A stretch of 64,000 nucleotides of DNA from positions 6,490 through 70,489 of the IMG/VR virus record IMGVR_UViG_3300022074_000025. One strand, given 5' to 3'. Positions within the stretch are counted from its first letter, which is position 1. Every line of letters begins with the position of its first letter. Both the position numbers and the translations under genes were made by a program. The notes below the pieces were generated by a model. That model worked only from the letters and a program-made list of their open reading frames with translations. It was not told where the DNA came from and ran no database searches. The DNA is from a virus. Shown piece after piece: positions 1-64,000 of this stretch.

Positions 1-3000
1 AGTAATAGTGTTGTTACCACCAATAGTAACGTTACCACTAAACGCACCAGTTGTTGCTCCTGTAAGAGCACCACTTGTGAATTGTGCTGTACCGTCTGTA
101 ACTATGTTAGCAGTAACCGTTGCGTTTACAGTTACGCCAGTAAATGTAGCCGCGGCTGGTGTTGTTGCACCAATTGTACCATCAACATTACCTGTTACAT
201 TACCAGTTACGTTACCAGTTACATTACCAGTTACGTTACCTGTAACATCACCAGTTAAATCACCAGTTACATCACCTGTTACGTTACCTGTTAAATCACC
301 AGTTACATCACCTGTTACGTTACCTGTTAGGTTACCTGTAACATCACCAGTTACATCACCAGTTAGATCACCTTCAAATCCTGCCGCTACAAAAGTTTCA
401 GAACCTACTGTCCATTTATCAGTTGTTTCGTTCCAGATTAGTGTCTTGTTTGTGTCTGTACCACGTTCGATTTCGATACCACCGTTTTGTGAAGCGGCAC
501 CTGTTTCATCGCTGTTTAGTACAATAATGTTATCACCAATGTTTACTGTATTGGAGTTAACTGTTGTTGTAGTACCATTAACTGTTAAGTCTCCAGTAAC
601 AATAACGTTTCCAGATGCTGTAACTGTTGTTGCAGTAATATCATCTGTTGTTAATGTACCGTCAACTTGAACGTTGTTAAATTGTACGTCATCACCTGTA
701 CCAACTGCTTGTCCAACTGCAAATGTAACTTTGTCTGAAGCCGCTGAAACTGTTGTTGTTACACCAGTACCGCCTTCAAATTCTAGTCCATCTGTTGCAA
801 GGTTAATTGAATCAGATCCACTATCGCCAGTAATATCTAGGGTTGCACCTAGTGTTACGGATGAAGCAGATGTAAGTCTACCCTGTTGGTCAACTGTAAT
901 AACAGATGCCTGTGTAGCACTACCATATGTGCCTGGTGTTACTGCTGTGTTATCAAGTGTTAGTGTCGCTGTATCCGAAGTTACTGCTGAAGTAATACCT
1001 GTACCACCTGCAATAGTTAGTGTATCTGTACCAATATCAATTGTGTCAGAACCACTATCACCTGCTACTGTCATTTGTGTAGTTGGCGAGGTTGTTGTAA
1101 CTGCTGTTACAAGACCTTTTGAGTTAACAGTTACGACTGGAATCGCTGTACCACTACCATAAGCACCTGCTGTAACACCACTGTTTGCTAGTGTTGCTGT
1201 TGCACTTACGTTACCAGAACCGTTAACACTTGTTAGTGTTGCTGTAACATCACCTGTTAAGGATAGGTCACGTGCAGTCTGCCATGCTGTTGCAGTTGTT
1301 GAGTTACCTGTTACATCACCTGTAACATCACCAGTTAGATCACCAGTCACATCACCTGTTACATCACCTGTTACGTTACCAGTTAAGTTACCAGTTACGT
1401 TACCTGTAATAGTAGATGAAGCATTAAGTGTAGTTACACTTGCCGCCGCTGGAGTTCCACCACCGAGAATACCATCAACATTACCTGTTACATTACCAGT
1501 TAAGTTACCAGTTACGTTACCAGTTACGTTACCTGTTAGTGCTGAAGTAACACCACCAAATGTAACTGCGTCTGTTGTACCAACTGCCTGACCAATTGCT
1601 ATTGTGACTAGGTCATTAGTTGCATCAATAGATGTTGTAACACCTGTTCCACCTGTAAAGTCAATTGTATCAGAGGATGTGTCGATTGCGTCGGAACCAC
1701 TATCAGCTTGGATGTTTAATGAAACACCTGGAGTTGCTGTGGTTACGTTTGTAATACGACCATAACCGTCGATTGTTAGTACTGGTACTGCTGTTGAGCT
1801 ACCTACTGAACCTGATACACCACTAATTGTGCTTAGGTCTACAGTTGCCGCTCCACCTTCTGCTGTACCGTTTGTTACAACAATGTTGGTATTACCAGCA
1901 TCTGCAATAGATTGTACATAGTTACCTGTTGTGTCTGTACCTAGTGCTACGCTATCAGCGCCAACTGTTAGAGCAACGTTAGAAACGTTTGCACTACCGT
2001 CAAAGCTGAATGAACCAGTTACGTCACCGCCACCGAAAGTTACTGTACGAGCTGTTGCTAATGCACTTGCTGTGTCAGCGTTACCTGTTACATCACCAGT
2101 TACATCACCAGTTACATTACCGGTTAAATCACCAGTTACATCACCAGTTACATCACCTGTAACATCACCAGTTACGTTACCTGTAACATTACCTGTTACA
2201 TCACCTGTTACTGCACCAGTAAATGTTGCATCTGAACCATTTGTTCCAGATTCAAGAACTTTACTTGTACCGTTGTTTGCGTAAATGTCACCAGTTAAAT
2301 CACCAGTAAACATAGCCGCACTAACTGCCGCCATGTTAAGGTCTGCCGCTACCCATGCAGAACCATCATATACTTCTGCTGACCAACGATCATTTGTTTC
2401 ATCCCATACGAATCTAGCATTCTCGCTAGTTCCACGTTCAATTTCAATACCAGCGTTCTCTGTAGGAGCGCCAGTTACATCATTGTTTAGTACAATAATG
2501 TTGTCGCCAAGCTCAATAGTGTTTGAGTTGACTGTTGTAGTTGTGCCGGAAACTGTTAAGTTACCGCCAATAGTTACGTTACCTGTTGTATCAACTGTAG
2601 TAGCAGTAATTGCCGCCGCTGAGTTTGCACCAATGATAGTGCCGTCAATAGCACCGCCATTAACGTCAACTGTTGCAAATGTTGATGTGCCAGCTGATGT
2701 GATATTACCTGTAACATCACCAGTTAAGTCACCAGTAGCCATACCTGTAGAAGCATTAATAGTAAAGTTGTTATTAATGTTCAGGTCTAAACTTAATCCT
2801 ACAGATGTAAAGTTGGCCGCGGCTGGTGTAGTTCCACCAATCGTACCATCAACGTTACCTGTTACATTACCTGTTACGTTACCTGTGACATTACCAGTCA
2901 AATCACCAGTTACATCACCAGTTACATCACCAGTTAAATCTGATGTTACACCAGCAAACGTTACTGTGTCTGTTGTTGCCACTGCTTGCCCAATACTGAA

Positions 3001-3309
3001 CGCACCGCTACTAACTGTAACACCTGTTCCACCTGAAGCGTATGAATCAAACGCACTATTATGACGTGCAGTTGTAAAATACAAATTCGACGAACCTTCG
3101 GACATATTGTCAGATGTGCCCGATCCTAGGAGGTCCGTTAGTGTAATCTTAGCGAGGCTAGATCCACTATCGTCGAAAATAATCAGTTGGTCAGCTGTTA
3201 AATCAGCACCAGATACGGCAGTTTGAGAACTAATTGAAGTTGCCGCTAACTTTACGTTGGTAACCGCTGAGTTAGCAATAGCAGGGGTTTTAATTTGTCT
3301 AAAAGCCAT
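1..3309 (-). CDS. Long tail-fibre/virion structural protein with (V/L)TG(D/N) tetrapeptide arrays; partial, runs off the left edge
   Basis: Not in the ORF track because it has no stop in the window. ATG at 3309 (MAFRQIKTPAIANSAV...) with SD GGAGA at 3317-3321. The same frame reads sensibly at position 1. It is Gly/Thr-rich, with a duplicated LTVxGTTTTVNS...GDNIIVLN...GIEIERGT domain typical of phage fibre proteins. Confidence 0.85.
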   Translation of the reverse strand, partial: MAFRQIKTPAIANSAVTNVKLAATSISSQTAVSGADLTADQLIIFDDSGSSLAKITLTDLLGSGTSDNMSEGSSNLYFTTARHNSAFDSYASGGTGVTVSSGAFSIGQAVATTDTVTFAGVTSDLTGDVTGDVTGDLTGNVTGNVTGNVTGNVDGTIGGTTPAAANFTSVGLSLDLNINNNFTINASTGMATGDLTGDVTGNITSAGTSTFATVDVNGGAIDGTIIGANSAAAITATTVDTTGNVTIGGNLTVSGTTTTVNSNTIELGDNIIVLNNDVTGAPTENAGIEIERGTSENARFVWDETNDRWSAEVYDGSAWVAADLNMAAVSAAMFTGDLTGDIYANNGTSKVLESGTNGSDATFTGAVTGDVTGNVTGNVTGDVTGDVTGDVTGDLTGNVTGDVTGDVTGNADTASALATARTVTFGGGDVTGSFSFDGSANVSNVALTVGADSVALGTDTTGNYVQSIADAGNTNIVVTNGTAEGGAATVDLSTISGVSGSVGSSTAVPVLTIDGYGRITNVTTATPGVSLNIQADSGSDAIDTSSDTIDFTGGTGVTTSIDATNDLVTIAIGQAVGTTDAVTFGGVTSALTGNVTGNVTGNLTGNVTGNVDGILGGGTPAAASVTTLNASSTITGNVTGNLTGNVTGDVTGDVTGDLTGDVTGDVTGNSTTATAWQTARDLSLTGDVTATLTSVNGSGNVSATATLANSGVTAGAYGSGTAIPVVTVNSKGLVTAVTTTSPTTQMTVAGDSGSDTIDIGTDTLTIAGGTGITSAVTSDTATLTLDNTAVTPGTYGSATQASVITVDQQGRLTSASSVTLGATLDITGDSGSDSINLATDGLEFEGGTGVTTTVSAASDKVTFAVGQAVGTGDDVQFNNVQVDGTLTTDDITATTVTASGNVIVTGDLTVNGTTTTVNSNTVNIGDNIIVLNSDETGAASQNGGIEIERGTDTNKTLIWNETTDKWTVGSETFVAAGFEGDLTGDVTGDVTGNLTGNVTGDVTGDLTGNVTGDVTGDLTGDVTGNVTGNVTGNVTGNVTGNVDGTIGATTPAAATFTGVTVNATVTANIVTDGTAQFTSGALTGATTGAFSGNVTIGGNNTIT
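186..370 (-). repeat. 12-bp coding tandem repeat (gttacatcacca-like) encoding VTGD/VTGN; further arrays near 1300-1410, 1480-1540, 2080-2220 and 2855-2940
   Basis: Directly visible degenerate 12-mers in frame with the 1..3309 ORF. Confidence 0.85.
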
Positions 3310-3321
3310 TTTTTGATCTCC

Positions 3322-3364
3322 AAATCAAATATCGATATTTGATTTCCTATATTGAATAGGAAAT
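3322..3364 (-). promoter_or_regulatory. Overlapping inverted repeats in the 5' leader of the fibre gene
   Basis: Perfect 24-bp palindrome AAATCAAATATCGATATTTGATTT (3322-3345) overlaps ATTTCCTAT-N5-ATAGGAAAT (3342-3364) and abuts the SD sequence. Confidence 0.6.
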
Positions 3365-3394
3365 TGCCCAAGGAATCATACCTCGAGCTAAACG

Positions 3395-3402
3395 TATTTA
3401 TA
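3395..3402 (-). promoter_or_regulatory. T4-type late promoter TATAAATA
   Basis: Exact gp55 consensus on the minus strand, upstream of the fibre gene. Confidence 0.75.
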
Positions 3403-3430
3403 GGTTAATTTGGGGAGTTAAGTACTTTTA

Positions 3431-4729
3431 TTATACTGGAAAATAACGTATATCAATGCTATGTCCTGCGTTTGGTGCCGTAGGAAATTGTAACGTTGTA
3501 CCTGTTATTGAATATTGATTAGGACGTTTTACTACACCATTTACAATTACAAGAACGCTACTAGTATTGTGTCCTGAATCAATAGTATAGTCTGTAGTAC
3601 TACCATCTCCGGTATACAATGCACTTGTGTAAGTTAAATTGAGTGCCTGATTTGTAATACTTCCTGCTAATGGAGAAACTGCTGTTGCGTGAGCAGATCT
3701 ATGTTTAACGTATAATTCTGAACCAGTATCCATAGCACCATTTGTGCTAATTACAGCACCACTTAATGTAAAGTTTTCGCCAACGCCTGGACGCTGAATA
3801 ACACCATCTACATAAACATCGATTGATTCAACATCAGCAGGTGTTGTAGAAAGTGTAAAGTTTATAGTTGTACCATCACCAGTAAAAATCTCATGACCTG
3901 GAATAGTTCCAGTTATTAAACTATCTTCAAAAGTAAAATTACCATTACCATCAGTTGTTAATACTTGTTGATTTGTGCCATCTGTTATTCCTAAATCTGT
4001 AAGATCACTAGGAATATTTGCTGTACTAAATGTAATTCTATTATTTGCTACATCTGCTGTTACTTGTATTGAGCCATCTGCAACAACTTCTAATGTATCA
4101 CCACCACTTGCTGTAAGCGTATCTGGTGTTGGATCTGTTGGGCTTGTATATACATCAACAACATTAAACACATTTGTTTGGGCACCAATTGTACCTACAC
4201 CAAACGAACCCGTATAAACTGCACCAGTAATGTAAACACTTTTGCCAGTAAAATTAACACCGTTAGGTAAATTATCACCAATAAAATGCAATACACCGGA
4301 CTGGTAATCAAAGAACCATTCGTCATTGTTACCAGAACCGGTAGTAAAGACTTTATTAGAAATACTAATGGCGCCTGCAGGATCACCACTAGTATGAATG
4401 TAGACGCTAACCAGATACGTACTACCAAATTCTGGTGGAATCCAGTCTGTTGTGTCTGTTTTCCATGTACGATTTGCTGAGGCTGTTACGTCATTGGTAC
4501 ATTCAACTGGATTACTACTTCCATACACTGTAACTTCACTTGTACTAGTACCTGGCAATGTAGCAGGAATACTTCCGGCCTGTTGCCAAACTTTGTCACC
4601 TCTTAATAGTAGCGGACTTGCTATAGCTTCGTTAGCGGCAAGTTTATTAGCGTTGGTGTCAGTCTTAGAAACACCAAAGCCAACTTTCTTAAACAAGTAA
4701 TCAAGTTTTTGATTATCGGAAATAGCCAT
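3431..4729 (-). CDS. Virion structural protein, 432 aa
   Basis: Two (F/Y)TGDGxTxx(F/Y)x(L/I)...VxVxGV beta-rich repeats and a DGTNQQVLTTDGNGNFTF linker common in phage structural proteins; lies in the structural operon. Confidence 0.7.
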   Translation of the reverse strand: MAISDNQKLDYLFKKVGFGVSKTDTNANKLAANEAIASPLLLRGDKVWQQAGSIPATLPGTSTSEVTVYGSSNPVECTNDVTASANRTWKTDTTDWIPPEFGSTYLVSVYIHTSGDPAGAISISNKVFTTGSGNNDEWFFDYQSGVLHFIGDNLPNGVNFTGKSVYITGAVYTGSFGVGTIGAQTNVFNVVDVYTSPTDPTPDTLTASGGDTLEVVADGSIQVTADVANNRITFSTANIPSDLTDLGITDGTNQQVLTTDGNGNFTFEDSLITGTIPGHEIFTGDGTTINFTLSTTPADVESIDVYVDGVIQRPGVGENFTLSGAVISTNGAMDTGSELYVKHRSAHATAVSPLAGSITNQALNLTYTSALYTGDGSTTDYTIDSGHNTSSVLVIVNGVVKRPNQYSITGTTLQFPTAPNAGHSIDIRYFPV

Positions 4730-7700
4730 TAGCTTGCTTCTCCGATGCTTATACTATTAATTGAGTCTCCGCTATCAAGAGCTACTCTTACTAATACAAC
4801 ATTACCTGTAGCATTGGACATGTTTTCACTACCAAGTGTCATTGTGTATGTACTGTTGATACTTTGACCAAACGGTACCACGTCTGCACCTGTGCTTGCA
4901 CACCCATCACTTCCATTTCCTCCACTTCCAGTGTTACTGCCCGGAACGCCTGCACCTGCATATTGAGTACCAGTGTCCAACCAACCATTTAGGCCACTTG
5001 CACTATCAATACCTGTTCCTGGTGAAGCAATCCACATACCTGCAATACCTGTTGAAGAGTTAATAGCAATGTCGAAGTTTGCAACAACTTGTCTACGAAA
5101 CGCAAAGGTAAAATACTGTGTTCCAGTATCTCCGGATCTGTCTGGACCTGCAGGTAAGAAACCACTTGATAGGTTCGTTGTAAAGTGTTGTAAGAGACCC
5201 CACCTTATAGTTGCTTCCCTAGTTCCGCTTACCGAAACTGCGCCTGTAAATGTGTTGTTAGTATAGAAGTTAGTACTTCCAGTGAATGATGGTGTATCAG
5301 TTGTTTCACTTAAGAAATCTGCAATACGTACTCCGTCGTCAGTGAAGTTGCCGTTTCCTAACGAATTCGCTACGGGTATTGCTGTTTCAGATACACCGCT
5401 AGGACTTGCTGTGTGTACTTGTACTTTTGTTCCTGCAATTTCTTGATAAGAACTTGTACCTACTACGTTGCTAATCCTAAACTTTAAAGTCTCAACAGTA
5501 GAAACTGAGCTACCTGTAAGACTTAAACTTATATCTCCTAGTGCATATGGGCTACTGACATCCTTACCTGTATTGGCATTTGGTATGCCTCCTGTAAGGA
5601 ATGGTGTAGTACCTTCTATATCTGAATAACTTTTATTTTGTGTATTCACAGCAGATTGTGATCTGCCTTCTGAGTTTGTACCACTTGCAATCTCGAATAT
5701 GCTAGTTGAATTTCTGTATGCCTGGCCGATCCAATTATAGACTTCAGCACCACCTATTGTTAAAGTAGGACTGCCTGAATTATAATATGGAATACCAGAA
5801 ATATATCTATATGTTCCTGCGTTGTTTTCTGTAAGAGTTGCACCAGTTAAATCTAATGTTGGTGAAGTTGTTATATCATCTCTTACAATGGTTACATAGT
5901 TTGTGTTACCAGTTGTTGAATGTTCTATACGAGCATCATTAACACCAACAGGTAAACCTGATAGTGTTTTTGCAATTCTGGAATCAAACGTTTGATAAAA
6001 ACCTGTTGGATATGTTGAACTGCTAACTGTATCGTTTGCATCTCTCTGATCGCTTACTACCAATGCATTATTTGTTCCATTTTCATTTAATGCTGTAGTA
6101 AATGATTGTGAGCCATCTGTTGTACCATTAATATTAACACTTACAGTTCCTGATGTACCATCATAAGCATTTCCTGCTGTGGTACTATCAATAGTGCCTG
6201 TATTTGCATAGCGTCTAACTGTACTTTGATTTAAATTTGCGCCTGCTGATACTGGATTTGTTGCACTATTATCGGTAAATCCATGTGCAAGATAAGGTGA
6301 GCTACCTTCAGCACTATCACTTAGTTGGATAGTTTTTGAACTTAATCCTGATGGAGCACTTGGTACAGCGTTTACTTGAAATACAAGACTATCTGTATCT
6401 GTCTGTGCAGTAATGTCTGGAGTACCATTTGCTGTAAAATTAAGTGTATAATTGCCAGGAGTTACTCCTGTAAAATCATGTGTTATTATTTGGTTAATAG
6501 TACCTGGACTTGTTCCATCTTCTGTTACTGTATCATTTGTACTACCGTCATTCCAATTATACACATAGTCGTCTGCATTTTGTGTGCTATTAGTAACTTG
6601 TACTAAAGCATGATTTACACCATCATATGTTGTACCATCATATACATCAAACTGATTATCGCCTGATCTATCACTTACTCTAGTTGCTGTGCCTGAAATT
6701 GAGGCACGTACATCTGGCTCCAAATGCACTGTAAAGTTTGTTGTAGTAAACGGGCTATTTGCATGATCTGTTATAAGTTGTAAATTACCTGTATAGTCTC
6801 TTGGTGTACCATTTGCTTGTTCACTATTTGTAAGTTGATATCTATGTGTAATTGTACGTCCATGATCTCCGTTTGAATTTGAGCCTGCGTTTACGTATTG
6901 TGTATCGCCATCTCCAAACGTATACAGATATCTATTGCCATATGTTGAATAACTTCCTACTGTATTTTCTGTATTATTTGTAAATGTAACAGTCAATCCA
7001 CTTCCTGACTGTTCGTTAATTCCTGTAGTTAAATTAAGAGCAACTTCTGGGGTGTGGTCATCATAAATTTTATAAACAGCATCATCATCTGTTGGTGTGG
7101 TTCCTGGTGTTGCTGTTGTATGACTATCAAGTGTTAGTGTAACGGTTCTTTGCACTTCTTGTTCTGTGCTAAGAGCAAACGTGTGAGCTAAACGTCCTCC
7201 GCCGACACCGCCTGCTACACTATCAGAGCTAATTACGTCATCAGATGATCCATCGCCCCATTCCCAAGTATATTGGATAGTTGCACCACTTGTATTTGTG
7301 GTTGTATTTTCAAAATAAATTGTATCGCCATCGTCCCATTGAGTAATTGGCGAACCTCCTGTTGGTGCGGAATAAGCCGCAAAACTAACAACAGGTGTTG
7401 CTGTAAAGATTGTAACAAAGGCAGTTTTTTCTTCGCTTGCTGTACTACCTGTACCAGCACCTGAATTATTAAAAGCCTCAACATTTACTGTAAATGGAGA
7501 GCCAGTGTTACTTGAATATGTATGTGTTGGAGTGCTATCTGATGTTGCTGTATCGGTTGTGCCATCGCCCCAGTCAATTGTATATCTATTTGCGTTACCT
7601 ACAGCAGAAATATTTAATGTTACTGCTAAACCAGCACCACCAACAAGTGGTGAACCAGTAAAGTCTACTTCTTTTACAAAAGTATTGTTGCGAATATTTT

Positions 7701-7998
7701 CTATTGTTTCATTAAGATCATCAATGGCATCTGTAATTGTTGTTCCTGTTGTAAAAGTTTGTAGAGCACCATCTGTTGTGAGACTTCCATCTGTTGGAGT
7801 TCCTAAAGTTAAGTTACCACCACTTCCTGATTGAGCATCGACATATGCCTTTGTTGCTAAATCCTGTGCGTCAACAGGGTCTGTTGCATTTTTAACAATT
7901 TTTGCAGACACATCAATGTTATTAGATGAACCTGCATCTAATTTTAAGTCGGCGTCAGCTTTGATTTTGTCTGAGTTGTGGTTGATATTAATTGGCAA
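4729..7998 (-). CDS. Virion structural protein with PKD/Ig-like repeats, 1089 aa
   Basis: Four PKD-like motifs (YTIDWGDG, YTWEWGDG, YLYTFGDG, YVYNWNDG) and an N-terminal DPVDAQDLATKAYVD fibre motif. Confidence 0.75.
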   Translation of the reverse strand: MPININHNSDKIKADADLKLDAGSSNNIDVSAKIVKNATDPVDAQDLATKAYVDAQSGSGGNLTLGTPTDGSLTTDGALQTFTTGTTITDAIDDLNETIENIRNNTFVKEVDFTGSPLVGGAGLAVTLNISAVGNANRYTIDWGDGTTDTATSDSTPTHTYSSNTGSPFTVNVEAFNNSGAGTGSTASEEKTAFVTIFTATPVVSFAAYSAPTGGSPITQWDDGDTIYFENTTTNTSGATIQYTWEWGDGSSDDVISSDSVAGGVGGGRLAHTFALSTEQEVQRTVTLTLDSHTTATPGTTPTDDDAVYKIYDDHTPEVALNLTTGINEQSGSGLTVTFTNNTENTVGSYSTYGNRYLYTFGDGDTQYVNAGSNSNGDHGRTITHRYQLTNSEQANGTPRDYTGNLQLITDHANSPFTTTNFTVHLEPDVRASISGTATRVSDRSGDNQFDVYDGTTYDGVNHALVQVTNSTQNADDYVYNWNDGSTNDTVTEDGTSPGTINQIITHDFTGVTPGNYTLNFTANGTPDITAQTDTDSLVFQVNAVPSAPSGLSSKTIQLSDSAEGSSPYLAHGFTDNSATNPVSAGANLNQSTVRRYANTGTIDSTTAGNAYDGTSGTVSVNINGTTDGSQSFTTALNENGTNNALVVSDQRDANDTVSSSTYPTGFYQTFDSRIAKTLSGLPVGVNDARIEHSTTGNTNYVTIVRDDITTSPTLDLTGATLTENNAGTYRYISGIPYYNSGSPTLTIGGAEVYNWIGQAYRNSTSIFEIASGTNSEGRSQSAVNTQNKSYSDIEGTTPFLTGGIPNANTGKDVSSPYALGDISLSLTGSSVSTVETLKFRISNVVGTSSYQEIAGTKVQVHTASPSGVSETAIPVANSLGNGNFTDDGVRIADFLSETTDTPSFTGSTNFYTNNTFTGAVSVSGTREATIRWGLLQHFTTNLSSGFLPAGPDRSGDTGTQYFTFAFRRQVVANFDIAINSSTGIAGMWIASPGTGIDSASGLNGWLDTGTQYAGAGVPGSNTGSGGNGSDGCASTGADVVPFGQSINSTYTMTLGSENMSNATGNVVLVRVALDSGDSINSISIGEAS

Positions 7999-8041
7999 CT
8001 TTTCACTTCCTTTACAACTTTTTTATAGTCTCTTACTAATG

Positions 8042-8048
8042 TATTTAG
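8042..8048 (-). promoter_or_regulatory. Probable late promoter (CTAAATA)
   Basis: TAAATA core in the intergenic gap upstream of the 1089-aa gene. Confidence 0.5.
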
Positions 8049-8066
8049 TTAAAAATACAGTTTTGA

Positions 8067-8735
8067 CTACAATGTCACTGATGCCCTATTGACAGCAATG
8101 ATTGACCAACCAGCAGTGTCATCTACATATAACAATGTAGCCGTTTCACCCTGAGTGGTAAATGTAATTGAAGCGAATCCGTTAGGAGTAGCTGGTGTTA
8201 CTACTACCGGAGCGCCTGGTGCCGCAGTTGATACAAACATTTTAATTTGACCTGCTGTTCCGTTTGCTAACGTCATTGCGGCAGGTGTGCTTGCGTCAAT
8301 CATATCAACTGATTTAGTTAAACTCGCTGTTGCAGTACTGCTAGTAACAAAAGAATTTAAAAATACTTTGTCTACATGTAATTCATTCCACGAACTAGCT
8401 GGACTACCTAAATCAAATGTGTCTGTTGTTGATGGTAACACATCACTATTAATATTTGCATTAAGTGAAAGACTTCCTCCTGAACTACCAAGTGTAACAA
8501 TATCACCATCTGCAACAAATGTGCCTGCTGTATATAAGTTACCTCCGATTACTGCACCGCCTTGTACATTTAAGGCCGCATCTGCTTCGGAGTGGTTGGC
8601 TGGTAGATTGTTTAAGTCAACATCATCTGCATTGTCAATAGTAAGTTTACCAATATTACTTGATGTAGAGGTTGCTTGTTTAATTGCTCCAAGAACATGC
8701 AATTCTCCTCCATCTGGTTTAATTACTGATGCCAT
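8067..8735 (-). CDS. Virion structural protein (possible head decoration/fibre); start likely ATG 8735
   Basis: GGAG SD before MASVIK; beta-rich GGAVIGGNLY motif; immediately downstream of the major capsid gene. Confidence 0.6.
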   Translation of the reverse strand: MASVIKPDGGELHVLGAIKQATSTSSNIGKLTIDNADDVDLNNLPANHSEADAALNVQGGAVIGGNLYTAGTFVADGDIVTLGSSGGSLSLNANINSDVLPSTTDTFDLGSPASSWNELHVDKVFLNSFVTSSTATASLTKSVDMIDASTPAAMTLANGTAGQIKMFVSTAAPGAPVVVTPATPNGFASITFTTQGETATLLYVDDTAGWSIIAVNRASVTL

Positions 8736-8760
8736 AATAATCTCCAATATATTATAGTAT

Positions 8761-8767
8761 TATTTAT
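8761..8767 (-). promoter_or_regulatory. Probable late promoter (ATAAATA)
   Basis: Lies just after the capsid-gene terminator and would re-initiate transcription of the downstream structural genes. Confidence 0.6.
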
Positions 8768-8782
8768 GCTTAATCAGCTCAT

Positions 8783-8811
8783 AAAAAAAGGGAGGAAAAA
8801 TCCTCCCTTTT
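8783..8811 (-). terminator. Intrinsic terminator after the major capsid gene
   Basis: Minus strand reads GGGAGGA-TTTT-TCCTCCC followed by T7. Confidence 0.9.
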
Positions 8812-8828
8812 CTGTGTAAGAATAATTC

Positions 8829-9992
8829 TTACTGGAAGCTAAGGTTACCGCTGTTAACGCCAATCTTGCTTAGGTAGTCTGCCGCGTTACCAAGGGATGA
8901 AGCTTGGTTTGTTAGCTCTACATAGCCATAACGTGTCATAAATGATACTACTGGCTCAAATGTAGCTGGATCTAGTACTGTTCCAGAAGACATTAGTGGG
9001 ATATATGGGCAGTAGAAAGCGGCCGCATCCATCTCACCATCACCTTTGTATCCAACGATGATGTCTGTGCTATCTGAAGCATACTGGTCAACGAACACAC
9101 GCATTGTACCGTTTAGTGTACCTACGAATTTTGTGTTTGTTGGTGCTTCAAATGGTCCTTCAGTTGTTCTTGCGAACGCTGAAGTTGTAGCACTCTGTAG
9201 TACTGTTAGAATTGTTGGGCTAACAACAGCATAGTTACCTGCGCCACGTCTTGTACGTGAAGCGATTAGGTTTGCTGATCTGTTGATTAGAACTGCTAGA
9301 GCCGCATGTTCGTCACCAACGAATGTTGCTTGACCAGAAACACCAGCCTGGTTATATGTATCAGTTGCTGTACCAGCAAGTGTACGTAGGCTTGTTAGGA
9401 TTTCTTGGTCGATTTCTGCTGTAATCTCTTGGGCTAGTGCTTGCATGATTTCAGCTTCAACGTCTAGTCCGTGCATTGAGTTGGCATCTTGTGCCGCTTC
9501 AAATGTCCAACGTGCAGATAGCTTACGTGTTTTAGCTTCTACAGTTTGCTTTAGGACTTGGATGCTCATCTTACGGCCAGCTTCTGCTTCTAGAGCAGAT
9601 GTTGTAGTTGCTGTGCCTGCTGTGGCATCACCTGAGTAACCTTTTGCAATAGCAAATGGTGATAGTGCTTCATCACCTGCGTTTACGCCGCCAGCTGTTT
9701 GGCTGTAACGTACACGTAGAGTGTGAATCTGGCCTACTGGACCAGTCATTGGCTGAACACCAACAAGTTCGTTTGCGATAACTGTTGGCATCACACGACG
9801 GATTACTGGTAAGATAACTTTATTTAAAGTTGCAATGTTGCCAGCCATTGTAGAACCGCTTGCCGCGGCTTCTTGAAGATACTGTTTTGTATTTTCAAGA
9901 GTTGACTCCATTACTGCTTTTTTGTTGCCTTCCAAACCGTCAGTTAGAGCGTCTTTTGTAACGTTCCAATTTTCAAATAATGCTTGTGACAT
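8829..9992 (-). CDS. gp23: Major capsid protein (T4 gp23 family)
   Basis: PVIRRVMPTVIANELVGVQPMTGPVG, KTRKLSARWTFEAAQD, AFYCPYIPL and TRYG motifs. Confidence 0.97.
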   Translation of the reverse strand: MSQALFENWNVTKDALTDGLEGNKKAVMESTLENTKQYLQEAAASGSTMAGNIATLNKVILPVIRRVMPTVIANELVGVQPMTGPVGQIHTLRVRYSQTAGGVNAGDEALSPFAIAKGYSGDATAGTATTTSALEAEAGRKMSIQVLKQTVEAKTRKLSARWTFEAAQDANSMHGLDVEAEIMQALAQEITAEIDQEILTSLRTLAGTATDTYNQAGVSGQATFVGDEHAALAVLINRSANLIASRTRRGAGNYAVVSPTILTVLQSATTSAFARTTEGPFEAPTNTKFVGTLNGTMRVFVDQYASDSTDIIVGYKGDGEMDAAAFYCPYIPLMSSGTVLDPATFEPVVSFMTRYGYVELTNQASSLGNAADYLSKIGVNSGNLSFQ

Positions 9993-10010
9993 TTTGGTAT
10001 CTCCTGATTA

Positions 10011-11108
10011 TTAATTAAGACCCGCTAATTTGCGGAGGTTAATTATTTCGGCTTCACTATCAGTATCCTGACGCTGTGCCTTGTTTCCTGTAATCTCAGT
10101 CTTCTGAGATTCATTTAGGGTTTGTGATCTCTTATCTGCTTTAGAGTCAGACTCTAAAATAGTTGGCAAATACTTGTTGTACTGTACTTTCAACTTTTCA
10201 GTTGCTACAGACTCAAGTAGGTTACCCATAAGGTCACGCTTGTCTTTTGCAAGAGGCCCTAGTAGTTCAGCAAGAACTTCAGCTCTCTCGTTTGCTTCAA
10301 CGATACGAGATGTTTTCTTCTCTGCTTTATTAACCATTTCCTCTTTCTCGGCAACTTGCTGACGTGATTCTTCAAGTTGTGCTTTAACTTTTTCAAGTTC
10401 TTTGGTAACTTCCGAAACTGTACTGCCTTCTGCTAATTCCGAACTCATAAACTCTGCCGCGAAAGTTTCGAAGATCTTACGACCAAACATATTTTCTTTC
10501 GCCTGCTGAATGTCCTCTTTAAGCATGCCTAGCTCTGTCTTTAATGTAGATTCTACAATATTTGACAATTTATCGCTTGCTTTAGATATGAAATTCTTTT
10601 TAGCTTCAGCAATTATTTCTTTACCTTCTTTCACTAGACGAACCTTTTCTTTATTAAGGTCCTTTTTGTCTTCATGAAATTCATTAAGTTCTGTTGTTAG
10701 TTGCTCCATTACGAAGTCTTCTAACTTCTCGAAGTTTCCTTCTTGTAATTTACGATCATCACGTAGTTCTGAAATCTCTTTTTTAAGAGTTTCCATTACA
10801 AACTGATCTAGAAGTTTTGCATGTTCCATCATTTTAGATTGATAATCAATCTTGGCGGCTACTGCATCACGCTTGTCTTCTGAGAATTCTTTAAGTTCTT
10901 TTGTAATCGTGTCAGTTAGCATCGCATCTAGTGCTTCCACCATCTGGTCTTTATCTGCGTCATAACGATTAGCGAACTCTTCTCTTAGGTCTGCTGTGAT
11001 TTCTTCACGTGCTTCTGCCAATTTGGCTTCCCACGCTTCAGAAAGTGTAGTGCGTACTTCTTCGGAAAGAACTTCTGAACTTAGGAGTTGTTCTATTGCT
11101 GTTGCCAT
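10011..11108 (-). CDS. Prohead core scaffolding protein (gp22-like)
   Basis: Glu/Lys-rich coiled coil with GRKIFETFAAEF motif, located between the protease and capsid genes. Confidence 0.85.
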   Translation of the reverse strand: MATAIEQLLSSEVLSEEVRTTLSEAWEAKLAEAREEITADLREEFANRYDADKDQMVEALDAMLTDTITKELKEFSEDKRDAVAAKIDYQSKMMEHAKLLDQFVMETLKKEISELRDDRKLQEGNFEKLEDFVMEQLTTELNEFHEDKKDLNKEKVRLVKEGKEIIAEAKKNFISKASDKLSNIVESTLKTELGMLKEDIQQAKENMFGRKIFETFAAEFMSSELAEGSTVSEVTKELEKVKAQLEESRQQVAEKEEMVNKAEKKTSRIVEANERAEVLAELLGPLAKDKRDLMGNLLESVATEKLKVQYNKYLPTILESDSKADKRSQTLNESQKTEITGNKAQRQDTDSEAEIINLRKLAGLN

Positions 11109-11740
11109 TACTTTCTCCTAATGTCTAGGTTGTCAATAAGTTTAAGTACCTCTTCCTGGAGATACTTTTGTGCTTTTGTATCATTGTTTGTGGCATTTGC
11201 GACATCCATCAAAACGTTTCCACGCTTGCCATTCATGATTGCCTCATAAATGGGATTAGGATATGCATCTGGTGCACTTGGGTTAGCAACGATATCTACA
11301 GTTTGTATTTCAAAACCTTTAACAATACCGTCTCCACCGACTTCACCGCTACCTCTACTTGATACGCCTAGCTTTGCACCGCACTCCAATAGGGTTTTAC
11401 AAATATTTCCCATTGGGGTAGGTAATAGTTTTAAGCGTCCATGACCATCGTCACCGTTCATCCACATTCTTTCAATTAAATGTGAAACACGATCTAGATT
11501 TACTTGTAAATCTTCCGGATGGTCTGCTTCGCCTAATACCGAAAAACCCTCGCTAATTCTTTTAGTAATGCTTTCAACAGCATTTGCTATTTCCTTGCCA
11601 GGGTATATTCTTTGATTCTGGTTACGTTGGTTAGCTTGTACGAAAATGCCTTCCATGTATAGATCCTTGCCGCCTTGACCATTGTCTTTGGCTTCGGTTA
11701 CAATACCTGCTTGGTCGTATGAAAGTCTTTCAATAAGCAT
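11108..11740 (-). CDS. gp21: Prohead core protease (T4 gp21 family)
   Basis: EGIFVQ..NxNxRIYP, LGEADHP, GVSSRGSG (catalytic Ser) and DIVANPSAPDA motifs. Confidence 0.95.
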   Translation of the reverse strand: MLIERLSYDQAGIVTEAKDNGQGGKDLYMEGIFVQANQRNQNQRIYPGKEIANAVESITKRISEGFSVLGEADHPEDLQVNLDRVSHLIERMWMNGDDGHGRLKLLPTPMGNICKTLLECGAKLGVSSRGSGEVGGDGIVKGFEIQTVDIVANPSAPDAYPNPIYEAIMNGKRGNVLMDVANATNNDTKAQKYLQEEVLKLIDNLDIRRK

Positions 11741-11743
11741 TTT

Positions 11744-12616
11744 TTACTCCGCCTTACCTTTTTTCTCAGCACCATGGCCTCGAGTTTCAGGTTTTAGCTT
11801 TGCACCATCACCAGGATGGGTAATACCCATGTCTTTTGCTGTTGCTACTTTAACTGGAGCAGGATTTTTTGTGTCTGTACTTACTGGTCCACCGTTTGAT
11901 TCGATGTCATCAGTACCTGGTCCAACTGGTGATGCTTTTCCGTCATCGCCTGCTGGCATATCCACTGGGTGTACAGCTTTATCCTTGCCAATTTTTTGCA
12001 GTTCAGCGGCTTCGTCTAGCTTTTCGTCATCGTCATCAGCTGATTCCTCAACTTCTTCATCTGACTCGTCTAGCTCTTCGTCCTTTGCTTCTTCTAAATC
12101 ATCTTCAGATTCGAAAGCGACAGCTTCTTCAGCTGGCTCTTCGTCACCCATGATTTCTGCAAATGTAGCTTTTAGGTCGTTTAATGCATCTTCAACTGAA
12201 GCAAATTCAGCTTCAATCTTGTCGTCTGCATCTCCGTCCATATCCATTTCTTCTGCGTCGTCGGCTTCATCGCCTTCTTCGCCTTCGTCGTCAGTTGCTA
12301 GTTCCATTTCTGCATCCATATCTGCATCCATGTCCATTTCTGGCTCGTCATCATCCTCGCCAAATGCTTCTTCAGACTCAATTTCTGACTCGTCTGTCTC
12401 TAGGTCATCTAGGAAATCGCCGGATTCTTCATCGCCGAATTCCTCATCTAGTTCAGTTTCTACATCGTCTTCAACGATTTCGTCCTGTTCTACTAGATCA
12501 GCCCAGATATCACGTGCCTTTTCTACGAAAGCCTCGTGTAGGAGGTCCGAAGCCTTTGCTTCGTCGCCATTTACAAGAGACTCAATAACTTTAGTATAAC
12601 GATCTTGAGCACTCAT
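11744..12616 (-). CDS. Highly acidic prohead core protein (positional analogue of gp67/gp68)
   Basis: Extremely Asp/Glu-rich, 290 aa, between portal and protease genes; SD AAGGAG. Confidence 0.65.
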   Translation of the reverse strand: MSAQDRYTKVIESLVNGDEAKASDLLHEAFVEKARDIWADLVEQDEIVEDDVETELDEEFGDEESGDFLDDLETDESEIESEEAFGEDDDEPEMDMDADMDAEMELATDDEGEEGDEADDAEEMDMDGDADDKIEAEFASVEDALNDLKATFAEIMGDEEPAEEAVAFESEDDLEEAKDEELDESDEEVEESADDDDEKLDEAAELQKIGKDKAVHPVDMPAGDDGKASPVGPGTDDIESNGGPVSTDTKNPAPVKVATAKDMGITHPGDGAKLKPETRGHGAEKKGKAE

Positions 12617-12646
12617 TTTAAATCTCCTTATAGGTTATAACACTTA

Positions 12647-12653
12647 TATTTAA
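12647..12653 (-). promoter_or_regulatory. Probable late promoter (TTAAATA) for the head operon
   Basis: TAAATA core about 30 nt upstream of the 12616 start. Confidence 0.5.
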
Positions 12654-12726
12654 GATGTCTTACTTCAGAGTAATAGTTAATGCGAATAAAACCGCATTTT
12701 TAATAAAATACTGAATTATTTCGGTA

Positions 12727-12945
12727 TTATTCTGCAGAACCAGTATTAGCAGAGTACATTTGTTTGTAGTTGCCAACTTGTTCTATATGATCAGCTTTTG
12801 CCATTTCACGCATAGCTCTCATTTTATTTAGATGTTCTAGCGTTAATTTAGGGCGTCTAGTATCATCAAGTTCCCACTTATGACTCTCATCACCCTCTGC
12901 TGTCTGTGCTAGTTCATTAAACCTCATCATCACCTCCCGGATCAT
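12727..12945 (-). CDS. Small head-module protein (true start probably 12927 or 12930)
   Basis: DTRRPKLTLEHLNKMR motif; GGAGG SD overlaps the end of the portal gene. Confidence 0.65.
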   Translation of the reverse strand: MIREVMMRFNELAQTAEGDESHKWELDDTRRPKLTLEHLNKMRAMREMAKADHIEQVGNYKQMYSANTGSAE

Positions 12946-14584
12946 CAGGTACTGGACTATCTGATGTAGTCACTCCACCCTCATCTCCTACTTCACCTTC
13001 TTCAGGATTCGCATCATCTACTGGTGTAGGAGTAAATCCTTCTATATCTCCGCCTCTAACACCCAATCCGCCTAATGCATTCTGGGCATCAAAGTCTTGA
13101 GTATTCATATCGTTGTTCTCAGCTCTCCACATCATTTCATTTTCAACTAATTCATCTTCCTGTAATCCAAGATATTTCTTCAGGATAAACCTTCTGCTTA
13201 GATACGGAACACCCTCAAGGTTGCTGAATAGTTGAGCTCTTTGTGAATCTAGTTCAATATCTCTATATTGACTAAAGCTCTGTGGTTCTGTAAACGCTAA
13301 ATCAAATAAACTACTAGGTACATCAACACCACGGAATTTAAGAAACATTTTAAATTCTTTATCTAATACTGATTGTAGTATTGCTTGAATACGTTCTACA
13401 TATTTTGAGAATCTATATTCTTGAATTAATGCAGTACCCACTCTACCGTCCTGATATGTTGCAGTTCCATCATCTGGTCCTGTTGGAAGATATGAACTAG
13501 GTATTCTTAAACCTCTTAAAAGTTTATTATTAAAATATTTTAAATCGTCAATTTCACCTAAATTATCACCACCCTGTAATACATCAACTTTGGAACCTCT
13601 ACCTTCTGCTGTTTGTGCAAAAAAGTAATCTTCCATAATTGATAGTGGATTATAGGCGGCATCCATTACGTTTGTACCACCACCTGTTTTATTAGGAATA
13701 CGAGTTTGATGTACTTCGTTTTTAACACGTTCTACAAATGCCATTGCTTTATGAGATGGCATATTACCTACATCAATATAGAACACACGTCTTTCAGGTG
13801 CTCGTTGTACACGGTAGATAATAATTGAATCTTCTAAAAGTTCTTTCTGTTTGTAAACTTTAAATACGCTTTCTAGTATACTATTACCAAAAGGCCAGTT
13901 TACATTCATGCCATCGCTCAATGCCATGTGTACAACGTGTTTACTATCAACTGCATACTCTGTGTTATTTTGATTATAACCACCATGATATACACCTGCA
14001 TTAGATTTTGCTGGTGTAGTATACCCTGATGTTCCATTTGCTGTTGTATTTTGTAATTTACGTGTATCTACAGCAACCATATCCTGTAAATTTAATGCAA
14101 TATTTTTTACAATATACTGATCAATCTCTTTTCCAGCACTTTCATTTACAATAGCACTGCTTACATCTTCTGGATTTACCCAATACAATTTAAATGTTTC
14201 GGGATCACGTAAAAAGAATTGATCACCATATTTAATTGCAGATCTCATTATGCCAAATGCACGTCTGTGTAATTCGTTTAGGTTACTCCACTGCCTTAGT
14301 GAAGTTCCCAATGCTTGCACTTCTGCTTCTGTAGCATCATTATTATACTTAATTCTGAACGGAAGTTCCGTATCAGAGTCTTCTTGTGTTCCGAATTCAG
14401 CGATTGTATCTAGAGCACCGTTAATTTCAGCGTCCATATCCATTTGGTCATACTGTGTATAACGCTCTACTCTGTTCGGTTGACCAGAATACACTTCAGG
14501 CAACCAGCTCTGCCAGCGATTTGCTTTCGCACGGCTTGTACTAGTGTCAGTATCGTATCTGGTAAAATGTTTTTTCCAACTCAT
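12917..14584 (-). CDS. gp20: Portal protein (T4 gp20 family)
   Basis: LLEDSIIIYRVQRAPERRVFYIDVGNMP, EDYFF, GRGSKVDVL and LRIPSSYL motifs. Confidence 0.96.
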   Translation of the reverse strand: MSWKKHFTRYDTDTSTSRAKANRWQSWLPEVYSGQPNRVERYTQYDQMDMDAEINGALDTIAEFGTQEDSDTELPFRIKYNNDATEAEVQALGTSLRQWSNLNELHRRAFGIMRSAIKYGDQFFLRDPETFKLYWVNPEDVSSAIVNESAGKEIDQYIVKNIALNLQDMVAVDTRKLQNTTANGTSGYTTPAKSNAGVYHGGYNQNNTEYAVDSKHVVHMALSDGMNVNWPFGNSILESVFKVYKQKELLEDSIIIYRVQRAPERRVFYIDVGNMPSHKAMAFVERVKNEVHQTRIPNKTGGGTNVMDAAYNPLSIMEDYFFAQTAEGRGSKVDVLQGGDNLGEIDDLKYFNNKLLRGLRIPSSYLPTGPDDGTATYQDGRVGTALIQEYRFSKYVERIQAILQSVLDKEFKMFLKFRGVDVPSSLFDLAFTEPQSFSQYRDIELDSQRAQLFSNLEGVPYLSRRFILKKYLGLQEDELVENEMMWRAENNDMNTQDFDAQNALGGLGVRGGDIEGFTPTPVDDANPEEGEVGDEGGVTTSDSPVPDDPGGDDEV

Positions 14585-14607
14585 GAGTTTTTCCTATATT
14601 ATAATGT

Positions 14608-14614
14608 TATTTAT
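14608..14614 (-). promoter_or_regulatory. Probable late promoter (ATAAATA) for the portal gene, overlapping the upstream stop codon
   Basis: TAAATA core about 24 nt before the portal ATG. Confidence 0.5.
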
Positions 14615-17184
14615 TCATATTCGGCAGACAATCGAACAGTTTGCTTGGCCTGTTGGAACGTCATATTCTTTAATGCTGTTTTAAATTGTCTAATAACTTC
14701 AGGCAGTTCTCCGTCTTCACCTTGTATCATATTTGCCATGTATTCGCCCGGTGCTTCGCCATCTGGACCTAGTGTTAAATCTTGTGGTTTTGTAAGACCT
14801 GCATTTTCGTTTTCAGCAGTAACAGCCCTTGATGTCACACCATCAGCAGTAGTCATTGATTCAGCAGTTATAGATAACCCTTGTCCAACATTATAAGAAG
14901 CTTCAACAAAGGAACCACCAACGTCTCCACCGCCAAGGGCGCCGCCTATTGAACTAACACGAACATTTCCAGACGCAATTTCCTGACCAATTTGTTTACC
15001 ATTAAACATATGTACAGTAACACTTGCACCGGCGGCTTCTGTATTATACATTTCCATATAATCACCCTTGCTAAATGTTCTTCTCGTGTAACCTTGTATT
15101 GTCGGACTTTGATTATACAACACATTTCCGTCTTTGTCAACAAAATTCGTACCTCCACCATCACTAATCAATTGGTAACCATCTGGATAGTAGTCTATTC
15201 TTGTTCCGTCGTCTTTTACGTCTGATTTAATTGCATCGCCAAGATTACGTGCCATTTGGTTAATGGTTTTAACATAAGAAGGCATATCTGTAATAAGCAT
15301 TTCTGGACCTTCTTCACCAACAAGTGCCATTTCATTAGAACCTAAATATCCACCAATAAACCTTTGCTTCACTGATCCATCTTCATTATGTGAATTTCCA
15401 TACTGCCTTATCCAATTACGTTTACTATGTCCAGACTTTGGCATAGGCATTACTGGTACAGGTGCTTTATCCATTGACTCTAATTCTGCTTGTGCGTCAA
15501 TTCTTTCTGCTACAGTACCAGACTTAATTAATTCTTCTAATTTTTTTCTTTTTTCTGTTTCTGTTTCTGGTTCTCCAGTTGATGATGATAGGTCGTCTGC
15601 TATATTTTTAATCAGTCTTGACATATCAACCATGTTTGGAGTCAATGCCTCTTGTGCTTGTAACATTAAAGAAGCCGCACTGTTAACTGCTTGTGTTACC
15701 CCGCCCTGTGCTTTTAATTGTTCACCTGTCTTTTTCTCTAGTTCTGCCATTTCTGTATCTGACATGGTTGCAAGTTTTTTATTTGCGTTTTGGAATCCAG
15801 TAAGTCCATTGTTAAGATCTAGAATAAGCCCACCAACGTTTTTATCAGTTCTCATAATAGAACCTTTTTGTACTTCAAGGTTGGCTATTCCTCGTAGTAT
15901 TTCTTTTCTCGTCATCTGTACAGAAGGATCAATAATACCATCCTGTAATTTTTGCAAAAATTCTGCTCCACCTTCTACAGAATTAAATGCCTGTATGACA
16001 TCTCGATCCTGTTTGGTAGTACCAAATGTAAACTTGCCATTTGTTTCAAAGTTTTGTTGTGCCCTTGTAATCATTGACTCCATCATTGGACCAATTTTAC
16101 CTAATCCGCCTTCAGCGGCTGGTAACTTGCCCAATAAATTAAAAGTTGATTTTAATGCAACAATATTATCTGCAACTTGACTTCCCATGCTTTCTCTGAT
16201 TCGCTGGTTAGGTCCTGCAAAATCTGCATCACTTACTGCTTCGAATGATGAATCAATTAATTGTTTTCTATTAAATGCTGTCGCGGCCGCTAATGAAGAA
16301 TTTTCAAGCATTAACTGCTGATATCCTGTTTGTAGACCTGCTCCGCCATTTGCTAATAGTGTATCTGTCTGTCCTGTTAAACGCATTACATCAATATACT
16401 GTGCATATGTGTCCATCATTTCTTGACTTGTTTGTCCAAAGTCACCATATGCATCATTTGCTCTGTTTAAAGTATTAAACGATTCAGCAAATACAACACT
16501 ACCTTTAGATATACCATTTCCTAGTGACTGTACTGCTCTTCCGTATTTGTTAATAGTTTTGGACATTGCGCCATAACTAACGCCAGCCTGATAACTAACT
16601 TCTCTTATATGTTGGAAAGATTGAGCAGAATCCATAAAGATTGCACCACTATCAATCATAGTAGCCTGTGCTTCTGCAAACTGTTCAATCTTGGCAGATA
16701 AAAAACCGCCATATGCAAACAATGCATTTGTTGCTATTCCAGAACCTTTAACTAATCTACCTGCCCATTCCTCGTTTATAAACTTAAACTTTTGGAGCAT
16801 CTTTTCAGCAGTACCACCTTTTGCATTTGCATTGGCTACAGTATCTTTCATCTGCTTTGCCATATTAGTCATACTTGAAAGTGGTTTACTTGTGTCTCCC
16901 AATTGGTTAATAATATTGGTAGCTCTGCCTACAATGTTTCTTGCTACATCACCTATTGTTTGTGCTTGATTATAGGCACTTTCTCTTTCAACTGATTTAA
17001 GTTCACTTGTTGCCTGCTCTAATCCTTTAATATCATCAGCAGTAACATTCATTGCTTTGATTACAATATTTCTAGCCGCATCATTACTATTAATGACACT
17101 TACTAAACTTTGTAAAGTAGATTCTTTTGCCCATTCAGGAATGGTTACTAATTCACCACCAATAGGTATCTGTAGGTCAGCCAT
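14611..17184 (-). CDS. Tape-measure-like/tail protein, 857 aa
   Basis: Long Ala/Gln/Met-rich helical region; GG...ALVGEEGPEM motif typical of tape-measure C-termini. Confidence 0.6.
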   Translation of the reverse strand: MADLQIPIGGELVTIPEWAKESTLQSLVSVINSNDAARNIVIKAMNVTADDIKGLEQATSELKSVERESAYNQAQTIGDVARNIVGRATNIINQLGDTSKPLSSMTNMAKQMKDTVANANAKGGTAEKMLQKFKFINEEWAGRLVKGSGIATNALFAYGGFLSAKIEQFAEAQATMIDSGAIFMDSAQSFQHIREVSYQAGVSYGAMSKTINKYGRAVQSLGNGISKGSVVFAESFNTLNRANDAYGDFGQTSQEMMDTYAQYIDVMRLTGQTDTLLANGGAGLQTGYQQLMLENSSLAAATAFNRKQLIDSSFEAVSDADFAGPNQRIRESMGSQVADNIVALKSTFNLLGKLPAAEGGLGKIGPMMESMITRAQQNFETNGKFTFGTTKQDRDVIQAFNSVEGGAEFLQKLQDGIIDPSVQMTRKEILRGIANLEVQKGSIMRTDKNVGGLILDLNNGLTGFQNANKKLATMSDTEMAELEKKTGEQLKAQGGVTQAVNSAASLMLQAQEALTPNMVDMSRLIKNIADDLSSSTGEPETETEKRKKLEELIKSGTVAERIDAQAELESMDKAPVPVMPMPKSGHSKRNWIRQYGNSHNEDGSVKQRFIGGYLGSNEMALVGEEGPEMLITDMPSYVKTINQMARNLGDAIKSDVKDDGTRIDYYPDGYQLISDGGGTNFVDKDGNVLYNQSPTIQGYTRRTFSKGDYMEMYNTEAAGASVTVHMFNGKQIGQEIASGNVRVSSIGGALGGGDVGGSFVEASYNVGQGLSITAESMTTADGVTSRAVTAENENAGLTKPQDLTLGPDGEAPGEYMANMIQGEDGELPEVIRQFKTALKNMTFQQAKQTVRLSAEYE

Positions 17185-19919
17185 TAGTTAGCCTCCAATA
17201 TGGTGTTTGTTCTATTCTGTTGTGTTATTGCTACCATTTCTGCTAACTCTTTTTTCAACTTTTCTATTATCGCTGAACTTTTTTCTCTGCCTTTGGTTTC
17301 TCTACCAAAGTATTCATTTACACCAGAATTACTTCTATCAATTCTAGACTGTTCAGCGGCAATAGTTTTATTGATTTCATCCATTCTCGTTTTTGATGTG
17401 TCATCAGGAGTGACACTATTGTTACTTGTATTTAAGCTCTGATTACTGTCTGTAACATTGGCAGTTTGTATAGTTGTTTCTTTTTTAGTAATCTTTTCAT
17501 CTTGTGCCGCTTGTATTTCCTGTAGTCTTTTTAGATATGGATTTGCTTCAGGGCGTGTCGCCATAATTAGTCCACTATCCTGTGCTTGTGCAAATCCTGC
17601 ACTTGCATTCCATCTTGTGCTACCACCTTTATCTGTACCAACTATATCAAAGTGTCCTCTATGTTTACCCATATAATCATGATCAGCACTGCCTGCTCTT
17701 CCACCCAATGCAAAAAATGCTTCAGTAAATTGTAAAAATTTAGGGTGTGTATAAGGAATCAAATGGTCACCTAATCTAAGTTGTAAATCAGCAGACATTC
17801 CACCGTCATGTCTTTCAGATCCTGTACGTACTGCTTGTCCATCTAGAAAGTATTTTTTGCCTTTTCGGTCTTTATTTTTTGTAGATGCTTTCCATTCATC
17901 TAATGGCATTTGCCCACCACTTGTAACTTCAACTCTTAAATTAGGATCTGTAACTATGGCGGCGTTTTTAAGTATTGTGACTAATGCCTCTGCTAATGGG
18001 CCTTTTCTAATGGCCGCTGTTTTGTTTTGTATCTGGTGTACACGATCACCTGGCCTAACTGGTGGCACTTCAGCAGGTGCCATTTCAATAGTAGGATCTC
18101 TACTAGGTGCAGGGCCTGTTAATGTTGTTTTAGATCCTGTACCCAGTCTATCAGAAACTACCTGGTCATCAGATATTGTAACTCCTGTGTATGGATCAAA
18201 TACACCACCATATCCACCTTCACTTGCTATTATCTCTTGTCCTTCTTTTGTACCAGGTGCTACTCTATACTCATTCATTTTGGCTAGTTCTTCACTTGCA
18301 CTTGTAACATTTGGTGGTTTTATAACACCTGCTTCAACTAAAAACTTTTTAAATCTTGCCAATTCGTCTGTAGTAGATGCAAATATTCCACCAAGGTTTT
18401 CATACCCTGGAACAATTTTATGCTGTAACATTCGCATACCAACTTTTGTTGCTTCCACTGCTTCTACACTATTATCTGCTTCTTCAGTTTTGGCATCAGC
18501 AAGATCTACTCTTTTCTGTATAGCATCACTTGTTGATTCAACAAACGCATCTGGAATAACTTCGGCCGCATTTTTTAACCTAAGTACTGAATCCAGTGTT
18601 GCGTCTCCCACAGAAGGAGCATTTGGAATTTCACGAGCAAGTCTAACAAATTCTTTAAATCTATTTGCAACTTCAACCCTATTGGAGCCATCTTTAAGTG
18701 ATTCAACCAATGACACATAGGATTTTGTTACTTCTGTACCACCCAATGCTAGTATTTCGTTAATTTCTTGAGGTACTGACATTAAAACATTATCAGTTGT
18801 TGGCAACATACGAACAAATCCTGTTAGTGTTTGGTCCATGCCATCTGCTAAATCAGGTAACATCTCCTTAAACAATCCATTAAGGAAATCTGCGTTAAGT
18901 TGCATTTGAACCGTTACACCTTCACCATATTTTTCTTCAAGTATGGCTTTGTTTCGCAACAAGTTGCCTTTCATTTCATCTCTACCCTGAGCATCTAAAC
19001 CAGAGTTAATTAATTGTTCTCTATTAATGCCTGTCATTTCAGCCATTGCTAAAGCAATCTTTTGTGTATCTTCAAATGTTTTTGTAATTCGCCTACGGGT
19101 TGGTATATTAAGTTCACTCATTTCACCCTGTTCAAAGAACATTTTAGTGACATTACCCATCTCTTTTATGAACTGTGTTCCTACTAATCCAAATTGATTA
19201 AACCCTTGATCGTTTCTACTTGCACTTGCTAGGTTACCCACGAAGTTGTTGAAGTATAATGAATTGTCTGCTAGACTTCCTTCACCGTTGACAAATACAT
19301 GTCGCATACCATCAAGCCCTTTTAGCATTTCAGAAACACTCATACCCATATTTGCGGCGGCGCCACGCATTTCAGTAGCACCAGGTAAACCTCTATCAAA
19401 CATCATGCCATATTCAAGCATTGCTCTTAGATTTTTCTCTTGTGCCATAATTATAGGTGCTAGGGCTCCACTAAAAGCCGCCATGCCTGCGATGCCTTTA
19501 CCGGCATATTGTGCAGTAGTACCAGCAACTCTAGCACCAGTTGCATACTTGTTAACAAACAACTTACCAAAGTCAGATACGGCTTCACCAGCACCAGCCA
19601 TAGCACGGCCACCTATTTCTGCTATTTCACCAAAACCTCTAATTGGATCTACAGCTCTAGCACCGCCTATAGAGTTGACTTCTTTTTGAACACCATTTAA
19701 GAATCTATCAATTCTTGTTTGTGTACGTTTTTTCTGTCCTATAAAATCTTCTATGTTTACTTGGACTTGTTTCATACCTAATTTTTTAGCAATTCGATTG
19801 ACTTCGCCCATATGGCTTTGAAGACTACGACCTTCCATTCGAACAATGCTCATTAATGTGTCGTCAGTAGCCCACTTGGGCAACATTTCAATAAGATTTA
19901 AAAATTCGTTACTGTCCAA
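17184..19919 (-). CDS. Tape-measure-like protein with a C-terminal M15/LAS-type Zn peptidase-like domain, 911 aa
   Basis: Helical N-terminal two-thirds resembles the neighbouring gene; VTSGG...SERHDGGMSAD...GHFD fits the H-x6-D...H pattern. Confidence 0.6.
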   Translation of the reverse strand: MDSNEFLNLIEMLPKWATDDTLMSIVRMEGRSLQSHMGEVNRIAKKLGMKQVQVNIEDFIGQKKRTQTRIDRFLNGVQKEVNSIGGARAVDPIRGFGEIAEIGGRAMAGAGEAVSDFGKLFVNKYATGARVAGTTAQYAGKGIAGMAAFSGALAPIIMAQEKNLRAMLEYGMMFDRGLPGATEMRGAAANMGMSVSEMLKGLDGMRHVFVNGEGSLADNSLYFNNFVGNLASASRNDQGFNQFGLVGTQFIKEMGNVTKMFFEQGEMSELNIPTRRRITKTFEDTQKIALAMAEMTGINREQLINSGLDAQGRDEMKGNLLRNKAILEEKYGEGVTVQMQLNADFLNGLFKEMLPDLADGMDQTLTGFVRMLPTTDNVLMSVPQEINEILALGGTEVTKSYVSLVESLKDGSNRVEVANRFKEFVRLAREIPNAPSVGDATLDSVLRLKNAAEVIPDAFVESTSDAIQKRVDLADAKTEEADNSVEAVEATKVGMRMLQHKIVPGYENLGGIFASTTDELARFKKFLVEAGVIKPPNVTSASEELAKMNEYRVAPGTKEGQEIIASEGGYGGVFDPYTGVTISDDQVVSDRLGTGSKTTLTGPAPSRDPTIEMAPAEVPPVRPGDRVHQIQNKTAAIRKGPLAEALVTILKNAAIVTDPNLRVEVTSGGQMPLDEWKASTKNKDRKGKKYFLDGQAVRTGSERHDGGMSADLQLRLGDHLIPYTHPKFLQFTEAFFALGGRAGSADHDYMGKHRGHFDIVGTDKGGSTRWNASAGFAQAQDSGLIMATRPEANPYLKRLQEIQAAQDEKITKKETTIQTANVTDSNQSLNTSNNSVTPDDTSKTRMDEINKTIAAEQSRIDRSNSGVNEYFGRETKGREKSSAIIEKLKKELAEMVAITQQNRTNTILEAN

Positions 19920-19930
19920 AATTAAGTACC

Positions 19931-19979
19931 TATTTAATGCATAAATACAAATGGATGCATTTATATATAATGTATTTAT
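19931..19979. promoter_or_regulatory. Divergent late-promoter region
   Basis: TTAAATA (minus, 19931-19937), ATAAATA (plus, 19941-19947) and ATAAATA (minus, 19973-19979). Confidence 0.6.
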
Positions 19980-19995
19980 TTGGAGAAAACACCCT

Positions 19996-20844
19996 ATGAC
20001 AGCGAATCCCTTAATTGCGGCATATAAAAAGCCCGCATTATACGTTGCCTTACCCAGTAAGGGTAAATGGTACGATCCTAAACCAAAATTAAGTGTAGAT
20101 GGCGAACTTGCTGTGTATGCTATGAGTGCAAGAGATGAATTAATTACTAAAACACCTGATGCACTGTTTAATGGCGAGGCTACAGTGGCACTAATTGAAA
20201 GTTGTTGCCCTGATATTCCTGAGCCAAGACAGATGCCAGTGAATGATCTATTAGTTGTATTATTGGCTATTAGACAAGCAAGTTATGGTAATGAACTATC
20301 AATTGACATTAAATGTACAAATGAAGAGTGTAGACATGTTAATCAGATGGCAGTAGACGGTAACATACTGTTAAGCCGTGTACAGGATAACAAGCACGAA
20401 ACATTAATTAAACTTGAAAATGGTTTTGGATTAGAACTTACTCCGTACACTATCGAAGATAGGACTAGATTACAGATACAGCAGGTAAAACAACAGGCTA
20501 TTGTACAACAATTAATTAATGCTGAAGCATCAGGCGAAGAAGACTTACAGGAACAATTTGGTAAAACATTTGTGGAAGTTGCAGAGCTAAGTGTTGAGCT
20601 AGTTGCACGTTGTATTAGCACAGTTCATTTACCTGATAAAGATTCAGATCCTATTACAGAATACCAAGATATTTACGATTGGTTAAAAATTATCACAAAG
20701 AAAGACTATGATCAAATACGTGAGCGTGTTGAACAACTTAGTGAAAACAACATTGACACCATAATGGATGCCCAATGTGCAGAATGTGGTAAGCCTTTTA
20801 AAACTAATATTGAGTTAGATATCGCGGGTTTTTTCGCAGGTTGA
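19996..20844 (+). CDS. Baseplate hub/tail assembly protein (T4 gp26-like); start likely ATG 19996
   Basis: NPL...LPSKGKWY, MSARDE, LLAIRQASYG and two Cys pairs (CTNEEC, CAEC); GGAGA SD before MTANPL. Confidence 0.75.
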   Translation: MTANPLIAAYKKPALYVALPSKGKWYDPKPKLSVDGELAVYAMSARDELITKTPDALFNGEATVALIESCCPDIPEPRQMPVNDLLVVLLAIRQASYGNELSIDIKCTNEECRHVNQMAVDGNILLSRVQDNKHETLIKLENGFGLELTPYTIEDRTRLQIQQVKQQAIVQQLINAEASGEEDLQEQFGKTFVEVAELSVELVARCISTVHLPDKDSDPITEYQDIYDWLKIITKKDYDQIRERVEQLSENNIDTIMDAQCAECGKPFKTNIELDIAGFFAG

Positions 20845-21080
20845 TAGCCACTAGTCAGCCGACGGAGATTAAACAAATTGTTGAACGTTATGATTTAGAA
20901 CGTGAGGGCATTGAAGCAAACCTATTAGATTTAGTTTTGTATAGTGGAGGTGCTACTACATGGACAGAGCTTATGTGCATGCCAATTTCCTCTGTCAGAT
21001 TGATGACTGAAAGAATGAATAAAAAGACTGAAGAAGCAAACATGGCACAACAAAAGGCTAGGGCTTCTCGAGGCCGGTAA
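20841..21080 (+). CDS. gp51-like small protein, possibly expressed as a -1 frameshift extension of the gp26-like gene
   Basis: TWTELMCMP motif; TTG start without a clear SD; lies in the -1 frame behind a G GGT TTT TTC slippery run. Confidence 0.6.
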   Translation: MIATSQPTEIKQIVERYDLEREGIEANLLDLVLYSGGATTWTELMCMPISSVRLMTERMNKKTEEANMAQQKARASRGR

Positions 21081-21510
21081 TTAATTTGTAATATTCTGCA
21101 GGCCAGCTATTATAATAATTTGTGCTATGTAAATAATCACGCTTATCTAGAATGTCTTTTTTCAACTGTATAAAAATACAATTAGTAAAATTCCTAACAA
21201 AATGTCCTGACTTATTTGTGCTTGTAAAGAAGAACAGATCGGAAAATTCCTTCTGCATGTCCTCTGCTAAAGCCTCAAGATCGTAAGACAATTCACCATC
21301 ACCCATCCAAGCAATACCTATTTCATAACGTTCTCTATCAAACGTTCTAAGCATTTCCTTTTGATTTGAACGGGCATCAATGAACTGGATTAGATCCATC
21401 ATTCTTGCTCTACGTGCAAAGGGACATATAGGGAAACCGTCATCTTTCTTCGCTTCCACCTCTTTCTCTGTCCAGATCAGAAAGGTGCTTACGAATGTAT
21501 CGAAGTTCAT
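21058..21510 (-). CDS. Hypothetical protein with CPFAR motif (DUF1415-like)
   Basis: 150-aa ORF with ICPFARRAR; fills the gap, convergent with the gp51-like gene. Confidence 0.6.
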   Translation of the reverse strand: MNFDTFVSTFLIWTEKEVEAKKDDGFPICPFARRARMMDLIQFIDARSNQKEMLRTFDRERYEIGIAWMGDGELSYDLEALAEDMQKEFSDLFFFTSTNKSGHFVRNFTNCIFIQLKKDILDKRDYLHSTNYYNSWPAEYYKLITGLEKP

Positions 21511-21639
21511 AATATTTCTTTCAGTGTTATTAACAGATGTTCTTCAAACATCACATCTTCATATCACTTCGTGATATTCGATGTATATTTCGAATCGGTT
21601 AATATATCTATTGTGGTTATAGTTATTTATCGACTAATA

Positions 21640-21977
21640 TTATAACGGCTTTTTCGCCGAGTGTTTCATTCACACTTAGCCTGATACGGCCAAGTGTGAA
21701 AAATGAATACAAGGTTTTTCGCCTCGGAATCACCCACATTATCATAGTAAAACCTTATTATAGGGAGTCGCGGTTATGCGATACGACTTTACTCACTGCT
21801 GAACAACGCAGAAACATCCTTTGCCATGATAACGACTAAGGACTATCCGTGAGTTCCAATCTGTCAGGAGAGCTCACTCATTGTTTAAATTATGCACGCC
21901 AGAATCTGAACACAGGTGTCTGTGAACTCAAAGCGGATCGAGCCATCCCGATCAAACTGAGCATGTAGGGTTCTGTA
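21640..21977 (-). ncRNA. Candidate large structured non-coding RNA, ~330 nt
   Basis: No ORF, GC-richer than the flanking intergenic DNA, at least nine helices. Three helices contain G.U pairs that exist only on the minus-strand transcript. A pseudoknot is possible. Confidence 0.7.
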
Positions 21978-22403
21978 TTAGCCGTTAAGTTGTTGTTTGA
22001 TTATGCCTTTGCCGTGTACTTTTACTTGAATAATGCCATTGTAGTAGTCGTTTGATTCTAGTACTTTTCTTGAGAATTGTTCACGTGCCTCTAGGTAACT
22101 ACATTCTGATTTGGAGTTACAATAATATAATATTTCTCGGGTAAATTTGTCTGTGCCTAATTGTTCTACGTCTGTGTTTAATTCATCATTTGAGCCATAG
22201 TAAGTTTGCCAATCTGATTCTACTTTATATCGTCTTTTGTTTTTTCTGCCTTTGAGTGGTGGTCTTGATCTGCTAAATCTTGCCAGTTTTTTGCCTATGT
22301 ATTTTCTATCATTTGTAGTATTGGTTATTAAGTAGACAAAGCCTACACATTCTTCTGGGAGTTCCAATACTTCTTTGCCATTGTAAAGCCAATTATTCGC
22401 CAA
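21978..22403 (-). CDS. Minimal GIY-YIG family endonuclease, 141 aa
   Basis: GFVYLITN...KYIGKK, YYGS, FTREIL, LEAREQ and YYN motifs. Confidence 0.85.
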   Translation of the reverse strand: MANNWLYNGKEVLELPEECVGFVYLITNTTNDRKYIGKKLARFSRSRPPLKGRKNKRRYKVESDWQTYYGSNDELNTDVEQLGTDKFTREILYYCNSKSECSYLEAREQFSRKVLESNDYYNGIIQVKVHGKGIIKQQLNG

Positions 22404-22617
22404 AACTTCTTTTTAATTCCTGTATCATATCAATCCCTAACTCCTGTTTAACTTTCCTACTATCGTAGTCAGGAGTTTTTACAAACAAATCTTCCTCAGG
22501 CATGCTGAGTGTGATTGTGCTTGGAGCCATTGATACAGAAGGGATTGTAACTGTATCATATGTACCTAATGTAACATCATTTGTATTGATTGAGATGTAA
22601 TCGTCATCATCATGCAT
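22393..22617 (-). CDS. Hypothetical protein, 74 aa
   Basis: Overlaps both neighbours in an operon-like way. Confidence 0.5.
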   Translation of the reverse strand: MHDDDDYISINTNDVTLGTYDTVTIPSVSMAPSTITLSMPEEDLFVKTPDYDSRKVKQELGIDMIQELKRSFGE

Positions 22618-24379
22618 CTACTATCTCTACCTCTGTGTTAAACGTTGTAAAGCCGTTTTCTTTTGTAACCTGTAGTACACTATTAACACGACCAACAAGT
22701 TCATCACGATGAGAGATAAGCAGAATATTTTTATGTCTATCACGTTCCATCTTCTTCAATACACCTAACGCACTTTCAACGCCAATGGTATCCATACCAC
22801 TGTCAACTAGTTCGTCAATACATACAAGATTAATAGGATGATTCATACTTTCAAATACATCACGGAATGCCCAACTAAGTCCTAATATAAGTCTGTTGCG
22901 TTCACCACGTGATAAGTTGTCAAAATCTAAATCCTGTCCTAACTGTACAATACTAACTGTTAAGTCACTTTGGAACTGCACCTCATGTGGCAGTCCTAGT
23001 CTAGTTATATAGTACTCAAGACGTGTGTTTAAAAACTGTAGATTTTGTTCAATAATACGTCTACGAATAAAACTGTCTTTGCTGGTTAGTAGTTTTAACA
23101 AAAAGTCCTGATGATCTTTCAGTTCTGTTAATCTGTTAGCTTCTGTCCAGTCTATGTTTTGTAAGCCAGTTTCTTTTAAACTTTGTATTTGATCCTCGTA
23201 AGGATCATCTGCATTCTCTTTTTCTTGAATACTGCTTTCTAACGCTCCTAGTTTTGTTTGATGCTCGTATGCTTCACTTAATGTATCGTAGTGTAGTGTA
23301 GGGGCATCGCCCAATTCACCTAGTTCATTTAAGGCGCTCTTATATTCATTTAGCATTTCGCTCTCAGAAGCAAGATGCCTTACCGATTCTTCTACTAATT
23401 CTGTCTTTTGAGCAATCATTTTCTCATGTTGCTCGTCATGAATCTCTTGTCCACATGCATAACACTTATGATCTAGTGTAGTATCCAAGTCTGCTTGTGC
23501 TTTGTCTTTACGTTTTTGTTCACGTTGAATGCTTGTGTCTAGTCTAGCAATTTCACTATTAAGTGTTTCAATTTGTGTACGTTTGTTATTAAATTCTTCA
23601 AACAATGCATGTGCTTGTATTTCAGCATCAATATCTACTTGTTGTAGTGTAAGTAAGTCTGTCTGTAAGTCCTTGATATCATTGACTTTTTTATCAGCCC
23701 ATACTTTTTTACGTCTTTCCATATCTTTAATACTATTTGCAATGCGTTCATTTGCTTCCTCATTAGCACGGATACGGTGTGTTTCTTCTTGTATTGCGTC
23801 TTTTGTGTTACGTACACGCTCTTTAAGTATTTCAGCCTTTTCACTAAGTTGTGTAATACCCAGTAGTTGCTCAATCATATCCTTCTGATCGTTTGCCCTC
23901 ATACTTAGGAAAGGTTCTGTGTATGTATTAAGTGCAACAATATGTTTGAACATGTTGTGCGTCATACCAAGTATATTCTCAATTACTGCTTGGCTTTCTC
24001 TACCTTCACCCTGCATTTCATCTGTGTTTGCTTGATCAGTATTATTAACCATGAACTTAAACACATTGGGTTTACGTCCACGTTCAATTTTATATGCTAT
24101 ACCATCTTTCTCAAAGTCAACAGTAACCATCATTTGTTTGTTGTTGGTTTTGTTTACCAAGTTATCTTTACGAATATTATATAGTGCATTGCCATATAAC
24201 GCATAACTTAATGCGTTAATGATTGTTGTTTTTCCTGTGCCATTACGAGATCCATCACCACCCAGATCCATATTATTACCTAACACAAGTGTCAGTCCAG
24301 CATGATCAAATGTTACAGCCTGTGTAACATTACCCACACTCATAAAGTTTTTTACAGTGATATTTTTTATGTTTAGCAT
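22610..24379 (-). CDS. gp46: Recombination ATPase, Rad50/SbcC-like (T4 gp46)
   Basis: Walker A NGTGKTT, zinc hook CYAC, signature LSRGE, Walker B CIDE, ISH. Confidence 0.95.
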   Translation of the reverse strand: MLNIKNITVKNFMSVGNVTQAVTFDHAGLTLVLGNNMDLGGDGSRNGTGKTTIINALSYALYGNALYNIRKDNLVNKTNNKQMMVTVDFEKDGIAYKIERGRKPNVFKFMVNNTDQANTDEMQGEGRESQAVIENILGMTHNMFKHIVALNTYTEPFLSMRANDQKDMIEQLLGITQLSEKAEILKERVRNTKDAIQEETHRIRANEEANERIANSIKDMERRKKVWADKKVNDIKDLQTDLLTLQQVDIDAEIQAHALFEEFNNKRTQIETLNSEIARLDTSIQREQKRKDKAQADLDTTLDHKCYACGQEIHDEQHEKMIAQKTELVEESVRHLASESEMLNEYKSALNELGELGDAPTLHYDTLSEAYEHQTKLGALESSIQEKENADDPYEDQIQSLKETGLQNIDWTEANRLTELKDHQDFLLKLLTSKDSFIRRRIIEQNLQFLNTRLEYYITRLGLPHEVQFQSDLTVSIVQLGQDLDFDNLSRGERNRLILGLSWAFRDVFESMNHPINLVCIDELVDSGMDTIGVESALGVLKKMERDRHKNILLISHRDELVGRVNSVLQVTKENGFTTFNTEVEIVDA

Positions 24380-25398
24380 TATAGACTATTATATATTTCT
24401 ATTAGTTGGGAGTTTTTGATTGTAGGAGAATCAATTGCTTGTAGTTGGTTTAGTACAATTTGATCTACGTTTTCAACTTGTATATCATTATTTGTATTCC
24501 AATCTGTAGCATGTTCTTCTTTCTTTGCTGGCATGAGTGCAATCTCACGCAAGTCATACTGTTGTGCAAACGTTTCTTTAATATAGTTTGCTTCTTCATA
24601 TGTAATACCTACATCAAGTGTTACCCTACAGTGTGTTTTACTTGATAGTATTTTTTCAGGATTGTCAATAAGTTTACTTAAAGGTATTGTTCTATACTTT
24701 GGTGCATCTGGCCATTGTACAAATTCAGGTTGTCCTCCCCATTCTAAAAACATAAGACCACGTTCATCGTCCCATGCATCTGAGTAATTGTGTGGGAAGG
24801 CATTGCCTGTGTAAATGACGTTGCCATCTTGCTGTCGTTTGTGGAAGTGTCCGGAAAATACAAATTCTGGTTTTCTGAGATCATCAGCTTTTAGCCCATG
24901 TCCTAGATCAGGCATTTGTACCATTGCGTTCATATAGAACGAGGGGAGTTCAAAATGGCCAAACATGTATCGACATTCCACATGTTTTAATTTTTTCCAT
25001 TCATCATCAACTAACCACGGCACTATGGCAACGTCGTCTTTGACAAGTATATCATCTGTAACAACATGAATATTATCATATTCATCTGCCATTGGAATAC
25101 TATGGATCTCTCGCTTCTCACGATAATATAAATCGTGATTACCCATAATCATATATACTTCGTCAAAACTTTCACTCAACCGACGTAAGTTACTTACTGT
25201 ATAGTTGAGTGTAGATACATTGATTGTCGCCCTATGATGATGCCAATCTCCCATGAATATACACTTACGTATACCACGTTCATGGGCCTGGTTAATCATC
25301 CATATAATAAAATCTTCACAGTCTTTGTTATGAAAGCGACTATTATTCTTCATACCAAAGTGAATGTCTGTAAAGACCACTACTTTATCGAATAGCAA
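24379..25398 (-). CDS. gp47: Recombination nuclease, Mre11/SbcD-like (T4 gp47)
   Basis: DIHFG, GDW, GNHD, GHFE and SGHFH phosphoesterase motifs. Confidence 0.95.
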   Translation of the reverse strand: MLFDKVVVFTDIHFGMKNNSRFHNKDCEDFIIWMINQAHERGIRKCIFMGDWHHHRATINVSTLNYTVSNLRRLSESFDEVYMIMGNHDLYYREKREIHSIPMADEYDNIHVVTDDILVKDDVAIVPWLVDDEWKKLKHVECRYMFGHFELPSFYMNAMVQMPDLGHGLKADDLRKPEFVFSGHFHKRQQDGNVIYTGNAFPHNYSDAWDDERGLMFLEWGGQPEFVQWPDAPKYRTIPLSKLIDNPEKILSSKTHCRVTLDVGITYEEANYIKETFAQQYDLREIALMPAKKEEHATDWNTNNDIQVENVDQIVLNQLQAIDSPTIKNSQLIEIYNSL

Positions 25399-25401
25399 AT
25401 C

Positions 25402-26238
25402 TTATTCCTTATTTGGGTTTGTGGCTTGCCTTGCTTCCCACTCTGCATTAAATGTTCGTGTAAAACTAGGGTTAAGTCCTTCTTCTTCTAATAAGTCGTC
25501 TCTGATGTTTTGATTACGTTTTTCTAAATTGAGAACACGGGTAAAACTGTTATTAACAGCCGCCGTATAATATGCAAATGGGTTTTGACTCTTAGCTTCG
25601 TTAAATTGTAATCCAATTTGACTTAACTGAAGAATAGCCTGCCCACGCATCTCATCCACATACGTATATCCACGCCAGTTACCACGCATACTGTATCTAT
25701 GGCATAGCATTAGATACATTTTTGCTAACTTATCGTTTGTCTTACCATGTGTAACACAGAAATGACCATCTGTCAAGTCTCCTTTCCAGTGGCTCCGTAC
25801 TACTTCTTTCCAGTTATTACCAACAAGTGCATAATGCTTAAATGGTGGGAAGTTTACCTTTGTATGGTGATCTGCCTCGGTTTTGGGTGTGTTCTTCCTA
25901 TCTTCTCTAGGAATATGTTCATATGTATTGACTCTCATTACAAGTTCTTTTTCAGTAATTGTATTAGGGTCAATAGCAAATTCAGCGGCTCTTGGTTTAC
26001 GTTTTTTATCCCATAATCCCTTCTCCCACTGTAATACTGCTTCTTCATGTGCTAATTTTTGTAATCTTGATGCTCTATTCTGTTTTGCTTCTTCAATTCT
26101 ATCGTTTGTTATTTCTTCAACATTATCTAATATTAAATCATAAAAATAATAATTGTCATCATCACAGTAGCAATAGGTCATCTTAGACTTGTGTATTTCT
26201 AACAACATGTCTCTATTGTTTAGGTAATTTCTTGCCAT
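25402..26238 (-). CDS. gp55: Late-transcription sigma factor (T4 gp55 family)
   Basis: NYLNNRD N-terminus and NWRGYTYVDEM...FNEAKSQNPFAYYT...NSF; adjacent to gp47/gp46. Confidence 0.88.
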   Translation of the reverse strand: MARNYLNNRDMLLEIHKSKMTYCYCDDDNYYFYDLILDNVEEITNDRIEEAKQNRASRLQKLAHEEAVLQWEKGLWDKKRKPRAAEFAIDPNTITEKELVMRVNTYEHIPREDRKNTPKTEADHHTKVNFPPFKHYALVGNNWKEVVRSHWKGDLTDGHFCVTHGKTNDKLAKMYLMLCHRYSMRGNWRGYTYVDEMRGQAILQLSQIGLQFNEAKSQNPFAYYTAAVNNSFTRVLNLEKRNQNIRDDLLEEEGLNPSFTRTFNAEWEARQATNPNKE

Positions 26239-26264
26239 TGCTATTCCTTATCTGTACACCTTAC

Positions 26265-26293
26265 ATTGTATACGCTAAGTTATTGATTGTCAA
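26265..26293 (-). promoter_or_regulatory. Sigma70-type (early) promoter for the gp55-gp47-gp46 operon
   Basis: TTGACA-N17-TACAAT on the minus strand. Confidence 0.85.
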
Positions 26294-26307
26294 GCACTTT
26301 TCTTGAG

Positions 26308-26315
26308 TATAAATA
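26308..26315 (+). promoter_or_regulatory. T4-type late promoter TATAAATA
   Basis: Exact consensus, followed by AGGAGA SD and ATG 26333. Confidence 0.85.
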
Positions 26316-26332
26316 CAATATAGGAGAACGAA

Positions 26333-26941
26333 ATGCGATATTCCGATTTATTAACCGAAGCAACCACAAATCGTGTCACTGTTTTTTATGGTGGTAGATT
26401 TCAACCCATGCATAAAGGACATTTTGCATTATACCAGAGTTTAGCACAACGCTTTGGTGCTGACAATGTATTTATCGCCTCCACTTTTGGGCAAAAGCAA
26501 CAGGCTATGCATAAGTCTGGTGACTTTACTACTGATCCTTTTACGTTTGAAGAAAAGGCAAGTATTGCAAATGAAATGTTTGGTATTCCAACTGACAAGT
26601 TTGTAAACACACAACCTTATAGACCTGAACAGGTAAAAGTAGGGAGAAGTGATTCAGAATATGCATTAGTACTTGCATTTAGTGAAAAAGACGCAGGACG
26701 TCTTAAATCTGGAGGTGTACTTGCACCATTACCAGATGACACAAGCAAATTACAGACACCAGATGAGAATCGTGTATACTTTGTAACAATGCCAGTAAAT
26801 GAAGGTGGCATGAGTGCAACAGATTTTCGTCAAACAATGGCAAGTGAAAAACCTGAAGCAGAAAAGAAAAAAGTGTTCCAAGCGTTTTTTGGTCAAATGA
26901 ATGAACGTGTATTTAAGTTTATTGAAAATAGGTTAACATAA
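26333..26941 (+). CDS. Cytidylyltransferase-like (HxGH nucleotidyltransferase) protein
   Basis: GGRFQPMHKGH and MSATDFR motifs. Confidence 0.8.
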   Translation: MRYSDLLTEATTNRVTVFYGGRFQPMHKGHFALYQSLAQRFGADNVFIASTFGQKQQAMHKSGDFTTDPFTFEEKASIANEMFGIPTDKFVNTQPYRPEQVKVGRSDSEYALVLAFSEKDAGRLKSGGVLAPLPDDTSKLQTPDENRVYFVTMPVNEGGMSATDFRQTMASEKPEAEKKKVFQAFFGQMNERVFKFIENRLT

Positions 26942-28833
26942 TGGCAGATACATATCCTCAGGGTAAAACCACCGTAACTAAGAAAAAGGTAGTAGGTACT
27001 ATTTCAGGCCTTAACATGTACACTGTTAAGAAAGAAGATCCTGCGTACCGTGATATAAAAGCCAAATTAGTTGCTAAAAGATTAAAACGTTCAGGTATTG
27101 ATGTACGTACAAAAGATAATCCTGATGGCAGAATGATTCCAACAGGATATACAACACGAGGCGATATTCGTCTAGTAGATTCCCAAAACACATCACCTGA
27201 CTATCCTGACGGTAAGCCATATGATTATCCAAAAAGCCGTAGTATTCCTGGACACAGTTATCTTAAAAGAAGGCGTGATGAAGGCTATATTGACACTGTT
27301 GCCACAGGTAGATATAGATCCGGAATCATCGAAGGAACAATTGAACCTGTTGAATCAGCCAAAGGATCTACCTATAATGTAGAGAAAAAAGAAGTTTCAG
27401 TAGAAGTAGAGGTAAAGAATACAGGTGCCGCAAAAACTGACCAACGTGGCGGACAAGGCACAAGTGATGATAATAAGGATGCTATAGCCGCCGCAGAAGA
27501 AGAAAATGCTATAGCAAGTGGAAGTTCACTTGATGGTTCAGGTGGAGCACACATACCTTCTGGAGGAATTACTCCAAGACAACAGGACGCACTTTCTGGT
27601 AGAGGAGAATTTGCTCCTGACTCAGAATTTGAAGCACCACCAGGCTCACAGTACGAATCGCAAATCGATGTAGAAAAGGATCCGAATAGAGCACCAGTAT
27701 TGGTGTTTAATGAACTTGATGAGGCGGGCCAAAGAATACCTAATACAGGTGGCATTAAATATCTCACAAAAGAAGAGGCGATAAAATTAAATGAAGAAGG
27801 TTTAATTAAAGACAGTTTACTTGAAGATCATATAAAAATAATTGATGCTCAGAACAAACTAGCTGATAAAGGTGAGTTTCCATTTGATAGAGAGAAATAT
27901 ATTATTACACCTGATGGTAAATTAATACCTAAGAACAATGTATCTAAAGATGCAGATGGTAATTATAGAGATATTACAACTGGCAGTGCATTCACAGGAT
28001 TCGATGGTGAAAATGTCACTAAAGAAGAAGTAACAAATCAACCAAGAGGACCAAGAGTAAAACAAAGTATTGCTGGTGTACCTGGAGAACATAAAGTTAG
28101 ACTATATACAAAAAATCCTTCATGGTTAGAAAAAACATTAGAAACATTAAAAAAGACTGGCAACGGAATTGTATTTCCATATACGCCAACAATAAACGTC
28201 AATCATAGTGCAAACTATGGAACATATGATATTAATCAAAGCGTTGAACAACCACACTTTTATAGTATGACTCCTAATGTGTCACTTCAGCTGACTGCTG
28301 TATTCACAGCAAACACTCTAACAGAAGCAGAGTATATGCTTGCATGTATGCATTTTTTACGCACAGCAACTAAGAGCGATTTCGGGGCATATAACAATGG
28401 ACTTAGAAGAACTGATGCAGGCACACCGCCTCCCGTTCTAGTTTTTAATGGTTATGGAACAGAAATGTTTAACAATATTCCTGTAATTGTTAGAAGTGTA
28501 AACTTTACTTTACCTGAAGATGTAGATTACGTTTCAATACAAACACAAGCGGCACAATTTTTGGAAGGTGGATTTGTAGACGTAACTAACCTAGATGCAA
28601 ATGGTAATAATATACAAAATGAATTACAAACTCAGGATAATGCCGGTGGCGATATAACTGAATCTTTTGAAAAACAACCAGACGTTAATATTCCAGCTGA
28701 GTCATCAACAGTACCAACAAGTATATTGTTTAGTATTGACCTTGCACCACAGCATCCACCTGGCCAGTTACGTGACGAGTGGAACTTTAAAGACTATGCG
28801 TCAGGAGACTTATTGAGGAAAGGTTATATCTAA
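26941..28833 (+). CDS. Baseplate/tail-tube initiator-like protein (gp48/gp54-like C-terminal domain) with a long N-terminal extension
   Basis: FPYTPTI...GTPPPVLVFNGYG...NIPVIV...LPEDVDY tube-like domain; directly before gp53. Confidence 0.6.
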   Translation: MADTYPQGKTTVTKKKVVGTISGLNMYTVKKEDPAYRDIKAKLVAKRLKRSGIDVRTKDNPDGRMIPTGYTTRGDIRLVDSQNTSPDYPDGKPYDYPKSRSIPGHSYLKRRRDEGYIDTVATGRYRSGIIEGTIEPVESAKGSTYNVEKKEVSVEVEVKNTGAAKTDQRGGQGTSDDNKDAIAAAEEENAIASGSSLDGSGGAHIPSGGITPRQQDALSGRGEFAPDSEFEAPPGSQYESQIDVEKDPNRAPVLVFNELDEAGQRIPNTGGIKYLTKEEAIKLNEEGLIKDSLLEDHIKIIDAQNKLADKGEFPFDREKYIITPDGKLIPKNNVSKDADGNYRDITTGSAFTGFDGENVTKEEVTNQPRGPRVKQSIAGVPGEHKVRLYTKNPSWLEKTLETLKKTGNGIVFPYTPTINVNHSANYGTYDINQSVEQPHFYSMTPNVSLQLTAVFTANTLTEAEYMLACMHFLRTATKSDFGAYNNGLRRTDAGTPPPVLVFNGYGTEMFNNIPVIVRSVNFTLPEDVDYVSIQTQAAQFLEGGFVDVTNLDANGNNIQNELQTQDNAGGDITESFEKQPDVNIPAESSTVPTSILFSIDLAPQHPPGQLRDEWNFKDYASGDLLRKGYI

Positions 28834-29120
28834 TGACAACAATTTATAGACCTGATAGTAATTTCAGAAATAACAGAATTGTTAATGGTAAATATCTCAG
28901 TATAACAGATGAACTTGTTTCTAACAAAGCAGATGTAGTTACAAGCCCTCTGATTGTTGAAGCAAAATACGACCAAAGACCAGATGTTCTAGCAAACGAT
29001 CTTTATGGAAATTCAAGACTTTGGTGGGTGTTTGCAGAATTTAATCAAGACAAATTAGTTGATCCTATCCTAGATCTAAAAGCAGGTATGGAACTTCAAG
29101 TTCCAGAAAAATTCTCATAA
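28833..29120 (+). CDS. Baseplate wedge protein (gp53/LysM-like)
   Basis: RPDVLANDLYGNSRLWWVFAEFN...LKAG...VP. Confidence 0.85.
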   Translation: MTTIYRPDSNFRNNRIVNGKYLSITDELVSNKADVVTSPLIVEAKYDQRPDVLANDLYGNSRLWWVFAEFNQDKLVDPILDLKAGMELQVPEKFS

Positions 29121-30967
29121 TGTACAAAACAAATATAAATGGAAATTGGAACAGTAGTGTTAACCTTGCTGGATATAAACTTACGTTATATCTTGTTAAG
29201 AAACCATTGTGGAATTCACCAGATGCTCTTGCTAACGATAGTGGATCTATCCAAAAAGGTGATGCAATTATTATTGCAGAGACTGGTGCAACTACAGTTT
29301 TTAGTATAGACAATGTAAACCTAACAACATTTATTAGAGGTGGACAAAAGAACGTAGATGCATCTACGGGTGTTGTACAGTTTCAATTACAAGAAGTATT
29401 AGGATTTAATTTTCTTGATAAAATTTTAGCAGTATCATCTATATTTGGATTTTCTACAATAGCAAGTGCAAATTATGTATTAAAGGTAGAGTTTGTAGGT
29501 AGAGATCCTGAAACTGATTTACGTGTGCAGTATCCTAATATTTTCCTTTATAGTTTAGTATTTCAGGAGATACAAGCAAGTGTTTCTGAATCAGGAACAA
29601 CATATGATATAATTGCACTTAACAATCAACGTATGGCAAAATATCAATCAAGTGTTTATACAAATGTTGAAATTCAAGATTTCACTACCGTTGCAGATTT
29701 TATTAAAGCAACAGAACGTGCATGTAACAAATATGAAGAAGACATGAGCAAGCAGGATCAAGGTAATCCACAGCCAAGAAAGCATTGGAAAATTAAATTA
29801 GCACCTGAACTTGCTGGTATTGAACGAGAAGCCGTAACTGCTGACACTCGTGTTGATCATGGATTGAGAGTAGCGGCTGGTATGGCCCGCTCATCAGTAG
29901 CATCAATAAACTTAGCAGAGAGTCCAATGCAAGGTACAGGTGATACTGGTACTGCTACAAAAATGACACAAAATGAAAAAGGTACTCGTGATGCTATTAT
30001 AAATCAAAACACAAACGTTGCTGATTATTTAGAAGTTATGATTACACGAAACAGTCCAGTGTTTAATCAGTATTCAGCAAAACAGAAAAAATTAATTGGA
30101 CAGGTACCAATAATTAGAGCAAGTACAGAAGTAAAACAACTTGACAAGAATGATCCTAGAACTAACACTCCAGAAGTTGAGATTACAATTACAGTAGGTT
30201 TATTCAGAGATTCAACACACCCTGATGTAGACGCAAAGAAACAAGAAGAACACATTACAAATAAACAAAAACAGCAGACTTATGCTTCAGCAATATCTGA
30301 GAGTATTGTTAAAAAATACTTTTGGTTATACTCAGGACAAAATACTGAAGTCATGGGTTTTGATCTAAATGTAAATAACACATTTTTTATTGCACAAGAT
30401 CCTAACCAAGGACAAAATTATCCTGAAACAAGTCAAATGAAAGTGCCTAGTCAACCACTTCGTGCAACAACTATTGCACCTGGACAACGTGCATTCCTAA
30501 GTCAAATAGAAGTAGATCGTATTCCTATTGAACGTGTACAGTATGGTGTTGAAGCAACAGGTAGTAAAGCACAGAATACAAATGAAGAAACTGGTACTGC
30601 ATTAGATGCGATGCATGATAGAAATATGGCAAGGCGTGAAGAAGACTTCTTAAATATGACATTAGAAATTAAAGGTGATCCATTCTGGATGGGTACAGGT
30701 ACTACTATCTCAGGTACTGAAGTACAACTCCAGGACTTACAAAACTCTACAATCTATATTGCCTTTCTAACTTATAGACCAGAAGAAAGTGTTGCATATA
30801 CAGAAAATCAAAGAAGAGGTGGGTTGGATACTGCGGCAAGTGGAATATATGAAGTTTTTAAAGCAGATCAAAAATTAGCAGGCGGACAGTTTACACAGAC
30901 GTTATCATGTATTAGGAATAGAAACTTTAGTACATACCTAATGCAAAATGAACTGGAGAATTTATAA
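29120..30967 (+). CDS. Probable baseplate hub protein (gp27-like), 615 aa
   Basis: LEIKGDPFW and SGIYEV...GQFTQTL C-terminal motifs; lies between gp53 and gp5. Confidence 0.55.
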   Translation: MYKTNINGNWNSSVNLAGYKLTLYLVKKPLWNSPDALANDSGSIQKGDAIIIAETGATTVFSIDNVNLTTFIRGGQKNVDASTGVVQFQLQEVLGFNFLDKILAVSSIFGFSTIASANYVLKVEFVGRDPETDLRVQYPNIFLYSLVFQEIQASVSESGTTYDIIALNNQRMAKYQSSVYTNVEIQDFTTVADFIKATERACNKYEEDMSKQDQGNPQPRKHWKIKLAPELAGIEREAVTADTRVDHGLRVAAGMARSSVASINLAESPMQGTGDTGTATKMTQNEKGTRDAIINQNTNVADYLEVMITRNSPVFNQYSAKQKKLIGQVPIIRASTEVKQLDKNDPRTNTPEVEITITVGLFRDSTHPDVDAKKQEEHITNKQKQQTYASAISESIVKKYFWLYSGQNTEVMGFDLNVNNTFFIAQDPNQGQNYPETSQMKVPSQPLRATTIAPGQRAFLSQIEVDRIPIERVQYGVEATGSKAQNTNEETGTALDAMHDRNMARREEDFLNMTLEIKGDPFWMGTGTTISGTEVQLQDLQNSTIYIAFLTYRPEESVAYTENQRRGGLDTAASGIYEVFKADQKLAGGQFTQTLSCIRNRNFSTYLMQNELENL

Positions 30968-32184
30968 TGGCATATCAAAGTACAAATAGTAGAACACCTG
31001 AGAAAGTTAAACAGGGTGGACTTGGTGGAGTTAATCTTCTAAACGGTGTATATGTTGGCACAGTAGTTGCCAATGATGATTCAATTTACACTGGTAGAAT
31101 TAAAGTACACTTTCCTGAATTTGGTTCAGGTGGTGCGCCATACCATGTTTTATTAGTTACACCATTTGGAGGTTACACAAGTCCTAAAGAAGCAAGTGGT
31201 GATCCAACACAGTATGGTGCAGATGAGTCAGTAGAGGGTGGTGCTCCAAAAAGTTACGGCATGTGGCCACAACCACCGGCTATAGGTACAGAAGTTATAT
31301 GTGCATTTACATCAAGACATAATGTTGGATACCTCTTAGGAAGTGCTATAGGTATTGATAGAAACCATATGATGGGCGGTAAAGCAAGTGCATTAAACTA
31401 TGCACAACAAGGCACCATTTTACCAGTATCTGAAAAAAATCCTTATGATCAAAACGATCCAGATACTAAACCAGCTGATCCAACAGGAAGCCAAAAACTA
31501 ATTGATCAAGGATTAGAAAACGACTTTGTACGTGGACATAGTATGAGCAGTGCAAGACGTGAGTCACCTAGTAGAGTTTTCGGACTTACAACATCTGATG
31601 GCCATGTTATTTCAATGGACGATGGTGATGCAGAAGGTAATAGTAAAAATATTAGAATACGCACCAGAGGCGGAGCCCAAGTATTAATGGATGATGCAAC
31701 ACAAATTGTATTCATTACAAATCATAATGGTAATGCATATATTGAAATGGACGCTGATGGTAGAATAGATGTATATAGTCAAAAAGATATAAGTTATCAT
31801 GCTGAAGGTGATTTTAATCTTCATGCTAAAGGTAATATTAACATGCAGGCAGACAACGGTGTACAAATTAAAAGTATTGGTGCAGACGGAATTAAAGTTG
31901 AAGCAACTGCTGGCGACTATGATTTATTTGCCGCTAAAGATTTTAAATTTGAAGCAGGACAAAATGGAAATATGATTGCGGCCGGTAACTATAAAGAACA
32001 GGCAGGACGTATTGATATGAATGGTCCTGCACCAACACCAGCAACTAAAATTGAAATGAATCAATTAGTTGAAAACACAAATGTACTTGAAAGTGCAGGT
32101 ACTAGAGTGCCAGAGCACCATCCGTGGAAAGGTGCTACAGGAGTACAAGAGAAATTTAATGTTGCAAAAGGTAATACAAACTAA
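30967..32184 (+). CDS. Baseplate central spike (gp5/VgrG-like) with no internal lysozyme
   Basis: GTVV..DD...GRIKV OB fold, SYGMW..PPAIGTEV, GHVISMDD and beta-helix repeats. Confidence 0.85.
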   Translation: MAYQSTNSRTPEKVKQGGLGGVNLLNGVYVGTVVANDDSIYTGRIKVHFPEFGSGGAPYHVLLVTPFGGYTSPKEASGDPTQYGADESVEGGAPKSYGMWPQPPAIGTEVICAFTSRHNVGYLLGSAIGIDRNHMMGGKASALNYAQQGTILPVSEKNPYDQNDPDTKPADPTGSQKLIDQGLENDFVRGHSMSSARRESPSRVFGLTTSDGHVISMDDGDAEGNSKNIRIRTRGGAQVLMDDATQIVFITNHNGNAYIEMDADGRIDVYSQKDISYHAEGDFNLHAKGNINMQADNGVQIKSIGADGIKVEATAGDYDLFAAKDFKFEAGQNGNMIAAGNYKEQAGRIDMNGPAPTPATKIEMNQLVENTNVLESAGTRVPEHHPWKGATGVQEKFNVAKGNTN

Positions 32185-32909
32185 TGGAATTTAAACTCTC
32201 TTCAATACTTACAGAACAGGATCTAATAGAATTTGACTTATACACAAAAAAGTCTGAGTCAATGGTTGATGATCTTAAGGATTTAAAAAACCTTGAAGCA
32301 AGTTCACAACTTATTAATTTTTTAATCCGAGAACAGGAATGGCAAGGATATCAATATGGCAGTGGACTTGTAATTGGATATGGTACATCAGAAAAAATTA
32401 ATGATATTGGACTTACAGAATCTGAAGCGTTTAGTTTTTGGATAGATAAATTTAAGTTCACAGAAAGAAAATTTAAAGGTATACTTGGAAACATTTCTCA
32501 GTTGACACAGACACAATATGATGCTATGCTTAGTTTATATTATCACACTGGAGATATTTTTAGTGTAGGAACAGCATCACGCAAGTTTCAAATACAACAA
32601 TACATTGAAACAAGACAATGGCAATGGTATGCTTCTGCACTAATATTAAGTGGCTTTCAACGCAACATTAGGCAGGGTGAAGCCAAGATAATGATGCTTG
32701 GTGATTACGGTAGAAATAAAGATAGAAGTATAATTAAGGCTGAGGGTATTCAAAAGATAAGACAATTATATCCTAACAGATTTATAAACGACATAGCAAA
32801 AGAACAAGCAGAGTATGTTTACTATGCAGAAACCAAAAGGTTTCTGCCCAAAATGACACAAACAAGAATGAGGCGTATAGTGGCACTATACCAGGAGAAC
32901 AATGCCTAA
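32184..32909 (+). CDS. Phage lysozyme-like (GH24-like) tail-associated protein
   Basis: IGYG, LTQTQYDAMLSLYYHTG and RQGEA motifs; catalytic residues look degenerate. Confidence 0.6.
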   Translation: MEFKLSSILTEQDLIEFDLYTKKSESMVDDLKDLKNLEASSQLINFLIREQEWQGYQYGSGLVIGYGTSEKINDIGLTESEAFSFWIDKFKFTERKFKGILGNISQLTQTQYDAMLSLYYHTGDIFSVGTASRKFQIQQYIETRQWQWYASALILSGFQRNIRQGEAKIMMLGDYGRNKDRSIIKAEGIQKIRQLYPNRFINDIAKEQAEYVYYAETKRFLPKMTQTRMRRIVALYQENNA

Positions 32910-33528
32910 ATTAGATAGTATAGAAGCTGTAAAAGAACATTTTGATTGGGCTCCTTACAGCAAAGAGCGTTGGGCTACACATAACTTATCAAGCCTAAAC
33001 TTAATTCCATTTGTAAATGAAAGAAATCCAAAACTAGTAATTGATATTGGTTGTGGTAAAAATAATTTTAAAGGACTAATTCCTAATCTAATTGGATTAG
33101 ATGTTTCAGATTATCCTGAAGCAGATTTTAATATGTCACTTGAAGAAGTTTATAATAGGAATATTTTCCAACATGAATGTGCTGATGTTGTTATGGCATT
33201 GGGCAGTCTAAATTTTGGAACGTTTGATAATATCATTAGTCAGTTCGGAATGGCAATTGACTGGGTAAAGCCTGGCGGTATTTTTATTGTAAGAGTAAGA
33301 TTACATTTAGATAAAGAAGAAGCATTATATGCACGAGGCCACCAACAACATAATTGGAATTGGAAAAACGTAGACGAGATGCATGAGGCTTACAAAGATA
33401 AAGTAGAATATTTGATTGAACCAGCAACAGAAAAAGCGGCTGGTGGATTACCTGAAGAGAAACATGGAGAGCCAGACTTTGGTAGACCTCCAGTAGATTT
33501 AGCAGTATGGACCTGGATTAAAAAATGA
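32902..33528 (+). CDS. Class I SAM-dependent methyltransferase
   Basis: VIDIGCG motif I, GLD and VKPGG. Confidence 0.8.
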   Translation: MPKLDSIEAVKEHFDWAPYSKERWATHNLSSLNLIPFVNERNPKLVIDIGCGKNNFKGLIPNLIGLDVSDYPEADFNMSLEEVYNRNIFQHECADVVMALGSLNFGTFDNIISQFGMAIDWVKPGGIFIVRVRLHLDKEEALYARGHQQHNWNWKNVDEMHEAYKDKVEYLIEPATEKAAGGLPEEKHGEPDFGRPPVDLAVWTWIKK

Positions 33529-34073
33529 GCAAACCAGTATTGTTACTAAATGCTGATGCACAACCTGTAAGCCTATGTCCGCTTAGTACAATTAGCTGGC
33601 AACTTGCAATCAAAGTCTATTTTTTAGACAAAGTAAGAATACTTGAGAGCTATGATGAGTTAGTGCGTAGTGCAAACTTCAGTATGCAAAAACCCAGTAT
33701 TGTTATGCTAAAGCGTTATCACAAACTGCCTGTATCAGCAAAGTTTTCACGTAGAAATATGTTTATACGTGATAAGTTCACCTGTCAATATTGTTTAGAA
33801 GAGTTTCCACAGCAGGAACTCACCGTGGATCATGTTCTCCCCCGGTACTTGGGCGGGGTAAGTAGTTGGGAAAACTGCACTACTGCCTGTAAGACCTGCA
33901 ACTGGAACAAAGGCAACAAGTTGGAACGCCCTAAAGTAAAGCCTATAAAGCCAACATATCACGAATTAAACCATAAATTTAAAAATATCCCCATACATAT
34001 ATCAGATCTATCCTGGAAAACTTATATTAGTTGGCCAGATGAATTAATTATTGTCAAAAACAAAGCCGCCTAA
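33525..34073 (+). CDS. HNH endonuclease (McrA-like)
   Basis: VLLLNA, RDKFTCQYC, TVDHVLPR..GG..WEN...AC..CN..KGN. Confidence 0.92.
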   Translation: MSKPVLLLNADAQPVSLCPLSTISWQLAIKVYFLDKVRILESYDELVRSANFSMQKPSIVMLKRYHKLPVSAKFSRRNMFIRDKFTCQYCLEEFPQQELTVDHVLPRYLGGVSSWENCTTACKTCNWNKGNKLERPKVKPIKPTYHELNHKFKNIPIHISDLSWKTYISWPDELIIVKNKAA

Positions 34074-34089
34074 ATAGGGCGGTTTTTTT
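34065..34089 (+). terminator. Intrinsic terminator after the HNH gene
   Basis: GCCGCC-TAAATAG-GGCGGT followed by a T-tract. Confidence 0.85.
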
Positions 34090-34090
34090 G

Positions 34091-34098
34091 TATAAATA
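34091..34098 (+). promoter_or_regulatory. T4-type late promoter TATAAATA, 5 nt before the gp25 ATG
   Basis: Exact consensus. Confidence 0.85.
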
Positions 34099-34103
34099 TT
34101 AGT

Positions 34104-34478
34104 ATGGAAAAAATTTACGGATATAGCACGATTGACCAGTCCATGACGCCTAAACAACTCACAGGAGTTGCATTAGCAAAGCGTGACCTTGAGAATCACT
34201 TCCAGATTCGCAAAGGAGAGAAGTGGACAAATCCAAACTTTGGTAGTATGCTACCATTTTATGTCATGGAACCCCTTGATAATATCACAGTTGACTTAGT
34301 CAAGCAGGATGTTCTTGATGTAATCAGTTATGATCCACGTTTCAGTATTGAGAAGAATACAATTTTAGTTGACTTTGACGAATCAAAGATTGAGGTAAAT
34401 GCGACACTAAACTACATACCCACTTCAACACCAGTAGTACTGGAACTTAAATTTGATAGAGAATTTGAGGAACTATAA
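34104..34478 (+). CDS. gp25: Baseplate wedge subunit (gp25 family)
   Basis: RKGEKWTNPNFGS...EPL...YDPR. Confidence 0.88.
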   Translation: MEKIYGYSTIDQSMTPKQLTGVALAKRDLENHFQIRKGEKWTNPNFGSMLPFYVMEPLDNITVDLVKQDVLDVISYDPRFSIEKNTILVDFDESKIEVNATLNYIPTSTPVVLELKFDREFEEL

Positions 34479-37400
34479 TGGCACAGGCACAACGACAAAC
34501 CAAACTGTTTGCGGCTGAAGATTATACAGCGGTATATGAATCATACATAAATGCAAACTTACAGGCATATGATTTTGATACGATACGTGATAGCATGGTA
34601 TCATACATCAGAGAAAACTATCCAGAAAGTTACAATGACTGGGTAGAGTCAGCAGAATTTGTAAGCCTATTAGACGTTGTCGCACGTTTTGGTCATGCCC
34701 TTGCCTTCCGAATTGATATTAATGCTCGTAATAACTTTATCAGCACAGCAGAAAGAACAGACTCTGTTTATAAACTTGCAAACTTCTTAGGCTATACACC
34801 AAGAAGAAATACAACAGCAAGTGGTTTTGTAAAAGTTGTTTCAGTCAAAACAAATGAAGATATAATTGGAAATAACGGTACAACTTTATCTGGGCAAGAG
34901 TTTAACTTTGAAAATAGTACATCAGCAGATAATTTAGATAACTTTATTAATATTATGAATGCTGTATTTGCAAGCACAAATCCATTTGGCTCACCACGCA
35001 AACAGGTTACAGTTGATAATGTTGTAAACCAGTTTTACAACTTCAACAATACAGAAAACCAAGTTGCTTTTAATTTTACTGGTATAGCACAAGGCACACA
35101 AACTACATTTAATGCATATAGTTCAGATTACAATACAGACACATTACGCTATGAAGAAAAGTCTCCTGATCCACAAAGTGCTTTTAGTATCCTATATAAA
35201 AATGATGGGCAGGGTGTATTAAGTAATAATACAGGTTTCTTCTTTGGCTTAAAAGAAGGCAACTTAGACTTTCAAGACTTTAATGTACAAGATGCAGTTA
35301 GTGGTATCACACTTGATGTAGACGCAGAGAATATAAACCAAACAGACGTTTGGGTACAAACCATTAATCAAGATGGAACAGTAATTAAAAACTGGACTAA
35401 GGTTAATGAAGTATTTGGAACAAATGTTATATTCAATAATCTTTCAAATGGAATAAGAGATATCTTTAGTGTAAAGTCATTAGTAGACAATAGAATAAGC
35501 ATACAGTTTGCAGACAGTTCATTTGGCAACTTACCTAACGGAATTATAAGAGTATGGTTTAGATCAAGCCTTGACGAAACATATACGTTACGTCCCGATG
35601 ACATTGGCCTAAAGCGTATTAACATGACATACAAAGGTGCTGACAACAATACATATACAGCAACATTTGTTGTTCAACTTAAGAGTACAGTGAACAGTGC
35701 AAGTAGTGCAGAGAGTATAGATGACATAAGAGTCTCAGCACCACAAAGTTATGCAAGCCAGAATAGAATGATTACAGCAAGTGACTATAACGGTTTTCTC
35801 GGTAGCACTAGTGATAACATGAAAAAAATTAAGGCTGTGAATAGAACGCACAGTGGCTTTAGTAGATATGTGGACTTAAAAGACCCAACAGGTGCATATA
35901 GTAATTTAAGATTATTTGGAACTGATGGAAAGTTATATAGTTGCAATAAAAGAAAGACAACCATTGCAAGTGATATATCTGCGGCACAAGTTTTTGATTC
36001 TTATATCAAAAGGTTTGTAAGTGATGATGAGCTCATTAATTTATATTACAATAAATTTGCAACTACATTTGTAGATCTAAAATCCACATACAGTTTAAAT
36101 TCATTTAGTTGGGCACAAAGTACACAGTATCCACTTACAGGATATTTTCTAAATGGTACAACAATTCATGGTGTTGGTGAAAATCAATCTTCATATTTGC
36201 AACTAATTAGAACTGGTGCTATGCTAAAGTTTACATATGGTGGCACAGAGTATTGGGCACAAGTAAAAAGAATTTATAATAATGGATTAGGTGTTGATAA
36301 TACAAGTGGTGATCCTACAGGTATTACACCTGATGATCAGGGTGCAATTAGCCTTGATGTAGCAATACCTTCAAACGCAACACTGGAAACAATTTACCCA
36401 GCAATAAGCAGACAGTTTACAAAAACAGAACGCAATACTGTAATTGATTATATAAAAGCAAAACAAACTTTTGCATTAAAGTATGACTACATTAATAATG
36501 CGTGGGAAATAGTAGAGCGTAGTCCACTACCAACAGGTAGCAATATAACATTTCCAACAGAGTTTAGTACAAATCTTAATGTAACTGCAGGACAATATAT
36601 TACTGGACTTGAATATAAAATACAAAGTCTAGGTAATACAGACTTTACATTAATTGGTGCTGGTGCAAATACTGTAGGCACAAACTTCATAGCAACTGGT
36701 CCAGGTACTGGTACTGGTGTTGCAAGTAGCACAAAAGATAATAACTGGCTTATACATATAAGTTATGAATCAAGTAACAATGTTGATAAGTGGTCAATCG
36801 TACAGCGAGTATTAAGATACGAACTTACAACTGATCAAATGGAATTTAGTAATATTACAAATGAATTCTTTATGGACGGCGAATCACGCAAGAAGAAAAG
36901 AGATAAAGTATTAGTTACTGACACATCAACAGCAGGATTTCCAAGTACAACATTTTACATTTGGGGATATGATTTTAAAACTGATGGTGATAAGTCAGGT
37001 GTATATGATCCTACAAAAGTTATCCTTGCAAGTGTTGATGCAGATGATAATGATAGACCAGATAATCCTGAAGCGTTTTCAGATGTAGTTGGCACAAATG
37101 AAATAGACATTGATATTGATAATGATGGTGACTTGGATACTGTGTTTGGTAAAGAAAATTTAAGATATGAATGGACACATGTTCCTGATCATAATGAACT
37201 TATTGATCCATCATTTACAAACTTAATTGATGTGTTTACATTATCAACAACATATGATACAAAGTTTAGAGCTTACCTCAAAGATACAACAGGCCAAGCT
37301 GGTATGCCAGTAGCAGATACAGTTACAAGTTTACGTAGTGCCTTTGATGATCAAACAGAGCGTAAAGCAATGAGTGACAGTATTGTATACAGGCCTGCAA

Positions 37401-37786
37401 ACTATAAAGTTATATTTGGTCCTAAATCGGATACAGAGTTTAGAGCTAAGTTTAGAATTATTAAAATGGCAGGCGTAAAGTTTACAGATAATGAAATCAA
37501 AAACCAAGTTGTAAATGTAATTGAAGAATATTTTAATCCTGCTAATTGGGAGTTCGGTGAAAGTTTTTACTTCACAGAACTTGCGGCTTATGTACATAAA
37601 GAACTTGCAGGTGTAATTAGTAGTTTTGTAATTGTTCCATTAGGCACAAATGCAGTATTTGGTGATCTATTCCAGATTACTCCATTCAAAGATCAGCTAC
37701 TTATTCCTGACATAAGTATTACTGACATTGATATTATTTCAGGCCTGACACAGGCAAATATTAACTTAGCACAGGGCTCTTATTAA
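34478..37786 (+). CDS. gp6: Baseplate wedge subunit (gp6 family), 1102 aa
   Basis: YDFDTIR, NNFISTAER..SV..LA..LGYTPRR, ESIDDIR..AP..YASQNRMITASDY. Confidence 0.85.
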   Translation: MAQAQRQTKLFAAEDYTAVYESYINANLQAYDFDTIRDSMVSYIRENYPESYNDWVESAEFVSLLDVVARFGHALAFRIDINARNNFISTAERTDSVYKLANFLGYTPRRNTTASGFVKVVSVKTNEDIIGNNGTTLSGQEFNFENSTSADNLDNFINIMNAVFASTNPFGSPRKQVTVDNVVNQFYNFNNTENQVAFNFTGIAQGTQTTFNAYSSDYNTDTLRYEEKSPDPQSAFSILYKNDGQGVLSNNTGFFFGLKEGNLDFQDFNVQDAVSGITLDVDAENINQTDVWVQTINQDGTVIKNWTKVNEVFGTNVIFNNLSNGIRDIFSVKSLVDNRISIQFADSSFGNLPNGIIRVWFRSSLDETYTLRPDDIGLKRINMTYKGADNNTYTATFVVQLKSTVNSASSAESIDDIRVSAPQSYASQNRMITASDYNGFLGSTSDNMKKIKAVNRTHSGFSRYVDLKDPTGAYSNLRLFGTDGKLYSCNKRKTTIASDISAAQVFDSYIKRFVSDDELINLYYNKFATTFVDLKSTYSLNSFSWAQSTQYPLTGYFLNGTTIHGVGENQSSYLQLIRTGAMLKFTYGGTEYWAQVKRIYNNGLGVDNTSGDPTGITPDDQGAISLDVAIPSNATLETIYPAISRQFTKTERNTVIDYIKAKQTFALKYDYINNAWEIVERSPLPTGSNITFPTEFSTNLNVTAGQYITGLEYKIQSLGNTDFTLIGAGANTVGTNFIATGPGTGTGVASSTKDNNWLIHISYESSNNVDKWSIVQRVLRYELTTDQMEFSNITNEFFMDGESRKKKRDKVLVTDTSTAGFPSTTFYIWGYDFKTDGDKSGVYDPTKVILASVDADDNDRPDNPEAFSDVVGTNEIDIDIDNDGDLDTVFGKENLRYEWTHVPDHNELIDPSFTNLIDVFTLSTTYDTKFRAYLKDTTGQAGMPVADTVTSLRSAFDDQTERKAMSDSIVYRPANYKVIFGPKSDTEFRAKFRIIKMAGVKFTDNEIKNQVVNVIEEYFNPANWEFGESFYFTELAAYVHKELAGVISSFVIVPLGTNAVFGDLFQITPFKDQLLIPDISITDIDIISGLTQANINLAQGSY

Positions 37787-40700
37787 TGGCCGATTATAAA
37801 GATTACAAGAGCTCTAAAACCAAAAAGAGCAAGAACAAAAGAAAGATTGGTAACTACCCTACAGTAAATGTAAAGAGTAGTGATTACCTCCCATTCGCCT
37901 TTCAAACTAGAATTAATAAGCAGTGGCTTGATAGTACATTTGATCAACTAGTATCTAAAGGTATGCTAGAAGATATTGATGCTTATGTTGGTGATAAGTC
38001 AGGCAAGTCTAGAACTGAAACAGAACAAACAAAATACTTAGATACAAAAAATAATAATGTACAACTTTCTCCTACAATCGTTAGTGATACACGTATTGCA
38101 TTTGACGATGTGGCCCAGGCAGTTGAACAATACTTCGATGACTATAATTATAATTCGGCATACACTACCCAGGGTTATGTATATCAGCCGCCAATTGATG
38201 TAGATAAGTTTTTTAACTTTACAAGTTACTATTGGGTTCCAAACTTACCTGTATATGAAAGTGATAATACAAATGGCACAGCAACATATGCAGTAGATCC
38301 TATTACAGATATTAACGGAAAAGTAACACATACATTTGTAGATGATAATAACAGTTTTGATTTAGAAGACGGAATGCGTATTAAGTTAGAACTGGGTTAT
38401 GGTTCTTTAAGCAACAACATTTATCTTGTAACAGGTGTTGGCAAGGAAATTAACTTACGTCTTTACAATGAGCAACGTACAGTTTTTGGTACTACTAATA
38501 AACGCCCATACCCTATTTGGACAGATGAAAATACTTACACAAATCATACAAAAGGATATTGGGATAGTATAGATGTATTGGATATTACCTACAAAAAAGG
38601 CAATATAGCAGACGCACGTGGTAACTCACCTATTACAATAATGCAAGCATACAATGCAGATTTAGCAGATCCAAATACTAATACTGCACCTGCATTATGG
38701 TTTTACTCTGGTAATGACAGAAAGATTTACCTAGCGAATGGTATGGTAGTAAGGTTTGGCACGGGTTGGCCCGGATTAACAACAGAAGAACAACATTCAA
38801 TATACTGGGTAGAAGTTGATACAAGTGGCAATGTAATATTCAAAGATATTATTAGGGCATCAGTTTCAGGAACTGAAATTACACAGGAAGTAGTAACAAC
38901 AAATAGAACACCAGATAAAATAGCAAAAGCTCAATCCTACTTAGAACATACATGGGATAGTAATACAAATTGGGATACATGGTATACACCAACAGCATTA
39001 AAAGATTATATTGTTATTAACAGAGATGATCCTATTGCTACAGCATGGAGTAGATCCAATCACTGGATTCACAGAGATACAATTTTTAAATTGGCAGACA
39101 TGAATCCATTTATGGATGCAGAAAATTTCACTACTCTTGATAATCAAGCAAAGCGTCCTATCATTGAATTTGAAGGTGGTATACATCTTATCAAACATAG
39201 TAATGATAGCACAGTACAGAAATTTCAAGGACCTATAGACTTTATATTAAGAGATGCAAGTCTAGCAAGTCAACTACAAAATGGCACAACCTACATAGTA
39301 GAAAATGTTGCAACATCATACACACGTGATGCCACACAAAGTACAGATCCAGTTTACAAAACTCTTACAGTAGGTGATACATTCATTATAAGAAATGCTC
39401 TTGGAACAAGTACAGCAGACACAGCAACATTACAGTCAAGTTATATTAGACAGGACTTGTGGGTTAGCGACACACCACAGACTATGGTGGGATATACAAA
39501 GGATCGTGTCAATCATCCACCGTTATATTATTTGTTTGACGATGAAAGACAAAACACAAGATTAGACGATATAACAAAATATCCTAATAGTACATTTAGG
39601 TATGTGAAAGATGCTGATGGCGAAAGAGGTGGATCTAAATTATTTGGATATAAGATAGGTTCAGGTACAACAATTGATCCTGAACTTGACATGGTCGTAA
39701 GTCTTAAAGATATGGGCCATAGAGCAGAATACGAATTTGTAAACTATCAGGATAAAGATAAATTTACATTTAGTCTAATAACTCCTGATGGTGGACTTGT
39801 AGATACAGATACAATTAAAGGCTACTACAGTTATAAGCAAAAAGGAATTGTAAAGAACGCTTATGTTCCTGGCAATGTAATGCGTGGTGCAAAAGAAAAG
39901 TATCAACAGATTGTTACTGATGCAACTTCAGCACAAACTATCCCATACGGCACAGATAGTTTTAAATCTGCAAGAGAATTTGTTGTACATACATATGGTC
40001 CTAATATAGACTTTACTGTTACTGAAAACTTTGCATTTGGTATTTTTAATGAACGTAAAGAAGGTAAGCCTACACTAACAGTCAAAGCAGGTGAAACTTA
40101 TAACTTTATTAACATTAGTAAAAATAATATAAATTTCTATAGCGATTTTGCTGGCACTGCACATACAACAAATGTTACATCAAGTGGAAATGTAACAACA
40201 ATAGTAATGCCAAATACTGCTGGAATATTATACTATGGTTATTCAGCTACTAATAAGGCACGTATTGTTATTTTAGATAATGATGACTATCTATATCATG
40301 ATCTATATATTGACGGCAAGCGTATTAGACAAGAAGAGTATACAATTAATACAGACTCAATAGTTGTACCAGCAGACCTTGTAGAAGAAAATAGTATTAT
40401 TGATTTAGAATTTAGAGAAGTAGATGCAACAAATGATGCAAAAGTATACAGCATACCTGATGTACTTGAACATAATGCAACTAACAAGCAATTACTTGAA
40501 TTTACTATTAGTGAAACATTTGACCATTGGAACGATATTATATATAAGTCACCAAACTTAACAGGGCAAAGTTTTGGTATTAATAGTTACCACAAAGATG
40601 TTAAATTGCATAACACTGGTGGTACAATATATATGTATGATGATATTAGTATCATGCACGATTACACATATGCCAATACTGCATTTGATGCAAGAGAAGC

Positions 40701-43700
40701 TCTGTTTGCACAAGCACGTGACTTTCATGGATTTAGAGATAGATTTAGAGCTCAAGTAATTAGACTATACAAATCAAATGGATATGTGAAAACAAGGGAC
40801 ATTGTACGTGATGCACTTAAAGCAATCACTGAAACCAAAAAAGGAACAGATTTATATGCTGATTCAAATATGGTTTACTTCCAAGATAAGAGAGAACAGA
40901 GATATGATCTTACAGCAAGTCAAACAAAAATCTATCCAAGTATATCAATAAACACTGACTTTAATATAATGGATCATGCTTATTTGTATTTGTCAGAAAA
41001 CAATGGCAGTAATGAATATTATGAAAGATTACTTGTTAAAGATGTTGACTATACTCTTGCAGGCAGTACTATTACACTTAAAAATTTAACAACTGCTGTA
41101 AGTACTACTGAGCCAGCATTTCTTACAATACAATTTATTGATAGAGAGAACAATAGTTATATACCTGAAAGCATGGTAAAACTAGGGCTTGCGTATGGAA
41201 CACCACCTACAGTTGAAACAGATATAATCACATTACATGATGGAACAGAACTAGTTTGGAATAACACAAACAATTTATATGACCCAACAAAATCAAACTA
41301 TGATGTTGTAAATGCCTGTTTATTAGACTTAGACAAAAGAATTTGGGCAGGTATAGTTGACTTGGATAATACAAGAAGTCCTAATGCATTTCTGCCGGCA
41401 CCACATTTTGAAACTTGGTATACAAAAGAAAAGTTAGATAATTATACAGAACAACTATACAGAGATTACCAAGCAAAGATTGGTGTAGAAGTTTTCAATT
41501 CCAGTAACTACTATGATGGAACAAATTATCCTGGAAGCAATGACGGCACAACATGGAATTACAGTTCAATGGGTAACTGGCCAGGACATTGGAAAGGTGC
41601 GTATCAATACTTGTTTGGTACACATAGACCTGATTTAACACCATGGCATATGCTAGGAAAAAGCAAAAAACCAGATTGGTGGGACGATGTATATAGTTGG
41701 AAAGATACTGCAAACGGTGGATCAGATGCTAAACGTACAGCATTAATTGAAGCATTAACAAATGGCTACGTAAGTAATACACGTGATCATGTGAACTATA
41801 CAAAATCAGAACTACGTTATGCAAGACATAATTGGGACTGGACAAACAACTACCCAGTTGATACAGCCGGAAACCTTGTACCAAGATACGAAGTGCTTGG
41901 TATACCGTCTGCTGTGAACAGAGCACAGGATTTTGTATTTGGTGACTATGGTCCTATTGAGATTGCTTGGAGAGGAAGTGCTTTAGGTCAAAGTGCATTA
42001 TTAGATGCAATAGTAAAATTATTACCTGCAAAAGCATGGACAGAGTTTTTCCAACCAGGATTATTTAATGAAGGTAATATTTTTAGTAGCAACAAATTAA
42101 TTAACGCATACTCAAGGTCTGCTATATCACCTAATAATATTTTATACAATAACAATGCCAGCCATAAAAAAGTAAAACGTATTAATGTTCGTAGCTCAAG
42201 CACTGGTTGGGGATCAACAAGTAAAATTGATTTATTCTCTCCAACTGATTCAGCAAGAGTAGGCGAGGCTGTAATTGATGTAGATAGTACAGGTACAATT
42301 AGCAGTATTACAATTACTAAAGGAACATACGGATATAGAGAAGTACCTATTTTTGATATTACAAATCAAGGCACTGGTTATGATCAGGACGCAATAGTTG
42401 ATATTGAATTTATTATGGGTAATGCAATATATCATGGACATGGTCTTAACAAGGTATTAGATAACAACTTACTACGTGGCTATAAAGACATTAGTATGCG
42501 TGAAGTGTACGAACCAATTGATACTAAACTTGTACAAAAAGTAGGCGGCTTTACATCTGAAAACCTCGTTGATTTTTATACTGAGTCAGGAGCAAACGGC
42601 AAATACAAAGTTGACACAAATGACTACAATGTATTTTTATATAAAGGCCCACCAAGAAAGATTGTAAACGCAAGTGTGATGAACTTGAAAAAACAACTAG
42701 GTGGTATAAAGGTTGATGGATATGGACTTGGTAAGCAAAAGTTTTACTTTTATGAGCCTCTTAGAAAAACAGATAACTTTACTAATTTAGAACTAGTAGA
42801 AAATGCTATCGTAAGAAGATATAATGATTTTGATTATAGTAGAGTTAGTAGTATTGAGTATGGTGCTGTTGTAGCGAAAGTACAGGACCTATACGATTTT
42901 ATTAGAGGATATTATGAATACCTAAACTATAACGGTGTTGTACCACAGGCAAATGGTAATGCTCAAGCAACAAACGGAGCAGTATTTGCTATTGGCAATG
43001 AAGTAGGTAATACAACAAGACTTGCTCTTGGTGATACGATTAATTATACTGGACAAACAGGTAGACTTGTAGAGTTTGGTACACTACCAGGTGGTATGAA
43101 TAGCCCATTAGATACAAAAGGAAAAATACTTAATCCAAAAGAAGTAAGCGTTGATAGATTAGAGAAGACTGCTATTGTAAGTATTAATTCTCCGCTTGCT
43201 AAAGAATTTGGAAGCGTTACGTTTGCTGAAGTAGATTTTGAACACGTAGTTGAATTTGATAACACTACACAGTTTAATGATACATTATTTAATGATGTAA
43301 CAAACCAGAGACACCATAGATTATTAATGCAAGGACACAGAACAATAGACTGGGACGGTAACATTAGAGCTCCTGGATACCTTGTATTTGAAAACAAAAT
43401 TGTTGAAAACTTTGATACCAGTGTTGAAACACTTAACACACTTTACGATTATAATATTGAAAACGTAAATCCAACATACAGAAAAGCACAGAACATTACA
43501 ATAGGAAATTATAATAAGGACTGGGTTAACGATACATTTATAAATGATCAAACTTTTGCAAAGTTTTATCAGGGTATGATAAAAGCAAAAGGCACAAGCA
43601 ATGTTATGAAACCATTTAACAGAAGTTCAATGTTAAATGAAGGTACAAGTACAGCAAGCATTTACGAAGAATGGATGTTCAGACATAGTTACTATGGTGA

Positions 43701-46700
43701 TAACACAAACGTAAATGCAACTGAAATTAGACTTAGCCCCGATCCAAATAATCCAACATTAGTTGATAACAATGTTGAGATTTTAGACGTAAGACTAACC
43801 AGCCAGCTTGAATATGTCAATGGTGATAGCACAATACGTTTTAACACTGAAGACTCAGCAACATTTTTAGATAGACCATCACGTCTTAGGACAGCAGGTG
43901 AAGTTATAGATGTAGATGAAAACGATAACAATATTGTAAAAACATTACAGGATATGAAGTCTGTATTTGATAGTACAGCAGAATACGCAACCATTGAAAC
44001 TTGGAGCGGAACGCAAAGTTATAAGCGTGGTGATAAGGTTAGATATAAAGGTAGATTACTAAGATGTGATGTAGCATCAATTGGATTTAGTACACAATCA
44101 ACAGGACTAACGTTTACTGGCACAGCAATTGAGCCTGTATTTAATTATGTAACCCAAGCAAATGGTGACGCCGCTAGTGCAGTAATTGATGGTACACCAG
44201 TTTGGTTTGATGAAACACAAACACAGTTTAATAATATTGTTGCTACAGCAAATGTTGATGCTGACATACCGGCTAACTCAATACCAAGTGGAAGTATATT
44301 AGGTATTGCTGATACTGGTCCTAATGGATATAACAGAACGTTAACATTACAAAATCTTGTGTTAACCACTGTAATCGATTCAACTGGTGATCAAAGTATT
44401 AACTATATAGATGAGGGTAACCCATATTTTATATGCCAACTAAATTCAGTTACTGATCCAGTTATTGCAGATAATACAGGTGAAAATGTAATTATTAATG
44501 GTGCAACTATTCCATTAGTCAATACAACATTAGGATTTCCAGCAGGTACTGCATTAGATAAAACAGATGTTGCTACTATTATTGATAGCACAGCAGATAA
44601 TAACCTTAAGTGCCAGGAACTAAACGGAAATATTATTATCTGGTATGATGTAGGTAATGATGTAAATGGTACAATGGTTATTGGTAATGGTACAGCAAAC
44701 AATGATTTAAACATTGCACCTGGCACGTACAGGCCAAGTAGAAGCGACACTTATGTAGCACAGAATATGGATAATGCTACACTTGTTTCTAAAATTAATG
44801 CACACCCAGATAAGCCTGGTGATGTTAGTGCGGCTGTATCTGGTAACTTTGTAATACTAACAAAAACACCTACATCAACATCAAGCACTTCAAGTTCACT
44901 TACTTTGACAGGCAGTATTTCAACTTCACTATTTCCTGCAAACCAACGTGCCCAGACAATGACGGGTTCACAAGTTCCTATCAATCCACAAACTGTGCAA
45001 AATGCACGTGATAAAATTAATGAAGCAGGTATCTCAGGTGTGACTGCATCAGTTGATGCAAACCAAAGATTGCTTATTACAAGTACAAACTCAAGTATTG
45101 ATTTAGGTGGCATAAGCCCAGCAAGAGATATGAATACAAGAGCAGGATTACCTACAGGTGTTAGAGCAACACAAGCAACTGTGGTTGCAAATACATTTAA
45201 CTCAAGCCAGTGGGGAGATATAAGTGATGATGATCCTGCACTATTTAAAATACAAGTGGTCCAAGACGACAATCCGGACAACGTGGATGGTACTACTTCA
45301 GGACCAACAGCGGTTGTTCCTGGTATAGGTTCAACTTCAATACCAACATCAACACAAAGCGTATTCAATGGTTGGAATGTTTTCCAAGTACAAAACTTAG
45401 GACTATACAGCGAGGTTGCTGATGAGAATGGTACATTAACAACTACATGTTCAGTTTGTGCTGGTACAGCAACTGAAGATGGAAATGATGCTTGTGTTAA
45501 CGTTAACGTAGATCATAATTTAGAAATAGGTGATTACGTGATGATTGTTAATAGTACAAGTAAACCAAGTGTAGATGGTATACACAAAGTAACAAACTTG
45601 GGTTCAGTGGCTGAGCCTAGGAAGTTTTTCATAGATATGTTTATTGAGGAATGTGGTGATGCACCACAGGTTTATGTATTACGTAATTGTAGATTTGATG
45701 ACTATGATGACATACTTAAGACTAACGTAAACAACAAAGATATTGATGAGGGCTTAGGTAATATTGGAGCCGCTATTGATCAAATAGCAAACAACCCACA
45801 ATACACAGTTGGTGCAATTGGTAATGGTGATGGCAGATATAACTGGAAATCAGGCGATACTGTTTGGACAAACTATCATATGAATAATACTCCTTCAAAC
45901 AGAGGTACATATGTTTACACACATAATGGTACTGAGTTTGTATACGACAGTGCTAGATCTGTAACGTCCAGAGCAGTAGGTAAAGATACAATATCACATG
46001 GACTTATATATGATGGTAGTAGAAACGGAAGAGTCACAGAGTTAGAGTTGGAAGTATTTGATCCTGTACTTGGTGCAATACCAGGTATTGCTAACGTGCA
46101 AATTGACTTTAGATCATTTGTTGATGCCGCCGGATACACCCACAGTACAGATTTAAATGAGCCTATTTTACTTAACACAGGTACAGCATGGGGCGAAGCA
46201 GAACTAGGAAAAGTTTGGTGGGATTTAACAAACGCAATTTATTATGATTATAGTCAAGGCTCTGCAGAATACAAAAGAGATTACTATGGTAAACTTTGGG
46301 AAGGTGGAAGCATTGATGTTTATGAATGGTCAAAGTCTACTGTACCACCAGATGAATATGAAGCAATACAAGTTAACCAAACTCTTGTTAAGGTAGATAT
46401 TACAAACACACCAGCAATAAGTGCTAGTGTCCAATTTGCAGACACTCCATCCAAAGTAGAAATGTTTGGTAATGTTGCTACTGGTGAACCATATAGCATA
46501 GTTGATAGAAACAGTGGTGAAAAGATTTATTACTATACTGAAGATGAAGATTACAATGCTAAGACTAATACATATGACAAAGTATATTACTTCTGGGTTA
46601 AAAACAAAACCTCATATAAATCTTCACCAAATAGAACAATGCCTGTAAAAAATCTTGCAGAAATAATTAGAGATCCTACCGCAAATGGTATTAGTTGGAT

Positions 46701-48726
46701 TGCACCAATTAGTGATATTGAAATCCTCTTGGCTAATACGCAGTATGTAACAGATCATAAATCAGTATTACAAATTAATAAAGAGCTTGCTAAGCCATCA
46801 CACAATAGCTGGACAGTTATGCAAGAGGGCAGAGGTCTTATTCCTGAATACTGGTATAGAGGTGTGCTTGATAACTTAACAGGATTCCAAGCAACAAGTG
46901 GTAAAGAGTTTCCTAATAGAGACCTACACATTTATAATAGATTTGGCGATGACAGAGCGATAGGACAAGGCTGGTTTTATAATACAAACATGGCTAGACA
47001 AGAAGCACTTGCTTGTATTAATAAGCACCTAACAAATATAAACCTTGTATCTGATTTAGCAGACAAATGGGATAGAACAATTGGCATAGAAAAAGAAGTA
47101 ATTGATATTAATGTAGACTTTAGTAACTTAGATGCGTGGGCTCCAAATACTGCATATACAGTTGGTACACTTGTTAAGTTTAACAAGAAAATATATTATG
47201 CTAGAAAAGCACACACAAGTGGTACTAGCAGTTATCAAGCATTTAAAAATAATCAAACATGGATGAGATATGCGAGTTTATATGACTTTACAGAAATGTG
47301 GGATTACGCAGACTACAGCCATGTTGACAGGCTTACAAACGAACAGCCTACAATAACAATTAACAAGAAGACCGATCTTGCTAATATTGATATATCTAAA
47401 CACAGAGTCGTGGGTGTTAATATGGTTGACCCAGATGGATATGATAGAACTGAAATTGTAAAATGGAACGGTGAACAGTGGATTGTACAGCATAAGAAAA
47501 ACGGTACAATACAATTTGCTGACTGGTTAGTTGATAGTAACAGAATAGATGCATGGGATAAAAATGGTTGGGATAGTCTTGCTTGGGACGGTAACAAGCA
47601 GGTATTCTGGCATTACCTAGTATATGCACTAAGACATGATATCTTTATTGAACAGCATGTAGATAACTTTAATAAGTTTTTCTTCTGCATAGTTAGACAT
47701 TGTTTAGCAACACAGAAACAGGTTGACTGGGTGCATAAAACAACGTATATTCAATTGGAAGTTACAACACCAGCAAATAGTACAACTAATAAGTATAAGA
47801 AAGGAACCATTAATTCTTTACTAGGTTACATTAATGATGTTAAACCTTTCCATACTAAGATAAGAAACATTATAGACGCAACTACTATTACAGAAGATGC
47901 GCCAATAGGTATTACTGAATCATATACAACTGATACAACAATTAAACTAAACCAGTTCAGTACTAACCAAGAAGGTAATGATTATCTAAACAATGCTCTA
48001 AAAGCAAACACATATAAGAATGATATTCTAAGTAGTGCATTTGATACAGCATCATTTACAGATACATATACATCACAGGCATTTACTGATACAAGTACAC
48101 CAGCTGATATAGTTAATGGTGGTAGCTTCATTGAACCTGAGCTATACAACTACACAGGTAATGACAATAATAGAAACAGTTTGGCACAACTAGATACTGC
48201 TGAAGACTTAACAATTACTATACAAACTAATACAAGTGGTGATACAGTTAATGCAGATTCAAGAACATTTGTTTACAGACAGGATGGAAAACTAAACGCA
48301 CTAATTGATATACTTGAACAAGCAAAGAGTACAACAACTACTGCGGCTATTACAAACATTGATACAACAATACCTGTAACAAGTTCTGCTAACTTTAACA
48401 AGTCAGGTGGCTTTGCTTACATTAATGGTGAAGTACTTGAATATAGCACAGCAGATAACAATACGATTACAGTAGCATACCGTGGATATGCCTCACAAAA
48501 GGCACATGCAAGTGGTAGCACTATTGTAGATATTACAGACGCAGGCGTCTGGAACGGCACTATAAAAGGTGTCACTAACTCAAGCAACGAGTACGTTGAC
48601 GAGAACAAAATTAATGACATTGCCAAGAACTCTGGTACATTGGAATGGGAAGCAACGTCAATACTATCCGGTACTGGATTATTGTCTGCAAAATTGCAGG
48701 CAGGCACACAGGGCATTGATTTATGA
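37786..48726 (+). CDS. Giant baseplate/virion structural protein (gp7-position), 3646 aa
   Basis: Single uninterrupted ORF after gp6; PPIDVDKFFNF..YYW and YINDVKPFHTKIR motifs; CBM-like aromatic modules. Confidence 0.7.
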   Translation: MADYKDYKSSKTKKSKNKRKIGNYPTVNVKSSDYLPFAFQTRINKQWLDSTFDQLVSKGMLEDIDAYVGDKSGKSRTETEQTKYLDTKNNNVQLSPTIVSDTRIAFDDVAQAVEQYFDDYNYNSAYTTQGYVYQPPIDVDKFFNFTSYYWVPNLPVYESDNTNGTATYAVDPITDINGKVTHTFVDDNNSFDLEDGMRIKLELGYGSLSNNIYLVTGVGKEINLRLYNEQRTVFGTTNKRPYPIWTDENTYTNHTKGYWDSIDVLDITYKKGNIADARGNSPITIMQAYNADLADPNTNTAPALWFYSGNDRKIYLANGMVVRFGTGWPGLTTEEQHSIYWVEVDTSGNVIFKDIIRASVSGTEITQEVVTTNRTPDKIAKAQSYLEHTWDSNTNWDTWYTPTALKDYIVINRDDPIATAWSRSNHWIHRDTIFKLADMNPFMDAENFTTLDNQAKRPIIEFEGGIHLIKHSNDSTVQKFQGPIDFILRDASLASQLQNGTTYIVENVATSYTRDATQSTDPVYKTLTVGDTFIIRNALGTSTADTATLQSSYIRQDLWVSDTPQTMVGYTKDRVNHPPLYYLFDDERQNTRLDDITKYPNSTFRYVKDADGERGGSKLFGYKIGSGTTIDPELDMVVSLKDMGHRAEYEFVNYQDKDKFTFSLITPDGGLVDTDTIKGYYSYKQKGIVKNAYVPGNVMRGAKEKYQQIVTDATSAQTIPYGTDSFKSAREFVVHTYGPNIDFTVTENFAFGIFNERKEGKPTLTVKAGETYNFINISKNNINFYSDFAGTAHTTNVTSSGNVTTIVMPNTAGILYYGYSATNKARIVILDNDDYLYHDLYIDGKRIRQEEYTINTDSIVVPADLVEENSIIDLEFREVDATNDAKVYSIPDVLEHNATNKQLLEFTISETFDHWNDIIYKSPNLTGQSFGINSYHKDVKLHNTGGTIYMYDDISIMHDYTYANTAFDAREALFAQARDFHGFRDRFRAQVIRLYKSNGYVKTRDIVRDALKAITETKKGTDLYADSNMVYFQDKREQRYDLTASQTKIYPSISINTDFNIMDHAYLYLSENNGSNEYYERLLVKDVDYTLAGSTITLKNLTTAVSTTEPAFLTIQFIDRENNSYIPESMVKLGLAYGTPPTVETDIITLHDGTELVWNNTNNLYDPTKSNYDVVNACLLDLDKRIWAGIVDLDNTRSPNAFLPAPHFETWYTKEKLDNYTEQLYRDYQAKIGVEVFNSSNYYDGTNYPGSNDGTTWNYSSMGNWPGHWKGAYQYLFGTHRPDLTPWHMLGKSKKPDWWDDVYSWKDTANGGSDAKRTALIEALTNGYVSNTRDHVNYTKSELRYARHNWDWTNNYPVDTAGNLVPRYEVLGIPSAVNRAQDFVFGDYGPIEIAWRGSALGQSALLDAIVKLLPAKAWTEFFQPGLFNEGNIFSSNKLINAYSRSAISPNNILYNNNASHKKVKRINVRSSSTGWGSTSKIDLFSPTDSARVGEAVIDVDSTGTISSITITKGTYGYREVPIFDITNQGTGYDQDAIVDIEFIMGNAIYHGHGLNKVLDNNLLRGYKDISMREVYEPIDTKLVQKVGGFTSENLVDFYTESGANGKYKVDTNDYNVFLYKGPPRKIVNASVMNLKKQLGGIKVDGYGLGKQKFYFYEPLRKTDNFTNLELVENAIVRRYNDFDYSRVSSIEYGAVVAKVQDLYDFIRGYYEYLNYNGVVPQANGNAQATNGAVFAIGNEVGNTTRLALGDTINYTGQTGRLVEFGTLPGGMNSPLDTKGKILNPKEVSVDRLEKTAIVSINSPLAKEFGSVTFAEVDFEHVVEFDNTTQFNDTLFNDVTNQRHHRLLMQGHRTIDWDGNIRAPGYLVFENKIVENFDTSVETLNTLYDYNIENVNPTYRKAQNITIGNYNKDWVNDTFINDQTFAKFYQGMIKAKGTSNVMKPFNRSSMLNEGTSTASIYEEWMFRHSYYGDNTNVNATEIRLSPDPNNPTLVDNNVEILDVRLTSQLEYVNGDSTIRFNTEDSATFLDRPSRLRTAGEVIDVDENDNNIVKTLQDMKSVFDSTAEYATIETWSGTQSYKRGDKVRYKGRLLRCDVASIGFSTQSTGLTFTGTAIEPVFNYVTQANGDAASAVIDGTPVWFDETQTQFNNIVATANVDADIPANSIPSGSILGIADTGPNGYNRTLTLQNLVLTTVIDSTGDQSINYIDEGNPYFICQLNSVTDPVIADNTGENVIINGATIPLVNTTLGFPAGTALDKTDVATIIDSTADNNLKCQELNGNIIIWYDVGNDVNGTMVIGNGTANNDLNIAPGTYRPSRSDTYVAQNMDNATLVSKINAHPDKPGDVSAAVSGNFVILTKTPTSTSSTSSSLTLTGSISTSLFPANQRAQTMTGSQVPINPQTVQNARDKINEAGISGVTASVDANQRLLITSTNSSIDLGGISPARDMNTRAGLPTGVRATQATVVANTFNSSQWGDISDDDPALFKIQVVQDDNPDNVDGTTSGPTAVVPGIGSTSIPTSTQSVFNGWNVFQVQNLGLYSEVADENGTLTTTCSVCAGTATEDGNDACVNVNVDHNLEIGDYVMIVNSTSKPSVDGIHKVTNLGSVAEPRKFFIDMFIEECGDAPQVYVLRNCRFDDYDDILKTNVNNKDIDEGLGNIGAAIDQIANNPQYTVGAIGNGDGRYNWKSGDTVWTNYHMNNTPSNRGTYVYTHNGTEFVYDSARSVTSRAVGKDTISHGLIYDGSRNGRVTELELEVFDPVLGAIPGIANVQIDFRSFVDAAGYTHSTDLNEPILLNTGTAWGEAELGKVWWDLTNAIYYDYSQGSAEYKRDYYGKLWEGGSIDVYEWSKSTVPPDEYEAIQVNQTLVKVDITNTPAISASVQFADTPSKVEMFGNVATGEPYSIVDRNSGEKIYYYTEDEDYNAKTNTYDKVYYFWVKNKTSYKSSPNRTMPVKNLAEIIRDPTANGISWIAPISDIEILLANTQYVTDHKSVLQINKELAKPSHNSWTVMQEGRGLIPEYWYRGVLDNLTGFQATSGKEFPNRDLHIYNRFGDDRAIGQGWFYNTNMARQEALACINKHLTNINLVSDLADKWDRTIGIEKEVIDINVDFSNLDAWAPNTAYTVGTLVKFNKKIYYARKAHTSGTSSYQAFKNNQTWMRYASLYDFTEMWDYADYSHVDRLTNEQPTITINKKTDLANIDISKHRVVGVNMVDPDGYDRTEIVKWNGEQWIVQHKKNGTIQFADWLVDSNRIDAWDKNGWDSLAWDGNKQVFWHYLVYALRHDIFIEQHVDNFNKFFFCIVRHCLATQKQVDWVHKTTYIQLEVTTPANSTTNKYKKGTINSLLGYINDVKPFHTKIRNIIDATTITEDAPIGITESYTTDTTIKLNQFSTNQEGNDYLNNALKANTYKNDILSSAFDTASFTDTYTSQAFTDTSTPADIVNGGSFIEPELYNYTGNDNNRNSLAQLDTAEDLTITIQTNTSGDTVNADSRTFVYRQDGKLNALIDILEQAKSTTTTAAITNIDTTIPVTSSANFNKSGGFAYINGEVLEYSTADNNTITVAYRGYASQKAHASGSTIVDITDAGVWNGTIKGVTNSSNEYVDENKINDIAKNSGTLEWEATSILSGTGLLSAKLQAGTQGIDL

Positions 48727-48728
48727 TG

Positions 48729-48735
48729 CTAAATA
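48729..48735 (+). promoter_or_regulatory. Probable late promoter (CTAAATA)
   Basis: TAAATA core followed by AGGAGA SD and ATG 48752. Confidence 0.6.
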
Positions 48736-48751
48736 CTACTAGGAGAATACA

Positions 48752-49351
48752 ATGAACACTAATTTTGCTGATCGTACCTTAGCATTCGTCGATGGACATG
48801 TGCTAATACGAGATTACGATACAAATGAAGTTCTACTAGACAAACACAATGCAATTAACTATGAAAACTTTAGTGTTGCTATTGCTAGTCTATTAAGTGG
48901 AACAACTGTTTCCGGTCAAGGATTCCAAGTTGTACAAATGAAATTTGGCAACGGTGGAACCGTTATTGACGCAGTAGGAAACGTTGAATACAGATCCACA
49001 AACACAGACACCAAACTAGGTGATCTATATAACCAAACATATACAAAGATTGTTGATGTGGACGATCCGGCTAACACAGATACCACAAATAATAAAGTGG
49101 AGATCCAGCCTTATGACGGACAACCATATTCGGATGTTGTTGTTACTGCTACTCTAGATTATGCGGAGCCAGCAGGCCAAGAGACAACAGACAATACAAC
49201 ATCAATGAACGGAAACTTTACCTTTGATGAAGTAGCCCTGCAGACAGCGGCTGATACAAGGTTAAGTCACATCTGTTTCCACCCTATTGAAAAGAGTGCA
49301 AACAGAAAGATCCAAGTGATCTATACAATTAGAATACAGGCAGGGAGTTAA
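48752..49351 (+). CDS. Baseplate/tail-fibre attachment-like structural protein, 199 aa
   Basis: MKFGNGG, LDYAEP, FDEVAL and FHPIEKSANR.IQVIYTIRI motifs. Confidence 0.6.
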   Translation: MNTNFADRTLAFVDGHVLIRDYDTNEVLLDKHNAINYENFSVAIASLLSGTTVSGQGFQVVQMKFGNGGTVIDAVGNVEYRSTNTDTKLGDLYNQTYTKIVDVDDPANTDTTNNKVEIQPYDGQPYSDVVVTATLDYAEPAGQETTDNTTSMNGNFTFDEVALQTAADTRLSHICFHPIEKSANRKIQVIYTIRIQAGS

Positions 49352-49353
49352 AA

Positions 49354-50265
49354 ATGGCTTATACAGTTGATTATTCTGACGGCACAAAAACTGCCATTAC
49401 AGTCAATGACGGAACACTTAATATTGAAACTAGCCTAAGTTTAGTAGGTAAAAACTACTACGGCTATGGTGAAGTTATTGCTGAAAACCTATTACATCTA
49501 TTAGAACATTTTGCTGGCGGTACTGCACCAAGTAATCCTTCAGAAGGACAAATTTGGTTTGACAATACAGCCGCAGATAAAGAAATGAAATACTATGATG
49601 GTGCAAACTGGGTTAGCATGGGAGGTGGTAGCGAGCTACATACCATTCAAGATAACCTAGGTAATGATAAGCAAGTTATTATCATGAAAGCAGGTGGAAG
49701 TATTATTGCAGTAATTAGTTCACATGAACCATTTACAGTTAGCACAACTCATACTCCATCAGCGGCGGTACAGGCAATATTTACTACAATTAGTAAAGGT
49801 TACAACCTAAACCCAACTACAGGCACAGGTACAGATTTCTTTTATCACGGTACAGCAACCAGAGCGTTATACGCTGACTTAGCAGAACTTTATTCAAGCG
49901 ATCAGGAATATGATCCAGGTACAGTTCTTATGATAGGTGGTGAAGCAGAAGTCACACAAACAACAGAAGCATTTAGCTCTGAGGTTTTCGGTATTGTATC
50001 TTCAAATCCAGCGTACTTAATGAATAGTGCAATGGAAGGTACAACAGTGGCGGTTGCATTAGAAGGTCGTGTACCTTGTAAAGTAATTGGTCCAGTACGT
50101 AAAGGTCAAAGACTTGTAAGCAGTGAAGAACCAGGAACTGCTCGAGCAGTCTCAGATTACGAGAAGCAAGAAGCACTCGATTGGTATCGCATTGTCGGCA
50201 GAGCGTTAGCAGACAAGGACAGCGAAGGCATAGAATTAATTGAAGTCGTAGTAGGAACAAAATAA
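49354..50265 (+). CDS. Short fibre-like protein with a C-terminal peptidase-G2-like intramolecular chaperone domain
   Basis: GKNYYGYGE..AENLLHLLEHFA...P.EGQIWFD; YADLAELY..D..Y.PGTV..IGG..EV...VALEGRVPCKV.G. Confidence 0.7.
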   Translation: MAYTVDYSDGTKTAITVNDGTLNIETSLSLVGKNYYGYGEVIAENLLHLLEHFAGGTAPSNPSEGQIWFDNTAADKEMKYYDGANWVSMGGGSELHTIQDNLGNDKQVIIMKAGGSIIAVISSHEPFTVSTTHTPSAAVQAIFTTISKGYNLNPTTGTGTDFFYHGTATRALYADLAELYSSDQEYDPGTVLMIGGEAEVTQTTEAFSSEVFGIVSSNPAYLMNSAMEGTTVAVALEGRVPCKVIGPVRKGQRLVSSEEPGTARAVSDYEKQEALDWYRIVGRALADKDSEGIELIEVVVGTK

Positions 50266-51383
50266 TGCCTCGTAATGTTGGTGACACAATTACCGCAGTT
50301 TCATTTAACACGGTCGTAGATCGTTGGAATGTACTGTGGCAAGATCCAAAAGACAGTAATGGTGATCCAATAGCCTACACCTATGATATTAGCTTACACA
50401 AAAGTGAAGTATTAAGAAGGTTAGGTTGGGGACAACCATCAAATAATATGACAGTGACAGCCAACACACTTATTGAAGCGAAGCATTATAACCTACTAGC
50501 GGCTCACGTTAATAGTGGCGAATACCATAGAGAAGATTCCTCTATGACAATTAATAACTACGTAACACAAAACGTTGACGTAGTACTAGCAAGTGATATG
50601 AATCCATTAGAAGCAGTAATGACATCCTATGAAAACACTGATGCAAAGTTTGATCTTGGTGCAACAGGAGAGTTAATTGAAACACATGCACACTCCAACG
50701 GTGGCGTAGCATGGGGTACAAATGATGCGGCCAGTGCCCTTACAAGAGGTACATTAACTACAATACAAAAGTACACATGGACAGACTACAATGACGCTAG
50801 ACACTTCTTTAATAGTGGTGGCCAAATTATAATTGATTTAGAAGCCATAGGCGGATCCTTTGGACATAATGAATGGGATTATATATTTGACCAAATAGAT
50901 ACCATATACGTTGGTGCCAAACAAACTACAAAAGGTGGCGCAAACGGAACAGGAATAAAAAGTTTTTATGAATTTGATGACACCTACCAACAAATCTTTA
51001 ACGCACAAGGATTTGATACTGGTGATTTAGGAGCATACGCAGGACAATATACGTATTCTGGTGTGTATGTATCTGGAGAAGGTTACGCACAGTATGGTGG
51101 TAGAGAAGTAACCGTATATGCAAAAATAGGTATGGACGGTACAAATTTTTGCTTGTGGCTCAAGACAGAACTTACAGAAGACGCTGATGATGTTGCACAA
51201 GTAGATGCAAACATTACTCTTAACACTGGTTATAGAGTAGCACAAGATGCACCTGATACAGGTTGGTTAGGTTCTAGTAATGGTTCAGTACACAAAGTTG
51301 ATGGTACAGCATACATATTTCAAACTAGAATTGCAAAGGTTCCAACAATAATTACAGAACAAAATTGGACACCTAACCCATAA
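50265..51383 (+). CDS. Virion structural protein, 372 aa
   Basis: GWGQ and ARHFFNSGGQI motifs; last gene of the tail operon. Confidence 0.6.
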   Translation: MPRNVGDTITAVSFNTVVDRWNVLWQDPKDSNGDPIAYTYDISLHKSEVLRRLGWGQPSNNMTVTANTLIEAKHYNLLAAHVNSGEYHREDSSMTINNYVTQNVDVVLASDMNPLEAVMTSYENTDAKFDLGATGELIETHAHSNGGVAWGTNDAASALTRGTLTTIQKYTWTDYNDARHFFNSGGQIIIDLEAIGGSFGHNEWDYIFDQIDTIYVGAKQTTKGGANGTGIKSFYEFDDTYQQIFNAQGFDTGDLGAYAGQYTYSGVYVSGEGYAQYGGREVTVYAKIGMDGTNFCLWLKTELTEDADDVAQVDANITLNTGYRVAQDAPDTGWLGSSNGSVHKVDGTAYIFQTRIAKVPTIITEQNWTPNP

Positions 51384-51390
51384 TTAGTGC

Positions 51391-51419
51391 TTGACATCCT
51401 TAATAAATACATATATAAT
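51391..51419 (+). promoter_or_regulatory. Perfect sigma70 promoter with a nested late-promoter motif
   Basis: TTGACA-N17-TATAAT, with ATAAATA at 51403-51409 inside the spacer. Confidence 0.85.
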
Positions 51420-51442
51420 TACTAAACTATAGGAGTAAACAG

Positions 51443-51790
51443 ATGGACGAACGTCTACAGAAAGCTCTGGAGTTCTCGAACTACAATCTTACTTTCACAA
51501 ATCAAAAACAAAATATTAGGAATAGAGTAAACCAACTAAAACTTGTACACACAAATGGTGGTAGTTTTAGTTCTGAACCTAGTCTAATAAGTTTTGTAAA
51601 GACATTACTGGATATTGGTAAAACTGAAGCAGTAATAATTGATAGTAAAGACAACCCAGTTGAAATTAAAAACCTACAAGGATTCTTTGACGACCTTATT
51701 AGTGCATACACAAGTGCAACTAATGAATATGATGTTGAATACAATAAACTAAAAAAGATGAGAAGCATCAAGAAAATTATGGATTGGTAA
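51443..51790 (+). CDS. Hypothetical protein, 115 aa
   Basis: AGGAG SD; MDERLQKALEFSNY N-terminus. Confidence 0.75.
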   Translation: MDERLQKALEFSNYNLTFTNQKQNIRNRVNQLKLVHTNGGSFSSEPSLISFVKTLLDIGKTEAVIIDSKDNPVEIKNLQGFFDDLISAYTSATNEYDVEYNKLKKMRSIKKIMDW

Positions 51791-52675
51791 ATGGAGTATA
51801 GTGCAAAGCGTGGCGTTTGCATGTTTGCCTATAATAATGAACAACTTGATTATGGATATTTTAGTTTACTAGCGGCAAAACAAGCAAAGAAACATTTAGA
51901 CGTACCAGTATGTCTAATAACAGATGAAGGAACATGGGCTTACCTAACACAAAGCCATGGACAAGATCTTGTTGACAAATACATAGATGAAGTTGTAATT
52001 ACACAAGAAGAACAAGTTAATAATAAACGTAAACATTACGACAGTCCGTATGCAACCTTTGTTGCACAGTTCACAAACAATAACAAACATAAGATTTACG
52101 AGTATAGTCCCTATCATCAAACATTGTTAATTGATATTGACTATATGATTCGTACTGACTTTTTATCAAAGTTCTGGGAACACCCAGGACTCAATATGTT
52201 TAACACTTCACAAGACTTAAGAAATGGTAACATGCACCATCGTGAAAGGTTACTATATGATGCAGGTATCCCCATGTGGTGGAGTACTGTAATTATGTTT
52301 GATAGAAGTGAACTTACACAATTATTTTTTGATACATGGTCACATATAGCAGAGAACTATAGTTTTTATCAATACATTTATAATTTTCCAGGAACTTTAT
52401 TTAGAACAGACTATTGCGTTAGTATAGCAGTTCATATTCTAAATGGAATGGTTGAAGGAGATACAATTGGTAACTTTGGTGGGATACCTATTGTGAATAT
52501 GTTACAACAGGATGATTTAGTTGAAGTTAGAGAAACTGAATGGATCTTTCTTGTAAACAACAGGAGAGAAGAATGGAAAAATATTTTAAGCAATGTAAAA
52601 GATATTGATATACACTGTATGAATAAACGAGCGTTAAGTAGAAATGCTGGTGATATTTTAAAGGAGCATTCTTAA
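51791..52675 (+). CDS. Glycosyltransferase-like protein (GT-A fold)
   Basis: SPYHQTLLIDIDY (DxD), WSTVIMF, FRTDY. Confidence 0.6.
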   Translation: MEYSAKRGVCMFAYNNEQLDYGYFSLLAAKQAKKHLDVPVCLITDEGTWAYLTQSHGQDLVDKYIDEVVITQEEQVNNKRKHYDSPYATFVAQFTNNNKHKIYEYSPYHQTLLIDIDYMIRTDFLSKFWEHPGLNMFNTSQDLRNGNMHHRERLLYDAGIPMWWSTVIMFDRSELTQLFFDTWSHIAENYSFYQYIYNFPGTLFRTDYCVSIAVHILNGMVEGDTIGNFGGIPIVNMLQQDDLVEVRETEWIFLVNNRREEWKNILSNVKDIDIHCMNKRALSRNAGDILKEHS

Positions 52676-53523
52676 TGAGCCAGGGTTATTTAATCCAAGC
52701 ACAAACAGAAGATGAACGCAAACAAGCCGTTGCATTAGGATTCAGTATTAAGACTAATAACCCTGAAGCAAGTGTGTCACTTGTTTGTGGTAACTTAGAT
52801 GATATTGAAACTTGGCATGAAGAGCCATTTGATAATATTGTTGAGTATCCTTTTGCTAATAAAATTAACCCAAGAATAAATGATTGGCAGTCTTGGTGGG
52901 TAACACCATATGAAGAAACTATTGTAATGGATTGTGCATCTATTGTGAATAGTAATTTGGATACAGTATGGGATTATCTATCAGCTAATTATGAGATATG
53001 CTTTCCAGGCATGATAAAAGATTTTAGACATTTACTTGTAGATTCAGATAGAAGACATGAATGGTTAGATGAATATAAACTTATGCCTGTATACAGTGCT
53101 TGGTTTTATTTTAAGAAAACAGATGCATCAATGGATTACTTTAAACTTGCTGATCCATATATGCAAAACTACCATGAACTGTTTAAGCACAAGTTTTTGC
53201 CACAGCACCTGCCAGATAATTATAGTTCAGATGTTATGCACGGAATTATTATTAATGATATGGCATTAGAGAATGTTACAGACGATATGCTATTTTATAT
53301 TGATATGGACATTGCTAACACATATTACAAACAAAGAGCAGAAAAATGGACAGACTATTTAAACGTTTGGGTAAGAGAAGGTGGCACAGTAAAAATACAA
53401 AACTATGCAACCACTGGTATACTTTACTATAAAGAGCCTGACTTTCTAACAGAAGATATATTTAATGGACAACGAGACAGTTACAGATTACAATCCAAGT
53501 TATTACGTCAAGTTCAACAGTAA
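52675..53523 (+). CDS. Glycosyltransferase-like paralogue
   Basis: TPYEETIVMDC and YSAWFYFKK align with the preceding gene; the DxD motif is degenerate. Confidence 0.5.
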   Translation: MSQGYLIQAQTEDERKQAVALGFSIKTNNPEASVSLVCGNLDDIETWHEEPFDNIVEYPFANKINPRINDWQSWWVTPYEETIVMDCASIVNSNLDTVWDYLSANYEICFPGMIKDFRHLLVDSDRRHEWLDEYKLMPVYSAWFYFKKTDASMDYFKLADPYMQNYHELFKHKFLPQHLPDNYSSDVMHGIIINDMALENVTDDMLFYIDMDIANTYYKQRAEKWTDYLNVWVREGGTVKIQNYATTGILYYKEPDFLTEDIFNGQRDSYRLQSKLLRQVQQ

Positions 53524-54451
53524 TACAGGTAAAATATTACAGATGTCAATGACTCCTATTCCGGATGAGGAAGAGGAAGATATCATTGTGATAGAGACTT
53601 ATAATAGTATGGCTCGTGAAGTACTTAGTGGTAAACGTAGCCGCCGCACAATCGGTCCAGTATTTGATATTGAAAACCGTACATGGGATATAGGTGCAAA
53701 GAGTAATGTACTTATAATTAAAGAACTAAGCAGTCGTCTATTAGAAGTTACAAACGAAAAAGCAAATACAAACGTTGATATTGGAATACAATTATTTAAA
53801 GAAAACTTACAACTAGAAATTGTAGCAAACTATCATGTTATTAAAAAGAATATGAACCTAGCTGATATTGCTGATATAAGTAAGTCATCTGATAATAGTT
53901 TACTTAACCTTTACTTTACAAAGAAAGGTGATCCAGATTATCTTATAGAAAGTGTACAGGTTGATCCTATGATACTGTTACACAATAAAAAACTAAAGTA
54001 TAGTTTATCAAGTGATATTACAAAACATGCAGATTTAGATAACATAAGTATATTTACTAGACCGATTTTTCATAGCTATGGATTACAGGTACTTGACAGG
54101 CTTGTTGAGTCGGACTACTATATGAACAAACAACAAGTTTTACAGGTAGCAGGTACTTCTGATACCTGCCATGTTATGATAATGAATCATGGTGATACTG
54201 TAAAGATACAAAGTTTTGTAGTAGAAATGGATAACACCGCACCCCGTACTAAAAATGTAAGGTTTGTTGTGTGTGATGGAGAAATAGATGCTCCTGTTGG
54301 TTCGTTTCTTGTAAGCACACCTTCTTTGTATTCAGGTGAATCGTTTGAAGTAGATATAGATTTTAAATGGCCAAGACAGCCGCTTATTGTATACAGGTCA
54401 AAAGGACTTGTAGCAAATTATTTAGGAGACACATATGGCAGAACTAACTAG
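53465..54451 (+). CDS. Hypothetical protein, 328 aa
   Basis: Long ORF in the operon, overlapping both neighbours. Confidence 0.7.
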   Translation: MDNETVTDYNPSYYVKFNSNTGKILQMSMTPIPDEEEEDIIVIETYNSMAREVLSGKRSRRTIGPVFDIENRTWDIGAKSNVLIIKELSSRLLEVTNEKANTNVDIGIQLFKENLQLEIVANYHVIKKNMNLADIADISKSSDNSLLNLYFTKKGDPDYLIESVQVDPMILLHNKKLKYSLSSDITKHADLDNISIFTRPIFHSYGLQVLDRLVESDYYMNKQQVLQVAGTSDTCHVMIMNHGDTVKIQSFVVEMDNTAPRTKNVRFVVCDGEIDAPVGSFLVSTPSLYSGESFEVDIDFKWPRQPLIVYRSKGLVANYLGDTYGRTN

Positions 54452-55415
54452 CGTAAATGAATTTGATATAGTTTTTATATCGTTCGATGAGCCAAACGCA
54501 GACAATAACTATGCAGACCTTGTAGACAAATGTCCATGGGCAAAGCGAAGTCATGGTGTATTTGGATCAGATGCCGCACATAAGGCGGCGGCACAGATTG
54601 CAGACACAGATAGGTTTATAACTGTTGATGCAGATAATATTGTTGATCCAGAATTTTTTAACTGTGAACTAGACATGTCTAAGATTAGAGACATGGATGT
54701 GATTAGTTGGGCAGGAAAAAACGAAGTTAATGGACTTGTTTATGGCAACGGTGGAATTAAATGTTGGCCTAAGGATGTGGTAATGAGTATGCGTACACAT
54801 GAAGCGGCACCTGAAAATGATAAGCGAGCCCAGGTAGACTTTTGTTGGAATATACATTACGTACAAATGAATAACATCTACTGCCAAGTAATGAACAATG
54901 GATCGCCACTGCAAGCGTGGCGTGCAGGATTTAGAGAAGGTGTTAAAATGGGATTAGCAGACGGTGATGTTATACCACCAGAGAAGTTACATCTAATACA
55001 TGACAAAAACTTTAAACGATTACTTACTTGGATGAGTGTAGGAGAAGATGTTGTTAATGGACTATGGGCAGTGTACGGCGCTAGACTTGGTTGTCATATG
55101 ACTAACGTAACCAGAGAAGACTGGGATTGGAAAAATGTACGTGACTTCCGCTGGCTTACAAAGTTCTTTGAAGATGAATTGTTTCCACAGTTTGAAGGTG
55201 GTGATGAACTTTGTATTAACACAGGCATGCGTTGGGATAAAACGAAGCTGAAGGATAAGACTGTAGAATTGGGATATGATCTGCGTAAGCAACTACAACT
55301 TAAAATCGCAGACATGGGAGTAGAAGGCAGTGCCTTCTTTAAAGAAGTATATATTAATCCAAGTAGACTTGGAGCACAAGTTCGTGAAGATCAAGTGGAG
55401 GACACATTAGAATGA
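54435..55415 (+). CDS. Glycosyltransferase-like protein (GT-A, DxD)
   Basis: FISFDEPNA, FITVDADN, NGLVYGNGG and QAWRAGFREGVK motifs. Confidence 0.6.
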   Translation: MAELTSVNEFDIVFISFDEPNADNNYADLVDKCPWAKRSHGVFGSDAAHKAAAQIADTDRFITVDADNIVDPEFFNCELDMSKIRDMDVISWAGKNEVNGLVYGNGGIKCWPKDVVMSMRTHEAAPENDKRAQVDFCWNIHYVQMNNIYCQVMNNGSPLQAWRAGFREGVKMGLADGDVIPPEKLHLIHDKNFKRLLTWMSVGEDVVNGLWAVYGARLGCHMTNVTREDWDWKNVRDFRWLTKFFEDELFPQFEGGDELCINTGMRWDKTKLKDKTVELGYDLRKQLQLKIADMGVEGSAFFKEVYINPSRLGAQVREDQVEDTLE

Positions 55416-56074
55416 TTAAATTAGTAAGTTACAGTAAACCTAGTGAACACTTTCAAGCAGAAGGCTTGGATAATGTACAGGACCTTATTGCATTTTGTGC
55501 AAGGGTAAGCAACCCTAGCAATCAAATGAATAGTGAAACTAGCGAGAAACTTATTAAGTATCTAATTAAACATGCACACTGGTCGCCATTGGAAATGGTA
55601 AGTGCTTGTCTGGAGATCAACACAACTCGTGACATTGCACATCAAATTGTACGTCACCGTTCATTTGCTTTCCAAGAGTTTAGTCAACGTTATGCAGACC
55701 CAGCAGAATTTGGTAATCAGTTTGTAACACGTGAAGCACGACTACAGGATCTAAAGAACAGACAGAATAGCGTAGAGATTGATACTGAAAGTGATTTGCA
55801 TTACGAATGGCAAATGAAACAGGAATCAGTAATTGAAAAAGCCAAAGAAGTATATGAATGGGCTATTGCAAATGGTATTGCAAAGGAACAGGCTCGTGTT
55901 GTTCTACCAGAAGGCAACACAAAAACAAGATTGTATATGAATGGAACTTTGCGTAGCTGGATTCACTATATCGAACTTCGTGGTGCTAATGGTACACAGA
56001 AGGAACATATGGATATCGCACATGCATGTAGTAAAGTTATTGCAGAGATATTTCCACTTGCAAATGATTTATGA
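55412..56074 (+). CDS. thyX: Flavin-dependent thymidylate synthase
   Basis: HWSPLEM, QIVRHRSFAFQEFSQRY, AKEQARVVLP and TQKEH motifs. Confidence 0.95.
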   Translation: MIKLVSYSKPSEHFQAEGLDNVQDLIAFCARVSNPSNQMNSETSEKLIKYLIKHAHWSPLEMVSACLEINTTRDIAHQIVRHRSFAFQEFSQRYADPAEFGNQFVTREARLQDLKNRQNSVEIDTESDLHYEWQMKQESVIEKAKEVYEWAIANGIAKEQARVVLPEGNTKTRLYMNGTLRSWIHYIELRGANGTQKEHMDIAHACSKVIAEIFPLANDL

Positions 56075-57606
56075 CAAAAATAAACGACTTGCAGTGGGAA
56101 AAAACTTCCTGGGGCAATAGAAAACTTTCACCAAACAATATGAATCAAATGAAGGACCTTTTGGATAGCAAAGGTCCTGGATTCTGTCTGGCTAAGTGGA
56201 CACAAGTTACAATGCATTTGGGGACAGGACTTACACATAGTTGTCACCACCCTACTCCACATAGGATTCCATTAGAAGAATTAGAAAAGAATCCTGGTGC
56301 ATTGCACAATACCAAGCATAAAAAAGAACAACGTAGGCAAATGCTCTGTGGTGAAAGACCCAAAGAGTGTGATTACTGCTGGCGAGTTGAAGATGGTGAC
56401 ACTGGCAGTTTTAGTGATAGAATATATAAAAGCATTGATCCATATAGTTTTGATGACTATGATGAGATTGTAAAAGCAGATGGCAGTGAGAATATCTTTC
56501 CACGTTATGTGGAAGTAAGTTTTAGTAATGTGTGTAACTTTAAATGTGCATACTGTGGACCTAACTTCAGTAGTAAGTGGGTAGAAGAAATTAAGGAACA
56601 TGGTCCTTATAAACTAGACGAGATGCTTTTTAATGGTGGTAGTGATGTTGTATCACAAGTTAAGAACAAAGAAGACAATCCATATACAGATGCATTTTGG
56701 AAATGGTTCCCCAAAGCCAAAGACAACATGCACACATTTAGAATTACAGGTGGTGAGCCGTTACTAAGCAAGCACACATTTAAAGTTATAGATCAGTTAA
56801 TAGCAGAACCTAATCCTGAATTAGAGTTTGCAATTAACAGTAATGGTAATGTACCTGATAAGTTATGGAAAAAGTTTGTAGTAAAGATTAAAGAACTACA
56901 GGAAAAGAAATGTGTTAAGAACTTTACGTTATTCACAAGTGCTGAAGCAACTGGTAAACAATGTGAGTTTATTAGAGATGGAATGAACTGGAACCAGTTT
57001 AAAAATAATATTACATACTTCCTTGACAATACACCTGATACAAAAGTAACATTCATGAGTGCATTTAATTTATTAAGTGCTCCATCCTTTTTGGGATTCT
57101 TAAAATATGTGTTATCACTAAAACGTGAATACAATAGTTGCGACATGCAATATTGGGTAAAGGACGATACAGTAGTTGACTTAGGCAAGTTCTCATCTAT
57201 TACAAATCCACAAACAACCAGACCCACAAAGAAAAGTTTTAAAAGAGTATACATTGATATACCCTATGTACGTTCGCCAGAGTTTTTAGATGCACGTAAC
57301 CTAACAAAACAAGTAGTTGAAGATTACCTAGTACCCTGCTTGGACTTCATGGTTAGTAATTGTGTATACCCAGGTTGGAATGAGAACCTAGCGTTTGAGC
57401 CTGGTGAAATTGATAAACTTAAACGCATTGTACTTGATCTGGTTATTCATGTACGTTATGATGATAGTCTTACAGTAAAACAGAATAGAAAACGTTTTTA
57501 TCAGTTTGTAAATGAATACAAGTTACGTAGAGGATATGATTTTGAATCTGTATTCCCTGAGCTAAAAGAATACCTTGCTGTATGTAAGGAGTGTGCAGAT
57601 GCCTGA
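56071..57606 (+). CDS. Radical SAM protein with an N-terminal Cys-rich (SPASM/twitch-like) domain
   Basis: CNFKCAYC (CxxxCxxC) and ITGGEP; N-terminal FC...SCHH...ECDYCW. Confidence 0.88.
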   Translation: MTKINDLQWEKTSWGNRKLSPNNMNQMKDLLDSKGPGFCLAKWTQVTMHLGTGLTHSCHHPTPHRIPLEELEKNPGALHNTKHKKEQRRQMLCGERPKECDYCWRVEDGDTGSFSDRIYKSIDPYSFDDYDEIVKADGSENIFPRYVEVSFSNVCNFKCAYCGPNFSSKWVEEIKEHGPYKLDEMLFNGGSDVVSQVKNKEDNPYTDAFWKWFPKAKDNMHTFRITGGEPLLSKHTFKVIDQLIAEPNPELEFAINSNGNVPDKLWKKFVVKIKELQEKKCVKNFTLFTSAEATGKQCEFIRDGMNWNQFKNNITYFLDNTPDTKVTFMSAFNLLSAPSFLGFLKYVLSLKREYNSCDMQYWVKDDTVVDLGKFSSITNPQTTRPTKKSFKRVYIDIPYVRSPEFLDARNLTKQVVEDYLVPCLDFMVSNCVYPGWNENLAFEPGEIDKLKRIVLDLVIHVRYDDSLTVKQNRKRFYQFVNEYKLRRGYDFESVFPELKEYLAVCKECADA

Positions 57607-58489
57607 TAAAATTTTTATCTTTGGTGATAGTTTTATGTATGGTGAAGAGTCACACCAGCATGAGTTTGATGAGGCAGAGTTCCTAAAGGACGCAAGTGAT
57701 GCAGTGGGTACAAAGATTGAACTTGATCACCATGGCGTTCCAACAAAACCATTTACGGACACACAACGAGACAAATACATAAAATTTATTAATGGCTCTA
57801 TAAAACGTTCTAGTATCCATCCAAACTACTACAGCATGGGTGCAATACTAGCTCGCAAACTTAATTGTGAATACGATATGCAAGCAACAAGTGGTAACAG
57901 TAACAATGCCATTTACAAAACATTTATAGATTGTATACCAAAGATGACATCAGATTCTCTGGTGTTGTTTGGTTTATCAGTACCAAATAGAAAAACTTAT
58001 TATGAACAGTGGATAGATAGACATCCTGTAAACCACGTTACAAGTTGTTGGTCAGACGTAACAGCAGAACCAGGCTACGGTAAGTTTGAGGAACTTGATC
58101 TACTATATGGTGATGATGCAACTGCAAGAGTATTACAGACGTATAGTTTTGTTACTAGTGCAAAAAGTATTAGTCCATGTCCGGTACTGTTTATAGATCC
58201 ATTTCATAATTTTTGTGATAACAAATACCATCCAGATGTTCCTTGGAACTATGTAAGACGCTGGAGTGATCAATCACAAGAGGACTTAAAAACTTTTAAA
58301 CAAACTTATCCACACCCAGAACTTTTGTATTGGCTAGAAGAACAATTTAAAAGTCTATTTGTATATGGTATTAGTGAAGTATTTGAAGAAGTTACAGCAG
58401 ATGGTAACCCCATACAATGTATTAACGGACACTATAGTAAATACACATATGAAAGATATGTTGATAAGGTACTACTAAATGAAATATAA
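57599..58489 (+). CDS. SGNH/GDSL-hydrolase-like protein (start likely ATG 57599)
   Basis: FIFGDSF, SGNSN and C-terminal NGHY; AAGGAG SD upstream. Confidence 0.6.
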   Translation: MPDKIFIFGDSFMYGEESHQHEFDEAEFLKDASDAVGTKIELDHHGVPTKPFTDTQRDKYIKFINGSIKRSSIHPNYYSMGAILARKLNCEYDMQATSGNSNNAIYKTFIDCIPKMTSDSLVLFGLSVPNRKTYYEQWIDRHPVNHVTSCWSDVTAEPGYGKFEELDLLYGDDATARVLQTYSFVTSAKSISPCPVLFIDPFHNFCDNKYHPDVPWNYVRRWSDQSQEDLKTFKQTYPHPELLYWLEEQFKSLFVYGISEVFEEVTADGNPIQCINGHYSKYTYERYVDKVLLNEI

Positions 58490-59288
58490 AAAAGAACTAG
58501 ACTTTGACTTATATGATGTAACTGGTAGATCCTATGGTTTTACTAGTAATAATAACGAAGAAATTATTACAGAATTAAATCGCATACAGGATAAACACAA
58601 TTTTAAATTTAGAGTAATGTATAAGACTGTACAACAATGTGTTGATATATTTCAATGCTATTTTGTATCCAAAGAAGAATTTACAAATTATTGGTTACCC
58701 AAACAATTATCAGAACTATTTAATGTAGAAAGTTTTGATAGTAATGCAAACTATCTAATATCAAAGACAGGAAATTTTTTTATTAATTGGGTATATGATG
58801 TACACAGGCTTCATGCTGTAGAAGAGTTTGTAACTCCTGCACATGCACATTGGAGGCAAAGGTGGGATAATAAGTTTCATCCAGGTTATGGCAGATTAAG
58901 TCTTGTTGCCTTTGACAAAGGACATATGCCAATGCAAGTAGTATTAAGTGATTATTCAGACTGTTGGGAAAGATTACCTTTACTTACAGATGAACTAATC
59001 GCTAATCCAAACCTATACTATACTGGTGTACGTATGAGAACATTTGATCAACCCTATTGGGAAATACGTGAGCTAGATGAAGGATTTGGACATAGGTTTG
59101 AACTTCCAGGTTCTATAGAATGCAAATACGTAAATGGTGATTTCTTTATAAACGATAATCATATGTTTACAATAGACAATGATCGTGTAACAATTAGCGA
59201 ATATAAAGGTGAAATATTTAAATTTGAAAAGATGACAATGTATAAAAACCTAGAGGAGTTTAGACAGGGCAGAACACAGAGGTCCTAA
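58479..59288 (+). CDS. Hypothetical protein, 269 aa
   Basis: Operonic ORF; HPGYGR segment; no family recognised. Confidence 0.65.
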   Translation: MKYKKELDFDLYDVTGRSYGFTSNNNEEIITELNRIQDKHNFKFRVMYKTVQQCVDIFQCYFVSKEEFTNYWLPKQLSELFNVESFDSNANYLISKTGNFFINWVYDVHRLHAVEEFVTPAHAHWRQRWDNKFHPGYGRLSLVAFDKGHMPMQVVLSDYSDCWERLPLLTDELIANPNLYYTGVRMRTFDQPYWEIRELDEGFGHRFELPGSIECKYVNGDFFINDNHMFTIDNDRVTISEYKGEIFKFEKMTMYKNLEEFRQGRTQRS

Positions 59289-59947
59289 TGCTTACACCAG
59301 CAAGTAAAAGAATATGTATATGGGCAGTGCCTAGAAGTGGAAGTAGTTTTTTATATACTGGGTTAAAGAAACATTTAAGGAATAATTACAATAATTTTAA
59401 TACACTATTTAATAATTTACACAGAGGAAGTGAACCATTTAGAACTACTAAAGAAGATTACACTGCTATGCTACAAGCGTTTAAGAGAGAACCAAATTGG
59501 TTAGCAAAGTTACACAGTATAGATCTAAGACACTTGCAAGCACATAGTATAGATAAAGTATTTTATGATATGTGTGACTACAATATAGTATTAACAAGAA
59601 AAGATTTATTTGAAGCAACATTAAGTTTATGCATTGCAAAACAAAAAAAGCAATTTATTAATAATCAGGATAGCATACCCATAACTATTAGGGAAAGTTT
59701 CTTTGAACGTGAGTACGGAGGAACAATAGATAACACAAATAGAATAATAGATTATGTAAAAGCTGATACTGTATTGTACACAGAAGAACTGCCTAGCAAT
59801 CCCAATAGTATTTGGAGTATGCTTACAGGCACTGAGCCCATTAAGTTAATAGACAATCCAATAGAAATGAGTCCAGACAAACAAAGCGTAGTTACAAACT
59901 ACGACGAACTAAAAGAGTTATATAATGCGTTGCGTACTAGCAGATAG
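59288..59947 (+). CDS. Sulfotransferase-like protein (Stf0/P-loop type)
   Basis: PRSGSS 5'-PSB motif, LTRKD....LS 3'-PB motif, YTEE and NYDEL. Confidence 0.7.
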   Translation: MLTPASKRICIWAVPRSGSSFLYTGLKKHLRNNYNNFNTLFNNLHRGSEPFRTTKEDYTAMLQAFKREPNWLAKLHSIDLRHLQAHSIDKVFYDMCDYNIVLTRKDLFEATLSLCIAKQKKQFINNQDSIPITIRESFFEREYGGTIDNTNRIIDYVKADTVLYTEELPSNPNSIWSMLTGTEPIKLIDNPIEMSPDKQSVVTNYDELKELYNALRTSR

Positions 59948-61046
59948 TGGAATACATGTAAGACCCAATGGCGACATTACAATGTGTTGTGATCAAGCAA
60001 GCCTTGGACTAAATGCTAAAGACCATACGCTACAACAAGCATACGCAAGTCCACAGTTTAAACGTGTAAGAGATAACCTAGCAAATGATATTAAAGACTC
60101 AAGTTGTAAGATATGTTGGCTAAGTGAGGATGCAGGATTAGATAGTCCTCGCACACGCTTTAGTGCAATGCATGAAGACAGCAATCATCTAAGTCATTGG
60201 GATATTAGAGATGATAACCTATGTAACATGGCATGTAGGATATGCGGACCATACAGTAGCAGTATGTGGAATAGTGAGGCTCTTAAACATAAAGAAGACA
60301 GTCTATACTATCACATGCCCATAAGCGACACAATAGTTCAAGGCACAAAGACAAACACTATAGAAGCATTTAAGGAAAACCTACAGCATTGTAAATCAGT
60401 TTACTTTGCAGGTGGTGAACCACTTATTAATAACACACATTGGGATATATTAAAAACACTTTATGATAATGAGATGTGGGACGTACATGTTAGATACAAT
60501 ACTAATCTAATGAAGACACAGTATAAAGGTATGGACGCTCTGGATATGTGGGAGAAGTTCACTAGGTTAAGTGTTGCTGTAAGCGTGGATGCAGTTGGTG
60601 AACTAGCAGAGTATGCAAGAACTGGTACAGTGTGGCAAACACTTGAAAACAATATTAAACGTTTAGCAGAATACCATAGAGTACAGGCAAACATAACCAC
60701 AAGTATATTAACAATACACGAACTGGATAAAACTATAGAACATCTAAAGCATATAGGTGTTGCAGACATCTACTACTTTAATGTATTACGCACACCAAAC
60801 TTTTTAAATATTAATCTATTACCAAGTGGATATAAAGAACAATTATTAAAAAAATTAAATTTAGAACAGTTTGAAGATAGCAAGGGCATAGAACACCTAC
60901 GCAATATACTATTTGAAGAACCAGACAATAAAGAAGAACTAATAGGACAGTTTAAATATTATAATGAGAAGTTGGACGCAGTTCGAGATACAGATTTACG
61001 AAGTGTTAATCCTGAATTATATGAGGTAATATATGAAACAAATTAG
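59925..61046 (+). CDS. Radical SAM protein with an N-terminal SPASM/twitch-like domain
   Basis: CNMACRIC, FAGGEP and YNTN; N-terminal C...MCC...CKICW. Confidence 0.88.
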   Translation: MRCVLADSGIHVRPNGDITMCCDQASLGLNAKDHTLQQAYASPQFKRVRDNLANDIKDSSCKICWLSEDAGLDSPRTRFSAMHEDSNHLSHWDIRDDNLCNMACRICGPYSSSMWNSEALKHKEDSLYYHMPISDTIVQGTKTNTIEAFKENLQHCKSVYFAGGEPLINNTHWDILKTLYDNEMWDVHVRYNTNLMKTQYKGMDALDMWEKFTRLSVAVSVDAVGELAEYARTGTVWQTLENNIKRLAEYHRVQANITTSILTIHELDKTIEHLKHIGVADIYYFNVLRTPNFLNINLLPSGYKEQLLKKLNLEQFEDSKGIEHLRNILFEEPDNKEELIGQFKYYNEKLDAVRDTDLRSVNPELYEVIYETN

Positions 61047-61944
61047 TTTTAATTTTACAAACACAGAAATATTATTTGATTTAGTCGATGCACCTGTAGC
61101 AGATGCATGGTGGCAACAGATGCAATTAAAACAAAGCCGAGAAGAGTTAACACCACGTATAAGTATGGAGCCTGACTTCCCACGCTTTCGTGATATAACA
61201 GAGTGCAACACAAACATATTGCACAACGTTAAACAAATGGAACAGTATGATTTTTATTTGGATTGGCCAGAGGATATAGATACAGTTACACAGGAGAAAC
61301 TTAATACCCTGCATCAACAGTTTCATGCAAAAGAAGAACTGCATAAAGATGAGTTACCACAGTCTGCACATGATACACTACAGCAGATAAACCAATACGT
61401 TCACCAGATGGAACAGATCATGTGGAGTAGGATAAATGATCCTGTTAATTATGCTGTACTTGATTTTGGTACACAAGCAACTGAACTTGAGATACAGCGT
61501 GATATAGAACTAGAAGAGAGAACTTGGTTTCAGGAAGCATACTATGAACAACAGAATCCTGTGGCTTTGCTGTTGGGGTATGCTACACTGGGCAAGCATC
61601 TGGGACATTGTGTATGGACAGATGACGTACAGGTTGTAAAAGATGGTATGCTACGTCCACAGAAACATATATACACACAGGTTTTATTTAGACAACAACC
61701 CAGTTTTACGCCACGCACACCATCAGACGTACAACGACACAACCTCGCTCAGTACCAACAGCAGGCTAGATGGATACTCAAAAACAAACTTGAAGCGTAT
61801 GTATCAGCTGATGATCCTGTACACTGTTACAGTACTGCACCAGTACTTGCTTATGCAAATGCACAACATGCAAATTTAACTGAACAGGATTGGTTTAACG
61901 TATGGACAACGCAGACTTGGTTAAGCGTAGATCTTATAACTTAA
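61033..61944 (+). CDS. Hypothetical protein, 303 aa
   Basis: Operonic ORF with LNTLHQQF, INQYVHQME and LGYATLGK segments. Confidence 0.7.
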   Translation: MKQISFNFTNTEILFDLVDAPVADAWWQQMQLKQSREELTPRISMEPDFPRFRDITECNTNILHNVKQMEQYDFYLDWPEDIDTVTQEKLNTLHQQFHAKEELHKDELPQSAHDTLQQINQYVHQMEQIMWSRINDPVNYAVLDFGTQATELEIQRDIELEERTWFQEAYYEQQNPVALLLGYATLGKHLGHCVWTDDVQVVKDGMLRPQKHIYTQVLFRQQPSFTPRTPSDVQRHNLAQYQQQARWILKNKLEAYVSADDPVHCYSTAPVLAYANAQHANLTEQDWFNVWTTQTWLSVDLIT

Positions 61945-62893
61945 TCTTTATACGATCCTGTATCCATTGTCTAGTGTAGAACCTTACTGCCTTGTGTGAA
62001 TCCACAGGGCATTCTGCTGTTAACTTATCTAGATCCCAGGTATCACGTAATAGACTAAACTCTATAGCGGGCTTACGCTTATCGCGTGGCACACTTTCAT
62101 CATATGTAAGTTTATCAGTTCGTATATCCACAAACGGATATTTTGCAGTACAACACAAGCCAGCAGATCTTGCGGCAGTTAATAGACTGGTGTGTCCACA
62201 CATTGTATGTACTATGGGTGACTTACTAGCAAATTGTTCTAGGTTTCCATACATAATGAACTGTAGTTCTGTTGCTAGAGCATCCATACTATAACTTGAA
62301 CCCACCACAACTATATCCTGTAGTCCCCAGGTACCCCAGTCCTTTGTGTATAGGGGTTGCACCATTAGCCAATTATTATACAGCGGATAGCCCATAGTCT
62401 GTTCGAACTCAACTAGACCAATGTCATTGTACCAGCGTCTTAGGTAATTCAGCATATTACCTGGTGAAAGCAGTACATCATAACGTGTTAGCAAGACTAG
62501 GTCATACACAAAGTGGTTAGCGTTCTCATACTCAGTCTTTAGTCTTATGCTGTCGCTCATTGAATAGAATATACCATTGCGAGGACAGTCACGCTCCTTA
62601 AAGGTAGCATCCACTGAATCTGGTATTATGTTAACTGATTTAGCTCGCCACTTGTTCCATAGTTTAGATTCTAGATCAGATGCATCCACATACTCAGCGG
62701 CATTTTTACCCTGTGCTTCTGCAGATTTTGAAAACTCATAGGTTGCAATACGCTTACTACTACAGAAGAAGTCCACTGTACAGCCCGCGGCATCAGCTAT
62801 TTGCTGAAAGTAATCTGCTAAGTAGTCACCCGCACGATACTGACCATAGAAACATATGGCTATACGCTGACATTTATGGGCAAATCTTTTCAT
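61934..62893 (-). CDS. Hypothetical protein, possibly glycosyltransferase-related
   Basis: IAICFYGQYR and YDLVLLTRYD motifs of the type seen in viral glycan-cluster proteins. Confidence 0.55.
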   Translation of the reverse strand: MKRFAHKCQRIAICFYGQYRAGDYLADYFQQIADAAGCTVDFFCSSKRIATYEFSKSAEAQGKNAAEYVDASDLESKLWNKWRAKSVNIIPDSVDATFKERDCPRNGIFYSMSDSIRLKTEYENANHFVYDLVLLTRYDVLLSPGNMLNYLRRWYNDIGLVEFEQTMGYPLYNNWLMVQPLYTKDWGTWGLQDIVVVGSSYSMDALATELQFIMYGNLEQFASKSPIVHTMCGHTSLLTAARSAGLCCTAKYPFVDIRTDKLTYDESVPRDKRKPAIEFSLLRDTWDLDKLTAECPVDSHKAVRFYTRQWIQDRIKIKL

Positions 62894-63404
62894 CTGTTAC
62901 CTGCATCAATAGATTTGTATGTGTATACTTGTGTATGTTTAGGTTAAGTGCTGGTGGTATCCAACGCCATTCCGGTTCTAAACTGGGTTCTTCTTTTGTA
63001 AGCGTGAGCTTTGAACCCTCATACTGTTTGTAAGCCTGTGTGAAACGAGTCATAGCATGTAGTGTACCCCAGAGGAAGTTTAGATCATAGGGTAAGGGCA
63101 TACCATTCTCACGTTGCCATTCACGATGTTTTGGCCATGCAAAGTACACAGTACGAGCTGAACACGCAGGTTCTGGTTTAGTCTTTAGATCTTCTACCCA
63201 GGAACCTTCCGGTATGCTGGTAATACAGTATACAACAGGTTGACTTCGCAACTGCGACCAGGGATCACTGCTCAGGATCTCACAACAGTTCTGATAGTGA
63301 GCATACATTAGACTGGCAAAGTTCGTGCTACTCGCATAACGCACCAGTGTATTGCTGGTCCTTTGTACTTGACTTTGTGGATTTACTATGCTATAGTATG
63401 GCAT
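62874..63404 (-). CDS. Hypothetical protein, 176 aa
   Basis: ORF preceded by TATAAATA and overlapping the next minus-strand gene. Confidence 0.6.
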   Translation of the reverse strand: MPYYSIVNPQSQVQRTSNTLVRYASSTNFASLMYAHYQNCCEILSSDPWSQLRSQPVVYCITSIPEGSWVEDLKTKPEPACSARTVYFAWPKHREWQRENGMPLPYDLNFLWGTLHAMTRFTQAYKQYEGSKLTLTKEEPSLEPEWRWIPPALNLNIHKYTHTNLLMQVTDEKICP

Positions 63405-63409
63405 AAGTA

Positions 63410-63417
63410 TATTTATA
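63410..63417 (-). promoter_or_regulatory. T4-type late promoter TATAAATA, 5 nt before ATG 63404
   Basis: Exact consensus. Confidence 0.75.
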
Positions 63418-63430
63418 GGAATTAACGCCC

Positions 63431-64000
63431 ATGTTATTACGTGAAGACGACAGAGCTGTTATAGAACAGATCAACGGCACTGTTGTAAAGACATTCAAGC
63501 CAGGATATCATCTGGACTGCCATCCACGTATTGGTGTGTTTAGACCTGACTGGTTACACCACGTAAACAAGTTTAGTGATGAATATGCACACTTTCCCAG
63601 AGTACTTGAACTAAGCCCTGAACGACTAGTTACAGAATATGTGCCGGGTAATACTATCCGCACACAGCGTACACAGAGCTGGCGACATGATCTAGATACT
63701 CAGAGACGATTTTTTTTGAGAATGCAGAGACTATATCATCAGTTTGTGGCTAATCTACTACAGTACAATCACGATAATGGTGTGTACATGGTGCATTCAG
63801 ATCTAAACCTAAGCAACATGTTTATAGTAAACAATGAAGACTCAAAGTTCAGCAATCGTGTGGTGTGTATAGACATAGACTCAGTGCGTATTAACCATAC
63901 ATATACAGAACACAACTGGCTTAATATACCCAACGCAATGATGCAGGTTACTAGTGATGAGCTTAACATGCACAATCATAGAGAGACCACACAAGCACTT
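63431..64000 (+). CDS. Protein-kinase-like (APH/Kdo/RIO-type fold) protein; partial, runs off the right edge
   Basis: Not in the ORF track. Manual translation MLLREDDRAV... is open for 190 codons and contains VVK, FPRV, VTEYVPG, HSDLNLSN (catalytic loop) and CIDID. Confidence 0.7.
   Translation, partial: MLLREDDRAVIEQINGTVVKTFKPGYHLDCHPRIGVFRPDWLHHVNKFSDEYAHFPRVLELSPERLVTEYVPGNTIRTQRTQSWRHDLDTQRRFFLRMQRLYHQFVANLLQYNHDNGVYMVHSDLNLSNMFIVNNEDSKFSNRVVCIDIDSVRINHTYTEHNWLNIPNAMMQVTSDELNMHNHRETTQAL

What the first reader, a model, noticed from the sequence alone, without database searches (positions are those of the whole stretch)
21640..22403. Minimal GIY-YIG nuclease followed immediately by a ~330-nt multi-helix RNA: candidate nuclease-RNA system
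Seen in the sequence: the only large ORF-free gap in the window starts at the GIY-YIG stop codon and is densely self-complementary. In plus coordinates the helices are 21936-21953 (GAUCGGG/CUCGAUC), 21911-21924 (CACAG/CUGUG), 21849-53/21873-77 (GUGAG/CUCAC), 21796-99/21808-11, 21766-70/21784-88, 21746-51/21788-93 and a long hairpin at 21662-21711. Long-range pairings are 21739-45/21826-32 and 21733-39/21963-69. Helix 21817-21/21838-42 crosses the 21739/21826 helix, which would make a pseudoknot. Three helices need G.U pairs that exist only on the minus strand, the same strand as the nuclease gene. A GGCGAAAAA loop motif occurs twice (near 21650 and 21716). Established knowledge: GIY-YIG homing endonucleases normally carry C-terminal DNA-binding modules. 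This 141-aa protein has none but has an Arg/Lys-rich insert (SRSRPPLKGRKNKRR). Inference: protein and RNA may form a ribonucleoprotein (RNA-guided, RNA-regulated or antitoxin-like, by analogy with OMEGA/HEARO or type III toxin-antitoxin systems), co-expressed with gp46/47/55. Alternatively the RNA may be an independent ribozyme or replication-origin RNA. I do not recognise it as a named family.
Basis: partly seen in the sequence, partly recalled or inferred. Interest (0 to 1): 0.88.

Follow-up and report, generated by a model that had tools for sequence, protein, structure and literature searches.

The report
Knotted phage RNA beside swappable nuclease
The gene-free stretch behind a small nuclease gene of this uncultured giant T4-like phage encodes a real, intricately folded RNA shared by hundreds of related phages, but the nuclease looks like an exchangeable neighbour rather than the RNA's partner, and what the RNA does is still unknown.

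Summary
Window 21511-21977 is the largest ORF-free gap, and its minus strand encodes a structured RNA of about 300 nt (about 21647-21963). On 31 non-redundant homologues, 66 hand-curated pairs are 95% paired and 35 pairs change on both sides, including a loop-to-strand pseudoknot.

The window RNA matches no Rfam family. Its 3' two-thirds is homologous, through intermediate members, to an unmodelled 3' domain that follows the orphan Polynucleobacter-1 motif (RF01718) in related phages.

In two samples picked by RNA sequence alone, every locus with enough upstream context (82 of 82 and 93 of 93) has a small nuclease gene directly upstream. Every locus with longer context also has gp46 upstream (82 of 82), so this is a conserved gene order.

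The nuclease slot behaves as a cassette:
- It holds a GIY-YIG gene in most loci and an unrelated PD-(D/E)XK gene in others, with clean breakpoints and a nearly unchanged RNA.
- The nuclease gene is inverted in one subgroup.
- RNA divergence tracks gp46 (rho 0.77) far better than the nuclease (0.38).

The RNA-guided or RNP reading is therefore not supported. The best reading is an autonomous backbone RNA gene next to a homing-type nuclease cassette. Function is unknown. A short word displayed twice and changing in step is unexplained.

The parts
22610..24379 (-). gp46-like recombination nuclease/ATPase subunit (589 aa), the conserved upstream anchor of the block
   Evidence: Pfam AAA_23 E 1.2e-10 and SMC_N. 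A gp46 homologue lies upstream on the RNA's strand in 82 of 82 RNA loci with at least 4500 nt of upstream context.
22393..22617 (-). Small ORF (74 aa), poorly conserved and absent in many relatives
   Evidence: No Pfam or PHROG hit. 34-45% identity in close relatives and missing in L040, L065, L078 and L054.
21978..22403 (-). Stand-alone GIY-YIG nuclease (141 aa, SegE-type catalytic domain only), occupying an exchangeable nuclease slot
   Evidence: PF19835 E 2.2e-36 over residues 5-125. phrog_447, a 148-position profile matched end to end, E 5.4e-41. No PDB relative by phmmer. Cassette swap with PD-(D/E)XK.
21893..21963 (-). RNA 5' domain, a three-way junction: P0 21961-63/21893-95, Pa 21947-53/21936-42, Pb 21932-35/21897-900, enclosing variable hairpin Pc 21911-24
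   Evidence: P0 has 2 of 3, Pa 4 of 7 and Pb 2 of 4 pairs changed on both sides. In one branch of the family this domain is replaced by the RF01718 motif.
21849..21877 (-). Pd (21873-77/21849-53) enclosing Pe (21867-69/21855-57), with the invariant GCUCU
   Evidence: 100% of cells paired. Pd has 4 of 5 and Pe 2 of 3 pairs changed on both sides.
21811..21848 (-). Stem Pf/Pg (21846-48/21811-13 and 21841-43/21816-18), whose loop 21825-31 is the 5' strand of the pseudoknot
   Evidence: helix 6: 5 of 6 pairs changed on both sides.
21740..21746 (-). 3' strand of pseudoknot helix PLR (pairs with 21825-31)
   Evidence: helix 7: 6 of 7 pairs changed on both sides. The equivalent helix covaries in the RF01718-type RNAs (columns 245-251 with 396-403).
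21766..21810 (-). Pi hairpin (21808-10/21797-99) and Pj hairpin (21783-88/21766-71) with an 11-nt conserved loop. Candidate loop-loop contact 21804-07 with 21773-76. Pm 21789-92/21747-50.
   Evidence: Pj has 3 of 6 pairs changed on both sides and 98.9% paired. The loop-loop helix is 96.8% paired, with 1 of 4 pairs changed on both sides and 2 invariant, so it is weakly supported. Pm is 88.7% paired.
21710..21726 (-). Small hairpin displaying twin word 1 (GGCGAAAAA, 21715-23), followed by a U-rich run
   Evidence: Flagged by the consensus scan as the one terminator-like site on this stretch, but only 4 of 31 homologues pass a simple hairpin-plus-U test.
21671..21698 (-). Pl, the most conserved hairpin (CACACUUGGCC / GGCUAAGUGUG)
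   Evidence: helix 13: 97.9% paired, 2 pairs changed on both sides and 6 on one side. Shared nearly letter for letter with the RF01718-type RNAs.
21647..21660 (-). Small hairpin displaying twin word 2 (GGCGAAAAA, 21650-58), the probable 3' edge of the RNA
   Evidence: The same word as at 21715-23. The two copies change in step in 51 of 51 homologues.
21536..21577 (-). Two short conserved hairpins (21561-77 and 21536-52) in front of orf150, separated from the RNA by an A/T-rich variable spacer (21578-21646)
   Evidence: Seen in alignment A1, with compensatory changes visible by eye. Not tested formally.
21058..21510 (-). orf150, a conserved hypothetical protein and the usual but not universal downstream neighbour
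   Evidence: No Pfam hit. Absent downstream of the RNA in L105, L112, L192 and L175 and replaced by other ORFs in L026 and L019. Also found without the RNA in L088-L092.

Best explanation
Shown: the gap encodes an autonomous structured non-coding RNA of about 300 nt, with at least one pseudoknot. It is read from the minus strand and is a backbone gene of a large lineage of uncultured giant T4-like phages, always lying downstream of gp46 in the same orientation. It is a divergent branch of a bigger RNA family. In the other branch the 5' domain is the orphan Rfam motif Polynucleobacter-1 (RF01718), and both branches share an unmodelled 3' core.

Inferred: the small nuclease gene between gp46 and the RNA is an exchangeable, homing-endonuclease-like cassette, GIY-YIG here and PD-(D/E)XK elsewhere, that has settled at the junction of two conserved genes. 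Seg and mob genes do the same in T4, and segB sits inside the tRNA gene cluster. The linkage would then be genetic and selfish, or simply syntenic, with no physical complex.

Speculative: the RNA probably acts in trans. It presents two small hairpins that carry the same short word on either side of its most conserved hairpin, perhaps to a two-fold reader such as a dimeric protein or a repeated nucleic-acid site.
For: RNA reality: 95.3% of 2043 cells paired; 35 of 66 pairs changed on both sides; covariation score 0.381 against 0.06-0.09 for slid partners; 0 of 500 shuffles as high. RNAalifold alone gave 29 of 52 pairs with compensatory change.

Backbone gene: gp46 lies upstream on the same strand in 82 of 82 loci with at least 4500 nt of context. 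Pairwise identity across 64 loci gives Spearman 0.77 for RNA against gp46 and 0.38 for RNA against GIY.

Cassette behaviour:
- L165 (GIY) and L100 (PD-(D/E)XK) are 88.6% identical over 2044 nt of gp46 side and 88.3% over 1060 nt from 29 nt before the RNA onward. The roughly 530 nt with no similarity between them is the nuclease ORF. The replacement ORF is PF24608 PDDEXK_15, E 3.4e-24.
- The GIY gene lies on the opposite strand to the RNA in L004/L005, L006, L013 and L014.
- The GIY proteins of L002-L006 are 74-76% identical to the window's, while their gp46 is 47-50% identical. In L054 the GIY is 65% and gp46 73%.
- A GIY homologue sits behind nrdB in Melnitz without the RNA.

Family link:
- RF01718 scored 63-118 bits (cut-off 37) in 20 of 20 scanned loci whose RNA matched only the 3' part of my profile. 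It was always on the same strand, 33-90 nt upstream of that match.
- A profile built only from those 3' parts finds window 21668-21784 as its best hit in the window (E 0.014) and 27 of 31 window-type RNAs at E < 0.01.
- The loop-to-strand pseudoknot covaries in both branches.

Precedent: the review PMC2988022 (passages read) lists free-standing GIY-YIG seg genes between conserved genes. It places segB between two tRNA genes, with the tRNA intergenic region as its target.
Against: Occupancy is total. 82 of 82 and 93 of 93 RNA loci with enough context carry an intact nuclease ORF directly upstream on the same strand. These loci were not de-duplicated and were sampled through two RNA sequence patterns. 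Classical free-standing homing genes are sporadic, and I found no empty site.

The nuclease is 141 aa with no DNA-binding domain, unlike characterised Seg enzymes, so site-specific homing is unproven.

The cleavage target, the transcript ends and any activity of the RNA are unknown.

The direct similarity of the window RNA to the RF01718 branch is borderline (E 0.014) and rests on intermediates.

The RNA-library contigs that cover the region are shallow. One bridges the GIY stop into the RNA (21863-22057). That bridging contig would fit co-transcription as well.
Confidence: 0.55

Rival explanations
1. Functional nuclease-RNA partnership. The RNA binds, guides, regulates or neutralises the DNA-binding-domain-less nuclease, as an RNP, an RNA antitoxin or a cis regulator of nuclease expression.
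For: Every RNA locus with enough context has a small nuclease ORF immediately upstream, 175 of 175 in two RNA-only samples. The nuclease is a bare catalytic domain. One RNA-library contig spans the GIY stop codon into the RNA.
Against: Two unrelated nuclease folds sit before an almost unchanged RNA. The GIY gene is inverted relative to the RNA in one subgroup, and a 273-aa ORF is inserted between them in L015/L016. The RNA co-diverges with gp46 rather than with GIY. gp46 is as constant a neighbour as the nuclease. The twin word does not differ between GIY and PD-(D/E)XK loci, for example L065 and L093. There is no tandem-repeat RNA, no HEARO or other Rfam hit, and no unstructured variable segment.
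Confidence: 0.15
2. Cis-acting untranslated element. The structure is the 3' end of the gp47-gp46-nuclease message (stabiliser, processing site or terminator complex) or a leader controlling the downstream gene, as the 2010 catalogue guessed for Polynucleobacter-1 ('cis-reg? y').
For: The RNA always lies downstream of gp46 on its strand. A hairpin plus U-run lies inside it at 21710-26. The table in PMC2864571 marks the RF01718 motif as probably cis-regulatory (table row only).
Against: About 300 nt with 13 covarying helices, a pseudoknot and conserved loops is far more than a terminator or stabiliser needs. The downstream gene varies or is convergent (orf150, 209-217-aa ORFs, orf79 on the other strand). 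A variable A/T-rich spacer and separate small hairpins lie between the RNA and orf150. Only 4 of 31 homologues pass a simple terminator test.
Confidence: 0.15
3. Catalytic RNA. The element is a ribozyme, either a degenerate group I-like intron associated with a homing endonuclease or a new self-processing or trans-acting class.
For: Its size, pseudoknot, possible loop-loop contact and strongly conserved unpaired nucleotides resemble those of large ribozymes. It lies next to a homing-type nuclease gene.
Against: No group I, group II, RNase P or small-ribozyme model matches, even at E <= 10 in the window or E <= 5 in ten relatives. No split host gene flanks it: orf74 is unconserved or absent and the flanking genes are complete. 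No joints or skipped segments appear in the RNA-library contigs, which are too shallow to count as evidence.
Confidence: 0.1

Closest known systems
Polynucleobacter-1 RNA motif (Rfam RF01718; Weinberg et al. 2010, Genome Biol 11:R31, PMC2864571; I saw only the table row and search passages, supplements are closed)
   Same: Same genomic place, downstream of gp46 and the small GIY-YIG gene on their strand, in related uncultured T4-like phages. RF01718-bearing RNAs continue into a 3' domain of about 230 nt that shares the following with the window RNA: the Pi and Pj hairpins, the loop-to-strand pseudoknot, the GUG segment, the twin words and the Pl hairpin.
   Different: The window RNA does not match the RF01718 model at all. 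Its 5' domain is a different three-way junction. The Rfam model covers 141 nt and none of the shared 3' core. The catalogue lists the motif for Burkholderiales and fresh water or estuary and as probably cis-regulatory. Here it is a marine giant-phage RNA that looks autonomous.
T4 segB and other free-standing seg/mob homing endonuclease genes (review PMC2988022, passages read)
   Same: A small GIY-YIG gene lies free-standing between conserved genes in the orientation of its neighbours. segB lies among structured RNA (tRNA) genes and targets that region. The slot shows cassette-like exchange and phylogenetic incongruence.
   Different: Seg proteins carry C-terminal DNA-binding modules, and this 141-aa protein does not. 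The distribution is universal in my samples rather than sporadic. No cleavage site or homing is demonstrated.
OMEGA / HEARO (IscB-omegaRNA, TnpB) and CRISPR guide-RNA nucleases
   Same: A nuclease gene lies adjacent to a large structured RNA on the same strand.
   Different: The protein fold is different (GIY-YIG or PD-(D/E)XK; neither is a RuvC/HNH fold). There is no HEARO or other Rfam match, no variable guide segment, and the RNA is unchanged when the nuclease family is swapped.
Large orphan structured RNAs of phages and bacteria (ROOL, GOLLD, raiA, OLE; recalled, not read here)
   Same: Large, intricately folded RNAs, partly phage-borne, of unknown function, discovered by comparative genomics.
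   Different: No sequence or structure match to any of them in Rfam 15. This RNA is smaller (about 300-400 nt) and has a fixed position behind gp46.

Membership tests
Rfam RF01718 Polynucleobacter-1 RNA | Score at or above the family's gathering cut-off (37 bits) against the covariance model | tested here: not met
   No RF01718 match in the window at gathering or at E <= 10 on 21400-22700. Eight window-type or intermediate relatives (L085, L054, L105, L162, L026, L077, L006, L020) also gave none at E <= 5.
Rfam RF01718 Polynucleobacter-1 RNA | Homology to the RNAs that contain the motif (shared domains outside the 141-nt model) | tested here: met
   Iterated nhmmer links the 3' cores. A profile built from RF01718-type 3' parts alone hits window 21668-21784 as top hit (E 0.014, borderline) and 27 of 31 window-type RNAs at E < 0.01. 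The pseudoknot is conserved and covaries in both branches.
Rfam RF01718 Polynucleobacter-1 RNA | Same genomic context as bona fide members | tested here: met
   All 20 RF01718 hits lie downstream of a GIY-YIG gene on its strand. Sampling that branch by RNA pattern gave 93 of 93 loci with GIY upstream.
Free-standing GIY-YIG (Seg-type) homing endonuclease | GIY-YIG catalytic domain with conserved motifs | tested here: met
   PF19835 SegE_GIY-YIG, E 2.2e-36. The VYL...YIGKK block and the later Glu- and Asn-containing blocks are conserved in 64 homologues. Assigning these to catalytic residues is from recall and the review.
Free-standing GIY-YIG (Seg-type) homing endonuclease | Separate DNA-binding domain that gives site specificity | tested here: not met
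   The protein is 141 aa and the domain match covers residues 5-125. The best PHROG profile is 148 positions, matched end to end. Longer fused relatives were not searched in the large protein databases.
Free-standing GIY-YIG (Seg-type) homing endonuclease | Mobility: sporadic distribution, exchange independent of the backbone | tested here: inconclusive
   For: clean cassette swap, inversion, identity incongruent with gp46, other genomic contexts. Against: no empty site in 175 of 175 loci.
Free-standing GIY-YIG (Seg-type) homing endonuclease | Site-specific cleavage of nuclease-less alleles and preferential inheritance in mixed infection | not testable with these tools
   Needs biochemistry and a cultured phage-host pair. 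No cultured relative carries the RNA.
RNA-guided nuclease systems (OMEGA/HEARO, CRISPR) | Scaffold RNA with a variable guide segment, co-evolving with a dedicated nuclease | tested here: not met
   No Rfam hit. The variable parts are paired hairpins. The RNA is unchanged across a nuclease-family swap. RNA-nuclease identity correlation is only 0.38.
Group I intron carrying a homing endonuclease ORF | Intron core recognisable by Rfam, inserted in a host gene whose exons flank it | tested here: not met
   No Intron_gpI match at E <= 10 or E <= 5 in ten relatives. The flanking ORFs are complete and separate genes, and orf74 is missing in many relatives.
Type III toxin-antitoxin | Tandem array of short antitoxin RNA repeats next to an endoribonuclease toxin | tested here: not met
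   TRF finds no array in the RNA, only a weak 13-nt, 2.2-copy hit at 21550-77 outside the core. The protein is a GIY-YIG DNA-nuclease-type domain. PADLOC gives only a weak 'homing endonuclease' hit.

The most novel reading that the evidence does not exclude
The RNA is a new class of large functional RNA of giant T4-like phages. It would be a ribozyme or an RNP scaffold acting in the recombination and replication module headed by gp46/gp47, with its two identical, co-varying loop words gripping a two-fold partner. The constant small nuclease in front of it (either fold) would then be there because the RNA locus needs a nearby DNA break or because the RNA restrains the nuclease. That would be an RNA-nuclease relationship of a kind not yet described.
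Probability: 0.12. Interest if true: 0.9.

Novelty: new variant of a known kind. Interest (0 to 1): 0.6.

Why it matters
An orphan Rfam motif catalogued in 2010 as a probable 141-nt cis-regulator turns out to be the first third of one branch of a phage RNA family of about 300-400 nt with at least one pseudoknot.

The window shows a second branch with a different 5' domain that current models miss entirely. Large, strongly conserved RNAs of this complexity have often proved to be ribozymes or RNP cores. A phage-borne one with a fixed place in the recombination gene block is therefore a good target for structure and function work.

The locus is also a clean natural example of two unrelated nuclease families competing for one intergenic slot. 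It warns against reading 'nuclease next to a structured RNA' as an RNA-guided system.

Tried and rejected
Rfam. Nothing at gathering in the window. At E <= 10 only three eukaryotic chance hits, Pinc, snoU30 and PVT1_3. No tRNA or tmRNA.

Cultured phages. blastn of the window RNA (E <= 1e-5 and E <= 10) and of two RF01718-type RNAs found nothing meaningful.

Bacterial genomes. One pattern scan gave 2 hits (an actinomycete and a Bifidobacterium MAG). That is about what I estimated by hand for chance. I did not follow them up.

Own genome. A single copy.

RNase P or group I likeness. I considered both from recalled motifs. No model supports either, so I dropped them.

Promoter ideas. CTAAYAYA gave 19 matches against 20 expected, and the recalled T4 late-promoter word TATAAATA gave 4 against 8.6 expected. 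Neither is enriched in the window, so I make no promoter claim.

Internal terminator. Only 4 of 31 homologues pass a simple test.

Partner for the twin word inside the RNA. The best alignment bin is complementary in only 6 of 30 sequences. Pairing of the two words with each other works only as wobble and A-A pairs in one branch and not at all in the window, so I rejected it (hand check output).

Direct full-length profile from the RF01718 branch against the window. No hit with default filters. Only the 3'-part profile with filters off gave E 0.014.

Expression. Four RNA-library runs (Logan contigs, four studies) hold pieces 21524-21763, 21863-22264, 22069-22573, 22278-22428 and 22564-22700 at depth 2-6. 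Contigs cannot give strand, ends or level, and DNA carry-over is possible. No conclusion is drawn, and uncovered parts mean nothing.

Other. The PADLOC hit UzuA (E 0.0019 over 16 residues) is treated as chance. The comparison to the window's own locus failed there because L001 lacks a full gp46.
Full report
**What is there**

The window is part of a 70.5-kb IMG/VR viral contig estimated at 19% complete. On the minus strand the order is:
- a gp46-like ATPase gene, 22610-24379
- a 74-aa ORF, 22393-22617
- a 141-aa GIY-YIG gene, 21978-22403
- a 467-nt stretch without ORFs, 21511-21977
- a 150-aa ORF, 21058-21510

This stretch is the largest part of the window not covered by an ORF of 90 aa or more, and its G+C is raised. 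Its minus strand folds much better than shuffles (z -4.30). The plus strand does not (z -1.77).

**Is it a real RNA?**

The gap sequence alone found homologues in 16 fetched loci. A ten-sequence alignment showed a conserved core followed by a variable A/T-rich spacer and two small hairpins.

On 31 sequences less than 95% identical to each other (A2):
- RNAalifold predicted 52 pairs, 29 of them with compensatory changes.
- A structure that I curated from a covariation scan has 66 pairs in 13 helices.
- In that structure 95.3% of cells are paired and 35 pairs change on both sides.
- Its covariation score is 0.381, against 0.06-0.09 when partners are slid by 1-3 columns, and 0 of 500 shuffles reach it.

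A four-pair contact between the loops of the next two hairpins is possible but weakly supported, with one covarying pair. Frequent conserved G-U pairs put the RNA on the minus strand. The core runs from about 21963 to about 21647.

**What family?**

No Rfam model matches the window, even at E <= 10.

Ten relatives were scanned at E <= 5. Two of them carried the Polynucleobacter-1 motif RF01718 right behind their GIY gene. Twenty more loci were scanned at gathering threshold, and 18 carried it. Together that is 20 of 20 loci whose RNA had matched only the 3' part of my profile, and 0 of the 10 others. A further 20 loci, without an RNA hit or with weak opposite-strand or distant hits, gave nothing. 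In all 20 the motif ends 33-90 nt before the 3'-part match.

So in that branch the 141-nt Rfam motif is the 5' domain of an RNA of about 370-470 nt. Its remainder aligns with the window RNA from Pd or Pf onward. This part includes:
- the Pi and Pj hairpins
- the pseudoknot, which covaries there too
- the Pl hairpin

A profile made only from the 3' parts of the RF01718 branch finds window 21668-21784 as its best hit in the whole window. That hit is borderline (E 0.014, filters off). The same profile finds 27 of 31 window-type RNAs at E < 0.01. The full-length profile with default filters found nothing. The link therefore rests on intermediates plus shared architecture and context.

The only paper in the library that names the motif is the 2010 catalogue. 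Its table lists it for Burkholderiales and fresh water or estuary and as probably cis-regulatory.

No cultured phage in the GenBank collection carries either branch at blastn sensitivity. One pattern scan of 185,579 species genomes gave two hits, about the number I estimated for chance.

**Is the nuclease a partner?**

For a partnership. In loci picked by RNA sequence only, every one with enough upstream DNA has a small nuclease ORF directly upstream on the same strand:
- First sample: 82 of 82 (71 GIY-YIG and 11 of a 181-aa ORF). The other 14 loci had under 900 nt of context.
- Second sample, taken with a pattern from the Pj hairpin of the RF01718 branch: 93 of 93. There 115 of 116 new loci carried the RNA, and 22 had too little context.

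These loci were not de-duplicated.

Against a partnership:
- gp46 is just as constant. It is upstream on the same strand in 82 of 82 loci with at least 4500 nt of context. The block gp46, nuclease, RNA is therefore a conserved gene order.
- The 181-aa ORF is an unrelated fold (PF24608 PDDEXK_15, E 3.4e-24; phrog_244).
- L165 (GIY) and L100 (PD-(D/E)XK) are 88.6% identical through gp46 and 88.3% identical from 29 nt before the RNA onward. Between these lies a roughly 530-nt block without similarity that is exactly the nuclease ORF.
- In L004/L005, L006, L013 and L014 the RNA lies on the strand opposite to the GIY gene, about 150 nt from its start, while gp46 keeps the RNA's orientation.
- In L015/L016 a 273-aa ORF separates them.
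- Across 64 loci, pairwise RNA identity correlates with gp46 identity at rho 0.77 and with GIY identity at 0.38. GIY against gp46 is 0.39 (the pairs are not independent, so I give no p-value).
- The GIY proteins of L002-L006 are 74-76% identical to the window's although their gp46 is only 47-50% identical.
- A homologous GIY gene sits behind nrdB in the cultured phage Melnitz with no such RNA.

The whole protein matches a 148-position PHROG profile end to end. It really is a bare catalytic domain.

**Most likely reading**

The RNA is an autonomous backbone gene. The nuclease ORF is a homing-endonuclease-like cassette lodged between two conserved genes, as the seg and mob genes of T4 are. segB lies between tRNA genes and targets that region (PMC2988022, passages read).

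Two facts keep this from being settled. No empty site was found, and the protein lacks the DNA-binding module of known Seg enzymes. A domesticated role for the nuclease, or a looser functional tie to the RNA, remains possible.

**Unexplained feature**

Two small hairpins flank the most conserved hairpin and carry the same short word: GGCGAAAAA at 21715-23 and 21650-58. In all 51 sequences examined (31 window-type and 20 RF01718-type) the two sites share a word of 5-9 letters (6 or more in 50). The word differs between phages, so the two copies change in step.

I found no consistently complementary segment inside the RNA (best bin 6 of 30). The word is the same in GIY and PD-(D/E)XK loci. A two-fold external reader is the simplest idea, and it is untested.

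Earlier notes of this scan on other genomes describe the same family, the twin word and the swappable nuclease. I reached these points before reading them, but they are not independent evidence.

**Expression**

Contigs from four RNA libraries of four studies cover parts of the region at low depth. One spans the GIY stop codon into the RNA. Contigs give no strand, ends or abundance, so this shows only that the locus is present in RNA libraries.

**Verdict**

The element is a new, model-invisible branch of an RNA family of which only a fragment (RF01718) is catalogued. Its function is unknown.

Noticed in passing
window 21536-21577 (minus strand): Two short hairpins (21561-77 and 21536-52) just upstream of orf150 are conserved, with visibly compensatory changes, in ten relatives. 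They are separated from the RNA by a variable A/T-rich spacer. They may be a translational operator or processing site for orf150.
   Followed up: partly
L084:2501-2560, L040:3433-3560 and similar loci; window 21974-21981: Between the nuclease gene and the RNA, many relatives carry 3-5 tandem copies of CTAAYAYA at a spacing of about 11 nt. The window has a single copy, overlapping the GIY stop codon. The word is not enriched elsewhere in the window (19 found, 20 expected).
   Followed up: partly
window 12617-12916: The second-largest ORF-poor stretch (300 nt) folds better than shuffles on both strands (z -3.8 and -2.9). It contains hairpin-plus-U-run shapes and overlaps a 72-aa ORF (12727-12945, minus). 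It looks like an ordinary intergenic region with terminators between convergent genes.
   Followed up: partly
The gp55 label is unverified here.
   Followed up: no
window 19951-20844 (plus strand): orf297, convergent with the RNA block, is a T4 baseplate protein homologue (PF12322, E 3.4e-15). The RNA therefore sits at the boundary between a recombination gene block and a structural gene block.
   Followed up: no
L002/L003, L010, L011 (IMG/VR loci): In these loci a divergent copy of the RNA lies about 2.7-2.9 kb from the GIY gene on the opposite strand, at the edge of the fetched DNA. L002/L003 also carry a 181-aa ORF of unchecked family between them. The neighbourhood of that RNA copy could not be seen.
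   Followed up: no
L043, L047, L056, L066, L041, L045 (IMG/VR loci): These GIY loci have 420-900-nt ORF-free gaps beside the nuclease gene but no match to my RNA profiles or to Rfam. They may hold still more divergent branches of the RNA family.
   Followed up: partly
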